Positions 1 to 64,000 of a stretch of DNA of 64,000 bases are shown here, piece after piece. Position 1 is the stretch's first letter, and every line of letters begins with the position of its first letter. The stretch covers positions 5,760,001-5,824,000 of the forward strand of contig OY970194.1 in the NCBI GenBank assembly GCA_963708075.1, written 5' to 3'. The notes beneath the pieces are model-generated. The model was not told where the DNA came from. It searched no databases and saw only the letters and a list, made by a program, of their open reading frames with translations. The position numbers and the translations under genes are program-made. Source of the DNA: Sedimentisphaerales bacterium. GTDB taxonomy: Bacteria > Planctomycetota > Phycisphaerae > Sedimentisphaerales > Anaerobacaceae.

Positions 1-456
1 AAGTTCCACAAGGCCCTCGAACGGTTCAATGCCCGCGGTGTGATGGGCGATCTCGACGACGGCCCCGAGCAGAAGCCGTTGCGTTCGGTCGATGTCCAGG
101 ATGCGATCATGGACCTGCTCCCCTCAGACCGGCTGGACCTGGTTCTCACCCACGGGCCATGGGGGGAATACACCCGTCATAAGCGGCATGAGGAGGTCTC
201 CAAGGCGGTCGTAGCCCTGCGCGAAAGCGAGAGACTTCGGGTCGGAGAGATCTGGATGTTCGCCTACGACGACAAGGGCGGCAAACGCCTTCCCCAGCCG
301 CTGACGGATGCCGATGTATACGTGAGGCTGCCGCAGGATATCTGGAAGGAGAAACACCGGATCATCACCGAGGTGTACGGCTTCGCCCCGGACAGCTTCG
401 AAGCCAGGGTGACGCCCAAGGACGAGGCCTTTTGGGTCCTGGGAAAGAAGGAATAG
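1..456 (+). CDS. PIG-L/LmbE family deacetylase, 5' end outside window
   Basis: Frame 1 open from base 1 to TAG at 454-456; motif DLVLTHGPWGEYTRHKRHEEV resembles the PIG-L THxxxGxxxHxxH region; adjacent to a glycosyltransferase. Confidence 0.6.
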   Translation, partial: KFHKALERFNARGVMGDLDDGPEQKPLRSVDVQDAIMDLLPSDRLDLVLTHGPWGEYTRHKRHEEVSKAVVALRESERLRVGEIWMFAYDDKGGKRLPQPLTDADVYVRLPQDIWKEKHRIITEVYGFAPDSFEARVTPKDEAFWVLGKKE

Positions 457-554
457 CACCCCGCCTATAGCCGCACATTTCTCACGCACGGCGCGCCACG
501 CGCGACGTATGATTTCAGGTACGCGTGAAGCCCCGCCGCCTGCCATATCCATCT

Positions 555-634
555 GGGTGGCAGCGGCAAGGCCGAAGGCTTTGCCGATGGCGGATGGACA
601 GACCATCGGCAAGCTGCGCTTGCCACTGCCACCC
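555..634. repeat. GGGTGGCAGC...GCCACCC palindromic intergenic repeat (REPIN-like family A)
   Basis: Imperfect inverted repeat; related copies at 22162-22245, 32131-32220, 34773-34861, 40188-40223, 55894-55957. Confidence 0.85.
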
Positions 635-684
635 GCACTGCGAGACTTCTAACCATAGTGTGTACGGCATCTTGGGGGGAACAC

Positions 685-1828
685 ATGAAGGTGCTGCTTC
701 TATACGACTATCCGCCGTGTCCTTCCGGCTTGGCGACACAGGGAAGCCTTCTTCATCAGGGCCTGCAGGAGATGGGGGTAGACGTCCATTCCGTCCACCT
801 GGAGTCGGCCCAGGAGAAGGAATGGTACTATCGCTGGTTCAAGCCCCAGGTGGTCCTCGGTGTCGGGTACTGGGGTCACACTCCCTGCCTCGTGCTGCAC
901 CCGCAACGCCACGGGGTCCAGGCCGTGGTGCCCTGGCTGGTTGCCGACGGCTATATGGCCGACTACCGGGAGGTCCTGGAAAGCCTGCGCCTGATCCTGG
1001 TCACCTCCCGATGGGTCAAGAGCGTGTACATGCGTGACGGCCTCAAGGGTGGCAATATCGAGGTCCTGCCGGTCGGCTGCGACACGGATGCATTTGCCCC
1101 CCGGGACGGGGATGATCCGAAGGTCGCCGCCGTTCGGGAGGCCCTCGGCGTGGCCCCGGATCAGATCATGATCCTGACGATCGGGGGCGATGCCACGAGC
1201 AAAGGCGCAGGAAGTGATGCAGGCATTGGCCCTGCTTGGTGACCGTGCACCGGCCTGGAAGTACGTGTGCAAAGTCTGGCCGCAGGCACGCACGAAGCAT
1301 CAGAACTCCATCGATCTGCAGTTGGCCGCACAACTGGGGATTGAGAAGAATGTCATCTATACCACCAGCATCACCTCCCGGAATTTCATGCCGTACCTCA
1401 TGGCCGCGTGCGACATCTACGCCGCCCCGTCACGCCTGGAGGGTTTCGGCATGACCCAGGTCGAGGCCAACGCCTGCGGCAAGCCGGTCGTCGGCATCCG
1501 GGCGATGGGACTGCTCGACACCATGGTACACGCCGAAACCGCCTACCTCGCCCGCGTGGAACAGGAAATCCACATCCGGGAGGCCATCGTCAGCGGCGAG
1601 TCCGGCGATCAGGCCGAGCGGCGGGTAGTCTTTGAAAGCCCTCGCATCGTGGACTATCGCGCCAGCGTGCAGGACATTGCCGAGTACCTGCTGCAACTGA
1701 TGCAGAACGCGGACTTGCGCAGGAAAATGGGCGAGGCCGGCCGAAAACGCGCCATCGAGAACTACGACTACCGCATCGTCGCCGGGCAGTTCATCAAAAC
1801 CATCTCCGACAAGCTCGGCATCTCCTGA
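685..1828 (+). CDS. GT4 family glycosyltransferase, apparent 2-bp frameshift near 1207
   Basis: ORFs 658-1242 and 1190-1828 join as ...GGDATSKG/AQEVMQ; C-terminal PSRLEGFGMTQVEANACGKPVV is the GT4 E-x7-E motif. Confidence 0.85.
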
Positions 1829-2228
1829 CGCGAAGAATCTACGTTTCTTCGAAGAATTGCATCTACATCGAGCGGGAGGGGAGCGGGCCAGCCCTTAGTT
1901 TAGAGTTTAGCGGGTATCTCATCATCACGGGGGCAGGACGGAAGGCAGGGGGCGCATTTTCAGTATTGGATGCATGGAGAAACGCGGGCGAGTCTTCCAG
2001 GTTGATGCATAGGGACACAGCGCTGTAAGTCACCGGGCCACAAGGGGTTGCGATATTTTCACTGGGTAACAGAAATTTCTGCAACAATCTGGCTCGGCGA
2101 ACGTTTCTAGTATATGGGCGTATGCCCATATTCCAAATCAAACAGCAAAGATCAAAGATCAAAAATCAAGATCGGAAGTCCGTTGGGGGGGCGGGAGGCC
2201 CTTCGGAATGCGGATGGATGGGCGATTC

Positions 2229-2597
2229 TGCGAAACAAACCCAATCTGTCCTGCCGGGCTGGCGGTGGGCACAGCCACCCTACGCGAGGGCCGATGTGCG
2301 AAACAAAGCCAAATGTGAGGGGGGCGGGGAGCTTGGCCGGCTATCTGGGACCAGCGGGGACGCTCACCCTACCTTGTGAAACAAAGCCAATTTGCCGGGC
2401 GCAGTCCGGACACGGCCGGGCGGTGGATCCTGCGAAACAAAGCCAATTGGGAGGGGGTGGGGATTGGGAGTCAGGGGATCAGGTGACGGATTGTGCGAAA
2501 CAAAGCCAAACCTGGGAGGAATAGGATATCCGGGGGAGGGTCATACGATATATAAGGCCGCCCTATCGCAGATGTGATTGTGCGAAACAAAGCCAAT
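2229..2597 (+). repeat. Array of six 16-17 bp direct repeats (TGYGAAACAAASCCAAW) with unique spacers; not a canonical CRISPR
   Basis: Copies start at 2229, 2297, 2375, 2431, 2494, 2581; spacers of 51, 61, 39, 46, 70 bp; no cas genes in window. Confidence 0.9.
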
Positions 2598-2693
2598 TTG
2601 TCTGGCGGGCGGATTCTGTCCAGCGGCGGAGGATCGGCCGCCGGGTGTGAACTGCATCTATTTGGTATCCGGCTGGCGGGGCAAGTTTTCTCT

Positions 2694-2721
2694 TTGCCGC
2701 AAGGCCACTGGTGCTTATAAT
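2694..2721 (+). promoter_or_regulatory. Putative sigma70 promoter for tRNA-Leu
   Basis: TTGCCG-N16-TATAAT about 120 bp upstream of the tRNA. Confidence 0.5.
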
Positions 2722-2841
2722 ACGGCGTCCGGAGTAACAGGGGGCAGTGCCTGAGTACCCAGGAAGTCTGGTATCCCACCGAAGTCCGGACAACCAGGGG
2801 CCGGAAGAGCGTCCCGGTCCGCATGTGTGGTCATTGGGTTT

Positions 2842-2924
2842 GGCCGAGTGGCGGAATGGCAGACGCTGGGGACTTAAAATCCCCTGCCCGCAAGGGCGTA
2901 TGGGTTCGAGTCCCATCTCGGCTA
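2842..2924 (+). tRNA. tRNA-Leu(TAA)
   Basis: Acceptor GGCCGAG/CTCGGCT, anticodon arm GGGGA-CTTAAAA-TCCCC, long variable arm, T-arm ATGGG-TTCGAGT-CCCAT; CCA not encoded. Confidence 0.96.
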
Positions 2925-3087
2925 CTGGGTGGCTATAGGAAAGGTAGCACGGGTGTCCCGCCCGTGAAACGACGACGATGCGCAGGGCTGAAGCCTGTCT
3001 TCGTGAAGGCAGGGGACTCCCGTGCTGCGATGAATCCGGCCTTCAGATACGTTTTCAGGCGGCCGGTCGTCGCTTTGGAGATACGCT

Positions 3088-4422
3088 ATGACAGATGGAA
3101 ACATCCGACTCGAAGACGTACACGAGCCTAACCTCTATCGCGACGTCTTTCCCTACAGCAAGTTCCCTAAGATCGTATTCGACGGCCAGCGGGTCGATTG
3201 CGAGGTCCCGAAGGACATCTGGATCACGGACACGACGTTCCGGGACGGCCAGCAGGCCCGCCCGCCGTTCACGCCGGAGCAAATCCTGCGGATCTACGAC
3301 CTCCTGCACGAAATCGATGGCGGCACCGGGCTGATCCGCCAGTGCGAGTTCTTCCTCTATTCCGACAAGGACCGCAAGGCCGTCGAGCTGTGCAAGGCGC
3401 GGGGATACAAGTACCCGGAGATCACCGGCTGGATCCGGGCGGTGGCGGCCGACTTCAAGCTTGTCGCGCAGATGGGCCTGCGCGAGACCGGCATTTTGAC
3501 CTCCGCCAGTGACTATCATATCTTCCTGAAGCTTCGCTTGAGCCGTTCCCAGGCGTTGAACGGGTACCTGGGCATCGTCAAGGCCGCCCTGGACAGCGGT
3601 GTGCTGCCCCGGTGCCATTTCGAGGACATCACCCGGGCGGACTACGAGGGTTTCATCCTGCCTTTCGCCAACGAGCTGCTGAAAATTTCAGAGGAGTACA
3701 AGCAGCCGGTCAAGATTCGCCTGTGCGACACACTCGGTTTTGGACTGCCCTGGCCCGATGCGGCCCTGCCGCGCAGCGTGCCGAAGCTGATTCACGGCCT
3801 GCGCAAGATCGGTGTCCCCTCCGAGTGTCTCGAATGGCACGGGCACAACGATTTCCACAAGGTCCTTGTGGACGCCACGACCGCCTGGCTCTATGGATGC
3901 AGCTCCGTCAACGCGGCCATCTTCGGCTGCGGCGAGCGCACGGGCAACTCTCCGCTGGAGGCCCTGGTCATCGAGCACGCCCAACTGAAGGGCATGGTCC
4001 CCGGCGTCAATTATGCGGCGATTACGGACCTCGCCGAGTACGCCCACAAGGAGCTGGGCTTTGAGATCGCGAAGAACTACCCGCTGGTCGGCCAGGACTT
4101 CAACGTGACGCGGGCCGGCATCCACGCCGATGGCCTTCTCAAGAATGAGGAAATTTACAACTGCTTCGATACGCTGAAGCTGCTCAACCGTCCCGTAGGC
4201 GTGGCCATCGCCGACAAGACGGGCGCCGCCGGTATCAAGCACTGGGTCGAGAGTCATTACGACATCCAGATCCCCAAGCACGACCCGCGCATTACCTGGA
4301 TCAAGGATCGGATCGACGCGGAGTACGCCGCCGACCGCATCTCTGTGATATCCGACGAGGAAATGCACCAGTGGGTGCATCAGGCCTTCAAGGGGCAGGT
4401 TCCGCCGCAAAGACCCGTGTGA
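3088..4422 (+). CDS. Re-citrate synthase (DRE-TIM metallolyase family)
   Basis: EPNLYRDVFPY, ITDTTFRDGQQARPP, HFEDITRAD, EWHGHNDF, GERTGN motifs. Confidence 0.8.
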   Translation: MTDGNIRLEDVHEPNLYRDVFPYSKFPKIVFDGQRVDCEVPKDIWITDTTFRDGQQARPPFTPEQILRIYDLLHEIDGGTGLIRQCEFFLYSDKDRKAVELCKARGYKYPEITGWIRAVAADFKLVAQMGLRETGILTSASDYHIFLKLRLSRSQALNGYLGIVKAALDSGVLPRCHFEDITRADYEGFILPFANELLKISEEYKQPVKIRLCDTLGFGLPWPDAALPRSVPKLIHGLRKIGVPSECLEWHGHNDFHKVLVDATTAWLYGCSSVNAAIFGCGERTGNSPLEALVIEHAQLKGMVPGVNYAAITDLAEYAHKELGFEIAKNYPLVGQDFNVTRAGIHADGLLKNEEIYNCFDTLKLLNRPVGVAIADKTGAAGIKHWVESHYDIQIPKHDPRITWIKDRIDAEYAADRISVISDEEMHQWVHQAFKGQVPPQRPV

Positions 4423-4433
4423 GGGTGGAGAAC

Positions 4434-4540
4434 TTACCATTTACGATTTACGAATTACGATTTATGATTCGAGCGATGCGTTAGCCACAATGGCGTCGCC
4501 ACCGACACGAATGGTAAATCGTAAATGGTAAATCGTAAAT
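4434..4540. repeat. Inverted pair of heptamer tandem repeats (TTTACGA)n/(AATCGTA)n
   Basis: Directly visible; similar heptamer tracts at 2147-2172, 14175-14321, 15442-15517, 36609-36684, 47611-47665, 48926-49005. Confidence 0.85.
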
Positions 4541-5280
4541 CCAAAGGCGAGATTAGAGCCGTACTGTTCGACCTCGGCGACACCATTTTGGACTTCGGCC
4601 GGGTCAGTACGACGAGGGCTTTCTGGCTCGGTGCTCGGGCGACACACACCTTTTTGAGGGAGCAGGGCCAGCCGGTGGCCTCTTTCCCGTGGTACTTCAT
4701 GCGAAACCTCGTGCGCCTTCGCATGAAGTACATGCTGTCCAACATCACGCGAAGGGATTTCGATTCCCTCGAACTGCTCCAAACGGTGGGCGTGCGCACC
4801 GGCGTGAGTCTTGCGCCGGAGCAGTGGGAGCAGTTTGCCTGGCTCTGGTATGAGCCGCTCGGCCGCTGTGCCCGGGTTGAGGACGACATCCGCCAGACGC
4901 TCGGCACGCTCAAGAGCATGGACCTGAAGCTCGGCATCGTGTCCAATACCTTCGTGAATCGCGCCTCGCTCGAGAGACACCTGAAAGTCATCAGCATCCT
5001 CGATTTCTTCCCGGTGCAACTCTACTCCTATGAATTCCACGTGCGTAAGCCCAGTCCGGTGCTCTTTCGCATCGCCGCGGAGAAGATCGGGGTGCCCGCG
5101 GAGAAGTGCCTGTTCGTGGGTGACCGGATCGATAACGACATTCTGCCGGCCATGGGAATCGGCATGAAAGCCGCCCTGAAAGAGGCCTACACCAACGCGG
5201 GCAAAAGGTTGCCGCAAGGAGCATACCGAATCCGCCGCCTCGCCGAGCTGCCGGAGCTGGTCCAAGAGATCAATCGGTAG
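4525..5280 (+). CDS. HAD-superfamily hydrolase
   Basis: VLFDLGDTILD motif I, IVSN, RKP, FVGDRIDND motif IV. Confidence 0.88.
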   Translation: MVNRKSKGEIRAVLFDLGDTILDFGRVSTTRAFWLGARATHTFLREQGQPVASFPWYFMRNLVRLRMKYMLSNITRRDFDSLELLQTVGVRTGVSLAPEQWEQFAWLWYEPLGRCARVEDDIRQTLGTLKSMDLKLGIVSNTFVNRASLERHLKVISILDFFPVQLYSYEFHVRKPSPVLFRIAAEKIGVPAEKCLFVGDRIDNDILPAMGIGMKAALKEAYTNAGKRLPQGAYRIRRLAELPELVQEINR

Positions 5281-5329
5281 CCTTTTGCTCATTACGCATG
5301 AGAGTCCCGCCAGGGGCGGAGAAAGCTCA

Positions 5330-5358
5330 TTGACATGCAGGGTTGTGCCACGTACTAT
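5330..5358 (+). promoter_or_regulatory. Putative sigma70 promoter of trxA-trxB
   Basis: TTGACA-N17-TACTAT. Confidence 0.65.
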
Positions 5359-5439
5359 CGCACGTCGGCTTTTCTGGTTGGGCGTGCTGCATCGACTCAT
5401 GCACGACGCGTGGAGCACAAGGAATCAAGGAGAACAGGG

Positions 5440-5778
5440 ATGGCGGATGAACGATTGATCGAGGTGACGGACGACAGCTTCGAGAACGAGGTGCTGCAGT
5501 CGGACGTGCCCGTGCTGGTGGATTACTGGGCGCCGTGGTGCGGCCCGTGCAAAATGGCAGCGCCGGTGCTCGAAAGAATCGCCGGAGAATATGAAGGTCG
5601 GCTCAAGATCTGCAAGGTCAACGTGGACGAGGAGCGCGAGGTGGCCAGCAAGCACCGGATCATGAGCATCCCCACGATGTTCCTCTTCAAGGACGGCGAG
5701 GTGGTGGACCAGATTGTAGGCGTGACGCCGAACTTCGAGAGCGACCTGAAGCGAAGAATTGAACCTTATCTGGATTGA
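5440..5778 (+). CDS. trxA: Thioredoxin
   Basis: WAPWCGPC active site; AGGAG RBS before ATG 5440. Confidence 0.95.
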   Translation: MADERLIEVTDDSFENEVLQSDVPVLVDYWAPWCGPCKMAAPVLERIAGEYEGRLKICKVNVDEEREVASKHRIMSIPTMFLFKDGEVVDQIVGVTPNFESDLKRRIEPYLD

Positions 5779-5867
5779 TGGCGATTTTCGATTGCGGGTC
5801 GGCCCGCGGCCAATGAATCCGCTGGCTGCAATCGCCGGTCCGCAACTCAAGGTGGCAGGACTGTGGA

Positions 5868-6866
5868 ATGACTGATACGGTCTATGATGTGATCATCATT
5901 GGCGCGGGCCCGGCCGGTCTGGGATGCGCCTTGTATACGGCCCGGGACCGGCTCAAAACGCTTGTCCTCGAGAAGATGATCCCCGGCGGGCAAATCTACA
6001 ATACCGACAGGATCGAGAACTATCCCGGCATTATCCGCGTCGACGGACCCACCCTCATCGACCAGATGCAGAAACAGGTGGAAAGCTTCGGGGCCGTGGT
6101 CAGCCCGGGCTGCGAGGTGACGGGCCTGGAGAGACGCAAGGACGGCAATGTCGCGGTCCTCTGCGGCCATACCACCTTCACCGCGCGGACCGTGGTCCTC
6201 GCTCTCGGGAGTCACTATCGCAGACTGTGTGTCCCGGGCGAGGAGGAGTTCCGCAACGCCGGCGCCGGCGTCAGTTACTGCGGCACCTGTGATGCCCCGT
6301 TCTTCCGGGGCAAGGAGGTCATCTCCGTCGGCGGCGGCAACACCGCGATTGAGGAGACGCTCCATCTCACGAAGTACGCCAAAAAGGTGACGCTTGTCCA
6401 CCGTCGCGACGAGTTCCGCGCCGACAAGGTTCTGGCCGAAGAGCTTCGGGCGGAGGCCGCCAAGCCGAACAGCAGTCTCATCATCAAGTGCGAGACCATC
6501 ATCACGGCTATCAAGGGCGAGGGCCGCGTCCAATCCGTCAGACTGAAGAACGTCAAGACGGGCCAGGAGGAGGATTATCCCTGCGACGGCGTCTTCGTCT
6601 TCGTCGGTATGGTCCCCAACACAGGATTCCTCAAGGGCATCGTCCAGTTGACGGAGCACGGATTCATCCGGGTGGATTGCGCCTACCTGCGAACGAGCAT
6701 GCCGGGGGTGTTCGCCGCCGGCGACTGCCGGATCGGGGCGGCCATGCAGCTCACCACGGCCATTGCCGACGGTGTCAACGCCGCCATCACGATGAAGCAG
6801 TACTTCCGTGACCCGCAGTGGTGGCACAAGCCCGTCACCGACGAAATCCAGCCCAGCGGCTGGTGA
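5868..6866 (+). CDS. trxB: Thioredoxin-disulfide reductase
   Basis: GAGPAG, GVSYCGTCD, GGGNTAIEE, HRRD, GVFAAGD. Confidence 0.93.
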   Translation: MTDTVYDVIIIGAGPAGLGCALYTARDRLKTLVLEKMIPGGQIYNTDRIENYPGIIRVDGPTLIDQMQKQVESFGAVVSPGCEVTGLERRKDGNVAVLCGHTTFTARTVVLALGSHYRRLCVPGEEEFRNAGAGVSYCGTCDAPFFRGKEVISVGGGNTAIEETLHLTKYAKKVTLVHRRDEFRADKVLAEELRAEAAKPNSSLIIKCETIITAIKGEGRVQSVRLKNVKTGQEEDYPCDGVFVFVGMVPNTGFLKGIVQLTEHGFIRVDCAYLRTSMPGVFAAGDCRIGAAMQLTTAIADGVNAAITMKQYFRDPQWWHKPVTDEIQPSGW

Positions 6867-7059
6867 TCAAGGCAAATCAGAAGCGGAGAAACCTTAACGA
6901 TTTCCGGACGTTCTCCCGCTCACAATACCTTCCAAGTCCAGATGTCCCTCTGATGGCACCCGGCTGCCGGATTATTTTGTATGCTCTATGAGGGAGCCGG
7001 CATCCTTACTGTGGCTGCCTTTGCCAGGCGGCGAGTCGGATAAGGAAGGATGGGTGAAC

Positions 7060-7947
7060 ATGTCGGGCATCTGCCAGCAGAGGGTGAGCAGGCGTCAGTT
7101 TCTCAAGAGCGGCCTGGCCCTTGCCGCCGGGACGGTGACGTTTGGGTCCCGCTCGGTCCTCGGTGAATATCGCGACGAATGCACGCGATGGGCGTTCCTG
7201 TCCGATACGCACATCGCCGCCGATCCGGACCATCGCTACAGAGGCTTCTATCCCTACCGCAATCTCCAGGAAATCACGTCGCAACTGGCCTGTGACCTGC
7301 CGGAGGGCCTCGTCATCACGGGGGACCTGGCCAGGTTGAAGGGCCGGCCCGAGGCTTATGCGAATGTGAAGACGTTACTGGCTCCGGTTGCCGAGAAGCG
7401 GCCAGTCTATCTCGGCCTTGGCAACCACGACAATCGCGAGGACTTCTTTCGAACCTTTGGCGATTCCCGCGGCAGCGGCCAGGCGGTCGCCAACAAGCAT
7501 GTCATCGTGGCCGATGAGGGCCCGGTCCGATTGATCATCCTGGACACGCTTCTTCACATCAACAGGATGCCCGGAATGCTCGGCTGGCCCCAGCGCACCT
7601 GGCTGGAGACCTACCTTCGCACATGCGACGACAGGCCCACGATCCTGTTCCTCCATCACACGCCGAAAGTGGATTTGCTCGATACCGGACGGCTGTTCCG
7701 CATCATCGGACCGATGGCCAAGGTCAAGGCCGTCGTGTACGGACACACTCACCACGTCAAGTTCTCCACCTACAAAGGGATTCATCTGATCAACGTGCCG
7801 GCGACAGGCTTCAACCTCGGTGACAGTCACCCGGTCGGCTGGATGGAAGCGAAGCTGACCAGCCAGGGCGGCGAATTCCTCCTGCACGCCATGGCCGGCA
7901 ACAGGCGGCTGAACGGCCTCACCATGAAGCTGGCTTGGAGATCCTGA
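7060..7947 (+). CDS. Tat-exported calcineurin-like metallophosphoesterase
   Basis: SRRQFLK Tat motif; DTH, GD, GNHD, HH, GHTH motifs. Confidence 0.88.
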   Translation: MSGICQQRVSRRQFLKSGLALAAGTVTFGSRSVLGEYRDECTRWAFLSDTHIAADPDHRYRGFYPYRNLQEITSQLACDLPEGLVITGDLARLKGRPEAYANVKTLLAPVAEKRPVYLGLGNHDNREDFFRTFGDSRGSGQAVANKHVIVADEGPVRLIILDTLLHINRMPGMLGWPQRTWLETYLRTCDDRPTILFLHHTPKVDLLDTGRLFRIIGPMAKVKAVVYGHTHHVKFSTYKGIHLINVPATGFNLGDSHPVGWMEAKLTSQGGEFLLHAMAGNRRLNGLTMKLAWRS

Positions 7948-8063
7948 GAGTCACTCCCGACTGCACGATTCCGTTGCTGATGGGATTGCACCGTGCCCGC
8001 ATTTCCTGTACAAGAACACCGTTGCAGGATCGTGATCCGACAATCGTGGAAAGGGTGTGGCGT

Positions 8064-8958
8064 ATGTGCCAAGTCTCTGGCGATAGGATGAACAGGCGAC
8101 AGGTTCTCAAGGCCGGATTGGCTCTCGCAGGCGGCCTGGCCGTTCTGCGGCCGTACCGTAGTTGCGGTCAGCCCCCGAAGGACGGTGCCTCGTGGGCTTT
8201 TCTGTCGGACACTCACATCGCGGCCGACCCTGAGAACAACCATCGGGGTCTCTATCCGTACCGGAACTTACAGAAAGCACTGTCGCAGGTCGTGTCCAGT
8301 CGGCCCGAAGGTCTCCGTCATCACAGGAGACATCGCCCGGCTGACAGGGCACATTGGCGACTACGAAAACATCAAGAAGCTGCTGACGCCCATAGCCGAG
8401 GAACGTCCGGTCTACCTGGCGATGGGCAATCACGATGACCGTGCCAACTTTCGTCGCGTCTTTGAGGCGCCTGCCGGTGAGCGGCACGAGCCGGGGGGCA
8501 GGCACGTGATCGCCGTTGACGCCGGGCCCGTCCGATTCCTGATTCTCGATTCGCTCATGCTGACCAACGAGACGCCAGGCTTGCTCGGCAAGGCTCAGCG
8601 CACCTGGCTGGAGAACCATCTGCGAACCTCCGACGACAGACCCGTGATCCTGTTTGTCCATCACACCGTTGGTGATGAGGACGACGCCCTGCTGGATGCC
8701 GCCCGGCTGTTCGCCCTTGTGAAGCCGGCAAACAAGGTCAAAGCCATCATCTACGGCCATTCACACGAGTACGCATTCTCCGAGCACGAAGGCATCCACC
8801 TGGTCAATCTCCCGGCGACGGGATACACCTTTGACGACGTGCAGCCGGCGGGCTGGGTGGAAGCCCGGCTGACTGCCCAGGATGGCGAATTCCGTCTGCA
8901 TGCCGTCGCCGGCAATACTCAGATGGATGGACGGACAACGAAGCTGCGCTGGAGATGA
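8064..8958 (+). CDS. Tat-exported metallophosphoesterase paralog, apparent 1-bp frameshift near 8315
   Basis: NRRQVLK Tat motif and LSDTH in ORF 7935-8438; ITGD, GNHD, GHSH in ORF 8185-8958; colinear with upstream paralog. Confidence 0.82.
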
Positions 8959-8997
8959 GATCGCCACAAGCTGCGCATCATTCAGCCGGAATTGATA

Positions 8998-9456
8998 TCA
9001 CTTTTCAGTGTGGCACGCGTGGCGGGTGAATGTCTTGATGGCTGCGGACAGCTCCTGGTAGCAATAGGGCACCTCCTGCCGCTCGCATAGGGCTTTGAGC
9101 TTCTTGAGCACAGCTTCGCTGAGATCGCTCTGAAATGCGGAGTCGCCCCTGCAACAGAAGATCCGGCAGGCGGCGAAGCGATGCTCGTGAACCGTGCAGC
9201 TTGAGCCCTGCTGAGATGGACATCTTCCGGCGGGCATTGGCTTCAACTCAGTGGTATTGAGCTTCGCGGCCAGGTACATCAGCTCGGGTGGCGTGACGTA
9301 GAGCCGATGGTCGTACGCGGGGAAATCGCAGCAGGCCCCGCAGGCGTCGCATTGCCCTGCGCGGTCCGGGTCCTCTTTCAATCGCGCATCGATCCACTCA
9401 TAGAGATCCGCCATCTCCGCGATCAGCCGCCGGTGTCTTTCGGGTGCTCCCACCAT
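8998..9456 (-). CDS. YkgJ-family Cys-cluster protein
   Basis: CDACGACC, CP...CTVHEHRFAACR. Confidence 0.75.
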   Translation of the reverse strand: MVGAPERHRRLIAEMADLYEWIDARLKEDPDRAGQCDACGACCDFPAYDHRLYVTPPELMYLAAKLNTTELKPMPAGRCPSQQGSSCTVHEHRFAACRIFCCRGDSAFQSDLSEAVLKKLKALCERQEVPYCYQELSAAIKTFTRHACHTEK

Positions 9457-9890
9457 CGAGCGCTCTTTCGAATCCTCTCAATTTCCTCGCCGCTGTAGTA
9501 TCGGCCGTAGTTGATGCCGGGGCACCGCACGCCGGCCGCACCCCAACCGTCCGGATCGGACAGGTTCTCCGGCCAGAACGGCCACGTCCGGCACTGGTTC
9601 GGCCGGACCGCGTAAATCGCACAACGCCGCTTGCCGTCCACCTCGCGCAGGAAGATGCAGTCCTTCGTGGTCCTGTGCTCGATGATCGTGGTCCGCACCC
9701 CCACGCGGCGCAGGTACCGGCGCCGAAGCTCGCCCGGCGTGATCTTCAGGTGTCTGGCGATCAGCTCGATCTCAGGCTCGATCACCCAGATATACCCCTC
9801 CGTCGGCCCCGCGCAGCATCCCCCGCACTCCCGGCACGCAAAGTGCAAACCGCACGCATACCATCTTGTCCCAACCGGTTCGTCAGTCAC
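9423..9890 (-). CDS. YkgJ-family Cys-cluster protein (start uncertain, 9890 or 9923)
   Basis: FACRECGGCC, CIFL, CAIYAVRPNQCRTWPFW, CPG. Confidence 0.85.
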   Translation of the reverse strand: MTDEPVGTRWYACGLHFACRECGGCCAGPTEGYIWVIEPEIELIARHLKITPGELRRRYLRRVGVRTTIIEHRTTKDCIFLREVDGKRRCAIYAVRPNQCRTWPFWPENLSDPDGWGAAGVRCPGINYGRYYSGEEIERIRKSARWWEHPKDTGG

Positions 9891-10071
9891 ATTGACCACG
9901 ATATCACAAACCACATCAAACATGAACGCTTTTCATTTTCCTCGCTTCTATCGAACTCTGAGAACATACGCCCACGCTCAGGACAGGTTCTCCGATGCTC
10001 GCGCAGAATCGCCGTTCAATGCACAGAGCATCTGAGAAACTCGGGTCCATCCGTTTCCTGCGACCTGGATG

Positions 10072-11739
10072 CTACCATTTCAGCACGGCGCCGGTGTCGG
10101 CGCTGGTGGCCATGGTGGCGTACTTGGCCAGGTAGCCGGTCTTGATTCTTGGCTCGGGAGGCTTCCAGGCTTTCTTTCGCTTGGCCAGCTCCTGGGCGGA
10201 GACCTTGACGTTCATCTTGTTGGCCGGGATGTCGATCTCGATGATATCGCCATTTTTCAGCAGGCCGATGGGCCCGCCGACGGCAGCCTCAGGACTGATA
10301 TGGCCGATGCAGGCGCCGCGGGTACCGCCACTGAAGCGTCCGTCTGTGATCAGGGCGACCGACTCACCGAGCCCGGCGCCCATGATGTAGCTGGTCGGGC
10401 TGAGCATCTCCTGCATGCCGGGACCGCCCTTGGGACCTTCGTACCGGATGACCACGATGTCGCCCGCTTTCACCTTGCCGGCCAGAATGCCTTCGCAGGC
10501 GTCTTCCTGGCTCTCGAAAATGACGGCCGGGCCGGTGCGGGTCAGCATGTTCCTGGCGACGCCAGCGGTCTTGACGACGCTGCCGTCGGGGGCGAGGTTG
10601 CCGCGAAGGATGGTCAGGCCGCCGGTCTTCGAGTAGGGGTTCTCGATCGAGCGAATGACCTGCGGGTCCCTGATTCCGGCATTGGCGATGTTTGCGCCGA
10701 GCGTCTTGCCCGTCACGGTGGGACAATCGAGGTTCAGCAGATTTGGAATCTTGCTGATCTCGTTGAGGATTGCGCTGACCCCGCCCGCGGCGTCCACGTC
10801 CTCGACGTGCACGCTGCTCGACGGGGAAACCTTGCAGATGTTCGGACAGCGGGCGGAGATGCCGTTGATTCGGTCGAGGTCGTACTGAATGCCCGCCTCG
10901 CTGGCGATGGCGAGGGTGTGCAGGACGGTGTTCGTCGAGCCGCCCATGGCCATATCGAGCACCAGGGCGTTGTCCATCGACTTGAGGCTGATGATATCGA
11001 GCGGCTTCACGTCGTTCTTGATCAGCTCCACGATTTGCCGGCCGGCGGCCTTGTACAGGTCCTGGCGTTTCGGGTCCACGGCCAGGATCGTGCCATTGCC
11101 GGGCAGAGCCATGCCGATGGCTTCGGCCAGGCAATTCATCGAGTTGGCGGTGAACAGGCCGGAGCAGCTTCCCTGCGTCGGGCACGCGGTGCATTCGAGC
11201 TCGTCGAGATACTCCGCGGTGATCTTGCCGGCATTGAATTGGGCGACGCCCTCAAAGATGCTGATGAGATCGACGGTCTTGCCTCCTTTGGTCTTGCCGG
11301 CCTTCATGGGTCCGCCGGAGACGTAGATCGTCGGGATATTCAGGCGCACGGAGGCCATGAGCATGCCCGGGACGATCTTGTCGCAGTTGGCGATGCAGAC
11401 CAGGCCGTCGAAGCAGTGCGCGAGGGCCATCGCCTCGACGGAATCGGCGACGATCTCTCGCGAGGCCAGCGAGTACTTCATGCCCGTGTGTCCCATGGCG
11501 ACACCGTCACAGATGGCGATGGTGTTGAACTCGAAGGGCGTGCCGCCGGCCTGCCGGATGGCGTCCTTGACAACCTGGGCCACCTTGTTCAGGTGGACAT
11601 GCCCCGGCACGACCTCGCAAAAGCTGTTGGCGACTCCAATGAACGGCTTGTCGATATCCGCGTCGCTCAGTCCGCATGCGTGAAGCAGGGCACGATGAGG
11701 CGCCCGCTGGAAACCCTTCTTGACTGTGTCACTTCTCAT
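10072..11739 (-). CDS. ilvD: Dihydroxy-acid dehydratase
   Basis: [41 protein letters not shown]. Confidence 0.97.
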
Positions 11740-11809
11740 TGTCGAACTTCTCCGAAAAAACGCACCATGAATTCATAACATGGTAAGAATGCCACAGAAA
11801 CCACCAACA

Positions 11810-11883
11810 TGTCATTCCCGCGAAGGCGGGAATCCAGCCACGTACCGGAGTTTTCCTGGACCCCCGCCTGCGCGGGGGTGACA
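11810..11883. repeat. GTCATTCCCGCGAAGGCGGGAATCCAG-type palindromic REP doublet
   Basis: Two hairpin units in inverted orientation; another unit at 44354-44381. Confidence 0.85.
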
Positions 11884-12032
11884 TACAGAGACTCATTCAA
11901 CAAAAACCTAAGTTTAGCTGTCGGACAGGGGTGAATAAAGAAAAATCATTGTTCGCAGGATGGCTGATCGTATAATTGCCGCGAGGTGGGGAGGGTACGC
12001 CACGGGAAATCAGGAATTGGCAGGAAGGCTAC

Positions 12033-13157
12033 ATGGCAGGAATGGCAAGAATCGGTATCATCGTCCGGGGGGGCCTCATTGGCTTGATGCTGGCGGCGTA
12101 CGGCTGCCGGAACGAAAGCCGTTCGGCTTCGGGGGTTCAGACCGGGCCGCAAGCGACGGTTGTCAAGACGCCGGAAGACAAGACGGGCTCACAAAATATG
12201 CAGCCGCCCGTTGCGGAGGTCCATACCCGGCAGGACCAGAGCATTCAGAGCAAACCCGACGAATCGCAGCCGGTGGTGGATTTGACGTTACGATTCGCTC
12301 CAGGTGCGGCCGCCACATACAAAGTCGCGGTGGAGCAGGGAAAAAGCGTGGCTTGGCAAGGGGCTGCATCGACACGGCCCGCAGGATTCGAAGATGGACG
12401 CACCGACAGTCGGATCGAGATGACGTTCGGGCAGGAAGTCCAGACTGTCGATCCCGTCGGCGACGCGGTGGTCAAAATCACGATCCAGGCCCTGAAGTAC
12501 TTCAACCGCGTGCACAACAAGGTGGGTTCTCGACTTCGACAGCACGAGACCGGCGGACCAGGAGAACCCCCTGGCCAAGCTCATCGGCCAGAGCTACAGG
12601 ATCAAGCTTTCCCGCAGAGGCGATGTGCCGGCAATCGTGGAGGCCACTCAAGCTCGCTCCGCGGTCCCGGCGAGTTCCCCCGCATTTGCGATGGTGCAGA
12701 GACTACTGTCTGAAGATGGGATCAGAGAGCGGCACACGATCCCGGCGTTGGCGGCTCTCAGCGAAGGTCAGGTGCGTCCCGGACAGAGCTGGACAAATGA
12801 GAAGAGCTTCTCTTTTTCGTGGATGGGCTCGAAATCGTTTGAGCGGGTGTACACCCTCCGCAAAGTGTCTGAGGGCGACGGCGGGCGTCTGGCCATGGTC
12901 GAGATGAAGGCGATCCCGGCCGCTGGGCAGCCGCAGGGGCGCAGACAATGGGCGCGTTCGCGGGAATCGCCGACAACACGAGCAACTACGATGGCCGGTT
13001 TGTGTTCGACCTTGAGACCGGGCGGGTCCGCGAGTACAGCGAGCAGATGCGCACCGAATGGGTCGTGCCGGACCCCGAGGCCATCGAGGGCAGGGCCGAC
13101 CCGGCGGCCGTGAAAATGGCGGCGAGCTGGCTTCGACAGGTCGAGCTCGTGAAGTGA
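12033..13157 (+). CDS. Putative lipoprotein of unknown function, apparent frameshifts near 12525 and 12940
   Basis: Signal peptide ending AAYG-C; ORFs 11976-12713, 12625-13113 and 12948-13157 join into a protein similar to the downstream lipoprotein. Confidence 0.6.
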
Positions 13158-13163
13158 CCACGG

Positions 13164-14219
13164 ATGAAAGGAGAGAACTTGAGGACCGGATGCGCAGTTG
13201 CAATTGCTGTCTTGATGCTGGCGAGCGGGTGCGGAACGCCTGGGAATACGCCGGGGAAAGTTGACGCGGGTAAGCCCGTGCTGTTCACGGTGGATTTCAA
13301 GCCGGGACAGACCCTTCGCTACAGGTTCGTCTCAAGCAGGAAGATTGCTCTGGACTGGGATCCCAATGCCCAATCGGGCGCCGGCAAGGTACAGGAGCAG
13401 TTGGAGCAACTGGAGTTGGTCGTCTCCTATACGCCGGTCGAGGTAAACCCATACGGGATCAGCACGATCCGTGCGGTATGCGAATCGGTGAAGGTGACGC
13501 GGGGCGGCGGGGCCGGCCGCCGGATGTTCGGCGCCGACGCGGTGGAAACCGCTCGGGGTAAGACCTTCACGATCAAGGTGGACCCTCGCGGCAAGATCGT
13601 AGATAATGCCGAGTTAAAATCACTGGTTCAAGAGATGGGCAAGAGCGCGTTCCAGGGCGATAGCGAGCCCCGACGGATCAAGCAGCCCGATATGATCGGC
13701 GATTTCGTCGCCAGTCAGTGGTTTCTCTGGGACGCCGTTTCCAGCGTGGAGCAGCCCGCCGGCGGCGTGTCGCCCGGGCAGACGTGGCCTTCGCAGCTTT
13801 CCGTGCCGACCCCGATGGTGATGCGCAAAGCCCGTGATGTGGTCTATCGACTGGAGGAGGTCCGCCAGACGGACACCGGGCGGGTGGCGGTCATCAAGAG
13901 CACGTACACGCTGGCGGAGAAGGCCCCTGCAAGCTGGCCGGTGCCCTATTCCGGCCGGTTCCAGATGGCCGGCACGTTCGGCTTCCTCGGCGGCTATCAG
14001 CCGTCGAGCCTGGCAGGCGAGGGGCAGGAACTGTTCAACGTCGATGCCGGCCGGGTGGAGAACTACCAGCAGAAATATACAGTAGAGATGAATGCGTCGC
14101 TGCCCCCGATGGGGATTCAGGCGAATCCGCACATCCGGATTGACCAGACTCTGACAATGGAGCTGGTGAACGCGGAAATCCAAAATCCGAATATCGAAGT
14201 CCGAAACAAGGTCGAATGA
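13164..14219 (+). CDS. Putative lipoprotein of unknown function
   Basis: Lipobox LASG-C; beta-rich; 351-aa ORF with coding-like composition. Confidence 0.75.
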   Translation: MKGENLRTGCAVAIAVLMLASGCGTPGNTPGKVDAGKPVLFTVDFKPGQTLRYRFVSSRKIALDWDPNAQSGAGKVQEQLEQLELVVSYTPVEVNPYGISTIRAVCESVKVTRGGGAGRRMFGADAVETARGKTFTIKVDPRGKIVDNAELKSLVQEMGKSAFQGDSEPRRIKQPDMIGDFVASQWFLWDAVSSVEQPAGGVSPGQTWPSQLSVPTPMVMRKARDVVYRLEEVRQTDTGRVAVIKSTYTLAEKAPASWPVPYSGRFQMAGTFGFLGGYQPSSLAGEGQELFNVDAGRVENYQQKYTVEMNASLPPMGIQANPHIRIDQTLTMELVNAEIQNPNIEVRNKVE

Positions 14220-14349
14220 AGAAAACCGGAAACTCAAAACCGGGCAGCGACCGGCAACAGTGTTTCCGGCCTTTCAGTTTCGTGCTTCGGATCTGTTTCG
14301 GATTCCGATATTCGTGCTTCGCGCTTTTGTAATTTGGAGGTAACGGCAC

Positions 14350-14858
14350 TTGGATCAGAACATCCTGTGGGCCCCGTGGAGAATACCGTATATCCAAGGC
14401 ATCGAGAAGAACAACGACTGTTTTCTCTGCCACAATCTCGCGCATCCGGAAGAGGATGAGCAGAACCTGGTTCTCTGGCGGACAGACAGAAGCATCGTGG
14501 TGCTGAATCGGTTTCCGTACAATAACGGGCACCTGCTGATTGCACCTGCGCGGCATATCGCCGAGCTTGGCCAGACCTCGGAGGATGAGATGCTGGAGCT
14601 GGTCAAACTGGTCCGGGAGTCGCAGCGGGTGTTGTCGCTGGCCATTCATCCGCACGGCTTCAACGTGGGCCTGAACTTCGGCGCTGCGCGGGGGCGGGCC
14701 TGCCCGGCCATATGCACATCCACGTCGTGCCGCGATGGGATGGAGATACGAATTTCATGAGCGTTTGCAGCGATACGAAAGTCGTAAGCCAGTCGCTGCA
14801 GGAGTTGCTGAGCGAGTTGAAGAGGGTAAGCGCCGAGCACGGTTTGCCTGCGCTGTAG
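14350..14858 (+). CDS. HIT family hydrolase, apparent 1-bp frameshift near 14680
   Basis: LWAPWR, CFLC, LNRFPYNNGH; shifted frame gives AGAGLPGHMHIHVVPRW. Confidence 0.88.
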
Positions 14859-14928
14859 AACAGGATTGTGCGAGACGACATAGGATGTATGGGACCAACA
14901 GGACCTATGTTGTGGACCGGGTGCACTG

Positions 14929-16125
14929 ATGTCTGATGGGCTGAAACCATATGCCGTGACGGAGGCCGTGAGCAAAGGCCGAGCCTTTCCCGAGCCGCCT
15001 CACCCGTACCGCTCCGACTTCGAGCGGGACCGCGACCGGATCATCCACAGCTCGGCGTTTCGACGTCTCGAAGGCAAGACCCAGGTGTTCTCGCCCGGAC
15101 TCGACGACTACTATCGCTCCCGCCTGACGCACAGTATCGAGGTCGCCCAGATCGGCAGGACCATCGCCAAGGTGCTCGGCCTCAACGAGAGCCTTACGGA
15201 GGCGATCTGCCTGGCCCACGACCTGGGGCATCCGCCATTCGGGCACACGGGGGAGAAGACGCTCAATGAGTTGATGGCAGATCACGGCGGTTTCGAACAC
15301 AATGCCCAGACGCTTCGCATCGTCACTTTGCTCGAACATCCCTACCCCGCGTTCATGGGCTTGAACCTGATGTACGAGACCCGGCTGGGCCTGGCGCGGA
15401 AATGCGTCGAGGCAGTAGAGCGTAGGGCCAAACTGGCTTCGATTGCGGAATGTGGAATGTGGAGTGTGGATTCGGTTCGCGGTGCTACTCCGCACTCCGC
15501 ACTCCGCACTCCGCAATTCTCGGGGGAGATCAATTGCACGCTGGAGGGCCAAATCGCCGACGTGGCCGACCGCATCGCGTACAACTGCCACGATCTCGAG
15601 GACGGGCTGCGTGCCCGGCTGATCGAGGGCAACCAGATGCGGCACGTGCAGATCTATGTCGAAGCGACGCGAAAGGTGGGCGTCGAGCGAATCCCGGATT
15701 GGACGATCCGGCGGACCCGCACGGCCAAGACCATCACGGACCGGCTCGTCAGCGACTGCATCGACAACAGCCGCAGGCAGATCACCGACGCCGGCATCCG
15801 GACCGCCTACGACGCCTGCCATCGAGTGGAGGATCTGGTCTCGCTTTCGCCGGAAAGCGACCGGCAACTGGCGGAGCTCGAGCAATTCCTGTATGCCAAC
15901 TTCTATCACCATGAGAGGCTGCTCGCCGCGGCGCAGAGGACGCGAGGCTGGCTGACCGAGCTCTTCGAGCAGCTCTGTCGGGAGCCCCACAGGATGCCCA
16001 GCTATTTCCGCGATTTCATCCCGGAGTACGGCCTGCAGCGGGCCGTCTGCGACTACATCGCCGGCATGACCGACCGCTACTGCCTCAGGCTACTTGGCGT
16101 GACTGAGCCGACTCCCGGCCGATGA
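14929..16125 (+). CDS. dgt: Deoxyguanosinetriphosphate triphosphohydrolase (HD family)
   Basis: FERDRDRIIHSSAFRRLEGKTQV, RLTHS, HDLGHPPFGH, DYIAGMTD. Confidence 0.93.
   Translation: MSDGLKPYAVTEAVSKGRAFPEPPHPYRSDFERDRDRIIHSSAFRRLEGKTQVFSPGLDDYYRSRLTHSIEVAQIGRTIAKVLGLNESLTEAICLAHDLGHPPFGHTGEKTLNELMADHGGFEHNAQTLRIVTLLEHPYPAFMGLNLMYETRLGLARKCVEAVERRAKLASIAECGMWSVDSVRGATPHSALRTPQFSGEINCTLEGQIADVADRIAYNCHDLEDGLRARLIEGNQMRHVQIYVEATRKVGVERIPDWTIRRTRTAKTITDRLVSDCIDNSRRQITDAGIRTAYDACHRVEDLVSLSPESDRQLAELEQFLYANFYHHERLLAAAQRTRGWLTELFEQLCREPHRMPSYFRDFIPEYGLQRAVCDYIAGMTDRYCLRLLGVTEPTPGR
15442..15517. repeat. Heptamer-based palindrome (TGTGGAA-type x4 / ACTCCGC x4) in-frame inside dgt
   Basis: Directly visible; translated as IAECGMWSVDSVRGATPHSALRTPQF. 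Confidence 0.85.
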
Positions 16126-16166
16126 CTTTTGACTCTGCACAATTATTTCGCTATTCTCTCTTGCCT

Positions 16167-16661
16167 ATGAAACGATGGATCGCAACGTGTTTTGGGTTGG
16201 GATGGCTGCCGGTGGCGCCGGGAACGTGGGGTTCGCTGCCGCCGGCGATTGTGTTTGGCGTTCTCATGTATTGCGGCGCGTCGGACGTTGCCGCAACCAT
16301 CGTACTGGCTGTCATGACGGTGTTTGGCTGCGCCACCTGTCTTTGTTGTGCGCCGGCGTCGATCGCCGCGACGGGAAAGAACGATCCGGGGGAGGTGGTG
16401 ATGGACGAGTTTGCGGCCCAGGCCCTGACGTTTCTGGCCACGCCGCTGCTGTTGCCGCGACCCTTGTCCGGCGGGGAGAGCTTCTTGTTTGCCCTGCTTG
16501 GATTCCTGCTGTTCCGGGCATTCGACATCTTCAAGCCCTGGCCAATACGGAAGCTTGAACGCTTGCCCAGCGGTTGGGGCATCCTGGCGGACGACCTCGT
16601 CGCCGGCATCGGCTCAGCGATTGTCCTGTATCTTGCGACATATCTAATGGTCCGCGCCTGA
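16167..16661 (+). CDS. pgpA: Phosphatidylglycerophosphatase A
   Basis: APGTWGS, DPGEVVMDE, FRAFDIFKPWP, GILADD. Confidence 0.93.
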   Translation: MKRWIATCFGLGWLPVAPGTWGSLPPAIVFGVLMYCGASDVAATIVLAVMTVFGCATCLCCAPASIAATGKNDPGEVVMDEFAAQALTFLATPLLLPRPLSGGESFLFALLGFLLFRAFDIFKPWPIRKLERLPSGWGILADDLVAGIGSAIVLYLATYLMVRA

Positions 16662-16730
16662 TCCAACACAGCCTGAGGCAGTCACGGATTCTCATTGATT
16701 CGGCAGGCACCCGGATGATAAACTATAGCC

Positions 16731-16922
16731 ATGAAAACAATCCGTTATATCTATTGGCAGGATGAGGAAATGTGGCTGGGGTATCTGGAGGAGTATCCTG
16801 ACTACATGACGCAAGGCCAGACGGTTGACGAGCTTCAGGAGAACCTCAAAGATCTCTACGAAGAACTGACGAGCGGACGGATACCCGGAGTGCGACGGGT
16901 GGCGGAGCTGGAGATCGCATGA
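16731..16922 (+). CDS. hicB: HicB-like antitoxin
   Basis: 63 aa, YPDYMTQGQTVDELQENL; ATGA overlap with hicA. Confidence 0.8.
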   Translation: MKTIRYIYWQDEEMWLGYLEEYPDYMTQGQTVDELQENLKDLYEELTSGRIPGVRRVAELEIA

Positions 16923-17095
16923 AGCGAACGGACCTGATCCGACGTCTGGAGAACGAAGGCTGTGTCTTGCTGCGTCATGGGGGTCGCCACGATTGGTACC
17001 AGAATCCGCGAACAGGGGCATGTCAGCCCGTCCCTCGACACCGTGAAATCAATGAGCGTCTGGCCCATCATATTCTTGCCAAGTTGAAAGACTGA
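16919..17095 (+). CDS. hicA: HicA family toxin (58 aa, below ORF-track cutoff)
   Basis: Manual translation MKRTDLIRRLENEGCVLLRHGGRHDWYQNP...VPRHREI. Confidence 0.85.
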   Translation: MKRTDLIRRLENEGCVLLRHGGRHDWYQNPRTGACQPVPRHREINERLAHHILAKLKD

Positions 17096-17258
17096 GCCAC
17101 CGATCAAGAAATATGTTTCCCGCATGATTTCGAGGGCCTCTTGCGTTACGCATCTGGGCGCACTTCGTCTGTTTTCCGTTGACCTGGAGTCGTCTTTACG
17201 GTAGTGTTTTAGCCTTGTCGTGAATGACGGGGGTTAGCAGAACCACGGGAAGACATGC

Positions 17259-19814
17259 ATGGCGAATGAGTACAGTGTAGAGGTTTGCCGGGAGCTTCAG
17301 GATCGATTTCGCCGTGCGGGCGTGTATCGGCCGATGCGAGTCAGGCGATACGAGCCGGGCACCGAATTGGTGTATCAGGTCCGTGGTTTCGGCGACAACA
17401 ACACTGTGAGCGTTTCTTTAGCCGTCGAGCGATTTGTGGGCGGCGGCTTTGCCGGCCAGGTATACCGGGTGAAGATTGTGCGGATTGACGGCGGGCGGAT
17501 CGCCGGACTGGAGAAAGGCGGCGCCTGCGCGATGAAGATCCTGATTCCGCCGTCAGGCTTGTCATGCCTCTTCCGCGACGCGCTCTATTGGGTCGGCTTT
17601 CAGGGCCCATTCCAGCTTCAGGTGAATCCCGCGGCGGCCCGGGCCGGGGCCTTGTGGCAGAAGATCATTCGGCGGGGGGTGGCAATCAAGTTCGGCGATG
17701 AACGGGCGGTGGTGGATATCTACGGTACATTCGTGGACGAGCAGCTCGGCAGTTGCGGCGAGCTGAGCGAGTGGGTGGATGGGCGGACGTGGCGACTGGA
17801 AGTGGATGACCGGTTGGACCTGCTCAAGCTTTGGGGCAAGGGTAAGGCCATCGACGAAAGCCGGGTGGGCTCGCCCGAGTACCGTGCCAAAAAGGTTTTC
17901 ATGCGCGAGTTCGTGGAACTGCTGCACGAGATGGGCGCGCACGAATTCGCCCGGCAATACGAATGGTCCACCTGCAAGAGCCAACCGAACTGCCTGAAGC
18001 GCCAGGGCCCGGATGAGGCTCCGGCGGCCGGATTGACGGCGGTGGATTTCCGGGCGGGGCTGGCGCTGCTGCCGTTCCTGCCGATGAGCCCGGGCGATGT
18101 GAAGCTGATTTTCAAAGGGTTTGGCCGAGGATCGCTCGTCCAGTTTGACCGGGGAAACCTCGACCGGTTGGAGCATTTCGTCGCGGCGCACAGCACCCAG
18201 TTCGCGGACATGCAGGGAATGCTGGCCGAACTGAAGGATGCGGAGTGCACTTATCGCAATTCGATTCCCGACATCACTCACAATCACGTCCGGCTGCTCT
18301 ATAGCAGCAGGCTATGGGCCACGATGTTCGCCAGCGCTGTTACCGGCTGGAAGGTCAGGGGCCTCATCGAAGAAAAACGCGCAGAGACGCTGCGAAGAAA
18401 TCGCCTTTTGGCGTTTCTGTTCTTCCTGGTCGGCTGTATCCCGTTGGCGGGCAGGATATTTCATCGCATGTGGGGCCGCCAGGATTGGCGCAGGCACTAT
18501 GCCACGATGGTGAGCAGCTTTCGCTATTTCGGGCAGGCCTTTCGGGCCAGAGTGGCCGAGAAGCTGATTGGGTGGCATCACTCCGGGCGAGTCGATGAAG
18601 AACGTGCACTGAAGCTGGCGGATCAGCCGTGGAGGTTTCTGGGGCACTGGCCTCTGTCGGTCCTGCCGGCGGTGCTGCATCGCTCCTTGACCGATTGGCA
18701 GTTTGCCCGGGAGAAATTCGTCCATTTGTTCATTCAACCGGTGCGGCTGTACTTCAATGCCCAGCTCCGCGAGCAGTGGCTGCGCGACATGGTCGCGGAA
18801 GGACAGGGCAAGCACATGCTCAGCGATGACGACGCACGGACAATCCAGCGGCAGATCAACGAGCCATACATACAGAAGTACCTCAAATGTCTTGCCGTGC
18901 ATCTCTGCACGCTGTTTGTGACCGAGGCCACGGCTCTGACGCTGGCCGTTATCTACGTAACGATGCACTCGGAAATGCCCTGGCAACAGGCTTGGGCGAG
19001 AGCTCTGACCATTATCGCCCTATTTCAGATCGTGCCCGTCTCGCCTGGATCGCTCGTGCGCGGATTCTATGTGCTCTATCTGGTGATACGCGAGCGCAAT
19101 TTCAAGGACTACAACATCGCTCTTTTGGTAGGGTTCTTCCGATACGTCGGCTACCTTGCATTTCCGATCCAGATGACCTACCGTTATCCCGTTCTGGCTC
19201 GTTTTATGGCGGCTCACTGGGCGACAGAGGCAGTGCACACTGTTCCCGTGTTCGGCGAGCACGGGGCGTTGCTGGAGCACTGGGTGTTCAACCTGTTTTA
19301 CAACTGGCCTTTGACGATCCGGCGACGAATGCGGCGGCGGGCGGAGATTCGGGCCTCGCTGCCGGCCCGATATTGGCATGTGGGCCCGTGTGTTCTCGTG
19401 GCGGCGGCTGTCTTCAGCCTGGTCGGCTACACTCATTTCAGCCACACCGGCCAATTGCCTGCTCTGAAGGAGTACTGGTGGCTTGTGATCGCGTTGCCCT
19501 TGCTGTGCGGGTCGCTGATTGCCCTGGGTAGCCGCGGGGCAACCCTCGGAAGACGCATCATAGTCGCGGCGATTGGTGGCGCGCTGACAGGCGTCGCGGC
19601 AACGCTCTTGTCGGTCATGATTGTGCGGACCGGTCAGGCCGGCGGGGCACATCCGGCTATCGTTCAGGGCGTATGGGAGGTGTTCATTTTCACGATCCTT
19701 TCTACCGTGGGGGCCGCCATGACAGAACTGGCTCTGCCCGAGCCGAGGCAAGATGGGGCGCAACCAGCAGCATCGGGTCAAGCGGTGCCTTCCGGCCTGA
19801 ACCCTATGCCGTAG
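17259..19814 (+). CDS. Large membrane protein with N-terminal protein-kinase-like motifs
   Basis: 851-aa ORF; GGGFAGQVY, AMKIL, SEWVDG, QPNCL, AVDF; several hydrophobic helices in the C-terminal half. Confidence 0.7.
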   Translation: MANEYSVEVCRELQDRFRRAGVYRPMRVRRYEPGTELVYQVRGFGDNNTVSVSLAVERFVGGGFAGQVYRVKIVRIDGGRIAGLEKGGACAMKILIPPSGLSCLFRDALYWVGFQGPFQLQVNPAAARAGALWQKIIRRGVAIKFGDERAVVDIYGTFVDEQLGSCGELSEWVDGRTWRLEVDDRLDLLKLWGKGKAIDESRVGSPEYRAKKVFMREFVELLHEMGAHEFARQYEWSTCKSQPNCLKRQGPDEAPAAGLTAVDFRAGLALLPFLPMSPGDVKLIFKGFGRGSLVQFDRGNLDRLEHFVAAHSTQFADMQGMLAELKDAECTYRNSIPDITHNHVRLLYSSRLWATMFASAVTGWKVRGLIEEKRAETLRRNRLLAFLFFLVGCIPLAGRIFHRMWGRQDWRRHYATMVSSFRYFGQAFRARVAEKLIGWHHSGRVDEERALKLADQPWRFLGHWPLSVLPAVLHRSLTDWQFAREKFVHLFIQPVRLYFNAQLREQWLRDMVAEGQGKHMLSDDDARTIQRQINEPYIQKYLKCLAVHLCTLFVTEATALTLAVIYVTMHSEMPWQQAWARALTIIALFQIVPVSPGSLVRGFYVLYLVIRERNFKDYNIALLVGFFRYVGYLAFPIQMTYRYPVLARFMAAHWATEAVHTVPVFGEHGALLEHWVFNLFYNWPLTIRRRMRRRAEIRASLPARYWHVGPCVLVAAAVFSLVGYTHFSHTGQLPALKEYWWLVIALPLLCGSLIALGSRGATLGRRIIVAAIGGALTGVAATLLSVMIVRTGQAGGAHPAIVQGVWEVFIFTILSTVGAAMTELALPEPRQDGAQPAASGQAVPSGLNPMP

Positions 19815-20106
19815 TTTCTGCACTTGGGAATCGCGTCTTCCAGGAATCTTATGAAATTCTTCGCAGGCTCATTTTCATCCAAGGCATGTGGAATCGTGCG
19901 GATGAGGCGAAAAAGGCCTCCCGACTGCGGGGATTTTGCAGAATTTTCAAAAACAGGGCAGCAGAATTGTGGCGTTCGCACGAAAAACATTGGCAAAATA
20001 GTTTTCGGTCGTATAATGATGAAGGATGGGTCGGCGGGGTTCTTTGTCTGAATGCTTGTACGGCTCATGGGATGTGTATGGAAGTTCTGTGGAGCGCTTT
20101 CCTTTC

Positions 20107-20868
20107 ATGTCGGTCAATAGCTACAGCTCTCTATGCGATGATTTCTACATTGATATGTTCGTCAACACGGAGCTGGATCTGCCTGCCGAGCGGGATACCG
20201 TTCTGACGTTTTTCGACCGGATTCAAAGGCAGTATCCGCGTATGGGCCGCTTCGTGCGACGCGACAGCAATGAATACTACCTCGAAGAGGATCACGGGTC
20301 GGGGCAGTACCGCTGGGTGAGCCTGGAGGTGGACCGCATCGGCTCCGGCGTGGTCAATCCGGCGAGCTCCGAGGAGGCCTACCAGCAGGATAAGCTGATC
20401 CTGGAACTGGTCCCGTACATGCTCGGCGTGACCCCCCTGGATGTCGATTCGCTTGACGTTACCTTCTCCATGGACTTCGATTGCTCGGGCAACCACGACG
20501 AGATCATCGCCGAGGCGTTGTTCGGCAATAGCGCGTTCGGCGGTCTGCTGGATCTGCCGAATGGCAGACCCATTGTCTTCTCGCCGGCCATGGTGATTTC
20601 CCTGGCGGACAATGATCGGACCCAGGTCCGCCTCTGCGTCGAATCCAAGACGAGCATCTTTGAGCCCGGCGACAAAAATGATGGTCGCGACGAGTCGATC
20701 AGCCTGACCCTGACGGTCCGCCAGTATCCGCAGACGGATGAGCGATTCGATCCCGCGGCTTCATTCGAGCGGCAATGCCAGCTCGCAGAGGAGTTGATGA
20801 CCGAGAGAATCATCCGCCATTTCGTGCAGCCGCTGACAGAGGTGATCGCGCAACGAAGATCGACGTGA
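20107..20868 (+). CDS. Hypothetical protein
   Basis: Long ORF with coding-like composition; possible promoter TTGGCA-N16-TATAAT at 19990-20017. Confidence 0.7.
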   Translation: MSVNSYSSLCDDFYIDMFVNTELDLPAERDTVLTFFDRIQRQYPRMGRFVRRDSNEYYLEEDHGSGQYRWVSLEVDRIGSGVVNPASSEEAYQQDKLILELVPYMLGVTPLDVDSLDVTFSMDFDCSGNHDEIIAEALFGNSAFGGLLDLPNGRPIVFSPAMVISLADNDRTQVRLCVESKTSIFEPGDKNDGRDESISLTLTVRQYPQTDERFDPAASFERQCQLAEELMTERIIRHFVQPLTEVIAQRRST

Positions 20869-20884
20869 GTGGAAGGGAGTCCCA

Positions 20885-21346
20885 ATGACGCTTGAGGCGC
20901 CGCTGAGCCGATCCAAGCGAGTCAACTTCATCCTCTATATCGTCGCGTGCCTGGCGATGGCGCTGTGGTTTGCGTACGACGGCTATATCAGCAAGAGCTT
21001 CATCGCGAACCACACCGACGAGCAGGGCAAGGCCGACAGCACCCTCTTCATCAATCAAAAAGCCCCGCCGTTTCTGCTTGGCGGCGCAGTGCTGTTTGGG
21101 ATCTGCCTCTTCGCCGTCAGAGGCAAAAAGGTGGTCGCCGAGGAGAGCGAGCTTGTCGTGGCGGGCAAAGAGAGAATTCCATACGATGCCATCGACAGGA
21201 TCGACAAGACTCATTTTGAGAAGAAGGGCTTCTTCACGGTCGTGTACAAAGAAGCGGATGGCCGCGAGGTGCGCCGCAAGCTGAGCGACCGCAATTACGA
21301 CAATCTCAAGCCGATCCTCGACCACCTGATCGCCAAAATCACATAG
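20885..21346 (+). CDS. Hypothetical two-TM membrane protein
   Basis: GGGAG RBS, two hydrophobic segments, operonic spacing. Confidence 0.7.
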   Translation: MTLEAPLSRSKRVNFILYIVACLAMALWFAYDGYISKSFIANHTDEQGKADSTLFINQKAPPFLLGGAVLFGICLFAVRGKKVVAEESELVVAGKERIPYDAIDRIDKTHFEKKGFFTVVYKEADGREVRRKLSDRNYDNLKPILDHLIAKIT

Positions 21347-21373
21347 GATCGAGCCAAACAGATCGATCTTCAT

Positions 21374-22144
21374 ATGGGCAATGTGATTGGACTCAAAGCT
21401 CAGGGCACCAATCTCATCTACCTGCACCGCTGCGGTCGCGGCCATGCATTCGTCGTAGATCCCGGCAACGCCGCTGCCGTACTGCGGGCTCTCAAGGAGT
21501 ATCAGCTCACTCTGACGGCAGCCCTCTTGACCCATCATCATTGGGACCACGTCGGCGGAGTGGCGGACCTGCAATCGAGAACAGGTTGCAGGGTGATCGG
21601 GGCCGATCGCACACTGATTCCTGTGCCTGACCGCATCACGACTGATGGCGACATTCTGGCGATTGGAGAAGTCACAATCCAGGTCGCTGCAACACCAGGA
21701 CACACACGGGATTCGGTCTGTTACTATATTCCCGAACCGCATGGCGCCCAGGGGGTCGTGTACACGGGAGACACACTCTTCGTGGGCGGTTGCGGCCGGC
21801 TGCTCGAATGTGATGCTGCCACGATGTGGCACTCCCTGCAGAAGCTGGCCGCCTTGCCCGATGATACTCTCGTCTATTGCGGGCACGACTATACGCTGGA
21901 GAATTACGAGTTTGCCGTCTCCATCGACTCGAGCAACCGGCGAATCCGCGAGCGTCTCACGGAGGTGCAGAAGACCATCGAATACGAGCAGCCGACGGTC
22001 CCATCCACGATTGCCCAGGAGAAAGCGACCAACATCTTCCTCCAAGCCGACGATCCTCAAATCAAAGCGACATTGGGCATGACCGGCCTGCCCGCCGAGC
22101 AGGTCTTTGCCGACCTGCGACGCCGCAAAGACATGTTCGGCTGA
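21374..22144 (+). CDS. gloB: Hydroxyacylglutathione hydrolase (glyoxalase II)
   Basis: THHHWDHVGG, TPGHT, TGDTLFVGGCGR, HDYT, PSTIAQEKATN. Confidence 0.9.
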   Translation: MGNVIGLKAQGTNLIYLHRCGRGHAFVVDPGNAAAVLRALKEYQLTLTAALLTHHHWDHVGGVADLQSRTGCRVIGADRTLIPVPDRITTDGDILAIGEVTIQVAATPGHTRDSVCYYIPEPHGAQGVVYTGDTLFVGGCGRLLECDAATMWHSLQKLAALPDDTLVYCGHDYTLENYEFAVSIDSSNRRIRERLTEVQKTIEYEQPTVPSTIAQEKATNIFLQADDPQIKATLGMTGLPAEQVFADLRRRKDMFG

Positions 22145-22335
22145 TCATCCCTCTCCTGAAAGCCGATGGCCGACAGCTTGTCTTCTCACGGCTGCCGGGC
22201 ATTTCTTCTGAGCCATCGGCAAGCTGGCGCTTGCCGCTGCCACCCAACACGGCGCCCCAAGACCTGCAGAGACACTGCCGGCGGGTGTGGTCGGAATTCG
22301 GTGGCGGCGTGCAGCCACCGTGTGCGGACTGCGCC

Positions 22336-22548
22336 TCTTTCGTCCCTTACGGGACTGGCTTTTGTCCTCGGCCCCGGTTCCCCAGCGATCAATCGCTGGG
22401 CTATTCTCTATCGCCCTGCGGGTTTGGACTTTGCTCCAGTCCTCTTGCGTCGGCCCGTCCGCCCCACGGGGGCGATCGACACTAGCCCACCGTTTCAACG
22501 GTGGGTACGATAGTCAATCCTATCTCAAAGCCCCGTAGGGACGAAAGA
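22336..22548. repeat. ~210-bp palindromic non-autonomous element (REPIN/MITE-like)
   Basis: Ends TCTTTCGTCCCTTACGGG / CCCGTAGGGACGAAAGA; internal hairpins CCCAGCGATCAATCGCTGGG and CCCACCGTTTCAACGGTGGG. Confidence 0.7.
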
Positions 22549-22710
22549 AGACTGGGTTGCGCTCTTGTGTCGGGTGGAATCCGAATCCGCCACCGAAGGC
22601 CCCCGTAGCCCTTGGGGGGCAAAATGATTTGACCGCGGCGGGCGGCACGGGTAGGCTATTGTGGTTTTGTCTGGGAATCCTGGTTGGTGGTTTTGCAGAA
22701 CGGCGACGGC

Positions 22711-23991
22711 ATGAATATCTGTGTGGTTGGATTGCAGTGGGGCGATGAAGGCAAGGGCAAGATCGTCGATATTCTCGCCGAGAACAGCGACGTGGTCGTG
22801 CGATACGGCGGGGGCGCCAACGCGGGCCACACGGTGGTGATCGACAAGGAGCGGTTTGCTCTGCACCTTCTACCCAGCGGCTCGATCCGGCCGAACGTAG
22901 CCTGCGTGATCGCCAACGCCGTGGTGGTGGATCCCGAGGTTCTGATCCGCGAAATCGACGGCCTGGCACAGCGGGGAATCTCGCTCGACGGCCGGCTCTT
23001 CATCAGCGAAAACGCGCATGTCGTCCTGGACTACCACAAGCGGGAAGATCAACTCCGCGAGGAATCGCTGGGCAAGCAGAAGATCGGCACGACGATTCGC
23101 GGCATCGGCCCGTGCTATGCGGACAAGGTCGGGCGAAGCTACGCCATACGTATGAGCGATTTTCGCAACTTGGAGCAACTGAGCGAGAAGCTGCGGACGA
23201 TCGTCGATTACAAGAATAAGCTTTTTACCGCGCTCTACGGGGCCCAGCCGATGAGTCTCGATGCCATCATGGCCAACTGTAGAACGTATGCCGAGCGGCT
23301 CGTGCCGTTTGTCACCGATACGACGGAGCTGCTGCATGAGGCGATTGGCGAGGGCAAGTCGGTGCTCTTTGAAGGGGCCCAGGGCTCGTTGCTGGACTTG
23401 GATCACGGAACGTTTCCGTATGTAACCAGCTCGAATTCGAGCTCGCTGGGTCTGCCCTCCGGCTGCGGCGTACCCGCGAGGATGGTGGACAAGTACATTG
23501 GCGTCGTCAAGGCCTACACGACGCGGGTGGGCGCAGGCCCGTTCCCGACGGAGCAGGATAACGAGACCGGCAACTACATTCGCGAGCGTGGCCACGAATA
23601 CGGCACGACGACCGGCCGGCCCCGGCGGTGCGGCTGGTTTGACGGCGTGGCCGCGGCGTACAGCATCAAGATCGGCTCAGTCGATTCGGTGGCATTGCTG
23701 CACCTCGACACGCTGACCGGCCTGAAAGAGTTGAGCATCTGCAAAGCGTATGAAATTGACGGCAGGCAAACGACGTTCTTCCCGGCCAATATCGACAGGC
23801 TGGCCAAGGCTCGGCCAGTCTATGAACGCCTGCCGGGCTGGCAGGAGGAACTCGGAGAAGCAAAGACCTTTGAGAATCTGCCGGCCGCTGCACGGGACTA
23901 TGTCCGGCGCATCGAGCAGATCGTTGGAAAGCCGGTCGAAATGATCGGCGTCGGTCCCAAGCGGACCCAGACCATCATGAAGGAGGGTTGA
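22711..23991 (+). CDS. purA: Adenylosuccinate synthetase
   Basis: QWGDEGKGK, GGANAGHT, EGAQG, TTTGRPRRCGWFD. Confidence 0.98.
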   Translation: MNICVVGLQWGDEGKGKIVDILAENSDVVVRYGGGANAGHTVVIDKERFALHLLPSGSIRPNVACVIANAVVVDPEVLIREIDGLAQRGISLDGRLFISENAHVVLDYHKREDQLREESLGKQKIGTTIRGIGPCYADKVGRSYAIRMSDFRNLEQLSEKLRTIVDYKNKLFTALYGAQPMSLDAIMANCRTYAERLVPFVTDTTELLHEAIGEGKSVLFEGAQGSLLDLDHGTFPYVTSSNSSSLGLPSGCGVPARMVDKYIGVVKAYTTRVGAGPFPTEQDNETGNYIRERGHEYGTTTGRPRRCGWFDGVAAAYSIKIGSVDSVALLHLDTLTGLKELSICKAYEIDGRQTTFFPANIDRLAKARPVYERLPGWQEELGEAKTFENLPAAARDYVRRIEQIVGKPVEMIGVGPKRTQTIMKEG

Positions 23992-24031
23992 TACTGTGCC
24001 GTCCCCATGAGGGGAGGCGCAGATCGTGCCT

Positions 24032-24835
24032 ATGAATGTCATGGACCAAAAACTCGGGGAGACGGCCAAGCGCCTGGATCTTCAGGTCGATCAAATGCCG
24101 CGCAACATCGCCATTATCATGGATGGCAACGGCCGATGGGCCAAGCGCAAGAGCCTGCCCCGCTACGAGGGCCACCGCGAAGGGGCAAAGACCGCCGAGA
24201 GGGTCGCCCAGTGCTGTGTCGATCTCGGGATGCAGTCGCTGACGTTGTACTCGTTCAGCATGGAGAACTGGAAGCGGCCGAAGGCGGAAGTGAACGCCCT
24301 GATGCACCTGTATGCCGAGTACCTGGTGGGGATTCGGCCGAATCTCATGCGAAACAATGTCCGGCTGGTCCATCTCGGCCGGATGGCCGGCCTGCCGGAA
24401 ATGGTCAGCAGCTCTCTTTGCGAGACGATGGATATGACCCGGGCCAACACCGGTATGGTGCTGGCTCTGGCGCTGAATTACAGCGGACGGGCGGAGATCG
24501 TCGATGCCGCCAGAGCCATCGCCAAAGCCCACAAGGAGGGCCGGCTGCCGCTCGAAAAGATCGACGAGACCTGCATCAGTCAGCACCTGTACACGGCCGA
24601 GATGGCTGATCCCGACCTGCTGATCCGAACGGCCAGCGAGCTTCGCGTCAGCAACTTCCTCCTGTGGCAGATCTCGTACAGCGAATTCTATGTGACCGAC
24701 ACCCTCTGGCCGGACTTCACGGAGCAGTCGCTGGAGAAGGCCATCCTCGCCTATGCTCACAGGGATCGGCGCTACGGCGCCATCGACCCCGCCGCACCGT
24801 CTCGCGGCCCGGTGGCCGATATCGTCAAGCCGTGA
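24032..24835 (+). CDS. uppS: Undecaprenyl diphosphate synthase (isoprenyl transferase)
   Basis: IIMDGNGRWA, FSMENWKRP, DPDLLIRT, SNFLLWQ. Confidence 0.96.
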   Translation: MNVMDQKLGETAKRLDLQVDQMPRNIAIIMDGNGRWAKRKSLPRYEGHREGAKTAERVAQCCVDLGMQSLTLYSFSMENWKRPKAEVNALMHLYAEYLVGIRPNLMRNNVRLVHLGRMAGLPEMVSSSLCETMDMTRANTGMVLALALNYSGRAEIVDAARAIAKAHKEGRLPLEKIDETCISQHLYTAEMADPDLLIRTASELRVSNFLLWQISYSEFYVTDTLWPDFTEQSLEKAILAYAHRDRRYGAIDPAAPSRGPVADIVKP

Positions 24836-24884
24836 CCGGCCAGGCTCTACGGAAAAGTTGGGCAAACATCGGAAGGAGCCATGC

Positions 24885-25745
24885 ATGCTCAAACACAGGC
24901 TTCTCTTCGGAACCCTGATGACGCTGTTCTTCACGGCACTCGTCATTTTCGATGGCTGGCTGGATGGCTCACTGACCGCTTCCACCGCCGATGACAGGCA
25001 GGTCCGGGCGACCCTGCTGACGATCCTTGTGGCCGTCGTTATCGGCCTTGGAGGCATGGAGTTTTCGGCCTTGGCCGCCGCCAGGGGCCTTACTGTCCTC
25101 AATCCCACGGCTCTTATCGGACTTGTGTTGCTGGCGACAGGCTGGTACTGGCCCCAGGTCTTCCATGTCTCTCAGGGCACATATCTCCTGTCGGTAGCAG
25201 CATTTACGCTCGCTGGCGTGTTTCTTCAGCAGCACGCCCGGTCCGGAACGGACGGCGTACTGGCCAATTGCGGAATCAGTTGTTTCATGTTGATGTACCT
25301 GGGCATGCTCGCGGCGTTTGTGCTGGGCATCCGAATTGATAAGGGCATTTGGCCTACCCTGATGTTCTTTTTTGCCGTAAAGTCTGCTGATATAGGAGCT
25401 TACACGTTCGGCAGACTGTTTGGAAGGCACAAACTCGCCCCTCGCGTCAGTCCCGGAAAGACGTGGGAAGGCATGGCGGGGGCAGTGGTCTTTGCCGCGA
25501 TCATAAGTCTCGCATTTGGCGTAGTTTTTGATATACTAAAGATATGGCCGGCGTTGGCCTTTGGTATAGGTACCGCAGTTATCGGACAGTTGAGCGATCT
25601 GACAGAGTCGATGTTGAAACGGGACGCCAGACAGAAGGATTCCTCGAACCGGGTGCCGGGGTTTGGAGGTATACTAGATGTCATCGATTCGCCGCTGTTT
25701 GCGGTGCCATTTGCGTACTTGTTTTTCACGCTCGTGATGCGGTAG
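24885..25745 (+). CDS. cdsA: Phosphatidate cytidylyltransferase
   Basis: DIGAY, SPGKTWEG, ESMLKR, KDS, PGFGGILD. Confidence 0.94.
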   Translation: MLKHRLLFGTLMTLFFTALVIFDGWLDGSLTASTADDRQVRATLLTILVAVVIGLGGMEFSALAAARGLTVLNPTALIGLVLLATGWYWPQVFHVSQGTYLLSVAAFTLAGVFLQQHARSGTDGVLANCGISCFMLMYLGMLAAFVLGIRIDKGIWPTLMFFFAVKSADIGAYTFGRLFGRHKLAPRVSPGKTWEGMAGAVVFAAIISLAFGVVFDILKIWPALAFGIGTAVIGQLSDLTESMLKRDARQKDSSNRVPGFGGILDVIDSPLFAVPFAYLFFTLVMR

Positions 25746-25789
25746 GGGGTCATCGAGCGATACAGGAAGCGTTTTAGCGAGAGAGTATT

Positions 25790-26752
25790 TTGGAAGTCAC
25801 TGTACAACTGGATCCGGATAAGCAGTTGGAGTTGTTTGGTCCGACCGACAGTCATCTGCGGCTGTTGCGTCGATGTCTTGGAGTGCAAATCACCGCCCGC
25901 GAATCGGACCTGCGTATCAGCGGGACCGAGAGCAATGTGAGCCGGGCGACCGAGGTCGTCGATCGCATGCAAAAGCACCTGCTCAAGCACCGGCATCTGA
26001 CGGAAGATGACGTGACCGATTTCATTGAGGAAGGGGCGGCCCCGAGCGAGGCCGAGGGCGGAGAGACGATCAGCGTCTATTCCAACAAAGTGGTCGAGCC
26101 GTCCACCGAAGGCCAGTTGAAGTACATCGAAACGATGCTCAACAACGATGTTACCTTCTGCACCGGGCCGGCGGGCACGGGCAAGACCTACCTGGCGGTG
26201 GCGGTAGCCGTGTCGATGCTCAAGAAGCGGCAGATCCGCCGGCTCGTGCTGGCGCGGCCGGCCGTCGAAGCCGGTGAAAGGCTGGGCTTTCTGCCCGGCG
26301 ATATCGCCGCCAAGGTCAATCCATATCTTCGCCCCCTCTTTGACGCGATCGAAGACATGATGGACTTCGCCCAGATGCGCAAGTTCATGGAGCTGGATAT
26401 CATTGAAATCATCCCGCTGGCGTTCATGCGGGGCCGCACTCTGAACGAGGCCGCCATCATCTGCGATGAGGCTCAGAACACTTCCGGCTTGCAGATGCTG
26501 ATGGTGCTGACCCGCCTCGGACACGGCTCGAAAATGATCATCACCGGCGATATCACGCAGGTGGACTTGGCCGAGAACCAGAGAAGCGGCATGGTCGAAG
26601 CCATGCAAATCCTTCAGAGGGTCAAAGGCATTGGCATGGTGGAGCTGAGCCAGCAGGATATTGTCCGGCATCGCCTGGTGCAGGACATCGTCGAGGCCTA
26701 CAAGACCAGACCGGATACCCACAAGCGCCGGCGGCGAGAGGAGACGTCATGA
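25790..26752 (+). CDS. phoH: PhoH-like ATPase
   Basis: GPAGTGKT, RPAVEAGERLGFLPG, FMRGRT, DEAQN, TGDITQVDL. Confidence 0.95.
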   Translation: MEVTVQLDPDKQLELFGPTDSHLRLLRRCLGVQITARESDLRISGTESNVSRATEVVDRMQKHLLKHRHLTEDDVTDFIEEGAAPSEAEGGETISVYSNKVVEPSTEGQLKYIETMLNNDVTFCTGPAGTGKTYLAVAVAVSMLKKRQIRRLVLARPAVEAGERLGFLPGDIAAKVNPYLRPLFDAIEDMMDFAQMRKFMELDIIEIIPLAFMRGRTLNEAAIICDEAQNTSGLQMLMVLTRLGHGSKMIITGDITQVDLAENQRSGMVEAMQILQRVKGIGMVELSQQDIVRHRLVQDIVEAYKTRPDTHKRRRREETS

Positions 26753-26828
26753 GTCTCCTTGGACGGATGCCGGCCGATGGGCCGCGTGCAGGATGCAACG
26801 CGCCGAGTTTCTTTGCAGGGTTGGTGGT

Positions 26829-28424
26829 ATGACGCTCTTTCGAAGGACGAACCCGCGGCGAGACCACGTGCGCCGGAACATTTCCGGCGATCGGCCTCAA
26901 TGGATGGCACGGCTGGCGGACACGGACTTGCTCATCGCCCTGCTGCTGTGGCTGCTGTTCGTGGCCGGCTGCATTGGATCGCTGTCCATCGGGTTGATCG
27001 AGCAGGGAGGGTATCGGGCCCTGGCAGCGCTCTCAGTAATGGTGGTGCTTCTGACCACGGGGGCCAGCTTCTATGGGTTCCGCTGGCAGCCTCGTGCACT
27101 TCGCAGCCACATACGGGGGCTCGCATTGGTCTGCCTGTACGTCCTGTTGCTGGCGGGCGCACGGCTGGGGTCGCTCTCCAGCCAGGAGGCTGTGTGGGGG
27201 CCGAGCTGGGGCACAGGCACGGCGGTCCTTGTCGCCATTGTCCTGGCGATTGCGTACGATCAGCGGTTTGCCATGGGGATGAGCGCGCTCTATTGCATTC
27301 TCGCCGTCCTGGCGGTCGGGCCCAGGCCCGATCAGGGCCTTCCGTTGCAGGGCGTCGGGCTGTTCCTGACGATGTTCGCCGGGGCGGCGGTTTCCTGCTT
27401 TTCCCTGCAGGAGATTCGTACCCGGATGAAACTCCTGGAGGTCAGCGCGTTGACCGCGACGGCCGTCTTTGTGACGGCCTTGTCGGCTGTATATCTGAAT
27501 TTCCGCGGTGAGCCTCCCACATGGATGATCGTGCTGGAGGGAGCCGGATATCATGCGGCGGCGGCGTTTTTGGCGGGGCTGTTGATCCAGAGTCTGCTGC
27601 CGCTGATCGAGCGGGTATTCCACATTGCCACGAGCATGACACTGCTGGATTACTCCGACGCCAACCAGCCGCTGCTGAAGAAAATGGCGATGGAAGCGCC
27701 CGGGACGTTCAGCCACAGCTTGCTCATCGGATCGATTGCCGAAGCAGCAGCGGATGCAATCGACTGCAACGGGCTGCTCTGCCGCGTCGGAGCGTACTAC
27801 CACGATATCGGCAAGATCAACAAGCCCAAGTATTTCACGGAAAATGAGATGGGCTCGGCCAGTCGGCACAAGGAGCTGTCGCCGGCGATGAGCCTGCTGA
27901 TCATCGTGGGCCACGTCAAGGACGGCGTGGAGATGGCCAAAGAACTCGGCCTGCCGAACGTCCTGCATCAGTTCATCGAGACACACCACGGCACTACCCT
28001 CGTCGAGCCGTTCTACCATGAGGCGAGGAAGAAATATGAGGAGCCGGGAGCGGTCGGCAAGAAGCCGATCGAGGCCCCTCCGACGGAGAGCGAATTTCGA
28101 TACGCCGGGCCCAAGCCGAAGTCGAAAGAGGCGGCGATCATCATGCTCGCCGACGGCGTAGAAGGGGCCATTCGCTCGCTCACCGAAGTGACGCCGGCCA
28201 AGGTCGAAACGGTCGTGCACAACATCGCCATGAGGCGGCTGCAGGATGGACAGTTCGACGAGTGCGACCTGACGCTCCGCGAGCTCAGCCAGATTGAAGC
28301 GAGCATGTCGAAATCGCTTGCCGCCCATTATCACGGGCGCGTCGCCTATCCCACCGCGCCTGATGTGCCATCGAGTACGGAGCGCCCGTCGAAGTCGGGC
28401 TTTCCCAGAATGGTCGGAGCATAG
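26829..28424 (+). CDS. Membrane HD-family phosphohydrolase (7TM-HD / PgpH-like)
   Basis: TM helices, EAPGTFSHS, YYHDIGK, THHGTT, FRYAGPKP; phoH-HD-ybeY-hemolysin context. Confidence 0.9.
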   Translation: MTLFRRTNPRRDHVRRNISGDRPQWMARLADTDLLIALLLWLLFVAGCIGSLSIGLIEQGGYRALAALSVMVVLLTTGASFYGFRWQPRALRSHIRGLALVCLYVLLLAGARLGSLSSQEAVWGPSWGTGTAVLVAIVLAIAYDQRFAMGMSALYCILAVLAVGPRPDQGLPLQGVGLFLTMFAGAAVSCFSLQEIRTRMKLLEVSALTATAVFVTALSAVYLNFRGEPPTWMIVLEGAGYHAAAAFLAGLLIQSLLPLIERVFHIATSMTLLDYSDANQPLLKKMAMEAPGTFSHSLLIGSIAEAAADAIDCNGLLCRVGAYYHDIGKINKPKYFTENEMGSASRHKELSPAMSLLIIVGHVKDGVEMAKELGLPNVLHQFIETHHGTTLVEPFYHEARKKYEEPGAVGKKPIEAPPTESEFRYAGPKPKSKEAAIIMLADGVEGAIRSLTEVTPAKVETVVHNIAMRRLQDGQFDECDLTLRELSQIEASMSKSLAAHYHGRVAYPTAPDVPSSTERPSKSGFPRMVGA

Positions 28425-28436
28425 GTCTTCACCGCG

Positions 28437-28907
28437 ATGATTACCGTCGAGGTCAAGCAACACTTTCCAGGGGCGCCGGCAGACCCGTCAAAGCTGAGGA
28501 GACTGGTGCGTGCGGTCTGCAAGCGGCTGAAGGTCTCGCGGGCTGCGGTCAGCATAGGCATTGTCGATGACGCGGAGATGCGGCGGCTCAATGCGAAGTT
28601 CCTCCATCGCAGGGGCAATACCGATTGCCTGAGCTTTGACTTGTCCGATGCGACAGGCCCCAGGGAGCAGCGGGTGTTTGATGTGATCGTCAATGGCGAG
28701 TTGGCGGTCCGCGAGGCGGCCCGGCGCGGGCATGCCGCCGAGGCGGAGCTGGCGCTGTACGTTGCGCACGGCCTGCTCCATCAACTGGGCTTCGACGACG
28801 CCACCGCCGAACAGGCCGCGCGGATGCATCGAACGGAGGATGAGATTTTGCAGGATTTAGGCTACGGATTAGTGTATAATACGGACGCACGGAAGTATGG
28901 TAAGTGA
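28437..28907 (+). CDS. ybeY: rRNA maturation endoribonuclease YbeY
   Basis: TDCLSF, HGLLHQLGFDD. Confidence 0.92.
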   Translation: MITVEVKQHFPGAPADPSKLRRLVRAVCKRLKVSRAAVSIGIVDDAEMRRLNAKFLHRRGNTDCLSFDLSDATGPREQRVFDVIVNGELAVREAARRGHAAEAELALYVAHGLLHQLGFDDATAEQAARMHRTEDEILQDLGYGLVYNTDARKYGK

Positions 28908-28959
28908 CGCTCTGTGCCGGGCGGCCCGTATTTGCAGCATAGTGAAAGGATAGTGGAAC

Positions 28960-30249
28960 GTGGGCTTCATCGGTGGGGCAATATTGTTGATATGCCTGTT
29001 CGCCGGAGCGACCCTGTTCTTCTCCGTCAATGCGATTACGTTGCGGACGTACTCGCTGGTGCGGCTGCAGGAAGCATTCGAGAAGGCTCATGGAGAGGAT
29101 TCCGGCGGGCGCGTCGAGCGCCTGGTGGAGAATGCCGATACACTGGCTCTTACATGTGCCTTTTATCGGCTGCTCTTCAATCTGGGCGGGCTGCTGCTGC
29201 TTTTGGCGCTGATCTCGCGGCTGCAGGAGCCGGCTCACACCATCGCGTACGTTCTCGCGTTCGCCCTTGCCCTGGCGATCTTTTCCATCTTCAGTCTGGC
29301 CATTCCGGACGCCCTGGCGAAATACGCCGGCGAGAGAGTGCTCAGCCGCACGTACGGCATCCTGATCGTCTGCTCCATCCTGGCGGTCCCCGTCGTCTAC
29401 ATACTGCGGCTTTACGATGGTTTCGTGCGCCGCCTGGTCGGCGTGCCGCAGGCCACGGAGCAGGAACAGCAGGAGGAGAAACAGGAGGAGTTCCTCGAAG
29501 ACCTCGAGCAGCACCGCATGGAAGGGACCGTGGATGCGGAGGAACAGGAGATGATCGAGAACGTGCTGGAGCTGCGCGAGAGAATGGCGGACGAGATCAT
29601 GACGCCGCGGACCGACCTGATTGCCGTGGACGTCAACGCTGATCTGCCGACGGTCCTGGAGACGATCAAGAAGGCCGGCCACTCTAGGCTGCCCGTTTAC
29701 GAAGGCACCATCGACAACGTGGTCGGGCTCATCTACGCCAAGGACCTGCTGGAGGAGATCGGCAAGAGTCCGGAAGAGTTCCGGCTCCGCGGCCGGATGC
29801 GGGAAGCCTATTTCGTTCCCGAGACGAAGTCCCTGCGTGCGCTGCTTCACGAGTTCCAGGAGCAGAAGCTGCACATCGCCGTGGTGCTCGACGAGTACGG
29901 CGGCACGGCGGGAATCGTCACCCTCGAGGACATCCTTGAAGAGCTGGTCGGGGAGATCGCCGACGAGTATGAGAAGACCTCGCCCGAATCGGTCCGGAAG
30001 ATCGATGAGAACACGATCGAGGTGGATGCCCGGATGTACGTGGAGGACCTCAACGACAAATACTCGCTGGACCTGCCGGACGATGAGGATTACGACACGG
30101 TGGGCGGGTTCGTCTTCTCTCGCCTCGGGTACGTTCCGAAGGCCGGGGAGGAGTTCGAGTATAAGGACCTCAAGTTTACCATCGCGTCCGCCGAGCCCCG
30201 GCGGGTCAAACGCGTCAGAATCCAGATACAGAAAGCAGTCGAACGATAG
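28960..30249 (+). CDS. Hemolysin/CorC family protein (DUF21-CBS-CorC)
   Basis: TM region, IMTPRTD, GHSRLPVY, VLDEYGGTAGIVTLEDILEELVGEIADE. Confidence 0.92.
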   Translation: MGFIGGAILLICLFAGATLFFSVNAITLRTYSLVRLQEAFEKAHGEDSGGRVERLVENADTLALTCAFYRLLFNLGGLLLLLALISRLQEPAHTIAYVLAFALALAIFSIFSLAIPDALAKYAGERVLSRTYGILIVCSILAVPVVYILRLYDGFVRRLVGVPQATEQEQQEEKQEEFLEDLEQHRMEGTVDAEEQEMIENVLELRERMADEIMTPRTDLIAVDVNADLPTVLETIKKAGHSRLPVYEGTIDNVVGLIYAKDLLEEIGKSPEEFRLRGRMREAYFVPETKSLRALLHEFQEQKLHIAVVLDEYGGTAGIVTLEDILEELVGEIADEYEKTSPESVRKIDENTIEVDARMYVEDLNDKYSLDLPDDEDYDTVGGFVFSRLGYVPKAGEEFEYKDLKFTIASAEPRRVKRVRIQIQKAVER

Positions 30250-30251
30250 CC

Positions 30252-30997
30252 ATGTTGACCAAGGATCGTGCGGTCTGTATCCGCACTGCCGATTATTCCG
30301 AAACCTCGCAGGTGGTGACCCTGTTTGCCCGCCGGTCGGGCAAAGTCCGGGCGATTGCCAAGGGTTCCAAGCGGGCGAAGTCCGCCTTTGACGGCCCTAT
30401 CGAGGTATTATCGCTCGGCGATATCATGTTCTCAGGCGTTCACAAGGACGCGCTCGCCACATTGACGGAATTCGAGCAGCAGCCGGTTCGCGGGGGCCTG
30501 CGGCGGAATCTGTTCGCCCTGCACAGCGCCCTGTTCGCGGCCGAATTGCTGGATGCTCTGACCGATGAGTTTGATCCGCACCCGGTGCTCTTCGATCATT
30601 TCGCGCAATTCCTGCAGGACGTGGACGACTCGGAGCTGGTGAGTGATCGCCGCGATATAATCATCCGACTGATCCTGTTCCAGGTCGTCTTGCTGGGGGA
30701 GGCCGGCGTGCATCCGGTCCTGAAGGCATGCACAACTGCAAGCGTCCTCTGACGGCCGAGTGGCGCGAAAGCTACTTCAGCAGCGTCGCCAACGGGCTGA
30801 TCTGCCGAGATTGTGAGATGAGCTTCTCGGATAAAATGCGGCTCAACGTGAAGGCTGCTCATGCCATGGCCGATTTGAAGCAGATGGCTCAGGCCGACGA
30901 GAAGCTGCTCGATGAAATCGAACGGTTGCTGATCCACCACTTTACCCACATCCTCGGCCGCCTCCCGAAGCTGGCCCGGCACATCCTTCCCGCCTGA
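30252..30997 (+). CDS. recO: DNA repair protein RecO, apparent 1-bp frameshift near 30735
   Basis: DYSETSQVVTLF, GKVRAIAKG; shifted frame restores C-x-x-C and GLICRDC zinc finger. Confidence 0.9.
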
Positions 30998-31004
30998 TCG
31001 ACTC

Positions 31005-32054
31005 TCAGGTGGATGGTTCGAACAGTCCGGGCGCGTCGGCGGTGTGTTTCTTCTTCTGGAGCTTGAGGCCGAGGTGCTCGCAGGCCTGCTTGGTGATCTC
31101 TCTTCCTCGCTTGGTCCGCCGGAGGAAACCGATCTGGAGCAGGTAGGGCTCGACGACGTCTTCGAGGGTATCGCGTTCTTCGCCGAGCGTGGCGGCGATC
31201 GCCTCGATGCCGGCGGGACCGCCCTCATAGACATTCGCCAGCGCCCGCAGGACGGACCTGTCCAACTCGTCCAGGCCCAACGGGTCGATCTGCTCCATCT
31301 CCAGCGCATTGTCGACGATTCCCGTGCTGAGGATGCCGGAGCCTTTCACCTGGGCGTAGTCGCGGACTCGCTTGAGCAGCCGGTTGGCGATACGCGGTGT
31401 CCCCCGGGAACGAGCGGCGATTCTCTCCAATGTCCCGTCCTCGCATCGCAGCTTGAGCAGTCGCGCGGAGCGATGCAGGATCTGCGTCAGCTCATCGGCG
31501 CCGTAGAAGTCGAAATGGTAGAGCATGCCGAACCGGCTGCGAAGCGGGGCGCTGAGCAGGCCGGCTCGCGTGGTCGCGCCGATCAGGGTGAATCGCTTGA
31601 GCGGGAAGTTGATCGTCTTGGCGTGCAGGCCGCTATCGACCGTGTAATCGACGCGGAAGTCCTCCATCGCCGGGTAGATGAACTCCTCGACCGGCGTGCT
31701 GAGCCGGTGAATTTCGTCGATAAACAGGACATCGCCGATGCCGACATTGGTGAGCAGGCCCATGACGTCGCCGGCCTTGACCAGGGCCGGGCCCGAGGAG
31801 CAACGGATGCGTGCCCCCATCTCGTTGGCCACGACGTGTGCGAGCGTTGTCTTGCCCAGGCCGGGCGGGCCGTAGAACAGGATGTGCTCCAGCGGCTCGC
31901 CTCGCTTCTTGGCCGCCTCGATGGCGATGATGAGCTTGTCCCGCATGTTCTGCTGGCCGATGCACTCGTCCAGGCACTTCGGGCGCAGCGAGACGTTGAA
32001 GTTCTCCTCGGCCTCACTCAACGATTGTCCACTTATGACTCTACCGATTGGCAT
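31005..32054 (-). CDS. ruvB: Holliday junction helicase RuvB
   Basis: GPPGLGKTT, FIDEIHRL, GATTRAG, RGTPRIANRLL. Confidence 0.98.
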   Translation of the reverse strand: MPIGRVISGQSLSEAEENFNVSLRPKCLDECIGQQNMRDKLIIAIEAAKKRGEPLEHILFYGPPGLGKTTLAHVVANEMGARIRCSSGPALVKAGDVMGLLTNVGIGDVLFIDEIHRLSTPVEEFIYPAMEDFRVDYTVDSGLHAKTINFPLKRFTLIGATTRAGLLSAPLRSRFGMLYHFDFYGADELTQILHRSARLLKLRCEDGTLERIAARSRGTPRIANRLLKRVRDYAQVKGSGILSTGIVDNALEMEQIDPLGLDELDRSVLRALANVYEGGPAGIEAIAATLGEERDTLEDVVEPYLLQIGFLRRTKRGREITKQACEHLGLKLQKKKHTADAPGLFEPST

Positions 32055-32130
32055 AGCACCAGATTATCCATTTCCCGCAAAACTGCAAGGCGAACCTACG
32101 ACGGGCCACTTGCGCGTACAATGTAGTGCT

Positions 32131-32220
32131 GGGTGGCAGCGTCAAGCGCAGCTTGGCGATGGCGTTAGTCGTACACGGAGAAACCAATCGCCAAGGCCTT
32201 CAGCCTTGACAATGCCACCC
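32131..32220. repeat. REPIN-like family A copy, left flank of zinc-ribbon gene
   Basis: First 33 nt identical to the copy at 34773. Confidence 0.88.
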
Positions 32221-32253
32221 GGCAAGTTCCATGATTACTGTACGACGGGCCTG

Positions 32254-34603
32254 CTACTGCGGGTTCGCGGTGTAACGCTCGTATTCGGCGCGGGTATCCA
32301 CCAGTTCGAGGTCGCCGCCGCCCCAGGGGTTCTCGCCGGTGAAGTTGGTCGTGTTGTACGCGGGGCTGTCGATCCTGCCCTCGGTGCCCTGAATTCCCCA
32401 GGAATCCGTCTGGTAGACTCGCGCCCCTTCGTTTTCCGCGACCCAGGTGCCCTGGCCGAGCGTGGTCTGGCTCCACATCTGGCTGGTGTAGTCACGGCTG
32501 CGGCTGGCGTTCTGCAGGCTGTCCATGTAGCCGTCGAACGCCTGATTCGACTCGGAAATCGATCTCTGCAGATTGCGGTTCGCTTGTTGCTGGCGGACTG
32601 CACGACCCTGCATTTCCTGGCCCATCCATTGCTGGTTGATTTGCAGCGCCTTTTCGAGCCGCACATACAGGGGCAGCCACTCATCATACTCGTTCTCGGG
32701 CGCCCAACTGCCGGCTACGGAGACCGACCAGACCGGACTCATGGATATGCTTGTGCACTGGACGGAGAACAACCCGCGCAGCGTCGTTCCCGTGGGGACG
32801 TTCTTGAACTTGGCGTGGATCAGGCGTGTATCGACCTGACAGCCCTGGGCGCGCATTTGCTGGGCTGCCTGCGCGAGCTCCGGTGACATCTGCTCCGCCG
32901 GACACTCGCTGAGAACCTGCACCTCCCGGCTGGTTTGACCGGACTCCAGCACGAGACTCAGCGCCCTCGCCGGCGGCTGGTAGGGCGCATTGATGGCGCC
33001 CGGAACCGCAAACTGCGTCGGGATGATTGTATGCATCACGAAGGCCATGCCGTGCGTGCGGGTCTGGGGATTGTCAACGCAGATGAATTGCGTCTTCTGA
33101 CCCTCGATATTCCACCCCTGCGGGATTTGCAGGGTCAGGGATTGGTCTGCCAGCGCGGCCGGCTGGAGCGGAACCTGCCTGCCGGGCCGCTGGGCGGCCT
33201 GCTGGATCATGGCCGCCGGTGAGAGAGTCGATCCACCGGCGACGGGCGTCTGGTTCGCAAGCTGACGGCTTTGCTGAATCACGTTCACCGCTCCTTGCGG
33301 CGCGTACGCCAGATTCGCCGCAATCGCTGTCAGCGTGGGACGAAGCTCGTTCCACATCTGGGCCTTGGCCAGCAGAAGGTAGATAGTCCCCATGTTCTGC
33401 GTGTAGAAGAAGTAGCTGCGCCCGATGCCCACCTCTCCATCTGCCATCAGTGTCACGTCCGCAATCGTGCGTCCCCGGTCGGGCGTCGAATTCACATTGG
33501 TCGCCTGCAGAGTCGGGAACTCTTCCTGCAAGGCCGCAAGGCACTTGGCTGCCAACACGACGGAGTCTTTGATCTCTTCGCTCACCTGAAGCGTCATGAA
33601 CAGGGCGACGGCGTTCTCCTGCGGCTCCGTCACGACGACCGCGTAGGTGCCCTGGCCGAACATGCTGCCCTCGGTCACTTTCCAGTCTTTCGGCCTGAAG
33701 AGCAGTACCTTGCCGTCCGGAGACTGGTATTTCTCCAGGGCCGGCTGATCGGCGGCAACGGGTGCCACTGGTGGATTCTGTTCGGCCGCCGCAGGCGCTG
33801 CGATCTTCTCGCCGCACGCGGGACAGAATTTGGCGCCCGCCGGGAGTTTGGTGTTGCACTTGGGACAATTCGTCGGTGCTGTCAGTTCGGGGAGCTTGGC
33901 GCCGCATTGCGGGCAGAACTTCGCGCCTGCATCTGCCGGCGCGCCGCACTGGGGACAGCGGATCTTCCCGGCGGCGTTCGGTCCTGACGTAAGCGCCGGC
34001 TCCTGCGCCGGCGACCTCTGTGCAGGTCTGACATTCGTCGAGGCAAGTGTGGCGGTCAACTCCTGCCCACCCGCCTGCATTTGCTGACGCACCGGCCCGA
34101 TTCCCTCCGCATAGCAGGTGATCGAGACCATCGGTGGTTGGCCGGGCATGGTGGTCGCCGTCGAACGGACCTTGATACAATCGAACGTGCCCGCGGGCGT
34201 CTCGATCCGTTCCTTGCCGGCCGACTCGAAGTTCGTGGTCACGGACATGCCGAACTGGTCCACCGTGGAGGTCCACGTGTCGCCCTCCCGGTAGGGCAGC
34301 TTGACGCGCATCACCGGCGGGTCGTAGCGGAATTCCTGCCCCTGCGCCTGGCCCATGTAGGTCTTGAGCCCTTGGGCATCGGCGGCAAGATACTCCCGGC
34401 TGATTTGTCCGCCCATGTTCGTCTCGGCAATCGCACAGCGGACCGCCCCGACGTCGGCGAACCCGGAGATCGTCGTGGTGATCTGCGCCATTGGACATGG
34501 TGTAGGTCCACTGATTCCCTTCCTGGAGCGGAAGCAAGTCCGCTGCCGCGGCCATCGAAATGGAGAGAATCGACAAAGCTGCCCCAATTCCCATCGTGCT
34601 CAT
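32254..34603 (-). CDS. Secreted multidomain protein with tandem zinc ribbons, apparent 2-bp frameshift near 34490
   Basis: GGAGG RBS, signal peptide MSTMGIGAALSILSISMAAAA; CPQCG/CPQCG/CPKCN/CPACG knuckles. Confidence 0.75.
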
Positions 34604-34772
34604 GCTGCCCTCCAGATAAACCATGATAAGAGACGTCCGTTTGCCGAATTGTGTCACACTGCCACACGCATGATAGAAGGCGGGCGAATACCCGTCAAGA
34701 CCAAACCACATCACATCTGGCCGCTGGCCGGGGTGTACGACAAGATTGTGGCAGAGCGAGGATGAGACTCTT

Positions 34773-34861
34773 GGGTGGCAGCGTCAAGCGCAGCTTGGCG
34801 ATGGCCTGCCTCGGACGCAGCATAACCATCGCCAAGGCCTTCGGCCTTGACGCTGCCACCC
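34773..34861. repeat. REPIN-like family A copy, right flank of zinc-ribbon gene
   Basis: Same orientation as 32131-32220; conserved arms, different central loop. Confidence 0.88.
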
Positions 34862-34968
34862 GGATCGAGTGCCACTTTCTTGTCGTGCACCCTCTGGCCG
34901 AGGGCTCAGGGCAGGCAAAGTGCGGCTGCGGAAAGGTGCTCGCGGCACAGAGTGAAAAGTGTGGGAAT

Positions 34969-35598
34969 TCAGGCTTCGACGCCTTGCTTGAGACGATAGA
35001 CAAGCGGGACGAGGGCTTCGGCGGTCTGGACATCCGGGTGTTTGCGCTCGGCCAGCTCGATCAGCTCCATCGCCTCGTTGCGTTTCTCGCCCCAGGCGAC
35101 GAGGATCTCCAGCGCCTCGGCCTGGTACGGTTTGAATCGCGTCTGAGCAGCCCGGGCCGGCTCGGCCCCGATGGCGAATCCCTGGAGCTTGCCCTTGAGC
35201 TCGGCGACGACCTGCTGAGCCATCCGCCGCCCGATGGACGGCAGCGTCATCAGCATTTTTTCGTCGCCCGCTTCCACGGCGGCGGCAATGTCCGCAATCG
35301 GGATACTCAACGCGCGCAAGCCCTTGCGGACGCCAAGGCCCTTGACACTGATGAACGTGGTGAAGAACTCCCGCTCGGCCGGACTGAGAAAGCCGACCAT
35401 GCGAGGGACGAGGTTCCCTCCGCCCAGGCTGCCCTCGTAATACTCCATCGTGCACAGCGCGATATCCGAGCCGATCAGGCCCGACAAGGCACTGACGCAA
35501 TAGCCGGGCAGCATGACTTCATAGGTGATTGCCCCGACTTGGATCAGGGCGGTTTCCGTATCTAGCTTAACGAGTTTTCCTTCGATTCCTGCAATCAT
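34969..35598 (-). CDS. ruvA: Holliday junction DNA-binding protein RuvA
   Basis: MIAGIEGKL, SVKGLGVRKGL and TLPSIGRRMAQ HhH motifs; ruv cluster context. Confidence 0.92.
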   Translation of the reverse strand: MIAGIEGKLVKLDTETALIQVGAITYEVMLPGYCVSALSGLIGSDIALCTMEYYEGSLGGGNLVPRMVGFLSPAEREFFTTFISVKGLGVRKGLRALSIPIADIAAAVEAGDEKMLMTLPSIGRRMAQQVVAELKGKLQGFAIGAEPARAAQTRFKPYQAEALEILVAWGEKRNEAMELIELAERKHPDVQTAEALVPLVYRLKQGVEA

Positions 35599-35655
35599 CA
35601 GGCGTATCTCACCTTCTGGGTACTCCAGCATGTCCGGGAACGTTCGCCGTCGGGA

Positions 35656-35853
35656 TCAGGTCGCTGCCAACTGGTAGGTGAATTCTGTGACGTTCATCTG
35701 CTCTTTGGCATGCTCGATCGTCATACTTACCAATCGGCCCTGTGCATCCAGCTCCACCAAGATGTTCTCGGTCAAGTCCCGCGTCTCGACGATCTTTCGG
35801 TCGCTGAAACTCACCAGAAGGGTATCGGTGTCCGGAAAGTACTTAATGTTCAT
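35656..35853 (-). CDS. DUF2283-like putative antitoxin
   Basis: MNIKYFPDTDTLLV...ILVELDAQGRLVSMTIEHA. Confidence 0.75.
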   Translation of the reverse strand: MNIKYFPDTDTLLVSFSDRKIVETRDLTENILVELDAQGRLVSMTIEHAKEQMNVTEFTYQLAAT

Positions 35854-36100
35854 CGTTCACCTCATGGAATGACCGGTCAAAGAATGCGTTATGAACGGTC
35901 TGGCCGTCTTCCAACAGTACGACGCGTAACACTCTGCCGCCCGCCTCAGGAATCCTGGCCCATCGCCGGATTCTCCCATCGGCTTGTACATACTCCTTGA
36001 TCGGTCTGGCTACGGCGCACTCGATCCAATCCAATTGAATACCCTTGCGATCCTCGCGGCTGCGAACGTGCAGAAAATATTGTGTGAACTTCAGCGACAT
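35843..36100 (-). CDS. DUF4258/RelE-like putative toxin
   Basis: QADGRIRRW, LRVVLLEDGQTVHNAFFDR; overlaps the DUF2283-like gene. Confidence 0.7.
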   Translation of the reverse strand: MSLKFTQYFLHVRSREDRKGIQLDWIECAVARPIKEYVQADGRIRRWARIPEAGGRVLRVVLLEDGQTVHNAFFDRSFHEVNDEH

Positions 36101-36104
36101 ACGG

Positions 36105-36593
36105 TTACGTCGGCACAGCTCTCTGCATGGAATTCGCACAGCAAAGGGCGACGGCCATGGCGTCGGCCACGTCGGGCGGCTTGGGCAACTCGCTCATGCC
36201 GAGAAAGGTCTGCATGGTCCTTTGCATCTGTTCCTTCGAGGCCCTGCCGCTGCCCGTGATCGACTTCTTGATCCGGGTGGCGGCAAAGCTCTTCACTTCG
36301 ACCCGCGCCCGGGCACACTTCTGAAGTATAACGCCGCGGGCGTGGCCCATCAAGATCGCCGTGCGCGGATGCGCGTAATGCGAGTACAACTCCTCGACCG
36401 CCACGACATCCGGGGAGAACCGGTCGAGGATCGTCTCAATGTCCTCGGCGATCTGGTTCAGCCGGGCTTCAAGGGGCAGGTCCTCCGTCGTCTTGAAGAC
36501 GCCGGCTTCCACGATAACCTCCCGGTTGCCGTCGGTCTCCAAACAGGCATAGCCGCAGACTTGCAGACCCGGGTCAATACCGAGAACTCGCAT
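36105..36593 (-). CDS. ruvC: Crossover junction endodeoxyribonuclease RuvC
   Basis: VLGIDPG, AVEE, GSGRASKEQM, DVADAMAVA. Confidence 0.96.
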   Translation of the reverse strand: MRVLGIDPGLQVCGYACLETDGNREVIVEAGVFKTTEDLPLEARLNQIAEDIETILDRFSPDVVAVEELYSHYAHPRTAILMGHARGVILQKCARARVEVKSFAATRIKKSITGSGRASKEQMQRTMQTFLGMSELPKPPDVADAMAVALCCANSMQRAVPT

Positions 36594-36693
36594 GGAATTT
36601 GCGACGGACGATTTACGATTTACTGCTGAATCGGCCATCAACCGGCGACTCTCCCAAAATCATAAATCGTAAATCGCAAATCGTAGATGTCAA

Positions 36694-38172
36694 TCACTTC
36701 CACCTCCATTTCGTGCCCTCGGGTGTGTCTTCGAGCACGATCCCGGCTTCCTCCAGCTTTGCCCGGACGGCGTCGGCCCTGGCGAAATCCTTGGCCTTTC
36801 GAGCCTCCGCCCGCTGGGCGATCAGGATGCCGACCAGCTTGTCGATCGCCGCCTCATCCACGCCGGCGGCTCTCGTATCCTCCTCGACCACGACGCCCAG
36901 GACCTCGCCGCCGAGCTGGGTGAACATCTGGTTGACGGCGGCAAGCGTCTCCCTCGCCGCTTTCCTGTTTTCGAGCAGACTGTTCGCCAGTCGCACCAGG
37001 TCAAACAGCACGGATAGAGCAATCGAGGTGTTCAGATCGTCGTTCATGGCCTGTTCGAATTTGGCCTTGGCCTGATCGAGCTGCGCGAGGACACCCTTGT
37101 CTGCATCGCCTTGCGGCGCTGAGTCGATCTGCTTTCGCAAGGCCCGGACGGCCTCGCTGATCTTCTGATGGCCGCTGTGGGCGGCGAACAGGGCGGCGTC
37201 GGAGAAGTCCAGCGGGCTGCGATAGTGGCTGTTCAGGACGAGCTGCCGGACCGCCAGCGGCTCGTATGCCCGCGTCAGTCGCTCGTGATCTCCCACGAAA
37301 ACCTGCTTGAGCGTGATGAAGTTGCCCAGGCTCTTGCCCATCTTCTGGCCGTCCACGGTGACCATATTGTTGTGCACCCAGTAGCGGACGAATGACACGC
37401 CGTGGGCGGCCTCGGACTGGGCGATCTCGCACTCGTGGTGCGGGAATTTGTTCTCCATGCCGCCGCCGTGAATGTCGAAAGGCTGGCCCAGATACTTCGT
37501 GCTCATGGCCGAGCATTCGAGGTGCCAGCCGGGATAGCCCATCCCCCAGGGGCTGGGCCATTGCATGATGTGGTTTGGCTCGGCCTTCTTCCACAGCGCG
37601 AAATCGACAGGATTCCTCTTCTCCTGCGAGACCTCGACGCGAGCGCCGGCCATCATCTCCTCGGTGTTGCGGCCGGAGAGCTTGCCGTACCCGGGGAACT
37701 TCGAGACATCGAAGTACACGGAGCCGTTCACCTCGTAGGCGAAGCCCTTGGCCAGCAGGGTCTTGACCAGCTCGATCTGCTCGATGATGTGGCCGCTGGC
37801 CCGCGGGCTGATGTCCGGCCGGACGCAATTGAGCTTGTCCATGTCCTCGAAGTAGCTGCGCGTGTAGTACTCCGCCAGGGCCATCGGGTGCTTTCGCTCC
37901 TTCACGGCCGCCTTGGCGATCTTGTCCTCGCCCGCATCGGCGTCGTCGGTCAGGTGCCCCACGTCCGTGATATTCTGCACGTACGTGACGCTGTAGCCGA
38001 GGTACCGCAGATATCGCACGAGCACATCGAAGCTGACGTAGCTCTTGGCATGGCCCAGGTGCGCGTGCCCATACACCGTCGGTCCGCAGACATAGACCCC
38101 GATCCGCTTCTCCGCCAGCGGCACAAACTCCTCCGTCCGCCTGGTCAGACTATTATAAAGTTGTAGCCCCAT
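36694..38172 (-). CDS. cysS: Cysteine--tRNA ligase
   Basis: YVCGPTVY, HLGH, DFALWK, PGWHLECS, KMGKS. Confidence 0.98.
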   Translation of the reverse strand: MGLQLYNSLTRRTEEFVPLAEKRIGVYVCGPTVYGHAHLGHAKSYVSFDVLVRYLRYLGYSVTYVQNITDVGHLTDDADAGEDKIAKAAVKERKHPMALAEYYTRSYFEDMDKLNCVRPDISPRASGHIIEQIELVKTLLAKGFAYEVNGSVYFDVSKFPGYGKLSGRNTEEMMAGARVEVSQEKRNPVDFALWKKAEPNHIMQWPSPWGMGYPGWHLECSAMSTKYLGQPFDIHGGGMENKFPHHECEIAQSEAAHGVSFVRYWVHNNMVTVDGQKMGKSLGNFITLKQVFVGDHERLTRAYEPLAVRQLVLNSHYRSPLDFSDAALFAAHSGHQKISEAVRALRKQIDSAPQGDADKGVLAQLDQAKAKFEQAMNDDLNTSIALSVLFDLVRLANSLLENRKAARETLAAVNQMFTQLGGEVLGVVVEEDTRAAGVDEAAIDKLVGILIAQRAEARKAKDFARADAVRAKLEEAGIVLEDTPEGTKWRWK

Positions 38173-38211
38173 ATGGTCCTTTGACACATATCAATTGATC
38201 AGACACGGAAA

Positions 38212-38616
38212 TCACTGGTTACTTTCACCGGCCAGGCTATGTCCTATCTGGTCATAAATACTCCTGGCAACTTCGAAGAACTCCCGTACATCCGCAAGCG
38301 TTGGTTTGCCGGCGGGAAGCAGACCCAATTCGCCGGGGTACCTGGCCTCGATGTAGAGATCATCCAGATCAGTCAGAACACTTATATCTACGGTCACTGA
38401 AGTCAACTCTTTGACCAAGCCGTACAGCCTTAGCGTCGAGTGGTCCTTCGGCACCTTCTTCAAATGTTCTTCGAGGACGGCCTTGAAACATTTCTCGACG
38501 CATTGTTGAGCGTGAAAGGCAGCGACGGGGGTCAGATGCTCCAGATCGATGATTTGGGCGATGTTGTCAAGGTCCATTTCCGCGGATTTCAGCCACTCAG
38601 CAGTTGCCTTCTTCAT
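38212..38616 (-). CDS. HEPN domain protein (MNT-HEPN pair)
   Basis: FHAQQCVEKCFKA, YIEARYPG. Confidence 0.85.
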   Translation of the reverse strand: MKKATAEWLKSAEMDLDNIAQIIDLEHLTPVAAFHAQQCVEKCFKAVLEEHLKKVPKDHSTLRLYGLVKELTSVTVDISVLTDLDDLYIEARYPGELGLLPAGKPTLADVREFFEVARSIYDQIGHSLAGESNQ

Positions 38617-38960
38617 AGTAGTCGTGTCCCCTCGCTCATGATTTGGCGGGCAAAGCTGCTGCCTCTCTTGATGAACTCGCGGTGCATGGGACGGGTGTGC
38701 ACCAGCAGATCGATAGGGAAGCGCATCCGCAGGTCAAGGATTCGATCAGAGACGTTCCGGACGATGTCGCGTTTCTGCCGCCACGTGGAGGGCACAAAAT
38801 CGTCCTGCGTTACGACATAGAGATCGATATCACTGTCTTCCCCCGGATGCCCCCACGCATAGCTACCGAAGAGAATCACCGTTTCAGGGTGCAACGGCTT
38901 CAGCGCCTCGCTGATCTGAATTCGCAGTTCATCCGAGAGTTTTGTGGCGTCTCTGATCAT
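38613..38960 (-). CDS. Minimal nucleotidyltransferase (MNT)
   Basis: LFGSYAWG...DSDIDL; ATGA-coupled to the HEPN gene. Confidence 0.88.
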   Translation of the reverse strand: MIRDATKLSDELRIQISEALKPLHPETVILFGSYAWGHPGEDSDIDLYVVTQDDFVPSTWRQKRDIVRNVSDRILDLRMRFPIDLLVHTRPMHREFIKRGSSFARQIMSEGTRLL

Positions 38961-39036
38961 GGATGTATCTTACCGATGAAATCGCGGTCGGTCAACCACC
39001 GTGCGGGCTGCGTCGGGTTCTCCGCCGGCGTGTGGA

Positions 39037-39552
39037 CTATAACGTCCGGCGGGGCTTCTTGCGGAGCAGGGCGATGGCGGTGGCGGCCATGGCGTCGCCG
39101 GCGCCGATCTCGCCGAGACCCTCGTTGGTCTTGGCCTTGACATTGACCGCCTGAAAGTCCATGCCCAGCAGCCCCGCAATGCACCGGCGGATCTGGCCCT
39201 TCAGCGGGCCCAGCTTCGGGGCCTCCGCGTGGATCGTCAGGTCCACGTTCACCACCTCCCATTGCTTCTTGTCGAGTTGCTCCTTGACCGTGTACAGGAA
39301 GATCTTGCTGTCGGCGTCCTTCCACTGCACGTCGGTGTCGGGGAACAGGGTCCCAATATCGCCCATGCCCGCGGCCCCGAGCAGGGCATCGACGATGGCG
39401 TGGAGGGCCACGTCGCCGTCGCTGTGGCCGAGCAAGCCCGCCGGATACGGGATGTGGACGCCGCCCAGCATGAGCTTTCGGCCTTCGACCATCCGGTGGA
39501 TGTCGTTGCCGATGCCGACCCGGTATTCCGCTGGCTTGAATTCCTCGATCAC
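39037..39552 (-). CDS. ispF: 2-C-methyl-D-erythritol 2,4-cyclodiphosphate synthase
   Basis: RVGIGNDIH, GHSDGDVALHA, GDIGTLFPDTD, VKAKTNE. Confidence 0.96.
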   Translation of the reverse strand: MIEEFKPAEYRVGIGNDIHRMVEGRKLMLGGVHIPYPAGLLGHSDGDVALHAIVDALLGAAGMGDIGTLFPDTDVQWKDADSKIFLYTVKEQLDKKQWEVVNVDLTIHAEAPKLGPLKGQIRRCIAGLLGMDFQAVNVKAKTNEGLGEIGAGDAMAATAIALLRKKPRRTL

Positions 39553-40139
39553 AACTGCCCCTTTGTGCTGGGGATCTCCGTTCCGACGATTCGCACGGCC
39601 GCCGCCATCGCTTGGCCGAGGGCCTTGAAAATCGCCTCGGCGATGTGATGGTTGTTCGTGCCGTATGGGACGTTCACGTGCAGGTTGAACTTGCCGCTGT
39701 TCGAGAACGCCCGCAGGAATTCCTCGATGCACTCGACATCGAAATCGCCGATCTTGCCCGAGCGGTACTCGACGTTATAAACGCACACCGGCCGGCCGGA
39801 CAAATCCAGCGAGATATTGGCCAATGCGTCCTCCATCGGCACGGAGCTGTGACCGTAGCGGGCGATGCCCTTCTTATCGCCGACCGCCTCGACCAGGCAG
39901 TCGCCCAGGCAGATGCCGATGTCCTCGGTCGTGTGGTGCGCGTCGATGTGCAGGTCGCCTTTGGCCTTGACCACCAGGTCGATCTTGCCGTGCTTGCTCA
40001 GATGGGTGAGCATGTGGTCGAGGAACCCGACGCCGGTATCGATCTCGTACGTGCCCACGCCGTCGAGGTTGAGCTCGCAGCGAATGTCGGTTTCTTTCGT
40101 CTGCCTGTGCATTTCCGCTGTGCGATTTTCCATTTTCAT
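39549..40139 (-). CDS. hisB: Imidazoleglycerol-phosphate dehydratase
   Basis: RQTKETDI, FLDHML, DAHHTTED, NNHHIAEAIFKA. Confidence 0.97.
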   Translation of the reverse strand: MKMENRTAEMHRQTKETDIRCELNLDGVGTYEIDTGVGFLDHMLTHLSKHGKIDLVVKAKGDLHIDAHHTTEDIGICLGDCLVEAVGDKKGIARYGHSSVPMEDALANISLDLSGRPVCVYNVEYRSGKIGDFDVECIEEFLRAFSNSGKFNLHVNVPYGTNNHHIAEAIFKALGQAMAAAVRIVGTEIPSTKGQL

Positions 40140-40249
40140 GCGTCCAAGCCGTAGACTCTTTACTTTTCAGATCATCGATATCCATCCGGGTGGCAGCGTC
40201 AAGGCCGCAGGCCTTGGCGATGGGTCCGCCGCGAGTGCCTTCACTCTAC

Positions 40250-41326
40250 TCATGATTTCTCCCCGCCACTCGACAGGATTTCCTTCAGGGCCTCGATCAA
40301 CTTCTCATTCTGCTCTTTCGTGCCGACGCTGATTCGCAGCTTATCGCTGATCCCCGGGGCGTTCCAGTACCGGACAAAGATACTGCGCTGAGCCAGTAAT
40401 TCCTGGATGCGTGCCGCCTGTACGGGCGAAACATCTTTCGTCCGCACCTGGGCAAAGACGAAGTTGGATTGGCTGTCGCCGACGACAAAGCCAAGCGCTC
40501 GCAGCCGTTCTGTGAGCACTCGGCGCTCCTGCTTGATCTTCTCCACGTTCTCGCGGAAATACGCCTGGTCCTTGATCGCGGCCGTGGCCAGGGCAATCGC
40601 GACGGCATCGACGTTGTACGAGTCCTTCACCTTGACGAGGCCGTCAATCAGGTCCTTGTGCGCGATTGCATAGCCGAACCGCAGCCCGGCCAGCGAATAG
40701 CCCTTGCTCAGCGACCGCAACACGATCACGTTATCAAAGTTCCGCGTGAGCGACACGCAATTGAACTCCGCGAAATCAGCATACGCCTCGTCGATGAGCA
40801 AGACCCCGCGAAGCTCCGCGGCCAGCGACGCCAGTTCCGCGGCAGGCACGCACGTCCCGGTCGGTGCGTTCGGATTGCACACGATGGTCAGCGCCGCCCC
40901 CGTCTGGGTGAGCGACGCCGGCAGATTGAACTCCTCGTCGAATTCGACCTCGATGGCATCGCAGTTCTCCAGCTTCGCCAGCACCGGATACAGCGAATAC
41001 GTCGGCACAGGGTACGCCAGCGGCCGTTTCTCGTCGCAGAAGGCCCGCACGGCGATGGACAGCAGGTCGTCGCCGCCGTTGCAGCACATGATATTGTCCG
41101 GCGTCACGTCGTGCAGGTCGGCCGCCGCCTCGCGAAAGGAAGTCCCCAGCGGGTCCGGATACCGCCGAAGCTGTTCCGGCCGAATTGCGGCCAGCGCCTC
41201 CATCACCCGCGGCGACGGTGGATACGGGTTCTCATTCGTATTGAGCTTGACCACCTCCGCCGCCTTCGGCTGAAACCCCGGCGTATACCCCGCCGCCCGC
41301 TCCACATTGTCACGAAAATAACTCAC
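40250..41326 (-). CDS. hisC: Histidinol-phosphate aminotransferase
   Basis: KLNTNENPYPPS, NPNAPTG, DEAY, RSLSKGYSLAGLRFG; GTG start with GGAG RBS. Confidence 0.95.
   Translation of the reverse strand: MSYFRDNVERAAGYTPGFQPKAAEVVKLNTNENPYPPSPRVMEALAAIRPEQLRRYPDPLGTSFREAAADLHDVTPDNIMCCNGGDDLLSIAVRAFCDEKRPLAYPVPTYSLYPVLAKLENCDAIEVEFDEEFNLPASLTQTGAALTIVCNPNAPTGTCVPAAELASLAAELRGVLLIDEAYADFAEFNCVSLTRNFDNVIVLRSLSKGYSLAGLRFGYAIAHKDLIDGLVKVKDSYNVDAVAIALATAAIKDQAYFRENVEKIKQERRVLTERLRALGFVVGDSQSNFVFAQVRTKDVSPVQAARIQELLAQRSIFVRYWNAPGISDKLRISVGTKEQNEKLIEALKEILSSGGEKS
40420..40447. repeat. REP-like palindrome in-frame within hisC
   Basis: GTACGGGCGAAACATCTTTCGTCCGCAC; related to GGGCGAATGATGATTCGCCCCTAC at ~44545-44568. 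Confidence 0.55.
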
Positions 41327-41443
41327 GGATTTCTCCAACAAACCTGTTCGTGCGGTGATTATACGGGCAACCGGACGCAAATCAAAGCAGTATCGCCTTC
41401 GGCATGCCTTCCGGGTGGCGAGCCGGAACGATTGCCGACTGGA

Positions 41444-41472
41444 TTGCCCACGCGTGGGCAACGTAGTATAAT
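41444..41472 (+). promoter_or_regulatory. hicBA promoter with overlapping perfect palindrome
   Basis: TTGCCC-N17-TATAAT; TTGCCCACGCGTGGGCAA at 41444-41461. Confidence 0.7.
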
Positions 41473-41490
41473 AGGGTTAAAGGGTAGCCT

Positions 41491-41691
41491 ATGAAAATTG
41501 AGATCGAACGAGAAGACGATGGCCGGTGGATAGCCGAGGTGCCGGACCTGCCCGGCGTCTTGGTTTACGGCAAGAGCAAAGAGGAAGCGATTTCCAGAGT
41601 CAAGGCGCTGGCCTTGCGTGTCCTGGCGGACCGCCTTGACAATGGTGAGGAAATCCCGGAGCTCCGTGCCGTCTTCGCGATATCCGCATGA
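41491..41691 (+). CDS. hicB: HicB family antitoxin
   Basis: EREDDGRWIAEVPDLPGVLVYG. Confidence 0.88.
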   Translation: MKIEIEREDDGRWIAEVPDLPGVLVYGKSKEEAISRVKALALRVLADRLDNGEEIPELRAVFAISA

Positions 41692-41903
41692 GTCAGTGGC
41701 CATCAACGAGAGCACGCTTGGTGCTTGCCGCCCTTCTGCACATCGGGTGGGTCGTCAAACGCCAGTCGGGTACGTCGCACCGAGTGCTTAGCCGCCCGGG
41801 CTGGCCTGACGTTGTTTTTGCATTTCATGATCGTGACGAGATCGGTCCACAGATGCTGTCACGAATAGCCAAACACACGGGTCTGAAGCCCGACGACCTG
41901 TGA
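41688..41903 (+). CDS. hicA: HicA family toxin
   Basis: GWVVKRQSGTSHRVL, FAFHD..EIGPQML; ATGA-coupled. Confidence 0.88.
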   Translation: MSQWPSTRARLVLAALLHIGWVVKRQSGTSHRVLSRPGWPDVVFAFHDRDEIGPQMLSRIAKHTGLKPDDL

Positions 41904-42034
41904 TAGCAGAGCCAGAGGCAGGACCTGACCTCAGCGTCTGTGAAAGCAGTGACATCTATGAACGCTACACTCAATTCCTGACCGAATAAGTAAGGCGTCC
42001 CGGAATTCCCCAGTTCCGCCCCCGGGACTCCCCG

Positions 42035-42623
42035 TTACCATGGCGGTACGACACCATAGGTAGCATTCAAGTGCAATTTGAGACCCATATCTGTCGTCTT
42101 GACCAAGTGATTGAAGAACGCTCGCATCCACGTCAAGGTTTCCGCCGTGAGGCGGGTCTCCCCAGACGGCGCTTGCGTCCAGGAGTACCCCGGCATGGTA
42201 TAGCCGTGCGCAAGGCTGTGGCGGACCTTAAGGATTTCGTTGAGCCGTGTCCTAACGGTCAAGGCGTTCATGCCACGCGCGCGCCACTGCCAGTCTGTCC
42301 ACGGATCATAGCCGGTGCAGGAGACAATCAAGGTCCGGGTGTTTTCCGCATTGGGTGTGTTGAAACGACCAAGGCAAGAGTTCGCCGCGGTGCTCGCCAG
42401 CGTGTGCATCGCATGAAAGGTCGGGACACGCGGATTGGCGACTTCCTGAAAGAAGCAGTCTATCAACCCTGCTATGTAGGCGTTCCATGCAGCAACCTGA
42501 GCCACGAAAGCAGCACCATAGACCACCTGCACTTCCTTGCGCAAGCGAGTTTCGATCGGTCTTGAGGATCACCGAGGCGTTTGCGGCCAGTGACTTGTAT
42601 TTGATTGCAGCCGCCGATGGCAT
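42035..42623 (-). CDS. Putative HEPN-family nuclease, apparent 1-bp frameshift near 42545
   Basis: VAAWNAYI, FNTPN, RHSLAHG (R-x4-H) motifs; N-terminus MPSAAAIKY in adjacent frame. Confidence 0.65.
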
Positions 42624-42632
42624 GGGGAGCAC

Positions 42633-43673
42633 TCACATTAGTCGGTCCACAACCTCAGTCAGCTTCTTGCGGTAGTCATCGAGAGGTATTTGGTTGATCT
42701 GGACGCGTTCGCCACCAAAGTCCTTTGGCCCAGCGGTCAGCTTGTGTAGAGGTGTCCCGGTGCTGGCCGCTATGATGGAAGCACTGTGGTAGTCAGGAAC
42801 AAACAGAAATGTCTCGCTCGGCTTCAAGGATGGCGAACTGAAAATCTCCCGATGCTTCTTGTGGATCTCATCAATCGTGATCTTCATTGACTTGATCATA
42901 GCGTTGAACGCTTTGCTCGGCTGACCTTCATATTTGGTGACGCGATTACTGACGAATGTGTGGAGCCGGGGAACCACAACGCCATCTTCTTTGGCCTTCT
43001 TGGCAAAGCTGATCTTGGTATATGGTGCGACGTCGACCGCTTCGGTAAAACCATACAGCAGTGTTACGACATTCTCAACCGCTCGCCGTGAACTATCGTC
43101 TGCCGTGAATGGCACAACCACATGGTCTGCCGCAACCAAGGCGAGCTGAGTGAAAATGGCGAAACTTGGATTGCAGTCAATGATGAAGACCGAGGGACGA
43201 TCACTACTTCGGGCGGTGAGCGCGGTCGTCAAGTCGCGAATCCACAACAGCACCTGCTTCCAAGAGTCATAGGGTACAGCCAACTGAGAGGTCTGACGGA
43301 TTGCTTCAGACTGGACCTCGAGGAGATTATCCCCACATATGAGGGAGAGATTCTTTGGGATAGCCTTGTTGTGTCTACTCGGCCGACAGACGTACGGGTC
43401 AACATCGTCGAGCGGCCTAAACGGTGAATTGAGGCGAGCATCCAGATAGCCAGCAATGGTAGCACGAGGCCTCTTTCCAAGCAGGGCAGTCATGACCTTT
43501 GAACCTTTGGGGAAGCCCCCAAGCAGCGTCTCAGAGACATTCGCCTGTGGGCACAGATCGAGAACGTAGACATCGCTACCGGGAAACTTATGGGCGTACT
43601 CACACGCCGCAATGAAGCAGAGAAAGCTCTTTCCGACACCGCCCTTGTTATTCCAGAAGGCATAGGAAGTCAT
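42633..43673 (-). CDS. ParA/MinD-superfamily ATPase
   Basis: NNKGGVGKS deviant Walker A, DLCPQAN, IIDCNPS; no parB in window. Confidence 0.9.
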   Translation of the reverse strand: MTSYAFWNNKGGVGKSFLCFIAACEYAHKFPGSDVYVLDLCPQANVSETLLGGFPKGSKVMTALLGKRPRATIAGYLDARLNSPFRPLDDVDPYVCRPSRHNKAIPKNLSLICGDNLLEVQSEAIRQTSQLAVPYDSWKQVLLWIRDLTTALTARSSDRPSVFIIDCNPSFAIFTQLALVAADHVVVPFTADDSSRRAVENVVTLLYGFTEAVDVAPYTKISFAKKAKEDGVVVPRLHTFVSNRVTKYEGQPSKAFNAMIKSMKITIDEIHKKHREIFSSPSLKPSETFLFVPDYHSASIIAASTGTPLHKLTAGPKDFGGERVQINQIPLDDYRKKLTEVVDRLM

Positions 43674-44144
43674 GGTGCAAAAGTCCTTTCTGGGCTATGA
43701 TTCGCCAAAGGAGTACGGATGTGCGCGGTGGATCTCGGGAAAACGTGGGACGCACCCTATCGTCCATGCTCGCTCTCCTGTTGCTTCCCCTCGGCTCATT
43801 CGAAATTCGCCGGCCATCCAACCCATTTCTGCCTCACCACATTTGTCCGCCCCACATAGGGCTCCAACTCATTCGTCGCAGTCTCATCCAGGGTGTCAAT
43901 CTGGGGAGTATTATGGCGCGTGCACGCGGAGAAGGCAAGGGAAAAGCCGCAGTCGGCGGACTGATAGGGGGCGCAGTACACGTTTCACATTTTCTCCCAA
44001 CACTTCCAGTCTTCGGACCGGAGGTTCTTTTGCATCTGACAGGGCCGCTTCATTCCGAAATCACGGCCTCATTGTAGAGCCACGGCGACAAAGATACAAA
44101 AAAGAACCCGGGAAACGGCGAATCACACCAAACACCCAGCGCGG

Positions 44145-44660
44145 CCCATTCGACTTCACTCAGGGCAGGCTCTTCGGCCGCGATCAGGATCATTTCACGC
44201 GGAGACGCGGAGGCGCAGAGAAAAACCCGACAAAGACATATTCTGAACTCTGCGTCTCTGCGTGAGACATAATTCTTTGGGTTTCAGCAAGGAGTCCGCA
44301 TGGGCTAAAGCCCATCCTACAAATTCCTTTGTGTTCTCGGTGGCTGAAAGAGCCTGGATTCCCGCCTCCGCGGGAATGACATTGTCGGAATCCGTGTTCA
44401 TCCGTGTCGTAAGAAGAAGGATCGGTGGGCGAAGCCCACCCTACCGGCCGGCTTGTGGCCCTTTCATTTTTGTTCGGGGTCTCTGTGTCCTCCGGGTTCT
44501 CGGTGGCGACTTACTCGTCTTGCGTCGTGCGGGATGGGGGGTGCGGGCGAATGATGATTCGCCCCTACGGGGGGCGTGTCTTGCCTTGGTCTTGTGCGTG
44601 TCCTTCTTACGTTCTTTCGTTCTGATCGTCCTAGCCTTGCGCGCGTTCCTCCGGGCTTCT
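44145..44660. repeat. Mosaic of several different palindromic repeat families
   Basis: TTCGACTTCACTCAGGGCAGGC; CACGCGGAGACGCGGAG/CTCTGCGTCTCTGCGTG; TGGGCTAAAGCCCATCCTAC; CTGGATTCCCGCCTCCGCGGGAATGAC; GGTGGGCGAAGCCCACCCTAC; GGGCGAATGATGATTCGCCCCTAC. Confidence 0.75.
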
Positions 44661-45361
44661 TTCTTCAGGGCGGCCTGGTAGTCGGCGTGCACCTGGCGTC
44701 GGCGTTCCGGGGGCCATTCCCGGGGAAAGTTCACGCCGGCGAACTCGCCGCATTCTTGGACGGCTGCATAGTCGTAGGCGCGGGCCGCGGAAACCTCGTC
44801 AGGGAAATAGCCGAGCCAGCGTTGTCGGCCCTCGAAGCGGAGTTGTGAAAAGATTCTGCCCTCTCTGTAATAGACGCCCTTGAATCCAGATCGTGTGCCA
44901 CGTTGTTTGCGGCTGTTACGCCGATTCTCCTTCTGCGTGCATGTGCGGAGATTGGATCGGCAGTTGTTGGCCTTGTTGCCGTCGTGGTGGTCCACGACCT
45001 TGCCTTTGGGCGGCTGCATGATCTCGCGGTGCATGAGGATCTTCCTGCCCTTTTCCGTCCGTGCAGGGTATCCGCCGCTGGTGATGTGCCAGTTCCATTT
45101 GCTGAGCCACTCGTAGTCAGCCGCGTCCACGTAGGCGTACAGGCCGTCAGTCAGTGGAATCAGGCGGACATCGCCCTGGGGGACCGCAGGTTTGCGCCGG
45201 TAGTTTTTGCAGGGCACCCCGGGCACGTCGTGCAACTGCGCGGGCCACTGGGGGTGGTTGGCGCATCGCGGCAGGATCAGTTCGCCCGCCCACATCAGCC
45301 GCAGCCACAACTCCGGGTCGCAGACGGAATAGATGCAATTGTGGCAATTCGGTCCGGACAT
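44441..45361 (-). CDS. HNH endonuclease with AP2 domain and N-terminal Cys-rich region
   Basis: MHREIM, VDHHDGNKANNCRSNLR (HNH_3-like), SGFKGV, LGYF..EVSAARAYD..A...GEFAGVNFP (AP2). Confidence 0.9.
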   Translation of the reverse strand: MSGPNCHNCIYSVCDPELWLRLMWAGELILPRCANHPQWPAQLHDVPGVPCKNYRRKPAVPQGDVRLIPLTDGLYAYVDAADYEWLSKWNWHITSGGYPARTEKGRKILMHREIMQPPKGKVVDHHDGNKANNCRSNLRTCTQKENRRNSRKQRGTRSGFKGVYYREGRIFSQLRFEGRQRWLGYFPDEVSAARAYDYAAVQECGEFAGVNFPREWPPERRRQVHADYQAALKKEARRNARKARTIRTKERKKDTHKTKARHAPRRGESSFARTPHPARRKTSKSPPRTRRTQRPRTKMKGPQAGR

Positions 45362-45426
45362 GCTTTCTCCCTTCCATTCTCCTCAGGGGCCGGGACAACG
45401 TCCCGACCGATCACAGGTCGCTCTAT

Positions 45427-45469
45427 GTGACATATGGTACATTGTACATGGTCACATGTTAGCTGTAAA
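45427..45469 (-). promoter_or_regulatory. Putative promoter/operator of the HNH-AP2 gene
   Basis: Minus strand TTTACA-N17-TACAAT with TG just upstream of -10; imperfect inverted repeat GTGACATATGGTACATTGTACATGGTCAC overlaps it. Confidence 0.55.
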
Positions 45470-45729
45470 CAAAAATCCTGACTATTTTCGCAGGTCAAGG
45501 CGCAAGTCCTTGCCGGCAAACGGGTAAGAACCTCGGTTTTTTCTCGTCCGCAGCGAGGGCGGTGGGCACAGCCCACCCTGCAAGACTGGCTCAGGAATCA
45601 CCCCCGGGGGCGGGGGTGCCACACAAGAAGCATGTAGCCCAGCCGCCCTCGGCTGGGTATTCCCGGAGCAGGTCCGGCTTGTCAAATGAATTCGGCAGAC
45701 CTGCTTAGAGGGGCGGCGACGGGGGGCGG

Positions 45730-46581
45730 CTATTTGTGGCAGTAGTCGATGATTCGGGCGATTTCGCTTCGGAGGTCTTTGCGGTGGACGATCATGTCGA
45801 TGAAACCGTGCTCGAGCATGAACTCGGCGGTCTGGAAGCCATCGGGCAGCTCGACCTTGATCGTCTCGGCGATGGTGCGCGGACCGGCGAAGCCGACCAG
45901 GGCCCCCGGCTCGGCCATGATCACGTCGCCGAGCATGGCGAAGCTGGCGGTGACGCCGCCAGTGGTGGGGTCGGCCAGGACGGAGATGAACAGGCCGTTG
46001 GCCTCGTCGAAGCGGGCCAGAGCGGCGGAAGTCTTGGCCATCTGACCGAGCGAGACGACCCCCTCGTGCATGCGGGCCCCGCCGGAGCAGCTCACGACGA
46101 CCAGCGGCAGGGATTCCTCCATGGCCTTCTCCACGGCGACGCAGAACTTCTCGCCCACGACGGCCCCCATGGAGCCCATGAGGAAGTTCGGCTCCATGAC
46201 GGCGAGGATGACGCCGCGGCCCTTGATGAAGGCCTTACCGATCAGGATCGCCTCCTTGGACCCGGATTTCTTCTCGTCGTCCTTGACCCGCTGCTTGTAG
46301 GTGGTCCCCCGGAACTTGAAGTCCAGCGGGTCGTCGGTGGTGAGGTCCTCCAGGACCTGCTGGAAGGAGTCCTCGTCCACGAGGTGGCCGATGCGGGTGA
46401 CGGCCCCGAGGCGGAAATGATGGTCGCACTCGGGACAGACGTTGAGGTTCTTCTCCACGGCACTGCGATAGAGCATCTGCTCGCAGCCGGGACACTTCGT
46501 CCACAGACCCTCGGGCATCTCCTTGCGGGGCTTCAGGGAGAACCCGTTCCACGTTGTCTTTGACTTCTTCGTCATTGCCAT
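45730..46581 (-). CDS. accD: Acetyl-CoA carboxylase carboxyltransferase beta subunit
   Basis: GLWTKCPGC, CPECDHH, GSMGAVVGE, SGGARMHEG, PTTGGVTASFA. Confidence 0.97.
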   Translation of the reverse strand: MAMTKKSKTTWNGFSLKPRKEMPEGLWTKCPGCEQMLYRSAVEKNLNVCPECDHHFRLGAVTRIGHLVDEDSFQQVLEDLTTDDPLDFKFRGTTYKQRVKDDEKKSGSKEAILIGKAFIKGRGVILAVMEPNFLMGSMGAVVGEKFCVAVEKAMEESLPLVVVSCSGGARMHEGVVSLGQMAKTSAALARFDEANGLFISVLADPTTGGVTASFAMLGDVIMAEPGALVGFAGPRTIAETIKVELPDGFQTAEFMLEHGFIDMIVHRKDLRSEIARIIDYCHK

Positions 46582-46771
46582 AGTTCACGTCCCATCGTTG
46601 GCTTTACAGTCCTTGCACCTTCTATCGGACGGACTGCACAGGATTGGCCAAAAATGGGTTGACATAGTATAGCAGAAAGGAAGGGGGGGTGTCACGATAA
46701 GTTGGGGCCTGGGCAAAAAAAATTGGCAATTGACCCCAGGGTGTTCAAATCGTGGGTTCTCAGGGCCTCGG

Positions 46772-46863
46772 CGGGTGGCACCGCCAACTTGTTTGACGGT
46801 GCTGTCTCGACTTGCCCGGTCCATCCGAGACCCCACGGGCAAACGAGTTTGCCCGTGCCACCC
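46772..46863. repeat. GGGTGGCAC...GTGCCACCC palindromic repeat (related to family A)
   Basis: Two hairpins bounded by GGGTGGCAC / GTGCCACCC. Confidence 0.7.
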
Positions 46864-46912
46864 GGCTTATGCCCAAGGGGGTCACCCCAGGGCGATCAAA
46901 TCGAAGCAGGCC

Positions 46913-47584
46913 TTATTTGCAGGCATCGCGGATGGCGGCTATCGCAGCGAGGCGGTCCGGGCGGCCGAAAATGGCGTTTCCGGCGACCAGGGTGTCGGCG
47001 CCGTAGGAAACCACGATGGGGGTGGTTCGCGGGTCGATGCCGCCATCGACCTCCACGCGGATGTCGGGGCCGACGATCTTGCGGATCGCTATGATCTTGC
47101 GGGCGGCATCGTCCATGAACTTTTGGCCGCCGAAGCCCGGGTGGACCGTCATCACCAGGACCATGTCGCACAAAGGGGCGGCCTTTTCGATCGCCTCTAC
47201 CGGCGTCTCCGGGTTGAGGCTGATTCCGGCGGTGCAGCCGAGGGCATGTATCTGGTCGATGATCTTGTCGGGCTCGTCGGTGACTTCGATGTGGAACGTG
47301 ATGTTGTCCGCGCCGGCTTTGGCGAACGCCTCCGCGTATCGGGCGGGCTCGCTGATCATGAGGTGGGCGTCGAAGGCCAGGCGGCTGTGCTTGCGGAGCT
47401 TGGCAATCACCGGCGGGCCGATGGTGATGTTCGGGACGAAATGCCCATCCATGACGTCGAGGTGCACCATTTGCACGCCGGCCGATTCCACGATGGCGAT
47501 CTCATCCGCCAGTTTGGCGAAATCCGCGCTGAGGATCGATGGGACAATCTCGACCGTTCCGGGCTTAGGCAGTACCCTTTTCAT
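46913..47584 (-). CDS. rpe: Ribulose-phosphate 3-epimerase
   Basis: PSILSADF, HLDVMDGHFVPN, MTVHPGFGGQ, VDGG. Confidence 0.97.
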   Translation of the reverse strand: MKRVLPKPGTVEIVPSILSADFAKLADEIAIVESAGVQMVHLDVMDGHFVPNITIGPPVIAKLRKHSRLAFDAHLMISEPARYAEAFAKAGADNITFHIEVTDEPDKIIDQIHALGCTAGISLNPETPVEAIEKAAPLCDMVLVMTVHPGFGGQKFMDDAARKIIAIRKIVGPDIRVEVDGGIDPRTTPIVVSYGADTLVAGNAIFGRPDRLAAIAAIRDACK

Positions 47585-47678
47585 GGGAGACTCCCCCGCG
47601 AACGAAGTGTGATGGTCGATTTGTGATTTTTGATTTGTGAATCAACCATCAACCATCAACCATCACACTTCAGACTTC

Positions 47679-48917
<1,239 letters not shown>

Positions 48918-49008
48918 AAAGCGTCCTTATTGATTAAGGATTATTGATAATTGATTATTTGTCTGACTGCAGCAGTGCTGCGAATCATCCATCATCAATC
49001 ATCAATGC

Positions 49009-50028
49009 CTACAGCTTCGCGATTCTCTCGATCAGGTCCACGCTGCGGCAGGAGTACCCCCACTCGTTATCGTACCACATGGTGACTTTCACCATATCGC
49101 CGTCGAGGACGATCGTGTTGTTGGAATCGAAGATCGAGCTGGCCGGATTGCCGATGACGTCCGAGGACACGATGGGATCGGTCACGTACTCGATGATGCC
49201 CTTCATGGGGCCTTCGGCGGCGGCCTTCATGGCGCCATTGATCTCCTCGACGCTCGTCTTGCGGGCGGCCATGAACGTCAGGTCGGTAATCGAACCATCA
49301 GGCACCGGGACTCGCAGGGCATAGCCGTGCAGCTTGCCCTTGAGGGCCGGAATGACCTCGCCCAGGGCTTTGGCGGCGCCGGTGGTCGAGGGCACGGTGT
49401 TCAGTGCCGCCGCGCGGCCGCGACGCTTGTCCTTGTACGGCATGTCCAGAATCGCCTGGTCGTTCGTATAGGCGTGCACCGTCGTCATCAGGCCCTTGAC
49501 GATCCCGATCTTCTCGTGCAGGACCTTGCAGGCCGGGGCCAGCGAGTTCGTCGTGCACGAGGCATTGGAAATGCACTTCATCGACGCGTTCAGCTCGCTG
49601 TCATTGACGCCCAGAACGATGGTGGCATCGGGCTTGTCCTTGGCCGGGGCCGACAGAAGCACGCGCTTGGCGCCTGCCGCCAGATGCGTATCGAAACCTG
49701 CCTTGCCCTCGACAGCCCGGGAGGTGAACCTGCCGGTGGATTCCAGCACGACGTCCACGCCCATCTTGCCCCAGGGCAGCTTGGCCGGGTCTTTCTCATT
49801 GAGGATCGGGATCTCCTTGCCGTTGATCACGATCGAGGTCCCTTTGACCTCCACCTTGCCGGGGAACTTGCCCTGGGTGGAGTCATATTTGAACATGTAG
49901 GCCAGCATGTCGGCGTCGAACAGATCGTTGATCGCCACCACCTGCATCGTTTTGAACTTGTCGGCCATTGCACGGACTACAAGCCGGCCGATGCGGCCGA
50001 AACCATTTACGCCAACCTTAATTGCCAT
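49009..50028 (-). CDS. gap: Glyceraldehyde-3-phosphate dehydrogenase type I
   Basis: [25 protein letters not shown]; true start at 50028. Confidence 0.97.
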
Positions 50029-50109
50029 GTACCTTTCTCCTTTACCTGCATTGTATTTGCTGCGATCAGACACCTCGCTCTGCGGAGAGCGTGTGAAAAC
50101 GAAGTGGAC

Positions 50110-50138
50110 ACTGTAGCGGCCGGGGCCCCCTCTGTCAA
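50110..50138 (-). promoter_or_regulatory. Putative sigma70 promoter of gap-pgk-rpe
   Basis: TTGACA-N17-TACAGT on minus strand. Confidence 0.6.
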
Positions 50139-50366
50139 GCAATATTCTCCCTACTGACAGGGGGGGTATGGTCGGCGTTCGGTGGTGGATTCGGGGCGGC
50201 GCGTAGGACAAGCGTCCTCGCTCGTCCCTCTTCGGCCGTCGCCTTGCACAATATACGCCCGCTGCAAGGGCCCGAACTGGTCGTGCGGAGACGCCCGACC
50301 CCCGATCCGGTCGGGGGCAGGCTCTGCGAAGAGGCTCGCCGATTGCCACCGTACTGCGACCACGCC

Positions 50367-51475
50367 TCATGCCGGGTGTTGGATTGGAATGACGTAAGTA
50401 TGTGAGCAGCAGGCAGTTAGCCGCATTGGTCGTGCTGAGCAAGACACCGGCACAATCGTCACCAGATTGCCCTTGTGGCAGGTCATGGCGAAGCCCTTGA
50501 ACTTCAGCACCGATTCGAGCAGCGGGTACAGGTCCTTGACCCGAACTTCCCCCTGGAGCTTGCCATGGAGCCGAAGCGAGAACCAACTGGCCCTTGATCT
50601 TCTCGGGCTCATACATGTAGTCCAGCCGCAGGTACTCGGCCACGAGATCCAGCAACTGGATCATCTCCAGCCGGTCCGGCAGGTCCAACTGCAGCACATC
50701 CTCCGCATTACTCGGCAGCACCGGCTCCAGCGAGCGGATCACTTTTGCCGGTTTCGTAGACTTGCCGGCAGGCTCAACGGCAATCGTGCCCCTCGTCTCC
50801 AACGGCTCCTCAGGCGGTCTGACAGCCGGTCCAGGGCGCGGGTTCCCTCCGGCGACAGTCTCAGGCTTCGTAGCAGTGCCGAGGGCTGCATCCTGCGGCG
50901 TTGAAGTCAAAATCGCGGGCGTTACCTCAACGGCAGTCGGTTTTGGCTGATCGGGCGTAATCGGGGTTGATATTGCCTCTGATGGCGAGTCATTCGGCTT
51001 TGGCACTTGAGGGTCTGCCTGAGCCTGGGCAACAGGAGTCTCTATGTGTCGGTCACCCACCGCTGCTCCCCCTCGCCGGAGCCGACCTCCGAGATCAACG
51101 CCATCGACCTTTTCGGCTCATTCGGATAATAGCTCGTCGCGCACAACCTGAACCGCGCCGAAGGAGCCGCAGGCCGGACAACCGGGACCACTGATGCAGG
51201 ACTCGCCGTCGAAGCCGTCAATGTTGGTTTCTCAGGACTCTTCGGCGGGTCCAGTCCCAAGGCCAGCAGCTTCGCCTGTACCACCAGCGGCGAATCCCCA
51301 ATGGAGCGTACTCTCGATTCGCCGCCCCGTGCACTAAACCGTTGGACAGCACCGGGCCGATTGAGAAACTCCGCAACCTCCCGGTCAACCCTGCCTCGCT
51401 CGGACCACCATCGCCCAAGCACGCCGCCAGCCGTCAGCATCGCGCAAGCGCCAAGATGTAGAATGCTCTCACCAT
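50367..51475 (-). pseudogene. Fragmented type II secretion-related ORF (GspC-like N-terminus, Pro-rich linker, secretin N0-like segment)
   Basis: Pieces in several frames: TM+[84 protein letters not shown]. Confidence 0.45.
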
Positions 51476-51567
51476 GAGGCATCGTCAAAAGGACATCTAC
51501 GAACGCTGCGCTTGGCTGGCAGGTGGAACATCTAACGCATTCCTGGCGTTTCACGGATTCGATACGC

Positions 51568-52870
51568 CTACTTCTGAGGCAGACTCCGCGAGGGCTCAAT
51601 CGATAACTTCTTTTCGATGGCTCGCATGGCCTGGGTTGCAGCTTCTCGAACAGGAAACCACCGTCTCGCCATCTTCCAGGACGGGTCGGATTCAGGCCGG
51701 ATCGGAGCCATACGCGGACCTGTGTTCACGTACTGGCCATCGACCATTTCGAAGATCGGGCCATGGAAATCGACTATCTCAAGGGGATCGTCCCTGACAA
51801 GCTGTTCAAGGAATGGTATATCCTCCTTTGTCCCGATGATTCCCAGGGCCCTTGCCGCCTGGCAACGCATGTTGGTCATGACCACCATGTTCGGGTCCAG
51901 CAGTACATCGCGTAACTCATCCTTCACGGCAGACTCTCCCTTGAGTGCAAGGGCTATGACAACAGCAGCTTGTGGCCTCCCGCTCAGACCGTCCTTAGCA
52001 TCGCGTAGGGATGATATAGTGCCGCCGAGCTTCGTCAACGCGTCGATGAGATAGTAGTACATCATGTCAGCAAGGGTCCCGGCGACATCTGATTGCAGCC
52101 TCTCGTTGCGTGTCGGCATATTCTCCACGCTGCGGATGGATTCGACGATGGCGGCAACTTTCTCACCAGCGATCGCCGAACCGCTGTCATTGGCAAGGAC
52201 CGATGCCGCGTGCATACGTATGCCGAAGTTCGTAATAGGGTGATGTACTGTGCTCTGCAAGTGACTCCTTAGAGAGACAAGAAGGCCTCTATCAACAGCC
52301 ACACCGGACAGATGTTGAAGGGCAATGGAAATCACGTCCGGATCGTCCGATTTGAGCAACGGAAGGATGGCCTCTTTGTTCGGTGCAATCTTCACAAAGT
52401 TCCTGGCAGCCCAGGAAGAATAAGAAGTCTGGTTAGGGTTGTACTTGGTTATGGCTATGTCGAGCAATGCGTCTCTGGCTCTGGGTGTGCCGATCTTGGC
52501 CAGCACAACGATGATCTTGTGTCGAGGGACTCCCACACGGGCACGATACTTGCGCGAGCAGATCCACAACATCGTCTCCCATCGCAGCGATCTCGTCAAT
52601 AGCCGCATTGATTCTGGCCTCGTGTTCTTCGAATTGGAGCTTTCTTTTCGCCAGGTATTCGTCGCGCACCCTTCTGTCCTTGGATTTCTGGATCTCCGGC
52701 GGGACCGGGATCGAAGGCTCCCTCTCACCGATCACTTCCAGAAGATGCTTCAATCGTTGCTCGTCCAACTTCGCGTTTGTCTGTGATGATGCCCTATTCG
52801 ACCACACAAGCAATAACACCGCTGCCAGTCCTATGCCGATGACGAGCATGTTGTTCTTATTCAAGTTCAT
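51568..52870 (-). CDS. Membrane-anchored/secreted HEAT-repeat-like protein, apparent 2-bp frameshift near 52555
   Basis: GGAAAGG RBS, N-terminal hydrophobic helix, LAKIGTPRARDALL and RCQAARALGIIGTKEDIPFL repeats. Confidence 0.65.
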
Positions 52871-52949
52871 CGCATTTCCTTTCCGAGTATGGGGCATTCG
52901 GGGGTCAGCCCTCAAATTAACAATTAGCGACCAGCGGTCTTCAATTCTG

Positions 52950-53024
52950 GGTAGGCATTGGTAGGCATTGGTAGGCATTGGTAGGCATTGGTAGGCATTG
53001 GTAGGCATTGGTAGGGTAGGCATT
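52950..53024. repeat. Tandem 10-mer repeat GGTAGGCATT (6 copies + 5-nt partial + 1 copy)
   Basis: Directly visible; abuts the left end of the 260-bp element. Confidence 0.95.
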
Positions 53025-53025
53025 G

Positions 53026-53285
53026 GGGGTCACACCTACACATTTCACTTTCCTCATAGTTCCTTCCCTGTCTGCCCAGGGGCCAGCAGGTCGCTTACGT
53101 CACGCCGATAGAGTACCACTGGTGCCCTGAAACCGCAAGGGGACTTTCATTCTCTCCCGTCTCCCGAACATCACGCATGACCCCCAGTTTAGGCAGGGGC
53201 ATTTTCTTTTGCCGCACGATCAGAAAGCCACTTGCCCCGGGAGCGCGCCTCCGATGCACAATGTGAAATGTGTAGGTGTGACCCC
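53026..53285. mobile_element. 260-bp non-autonomous TIR element (MITE-like), copy 1
   Basis: 23-bp perfect TIR GGGGTCACACCTACACATTTCAC; 3 mismatches to copy 2. Confidence 0.88.
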
Positions 53286-54235
53286 CAGTTGTTCTGTAAG
53301 GGATGACCCTCGAAGGCCCCCTCATTGCCCCCCCCTTTCGTTTCCCCTTTTGTCTCTTCCGCCTTACGCACACAACGAAAACCAGTAGCTCCACTTAATG
53401 AATACTTCCCCAAAGGATAGTTTGCACCACGATCACCACATATGAGGAACACATCTCGGTACGATCCGCCCCGAACCACTTTCATGCCGCCCACCTCTGG
53501 ACCATATGGGTTGTTGAGTGGACTGTTTTTATAATAGTCCCTGTCATACCAATCGCTACACCACTCCGCCGCATTTCCTAACATATCATAGAGTCCCCAC
53601 GGATTGGGCTTCTTCTGTCCGACAGGCAAGAGCTTGGGTAGTGGCCTATTCCACTTTCCAGTCTCTGCCATCGCTTCATTATACTCACCTCCATCTGACC
53701 AGTAATTGGCGTAGTCTATGGGGTCGTTGACATCATTTCCAAAGAAGTACTTGGTGCTGGTTCCCGCCCGGCAGGCATACTCCCATTCCGCCTCTGTAGG
53801 AAGTCGATATCCATTCTTGCTGAAATCACACTCCCAAGTGCTCACGTCATAACATGGCTGCAAACCCTCTGCCGCGGACCTGACATTGCAGTATCGCACG
53901 GCATCGAACCAGGAGACTCTGGTCACAGGATAGTCCTTGCCAATCGAAGAACTGTCAATCTCTGGAGGTTCTTCACGTAATCCTCTCTTGGTATCAGAGG
54001 GATTTTCCCGCATCAGGGCGATATACACCCCTTGGGTGACTTCATACTTATCGATGAAGAAGGCATCGACATGGACCTTATGTACAGGCTCAGAATCCTT
54101 CACCCACTCTGACACATGTCCCATCATAAAGGAGCCCGCAGAGACACGAACCATATCATCCCTACTGGCAGCATGGCTCACTGATGCCACGTGCATTGAC
54201 ACAAGAAGGCACAAAAGACAACATCGACCACGCAT
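53189..54235 (-). CDS. Secreted FGE-sulfatase (CLec-fold) domain protein, paralog 1; reads through into the element
   Basis: Signal peptide, FFIDKYEVT, YRLPTEAEWEYACRAG, PNPWGLYDMLGNAAEW, RGGS, GFRC. Confidence 0.88.
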   Translation of the reverse strand: MRGRCCLLCLLVSMHVASVSHAASRDDMVRVSAGSFMMGHVSEWVKDSEPVHKVHVDAFFIDKYEVTQGVYIALMRENPSDTKRGLREEPPEIDSSSIGKDYPVTRVSWFDAVRYCNVRSAAEGLQPCYDVSTWECDFSKNGYRLPTEAEWEYACRAGTSTKYFFGNDVNDPIDYANYWSDGGEYNEAMAETGKWNRPLPKLLPVGQKKPNPWGLYDMLGNAAEWCSDWYDRDYYKNSPLNNPYGPEVGGMKVVRGGSYRDVFLICGDRGANYPLGKYSLSGATGFRCVRKAEETKGETKGGGNEGAFEGHPLQNNWGSHLHISHCASEARSRGKWLSDRAAKENAPA

Positions 54236-55155
54236 TATCTCCCTTTCATCTCCCGCTCTGTTTCCTCTTTTGTCTCTTCCGCCTTGCGAACACAACGAAA
54301 CCCAATAGTCCCGCTTACTGACTTCCTACCCAAAGGGTATCCTGCATTCCGAATAGCACACGCTACCAGACCGCCTTCATCTCTATAGCTTCCCCCTCTG
54401 ACAACTTTCATTACGCCGTGCTCCGGGCCCTTTGGATTGTCTTCAGGACTGCGCCCATAGTAGTTCTCGTCATACCAATCATTGCACCACTCTTCCGCAT
54501 TCCCCAACATATCATGAAGTCCCCATGGGTTCGGTTTCTTCTGCCCTACAGGAACCAGCCGCGGAAGCGGTTCATCCCACTTTTGCCCCTCAGCCATCAC
54601 TTCATAGTAGGTCTCGCCCCCTTTCCAATAATTGGCATACAGGATGAGTGCGTTCGCATCCTCGCCGTGGAAATATTCCGTAGTGGTTCCGGCCCGGCAG
54701 GCATACTCCCATTCCGCCTCCGTAGGAAGTCGATATCCATTCTTGCTGAAATCACACTCCCACGTACTCGCGTCGTAACACACCTCCAACCCCTCTGCCG
54801 CGGACCTGGCATTGCAGTATCGCACGGCATCAAACCAGGAGACTCTGGTCACAGGATAGTCCTTGCCAATCGAAGAACTGTCAATCATTGGAGGTTCTTC
54901 ACGTAATCCTCTCTTGATATCCGAGGGGTTCTCCCGCATCAGGGCGCTGTAAGCCCCTTGGGTGACTTCGTATTTATCGATGAAGAAGGCATCAACATGT
55001 ACCTTATGTTCAGGACGTTCTGGAATGCCTTGGGTACACCCCATGATGAAGGAGCCTGGGGAGACGTGAACCATCTCCGGCTGATTCGCGGCATGGCTAC
55101 ATAGAACAAATGCGAGTATCACCACTATACTGTATCTGTAATCCTGGCTTACCAT
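54235..55155 (-). CDS. Secreted FGE-sulfatase (CLec-fold) domain protein, paralog 2
   Basis: Same motifs; TAATG overlap with paralog 1. Confidence 0.9.
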   Translation of the reverse strand: MVSQDYRYSIVVILAFVLCSHAANQPEMVHVSPGSFIMGCTQGIPERPEHKVHVDAFFIDKYEVTQGAYSALMRENPSDIKRGLREEPPMIDSSSIGKDYPVTRVSWFDAVRYCNARSAAEGLEVCYDASTWECDFSKNGYRLPTEAEWEYACRAGTTTEYFHGEDANALILYANYWKGGETYYEVMAEGQKWDEPLPRLVPVGQKKPNPWGLHDMLGNAEEWCNDWYDENYYGRSPEDNPKGPEHGVMKVVRGGSYRDEGGLVACAIRNAGYPLGRKSVSGTIGFRCVRKAEETKEETEREMKGR

Positions 55156-55169
55156 AACCACCCCTTTCA

Positions 55170-55409
55170 CTAGTTTGGGTCATAAACGGTTACCCAACGC
55201 CGACTTGTTATATTAAGGTCATTGGCATTGTAATATGCCTCAGCTGTTTCATGACGAAATTTCCCACTAACTGTATCCCCAGCGTAGGTCTGTGCTGTTG
55301 CGCCAGTTCCTGCGTTTTTGACCGTTTGCCAGTGCTTAAACACAGCACTTTCTTTTGTTACGCCATACTGCAATTCCAGTATCCAACCGCGACTGAGGTT
55401 ACAGGGCAT
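55170..55409 (-). CDS. 79-aa ORF, probably the 3' remnant of a longer gene
   Basis: Begins at the element junction; stop immediately precedes the RBS of FGE paralog 2; lower GC. Confidence 0.45.
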   Translation of the reverse strand: MPCNLSRGWILELQYGVTKESAVFKHWQTVKNAGTGATAQTYAGDTVSGKFRHETAEAYYNANDLNITSRRWVTVYDPN

Positions 55410-55411
55410 TG

Positions 55412-55671
55412 GGGGTCACACCTACACATTTCACTTTCCTCATAGTTCCTTCCCTGTCTGCCCAGGGGCCAGCAGGTCGCTTACGTCACGCCGATAGAGT
55501 ACCACCGGTGCCCTGAAACCGCAAGGGGACTTTCATTCTCTCCCGTCTCGCGAACATCACGCATGACCCCCAGTTTAGGCAGGGGCATTTTCTTTTGCCG
55601 CACGATCAGAAAGCCACTTGCCCCGGGAGCGCACCTCCGATGCACAATGTGAAATGTGTAGGTGTGACCCC
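55412..55671. mobile_element. 260-bp non-autonomous TIR element (MITE-like), copy 2
   Basis: Direct repeat of 53026-53285 with the same TIRs. Confidence 0.88.
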
Positions 55672-56017
55672 ACGTTGTTCCGGCTTGTCTATCGTCCGGA
55701 GCACCCCTGTCCAAGTGAGAGACATGGGGGGGCAGCGGCCAGCAGAGCCATTCATGGGTCTTCGGCGCACCCGAATGAGGATGAAAATGCCATGCTCTTC
55801 GTGGGTCGTGCGTCCTCGCACGACCTTGGGCGAGCGGGGACGCTCGCCCTACGCGGAGATCTGTCCGGCGTATTTTCAGAGGAGTCTTCGGCGCTTGCCG
55901 ATGGCGTTGACGCACATCCCACGAGCCATCGGCAAGCTGCGCTTGCCGCTGCCACCCATCATGACCATTGAATCCGAAACAGCTTACACTCAGCTTGGCA
56001 CGCGTGGTCGTTTGGAG

Positions 56018-58936
56018 CTATTTCCCTTCGGTTGCGATGGGCAAGCGGAGGCGGACGCTGTAGAGCGAGGACCTGGCGGTGATGAACAGGGTCTTGCGGT
56101 CTTGGCCGCCGAAGACCAGGCAGGTGGGACGCTGGGGGACTTCGATGGTGTCGATCGGTTTGCCGGAGGGGTCGAAGACAAGAATCTGGCCGGCGGCGAT
56201 GTAGACGTTGCCATGATTGTCGGTCGTGACATTTTCCCCGCCCTCGGTGGCGAACAGCCTCGGGTCGGAGAGTGTGCTGTCCTCGCCTGCCTTGAAAGAC
56301 CACGTTTTCAGCTCTGCTTCGTTGGTCACGTAGAAGGGCCGTCCTGCGACGGCGGGGGCCAGTCTGAAGGCGCGCAGCACGTCGGCCATCTTGGTGCCCC
56401 ACATCATGGCCCCGGAGGTAAAGTCCTTGCCGGCGGGAATGAACGTGGTGCCGTCAGGCGAGAGGTAGTGGAACGGCTTGGGCGTGGTCGAGTCCCGCAG
56501 GAACTCGTCATCGCCCATCCACCGATTCACCGGCAGGACCGCCGTCATCCCGGGGCGCGGTGCGGCAGGCTGAGGCGTCAGAGTCACGATCTCGCTGTCG
56601 TTGACATCCGGGCGGAAGGCAAGCACCGTCCCATTGCCGGCGTAGCAGACGACCAGCAGGTTGCCCGCCTTGTCAAACGCCAGTTGGGTGGGCTGCTGCG
56701 GGATCTCACGGACCCGCTCCGTGCGGCGGTTCTCCGGCGACCAGCGGTAAATGCGGTTCTCACGAGCGTCGGCGAAGTAGACGTTGCCCTTGGCATCCAC
56801 GGCGGCTCCGGCGATGTTCAAGAACCCATCGGCGAGCTTCTCGACCTTCGCTCCGTCAGCGAGGACGGTTGAACTTGATTGCGGCTTTGCGGGGAGCGGA
56901 TCGCCGGAGATATCCAGCAGGGCGAACTCGGAGTCACGGACCTCGACATTGGCCGTCGCATCGAAGATCGTGCTGTCGAAGGAGACTTTGCTGTTGCTGT
57001 AGCAGTGGACGTTTCGGAAGCGGATGTCACGGGACTCGCTGACCTTCGTCGCATACGGGAACGGCACGAAGCAACTGATCACACGGTAGAAGAAGGTGTT
57101 GGCGAACTGAATGTCGCTGCAGCGGTCGATCTCCAGGGGCAGGGCCTTCGGACCTTCTTCCCGCTCTTCCTCGAATTGCACTGCGTAGAATCGCCAGTGG
57201 GAAGCGTTGCGAAGGATCATCTCGTTGGTGACGTGGTGCTCCAGGGACATCGCGTACACTCGGCCGCTGGTGGACGTGTCCGAAACGAGCATCCCGGCCT
57301 GTGCGTAGGGGCTGGGCGTCCAGATGTCCTTGAAGGTCCCGCCGCCGCCATCGGTAACCCAGAGGCTGGCGTACTGGCTGTTCCATGCCTCGCGATTGCC
57401 GAGCCTGCCGAAGCCGCCGCGTTCGCCGGGAACCCTTGTGCCGTGCCCGCCATGCAGGCGGACGTCGTTCATCATGGAATTCGCCCCGGCCATCCATTTC
57501 ACACCGACGGCCCGGGAATTGACCGCGCCGGTATAGACCCCGATGCCCGTGACGATATTGGTGCCACCTTTTGGGGCCTCGATGACCGGCTTGGGTTCGC
57601 CGGGCCCTTGGAACGCAGGCGTCTTGTCCGGCAGGTTGATCACCGTGGCCGACGGGTGAAGACCGATCAGCACGGTGTCCGGCCGGAGCGTCAGCGTGTC
57701 ACTGACACAGTACCATCCCATCGGCAGATAGAGCGTTCGGTGCTTGGCAATGGCTTCTTTGAGAGCCGCCGTATCGTCGGTTTTGCCGTCGCCGGTCACA
57801 CCCAGCGTTCGGACGTTGATCCATGTCGCCGGGTCGGGCAGGATGGGGATATCCGACTCTATCAGCGCAGCCAGGGCGGGTGCCTCGTGGGCCGCCAGGG
57901 TGGTCTTGATCTGCCGGGCAGCACCCATACCGGCGAGGTGCAGCCCGTGGGTGAACTGCTCGACCACATAGACAGGCCCGACCCCTGCGACTGTCTTGCC
58001 GCTCTCGCGGAAGCCGGCGAGGACCGGCACTCCCTTGCACGCGACGTTTTGCAGGTTGATCTGGGTCCGGGCGCTTCTCTCGTCGCTGATGATCAGGGCC
58101 GGTCCGGTGATGTTCTCCAGGCGCGCGTCGCTGATCCAGAGTTCGTCGGGGTGGCCCGGGACGAGGGAGACTGCCGTGGGGATGTTCCTGAATTGCGGGC
58201 GCACGACGGTCAATCCGGCCTGTTGATCGCTGATGGCCGCGACAGTCTGGTCTTCGAACGTGCAGTCGATCACGAGAATGGGCCAGCCGGGGGCGGAGCG
58301 TTTCGTGATGATGCCGTACTGGCCGCCGTGGAAGTGGAGGTCTTCAACCTCGTTACCGATGTCTTCGAGTCCCGCCCGGGCCGAGCCGAGCCGGAAATCC
58401 ATGTGAGCGAGGTAGCAGTGCTGGGCCACGTGGAAGCGGACGCCGACGGCCGCGGGATTGCCCGGCCCGATCTCGATGTCGATGTTGCTCATGGCGCTAT
58501 AGAACGTGCCGGCGCCGCCGTCCTGAGGAGGGCCGTCATTCCTGCCCCGCCCGCCGGAAAAGAAGAGCATGTACTTGCCTGTCCCATCATGGAAACCGGG
58601 AGTATTCTCGGCGAGGGTCAGGACCGGCCGGGTGTCGCCGTAGCCGATCAGGCGGATGCCGGGCCAGACGTAGACGGTCTTCGTGAGGCGATAGGTCCCC
58701 TTCGGGATGAACAGGACGCCGGCCCCGGTGCCGGAGGCGACCTTGTCGATCGCTTGCTGCAGGGCCGTGGAATCGTCCCCGACTCCATCGCCATGTACGG
58801 GGAAATCCTTTTGAGTCAGGTAGACCGCCGCCGGGTCGTCCAGGCGTTCGGGATAGAACGAGGCCCCGTTGAGAAGTCCGGGTAACAACACGATAGATGC
58901 GAAGAAGAACCACGCCAGGATAGATCTGTGAGCCAT
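56018..58936 (-). CDS. Secreted protein with two pectate-lyase-3/GH55-like beta-helix modules and a C-terminal SMP-30/gluconolactonase propeller
   Basis: GDGVGDDSTALQQAI and GDGKTDDTAALKEAI; VDAKGNVYFAD; FGGQDRKTLFITA. Confidence 0.82.
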   Translation of the reverse strand: MAHRSILAWFFFASIVLLPGLLNGASFYPERLDDPAAVYLTQKDFPVHGDGVGDDSTALQQAIDKVASGTGAGVLFIPKGTYRLTKTVYVWPGIRLIGYGDTRPVLTLAENTPGFHDGTGKYMLFFSGGRGRNDGPPQDGGAGTFYSAMSNIDIEIGPGNPAAVGVRFHVAQHCYLAHMDFRLGSARAGLEDIGNEVEDLHFHGGQYGIITKRSAPGWPILVIDCTFEDQTVAAISDQQAGLTVVRPQFRNIPTAVSLVPGHPDELWISDARLENITGPALIISDERSARTQINLQNVACKGVPVLAGFRESGKTVAGVGPVYVVEQFTHGLHLAGMGAARQIKTTLAAHEAPALAALIESDIPILPDPATWINVRTLGVTGDGKTDDTAALKEAIAKHRTLYLPMGWYCVSDTLTLRPDTVLIGLHPSATVINLPDKTPAFQGPGEPKPVIEAPKGGTNIVTGIGVYTGAVNSRAVGVKWMAGANSMMNDVRLHGGHGTRVPGERGGFGRLGNREAWNSQYASLWVTDGGGGTFKDIWTPSPYAQAGMLVSDTSTSGRVYAMSLEHHVTNEMILRNASHWRFYAVQFEEEREEGPKALPLEIDRCSDIQFANTFFYRVISCFVPFPYATKVSESRDIRFRNVHCYSNSKVSFDSTIFDATANVEVRDSEFALLDISGDPLPAKPQSSSTVLADGAKVEKLADGFLNIAGAAVDAKGNVYFADARENRIYRWSPENRRTERVREIPQQPTQLAFDKAGNLLVVCYAGNGTVLAFRPDVNDSEIVTLTPQPAAPRPGMTAVLPVNRWMGDDEFLRDSTTPKPFHYLSPDGTTFIPAGKDFTSGAMMWGTKMADVLRAFRLAPAVAGRPFYVTNEAELKTWSFKAGEDSTLSDPRLFATEGGENVTTDNHGNVYIAAGQILVFDPSGKPIDTIEVPQRPTCLVFGGQDRKTLFITARSSLYSVRLRLPIATEGK

Positions 58937-59083
58937 GCCATGTCCCCTCAACAGAGTGTTGACAGAATTTCCGTGACTGGAGGGATTATGGCGCTTTGGC
59001 TCGCGCAATTCAATGGCCTATTGGTCCATTGGACTCGGTGGACTTAGTGGACGCATAGGACCTATGGGACGCACTGCGATCGC

Positions 59084-60325
59084 CTACTTGGCGGCTTTGG
59101 CTTTGCGGATGGGCCTTTGCTGGATGTATCGGCTGATGTTGCGGACGGCCTGGCGCAGGCGATGCTCGTTCTCCACCAGCGCGATGCGCACGTAGCCCTC
59201 GCCGTTCTCGCCGAAGGCCGCGCCGGGGGCGACGGCAACTTCCGCGTGCTCGATGAGATCCAGTGCGTAATCGATCGTGCCTTTGCCGTTGAGGTGCTCG
59301 TCGGGAATGCGTGCCCAGACGAACATGCCTGCCCGCGGCTTCTCGACCTGCCAGCCGATCCGCTGCAGGCCGTCGCAGAGGACGTCCCGCCGCTTCTGGT
59401 ACTTGAGGTTCTGGGCGACGACGTCTTTGTCGCAGTGTCTCAACGCGATGATGCCGGCGATCTGGATCGCCTGGAACATGCCGTAATCGTAGTAGCCCTT
59501 GATCGTCGCCAGGTAGTCGATCATCTGCTTGTTGCCGGCGACGAAACCAACGCGGAAACCGGCCATATTATAGGGCTTGCTCATTGTGGTGAACTCGACG
59601 CCGACGTCCTTGGCCCCTTTGGCGGAGAGGAAACTGGGGGCTTTGTAGCCGTCGAAGAGCGTCTCGCCGTAGGCGAAGTCGTGGATGACCTGGAACTTGA
59701 AGTGTCGGGCCAGATCGACGACCGGCTCGAAGAAGCCCGGATCGACCGTCATGGAGGTCGGATTGTGCGGGTAGTTCAGGATCAGCAGCTTCGGCTTGGG
59801 GAACAGATGCTCGCACACCATCGCGATGGTGTCGAGGAACTTCTGATCGTTGCCGAGCGGGACGGTGATGACATTCGCCCCCGCCAGGACGACGCCGTAG
59901 CAGTGGATCGGGAAGGCCGGATCGGGCACGACCGCCGTGTCGCCGGGACCCAGCATCGCCAGGCACAGGTGGCTGAAGCCTTCCTTCGAGCCGATGCAGG
60001 CGAGCACTTCCTTCTCCGGATCGAGCTCGACGTCCCATTTCTGGGCATACTTCTTGGCCATTTCCTTGCGGAGATTCGTGATGCCCTTGGAGGCGCTGTA
60101 GCGATGGTTGCGAGGCTGTCTGGCGGCCTCGCAGAGCTTCTCGACCACGAGCGGCGGAGCGCCGTCCGTAGGGTTGCCCATCCCCAGGTCGATGAGGTCG
60201 GCCCCTTGCTGCCTCTTGGCGTGCTTGAGCGCATTGATCCGTCCAAACAGGTACGGCGGCAGGCGGGTGATCCGCTGCGCCGGTTCAATCCGATACTCGT
60301 CGTTGTTCTTACCGCTCTTCACCAT
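59084..60325 (-). CDS. Class I/II PLP aminotransferase (AlaC/LL-DAP-type)
   Basis: RLPPYLF, DLGMGNP, IGSKEG, NYPHNPT, HDFAY, SKPYNMAGFRVG. Confidence 0.9.
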   Translation of the reverse strand: MVKSGKNNDEYRIEPAQRITRLPPYLFGRINALKHAKRQQGADLIDLGMGNPTDGAPPLVVEKLCEAARQPRNHRYSASKGITNLRKEMAKKYAQKWDVELDPEKEVLACIGSKEGFSHLCLAMLGPGDTAVVPDPAFPIHCYGVVLAGANVITVPLGNDQKFLDTIAMVCEHLFPKPKLLILNYPHNPTSMTVDPGFFEPVVDLARHFKFQVIHDFAYGETLFDGYKAPSFLSAKGAKDVGVEFTTMSKPYNMAGFRVGFVAGNKQMIDYLATIKGYYDYGMFQAIQIAGIIALRHCDKDVVAQNLKYQKRRDVLCDGLQRIGWQVEKPRAGMFVWARIPDEHLNGKGTIDYALDLIEHAEVAVAPGAAFGENGEGYVRIALVENEHRLRQAVRNISRYIQQRPIRKAKAAK

Positions 60326-61049
60326 ATCCGAATCCAACACCTGTAAAGCGGCCGGCGGGTGACCGGCCTCATTCATATCCCGATTCATGGACCTCACGGT
60401 GGCAGCATGTCCATACTTACCTGAGCCGGCCGGGCTCACCTCTGTACAGATCGGGCACACTGCCTGCCCCACGGCAACCCGGTATTTTACCATGTCACTG
60501 ATCAATTGCAAAGGTTCACTCACCGGGCTTCCAGGGCTTACGCATCTAAATTGGAATCGGGCTTCTTGCCCGCGAAAACGCCTATCGGACGCTCACAAGT
60601 TCGGTGGCCCGGCCGATCCGTGATCCGAGCTTTCCGCGTTTCCGCGCCAATAGTCAGCGTCGAACAATTTAGATGCGATAGCCCTGACCGGGCTTCTACC
60701 ATTTCCCCTAAACTCGCGAACCATGTGCCCGCGCGAATAGCCGTTATTACCTTCGGCCGTGGTCATTTGAATGCTATAGCCATTTTGGGGGAAAGGGCTG
60801 TACGCCGTGAACAAAAGATAATCTGCCGACGCATAGAAGTATCGAAACCACGTAAGACTGAGCGGGACCTTGCGGTGGCACGTCTTGTGCGGTACATTGG
60901 TCGTCTATGACTCAAGGAGTTGGGTGGATGCCTGCAGAATGCCGGCCGGCGGCCGGAGGGGTCCCTCGGAGGCTTTTGGCACAGGAGATGGCTTGGCTAT
61001 GGATGTTGCTGCGAATCGATCGCAACCGGAAAAGCCCAGATTGGAGACC

Positions 61050-64000
61050 ATGAAGGATAATTCGCGTCTGTTCGCGGTGGGTCTGCCATTGAGCCTGGAG
61101 GAGGCGGCGCTGCTGCTGTACGCCCTGTCTTTCGGGCCGCTGCCCAAGAACGACCTGACGCGTGCGTTGAAGCAGGCAGGCCTGACCATGCCGGACGGCT
61201 CTACGGTCACCCCTGAGAGGGTGGCGCCATGCATCCAGCGCCTCAGGGCGAAAGGCCGGATCAAGTCCGTGGGGTCAAGCTCGGCATGTCCGCCCGAGAC
61301 GCGCATGACGTATATTGCCGCGGCTCGCGAGACAGGTTGGTTCAGTCGCCTGGCGCAGGATCTGCAGAAGGCTGTGCCGGGGCAGGTAAATCCCGGTGAC
61401 TGGGCCTACAAGTGGGGCGGGCGGCGATTCGCGTCTTTCTCCCATGCCTGCCGGGATGTGTTCCTGGCCCTGGAGAGGGATGATCAGGATGAGCTCAAAC
61501 GCCTCGCCGGGTTGTGCAGCCTGGATGTGCAGGTGGGCTCGCTGGTCAATGTGCTGCTGGAAATCTGTATGGAGCCGTTCCAGCCGGCCTATCTGGAACG
61601 CCTGCCTCGCCAGTATCGGGACCTGCTGCTCTATGCCGCCCTGAATCTCCAGACCTGCGCCCTGGCCCTGGATCACCCTGTCTTCGCGTACGCGCGGGCC
61701 TGGATTCTGGCCAACCGGCAAGACCTCGAAAAATCCCTCCTGGAGAAGTGCGTCAACCACCTGGTTGAGCGGGACATCCTGGCAGGCGATTTCAACGGGG
61801 CCAAAGCCCTTTTGGATACGTTCACCGACCTGGACACCTATGTAGTTCGAGGCATGCTGGAACTGCTGTCGGGCCGAGTCCCGGAGGCCCATCAGGCGTA
61901 TGACTTGGCCCTGCAAGAAGCGGGCAAAGCCAAGAAGGCCCAACTGGAGTACCTCGGGTCGTTTCCCGCGATGCTGCACGCCTTGCTCCTGGTCCAGTCC
62001 GAGCAGCCGCAGGATCGCCAGCGGGCCCGGACATGGCTGGATTGGCTCTCCAAAGACAGGGACTATGCGGCTTATCATGAGGCCTATTGTTTCCTGGAAG
62101 CGCTGCTTGCATGGCATGAGGGCTGTGATGCCGACGATGGGGCAAACCCCGTATTGCGGCCCTTTTATGGCGGGAGCAGCCCTCTGGGCCAGGTTGCCGT
62201 CTACCTGATGCAGTTGTTGTACTGGATCTATGCCTCGCATACCAAGGCCCTGAAGACTCACAAGCAGATGATGGTTCCGGAGATCGCAAAGCTGCTTGGG
62301 CATTGTGAGAAGCACGGCGCCCGGTGGCCGGTAATGCAGATTTCCCATCTGGCGGGCAGGCTCGGCGTGGCCTTGCCGGCTTACGCCCCGCAAGTGGATG
62401 CCTTTTTTCAGGAGACTGGGACGGTGGACCTTGCCGGACTTTGGACCGTCAAGGAGGTTTGGGAGAGCCGCCTGGGGGCTCTGGAGCAACTGATCCAGGA
62501 GGCCGAGCATACGGCCCATCAGGCGTCGGGACCTTCCCGCCGGCTGGTGTGGAAGCTGCGGGAATGGGACTCCGGCCAGATCGGGGTCGTGCCGATCGAG
62601 CAGAAGCGGACGAAGGCGGGGGGGTGGACGAAAGGCCGCGAGATTACCTCCTATCAAATGTCGGATTACCCGGAGGAGGCCATGGACTTCATGACCGATC
62701 AGGACCGGGCGGCACTGGCCGGCGTTCTGATGAGGCGGGATTACTATTACGGCGAAGGGTACCGAACGGACCCCGGCCTGATCCTGCGAGCCCTGGTGGG
62801 GCATCCCCACGTCTTCTGGGAAGACCGTCCTCATGTGCCGGTGGAAATCGTCGAAGGCAGGCCGGAGGTGCATATCGTGCCCAAAGCAGGGCAACTGCAC
62901 ATCTGCATGGACCCGTACCCGGATTACGATCCGGACGATGATCTGAATCCAAGCTGCATCATCAAGGAGTCGCAGGCCCGCGTGCGGGTGATCATATTCG
63001 AGCCGATGCACCTGAAGATGGCCGAGGTCCTGGGGCCCGACGGCGTGATGATCCCAAAGGGCCGCTCGGAGGATGCCCTCAAGCGGCTGCAGGGATTGTC
63101 CAGACACGTCGCCATCCAGTCGGACGTGGCGCTGGCGGCTGCGGAGGCCGAGACCGTCGAGTCGAATTGCCATCCTCACCTGCGGCTGCAGCGCCTCGAA
63201 CAGGGTCTGAACGCGGAGATGGTCATCGTGCCGCTGGGCGGGCAGACGCAGCGGGCGTTTGCGCCGGGGATCGGCAATGCGCATCTCGTCGAGACGATAG
63301 AGGGCAAGACGATCCAGACCCGCCGCAAGCTCGAAGAGGAGACCGCCCGGGCGGAGCAGGCCCTGGAGGCCGTCTCGATGTTGCGCGCGAATGCCAACGG
63401 GGACTACGTCTGGGTCGTGGATGATCCCATGGATGCCCTGGAGCTGCTGGAGCAGTTGCAGGCGGTCCCGCCGGAGGTCTTGACCGTGGAATGGCCCAAG
63501 GGCGACCCGATCACCGTGCGCTCCCTCTCGCCGCAGCAGTTCCACCTCTCGATCCACTCGGCCCAGGACTGGTTCGAGGTCGAGGGCGAGGTCCAGGTGG
63601 ATCAGGACCTCATGGTCAAAATGCGGACCCTCCTGGACCAGATTGAGAGCAGCGACAACCGGTTCATCGCGCTCGGCAAGGACCAGTACGTAGCCTTGAC
63701 TCGCCAACTGCGAAAGCAATTGCAGTGGCTCGCTGCGGGCGGCCAGTACGTCGGCAAGGGGGACACCCTGCGCGTGCATCCGCTGGCGGCCATCGGCCTG
63801 GAGCAATGGAAAGAGGAAGTAGGGAAATTCAAGGCGGATGCGGTCTTCAATACGCACATCGAGCGGCTTCGCAAGGCGGAGTCCTATCAGCCGGCGATCC
63901 CGTCGACCCTTCAGGCGACCCTGCGCCCGTACCAGGAGGACGGCTTCGTGTGGCTGGCCCGCCTGGCCGAGTGGGGCGTGGGAGCATGCCTGGCCGACGA
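61050..64000 (+). CDS. SNF2-family (DEAD/DEAH-box) helicase, 3' end outside window
   Basis: GGAG RBS + ATG at 61050; same frame ends with LRPYQEDGFVWLARLAEWGVGACLAD(D), the SNF2 Q-motif and lead-in to motif I; not in the ORF track because there is no stop. Confidence 0.88.
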   Translation, partial: MKDNSRLFAVGLPLSLEEAALLLYALSFGPLPKNDLTRALKQAGLTMPDGSTVTPERVAPCIQRLRAKGRIKSVGSSSACPPETRMTYIAAARETGWFSRLAQDLQKAVPGQVNPGDWAYKWGGRRFASFSHACRDVFLALERDDQDELKRLAGLCSLDVQVGSLVNVLLEICMEPFQPAYLERLPRQYRDLLLYAALNLQTCALALDHPVFAYARAWILANRQDLEKSLLEKCVNHLVERDILAGDFNGAKALLDTFTDLDTYVVRGMLELLSGRVPEAHQAYDLALQEAGKAKKAQLEYLGSFPAMLHALLLVQSEQPQDRQRARTWLDWLSKDRDYAAYHEAYCFLEALLAWHEGCDADDGANPVLRPFYGGSSPLGQVAVYLMQLLYWIYASHTKALKTHKQMMVPEIAKLLGHCEKHGARWPVMQISHLAGRLGVALPAYAPQVDAFFQETGTVDLAGLWTVKEVWESRLGALEQLIQEAEHTAHQASGPSRRLVWKLREWDSGQIGVVPIEQKRTKAGGWTKGREITSYQMSDYPEEAMDFMTDQDRAALAGVLMRRDYYYGEGYRTDPGLILRALVGHPHVFWEDRPHVPVEIVEGRPEVHIVPKAGQLHICMDPYPDYDPDDDLNPSCIIKESQARVRVIIFEPMHLKMAEVLGPDGVMIPKGRSEDALKRLQGLSRHVAIQSDVALAAAEAETVESNCHPHLRLQRLEQGLNAEMVIVPLGGQTQRAFAPGIGNAHLVETIEGKTIQTRRKLEEETARAEQALEAVSMLRANANGDYVWVVDDPMDALELLEQLQAVPPEVLTVEWPKGDPITVRSLSPQQFHLSIHSAQDWFEVEGEVQVDQDLMVKMRTLLDQIESSDNRFIALGKDQYVALTRQLRKQLQWLAAGGQYVGKGDTLRVHPLAAIGLEQWKEEVGKFKADAVFNTHIERLRKAESYQPAIPSTLQATLRPYQEDGFVWLARLAEWGVGACLAD

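Follow-up and report, generated by a model that had tools for sequence, protein, structure and literature searches.

The closest described systems are composite non-autonomous repeats, i.e., BIMEs, BOX elements and MITEs, together with the TerS-pac pairs of phages and their satellites, CRISPR arrays and the 7-base repeat runs of Beggiatoaceae. BIMEs, REPs and REPINs were described as dispersed intergenic mosaics with GTAG-type REP palindromes (PMC3184786, PMC3733652, PMC2817692). As far as the accounts consulted go, BIMEs also carry IHF sites, and their unit is a series of regularly spaced REPs in alternating orientation. BOX, found in Streptococcus pneumoniae with the structure boxA-boxBn-boxC, is modular, variable in length, dispersed and non-autonomous, may give rise to read-through ORFs, and consists of a single module repeated in tandem and bounded by IS-like ends (PMC3049150). 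MITEs, including Correia and REP2, are gene-less derivatives that keep the promoter, ribosome-binding site and start codon of the parent, and possibly an IHF site (PMC3184786). It was also reported that TerS recognises pac sites and that satellites use their own TerS (PMC9006064).

The repeat array studied here resembles the composite non-autonomous repeats but differs from each family compared, and from CRISPR, in a feature that defines it. Like BIMEs it is a dispersed mosaic with REP palindromes, and the host genome has 13 matches to RAYT-type Y1 transposase genes. However, the repeat (hereafter R) is non-palindromic and directly oriented, REP pieces of several unrelated families are passengers, and the element comes with a leader of its own and with a gene that is not of the HUH type. 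The linked gene, in contrast to that of REPtrons, does not appear to encode an HUH (Y1) transposase, having no Pfam match and a strand-less predicted model. Unlike in BOX, the units differ from each other and are borrowed from other repeats, and the cognate gene belongs to no known family. As with MITEs, the array is a multicopy non-coding derivative of a gene-bearing parent; on the other hand, no terminal inverted repeats or target duplication were found at the ends, the parent gene is not a known transposase, and there is an internal, growing array. A 43-residue N-terminal module in common with phage genes at the TerS position and an asymmetric site beside the gene recall TerS-pac, whereas R is absent at the phage loci and the element has no TerL, capsid or integrase neighbour. 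A leader followed by direct repeats with differing spacers recalls CRISPR, but R is about 17 bases long, the spacers (18-254 bases) are shared and self-derived, there is neither a Cas1 match nor polarity, and the genome holds about 40 arrays. The likeness to the TAACTGA 7-base runs of Beggiatoaceae lies in a run just before the ribosome-binding site and in the 7-base runs that supply many spacers; here such runs are mere components, and the part of that account consulted mentions neither an R-like motif nor a partner gene (PMC4679880). No description of the element was found in the literature searched, which included few subscription papers, in agreement with the claim of an undescribed system made in a preliminary description of this DNA. 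It is real, neither a CRISPR nor an orphan, and apparently an undescribed dispersed element with a testable protein-motif pair.

The array in the window

The features of the window, i.e., the whole stretch of 64,000 nucleotides analysed, that belong to the array or adjoin it are as follows.

2020..2173, + strand: element leader of the family-1 type, homologous to the leaders of gene-bearing copies (alignment)
2026..2050, no strand: left-boundary site, an imperfect palindrome of 25 bases (TAA-N4-TT..AA-N4-TTR) present here as a weak copy (profile score 5.2 against 22-33 for the training sites)
2080..2117, + strand: conserved promoter-like block TGCAACA..CGT..TATATGG (conserved alignment columns; putative promoter)
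2137..2173, + strand: 7-base repeat run, ATCAAAG x5.4, in the same place as the 7-base run before the ribosome-binding site of gene-bearing copies
2229..2597, + strand: array of six R, array A33 of the 41 in the genome
2230-2244, 2298-2312, 2376-2390, 2432-2446, 2495-2509 and 2582-2596, + strand: R cores (motif scan)
2245..2297, + strand: spacer 1, a REP-type palindrome module common to A1, A3 and A41 (BLAST matches to 7 spacers of other arrays; global score 35 against a shuffle maximum of 9.5)
2313..2375, + strand: spacer 2, ending in a REP palindrome also dispersed outside arrays, common to A25, A13, A24 and A1 (BLAST matches, 12 outside arrays and 4 to other arrays; score 29.5 against 13)
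2391..2431, + strand: spacer 3, without a clear homologue (no BLAST match; a marginal score of 10.5 against a shuffle maximum of 8)
2447..2494, + strand: spacer 4, a degenerate G-rich 7-base run with marginal likeness to A38 (no BLAST match; score 12 against 10.5)
2510..2581, + strand: spacer 5, a module present in 12 spacers of 9 arrays with no convincing copy outside arrays (score 18 against 14)
2694..2721, + strand: predicted host sigma-70-type promoter of the tRNA, outside the element (promoter scan; the same block precedes the tRNA in most array-less relatives)
2842..2925, + strand: tRNA-Leu(TAA), a neighbour outside the element (Rfam)

The six copies of R reported earlier were recovered, all on the + strand within 2229-2597, with the consensus TGCGAAACAAAGCCAATT and 0-1 mismatch to the 15-mer, and their start-to-start distances of 68, 78, 56, 63 and 87 bases agree with the period of 56-87 given for them. 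Only two further matches to R occur in the 64-kb window, each with three mismatches; 1.67 matches are expected by chance, and a total of eight was reached in none of 100 shuffles. The copies are out of frame with each other, and the tails of homologous proteins read R in any of the three frames, which bears out the earlier statements that the copies fall in different reading frames and are conserved at the nucleotide level. In the Rfam scan of the window the tRNA alone reached the gathering score, with no CRISPR or other structured RNA family, and the predicted fold of the array is no better than that of shuffled sequences (z 0.23).

The AT-rich stretch previously noted ahead of the array is present, but it is not generic, being a conserved element leader that begins near 2020. 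The leader (2020-2170) aligns with those of the gene-bearing A6 and the gene-less A16 and A18, with a mean column identity of 64%. Since it aligns with the leader of a gene-bearing copy, the window array is a gene-less derivative. The ribosome-binding site and first codons of the gene are kept in 10 of the 32 gene-less arrays of the genome, while ribosome-binding site, first codons and gene remnant were undetectable in the window copy. The profile scan found only the weak left palindromic site in this copy and no internal one, and a sigma-70 scan of the + strand did not pick up the block at 2080..2117. The spacers had been thought unique, and this does not hold for spacers 1, 2 and 5, which have homologues in other arrays; the REP motif of spacer 2 has 79 copies outside arrays.

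Distribution of arrays in the host genome

The host genome, a single contig of 7.5 Mb with 60% GC and 93% completeness, contains 41 same-strand arrays of R with 291 copies. Nine of these arrays trail a multicopy gene and 32 are without it, and hence the window array is not the orphan that it had been taken for; of the checks proposed in the preliminary description, clustering and the search for a partner gene were both run; R was found clustered in the 41 arrays, and a consistent partner gene is present elsewhere in the genome. The element is multicopy, and gene-less copies have the same leader and array. Each position of the R core, AAACAAAGCCAA, is conserved in at least 95% of the 291 copies. 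A family-1 leader precedes 16 of the 41 arrays, as compared with 2 of 500 random gene-upstream windows; sigma-70-like leaders precede 16, although that pattern also matches 87 of 500 controls, and two leaders are sigma-54-like.

Two further ideas were considered and rejected. As a terminator on the - strand R scored in 39% of the 291 copies against 41-46% of the controls; the - strand terminator pattern was also seen at 25 of the 41 last repeats, a count without a matched control. Insertion ahead of co-oriented promoters did not fit the crude gene calls either, which place the downstream gene on the same strand in 20 cases and on the opposite strand in 21.

A38 and A39 (C1:6490051-6492610) lie around a 409-codon kinase-like ORF, in divergent or convergent orientation, share upstream sequence and are the only +/- pair within 3 kb. 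In A22 (C1:3464900-3465300) the REP module of a spacer contains an element of about 330 bases, which has inverted ends and a direct duplication of 11 bases, and an IS630-like element parts A22 from its leader. Single R-like sequences end a 7-base hairpin arm at C1:1548512, 2674020 and 2710677, which may be coincidental or may hint at how R arose. The sole reverse transcriptase gene is not adjacent to any array; the only reverse-transcriptase match (C1:1191349-1193600, open frame of 524 aa) precedes a long mosaic of many different repeat fragments, all on one strand, in which one R copy and the 25-base palindrome occur.

Origin of the spacers

The 250 spacers are 18-254 bases long (median 63.5). 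Another array was matched by 173 of them (0 in shuffles), and 125 matched the genome outside arrays (16 in shuffles), mostly at REP palindromes and 7-base tandem repeats, the sources being REP palindromes and the arms of 7-base hairpins, for instance those flanking four-helix-bundle genes. Out of 48 abundant repeat families 15 are represented in spacers (shuffles 0), large IS-like families being absent. REP modules ending in CTAC have tens to hundreds of copies outside arrays; a minority of spacers contain REP pieces, which are all oriented the same way. Four modules gave orientation counts of 31 vs 0, 12 vs 0, 6 vs 0 and 18 vs 2, and G exceeds C in 39 of the 41 arrays, consistent with the G-rich spacers noted in the window. 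Half of the 250 spacers have no match outside arrays and are left unexplained by the model presented below, and 92 fit none of the 12 motif classes.

Modules are duplicated within arrays and shuffled between them. The best cross-array likeness is much the same for first (0.395), middle (0.355) and last spacers (0.373). A record of serial insertions in the CRISPR sense, one of the options raised initially, is not supported, given this lack of leader-side polarity and the whole repeat-spacer units that are shared and duplicated between arrays; the search of phage and plasmid data that had been suggested returned no match for the window array. REP modules lie near 4 of the 13 Y1 transposase genes and in 23 of 200 random windows, and A4 is the one array that adjoins a Y1 gene.

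The partner gene

The multicopy partner gene, with one copy frameshifted, has nine of the arrays as its 3' tail. The protein starts with the consensus MATEAQIxANRxNAQKSTGPRTxEGKA and has a core of about 185 residues. In this core dN/dS was 0.20-0.67 for all 28 pairs compared, i.e., purifying selection acts on it. The tails beyond it are unconserved and represent read-through of array DNA; R in any frame was found in 126 of 150 homologue tails, with 2 in the control. Gene-bearing copies have sharp common left and right boundaries and unrelated flanks (boundary alignment), their homology starting about 15 bases to the left of the 25-base palindrome.

The family is large, with 23,901 representatives at 50% identity (E<=0.001), and the named members of the ten clusters looked up are all "hypothetical protein"; the best named relative comes from a Sedimentisphaerales MAG (51% identical), which makes the host a presumed planctomycete of the Phycisphaerae. 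No family in Pfam, NCBIfam or PHROG was above cut-off and no solved structure was matched by sequence. The predicted model is all-helical (pLDDT 88.9), without strands of 3 or more residues, and matched nothing in PDB or BFVD at E<=0.001, the best Z being 8.3 to a generic coiled coil. Its ESM Atlas neighbours are all hypothetical, with SEC-C as the nearest named cluster at 0.80. Neither the sequence-family nor the fold searches recovered a recognisable catalytic fold.

Linkage of R and the partner gene in relatives

R is paired with the partner gene across the genus and in some distant lineages. R occurs in all 23 congeners (4 to 419 copies; no control match) and the gene in 21 of them, with 1-22 matches each; among the two in which the query used did not find it, one (G006, 92% complete) has arrays. 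Of the 28 gene loci of relatives, 26 have R adjoining the gene, on the same strand in 23 and on the opposite strand in 11 (also or only inverted), while the reversed control gave 0. R was likewise found beside the gene in 5 of 7 other planctomycete loci, at one locus on a plasmid of the alphaproteobacterium Gemmobacter, and in 3 of 9 viral-collection loci with longer matches; conversely, all five genomes reached via the R-site pattern carry the gene. No R was found in the 12 gene loci of Acidobacteria and Chloroflexi. A sample of the phylum had a variant of R in 27 of 151 genomes, with more than five matches in the host genome alone, and viral contigs contained six single matches to the exact 17-mer, none in an array or adjoining the gene.

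The 3' ends of Terriglobia gene copies (L151:3527-3648) consist of another 30-base repeat, present three times, the core of which, GAAAACAAA, is common with R; a published repeat table may bear on this acidobacterial variant (PMC3174227). On a phage-like contig (L080:2970-3000) R stands just upstream of the start codon of the gene, after recombination-type genes.

The simplest layout in relatives is the gene followed by R, the 25-base palindrome and R, and the distance between consecutive R at gene loci is exactly 90 in 9 of 19 intervals. In the host genome the palindrome occurs in 16 spacers, with periods of 77-92, and at 65 further intergenic sites scoring at least 14, as compared with 1-6 for three column-shuffled profiles. 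We take its geometry to be that of an IHF/HU site, and by sequence it is a candidate for binding by an IHF/HU-family protein, for which the host has three genes.

Nature of the element

Based on the results of this study, the window array is a gene-less, i.e., non-autonomous, copy of a dispersed element, in which the protein probably binds to R in its DNA form and the arrays probably grow by recombination. The complete element would consist of the palindromic site, a promoter, the 7-base run, the gene and (R + spacer)n. R is taken as the site of the protein because it accompanies the gene throughout the genus, as well as in a few distant lineages, and does so in both orientations, and a DNA site is favoured over an RNA signal because both orientations are used and no pairing covariation was found. 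R is thus probably a site in double-stranded DNA to which the protein encoded by the element binds. Among the options of the preliminary description a putative protein-binding array fits best, and a consistent partner gene is present elsewhere in the genome.

The other parts of the reading differ in strength. The minimal right end in relatives, R - palindrome - R with a period of about 90 bases, might with about even chances be a structure in which a host IHF/HU-family protein bends the DNA and the element protein bridges two R. We consider it quite probable that the arrays grow and reshuffle by slippage and by gene conversion at R between the roughly 40 copies, taking in pieces of the surrounding REP palindromes and 7-base hairpin arms, and not by acquisition of the Cas type; the pattern of shared and duplicated modules is consistent with this process. 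More tentatively, the protein may be an adaptor that binds the ends and brings in a nuclease or recombinase supplied from elsewhere, the copies moving as DNA; movement as DNA is suggested because the copies carry sequence upstream of the presumed promoter. It is rather unlikely, though conceivable, that the element represents a new class of mobile DNA without a known transposase, in which a terminase-derived N-terminal module would read the site of about 17 bases and mobilise gene-less copies in trans, and in which arrays would actively sample small host repeats in one orientation as DNA landing pads or RNA guides.

Even the more cautious reading would have some consequences. A large unannotated protein family with many copies per genome is tied to a specific DNA motif, the function of the protein could be tested directly by one binding assay, and the element accounts for one class of spurious ORF tails and one source of false CRISPR calls. 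Were the protein to mobilise the element, transposition would proceed without a known catalytic fold; if the arrays were processed, they would form a repeat-spacer system directed at repeats of the cell itself.

Alternative explanations

Such processing is the core of one alternative, which we regard as unlikely: the arrays would be transcribed and cut at R into small RNAs cataloguing the cell's own REP and 7-base repeats, in the manner of a piRNA cluster, and would serve as guide, as sponge or in nucleoid compaction. Nearly all arrays are indeed one-stranded behind promoter-like leaders, with modules kept in one orientation and the excess of G over C mentioned above. Moreover, arrays of this layout occur in another planctomycete but are filled there with different 7-base modules; the commonest unit of the host is present 110 times in the host genome and 0 times in the other. 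The single orientation, however, is also expected from common descent of the modules, and the other planctomycete's own unit is rare in its genome (4 matches, 3 in the control, a weak test). Against cutting at R, the repeat is inverted at 11 of the 28 gene loci of relatives and lies upstream of the gene at one viral-collection locus; R as a hairpin was rejected, with no pairing covariation above shuffles in 8 pairs; and neither the fold of the window array (z 0.23) nor spacers of 18 to 254 bases suit a processed RNA.

It is quite unlikely that the protein is a derivative of the terminase small subunit and R a packaging-initiation site or decoy, which would draw in or divert the large terminase of an infecting phage, the dispersed arrays rendering the chromosome open to transduction. 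This explanation arises from 70 loci on viral contigs that match the protein, most over residues 1-50 only. The N-terminal 43 residues are common with the phage genes (hhalign 99.1%), a likeness by construction, as the phage set was chosen by the same motif. Among 63 such genes with a called downstream ORF, the terminase large subunit comes next in 30 (18 by PHROG 2 and 12 more by BLASTP), 3 of 20 match TerS PHROGs and one matches Pfam Terminase_4. Recognition of pac sites by TerS and the use of own TerS by satellites, as far as described in PMC9006064, would also suit it, as would a homologue located after a PriCT-2 primase gene on an 18-kb plasmid. By gene order the 43-residue module belongs to a terminase-small-subunit context, and it is most plausibly a nucleic-acid-binding part; fold searches with the partner and phage-protein models gave no TerS match (phage model pLDDT 68.7, best Z 5.3). 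On the other hand, the homology stops at residue 45, the remaining 140 or so residues being unrelated by profile comparison. R as pac site of the motif-bearing phages was rejected, since it was found at none of the 28 TerS-TerL loci examined (of 30), nor by a profile scan. Five queries and PF03237 detected no large terminase in the host genome (93% complete), and new insertions within one genome are left unexplained by packaging. On viral contigs L083-L142, terminase large subunits of about 600 aa missed by Pfam are preceded by cysteine-rich small-subunit-like genes.

The third alternative, likewise quite unlikely in our judgement, is a neutral one, in which the gene encodes a domesticated or duplicated autoregulated DNA-binding protein with R as its operator, the arrays are by-products of recombining small repeats, and nothing encoded by the element drives movement. 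The mosaic near C1:1192800-1193400, after the reverse transcriptase, could speak for it, as it combines a single R with the same modules as the arrays; so could the IS copies that interrupt A22 and A29/A30 (A29 and A30 being one array), the gene tails that are unconserved read-through, and the fact that a mobilising enzyme was not found. Neutral by-products would, however, hardly share sharp boundaries on both sides while their flanks are unrelated, or have an R core near-invariant over 291 copies while spacers diverge, and 1-22 gene matches in 21 of 23 congeners are also against it.

Both an orphan CRISPR array and an off-target product of Cas1-Cas2 would account for the direct repeats and the AT-rich leader but can practically be dismissed, as the genome has no match to Cas1 (PF01867; 93% complete), there is no Rfam CRISPR match and no polarity, the spacers of 18-254 bases are shared between arrays, and the window array matches no phage or plasmid, which upholds the original view that this is not a canonical CRISPR.

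History of the locus and its surroundings

The window array is lineage-specific at the tRNA-Leu locus. On its two sides lie the split gene of a glycosyltransferase and the gene of an HMGL-family synthase. The adjoining tRNA-Leu(TAA) at 2842-2925 is as first described, but its link with the array is incidental. The tRNA-Leu before the HMGL-family gene is kept in 18 of 23 relatives' loci with differing upstream genes, and an association was rejected, as none of the 17 relatives with upstream sequence has same-strand R before the syntenic tRNA and one has a single inverted R. In G007 a separate array precedes the HMGL-family gene, with no tRNA detected. In a congener (L054, G011:C604) an integrase gene adjoins a partial copy of the same tRNA-Leu, which means that the tRNA-Leu also serves as an attachment site of islands.

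No clean empty site was found in the relatives, none of which has both flanks conserved, and neither target duplication nor terminal inverted repeats were found at the aligned boundaries of gene-bearing copies; the inverted R pairs of relatives are internal to the tail. The left flank contains an abundant repeat in 13 of 24 copies, which are not independent, as compared with 255 of 1429 background windows. A metagenome scan for the orthologous locus found nothing. Contigs of run X1, possibly the source sample, match 2003-2153, 2171-2322 and 2584-2922 unchanged, and one X4 contig spans 2445-2610 with 6 changes, no gap and no turnover there, no piece from runs X1-X4 spanning the array.

Several other features of the window were observed. 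The split gene is a family-4 glycosyltransferase in two overlapping frames (685-1242 and 1190-1828), with a frameshift near 1200 that is either real or an assembly error. A copy of the most abundant REP-type hairpin of the genome (144 loci), a family that feeds spacers in 8 arrays, lies at 553-634. Intergenic hairpins with arms made of inverted runs of 7-8-base units are present at 4434-4541, 15447-15515, 36608-36685, 44197-44263, 47608-47665 and 48927-49006, their unit sequences being several and unrelated. A perfect 10-base tandem repeat of 6.6 copies at 52950-53015 adjoins a motif present at 15 genome loci.
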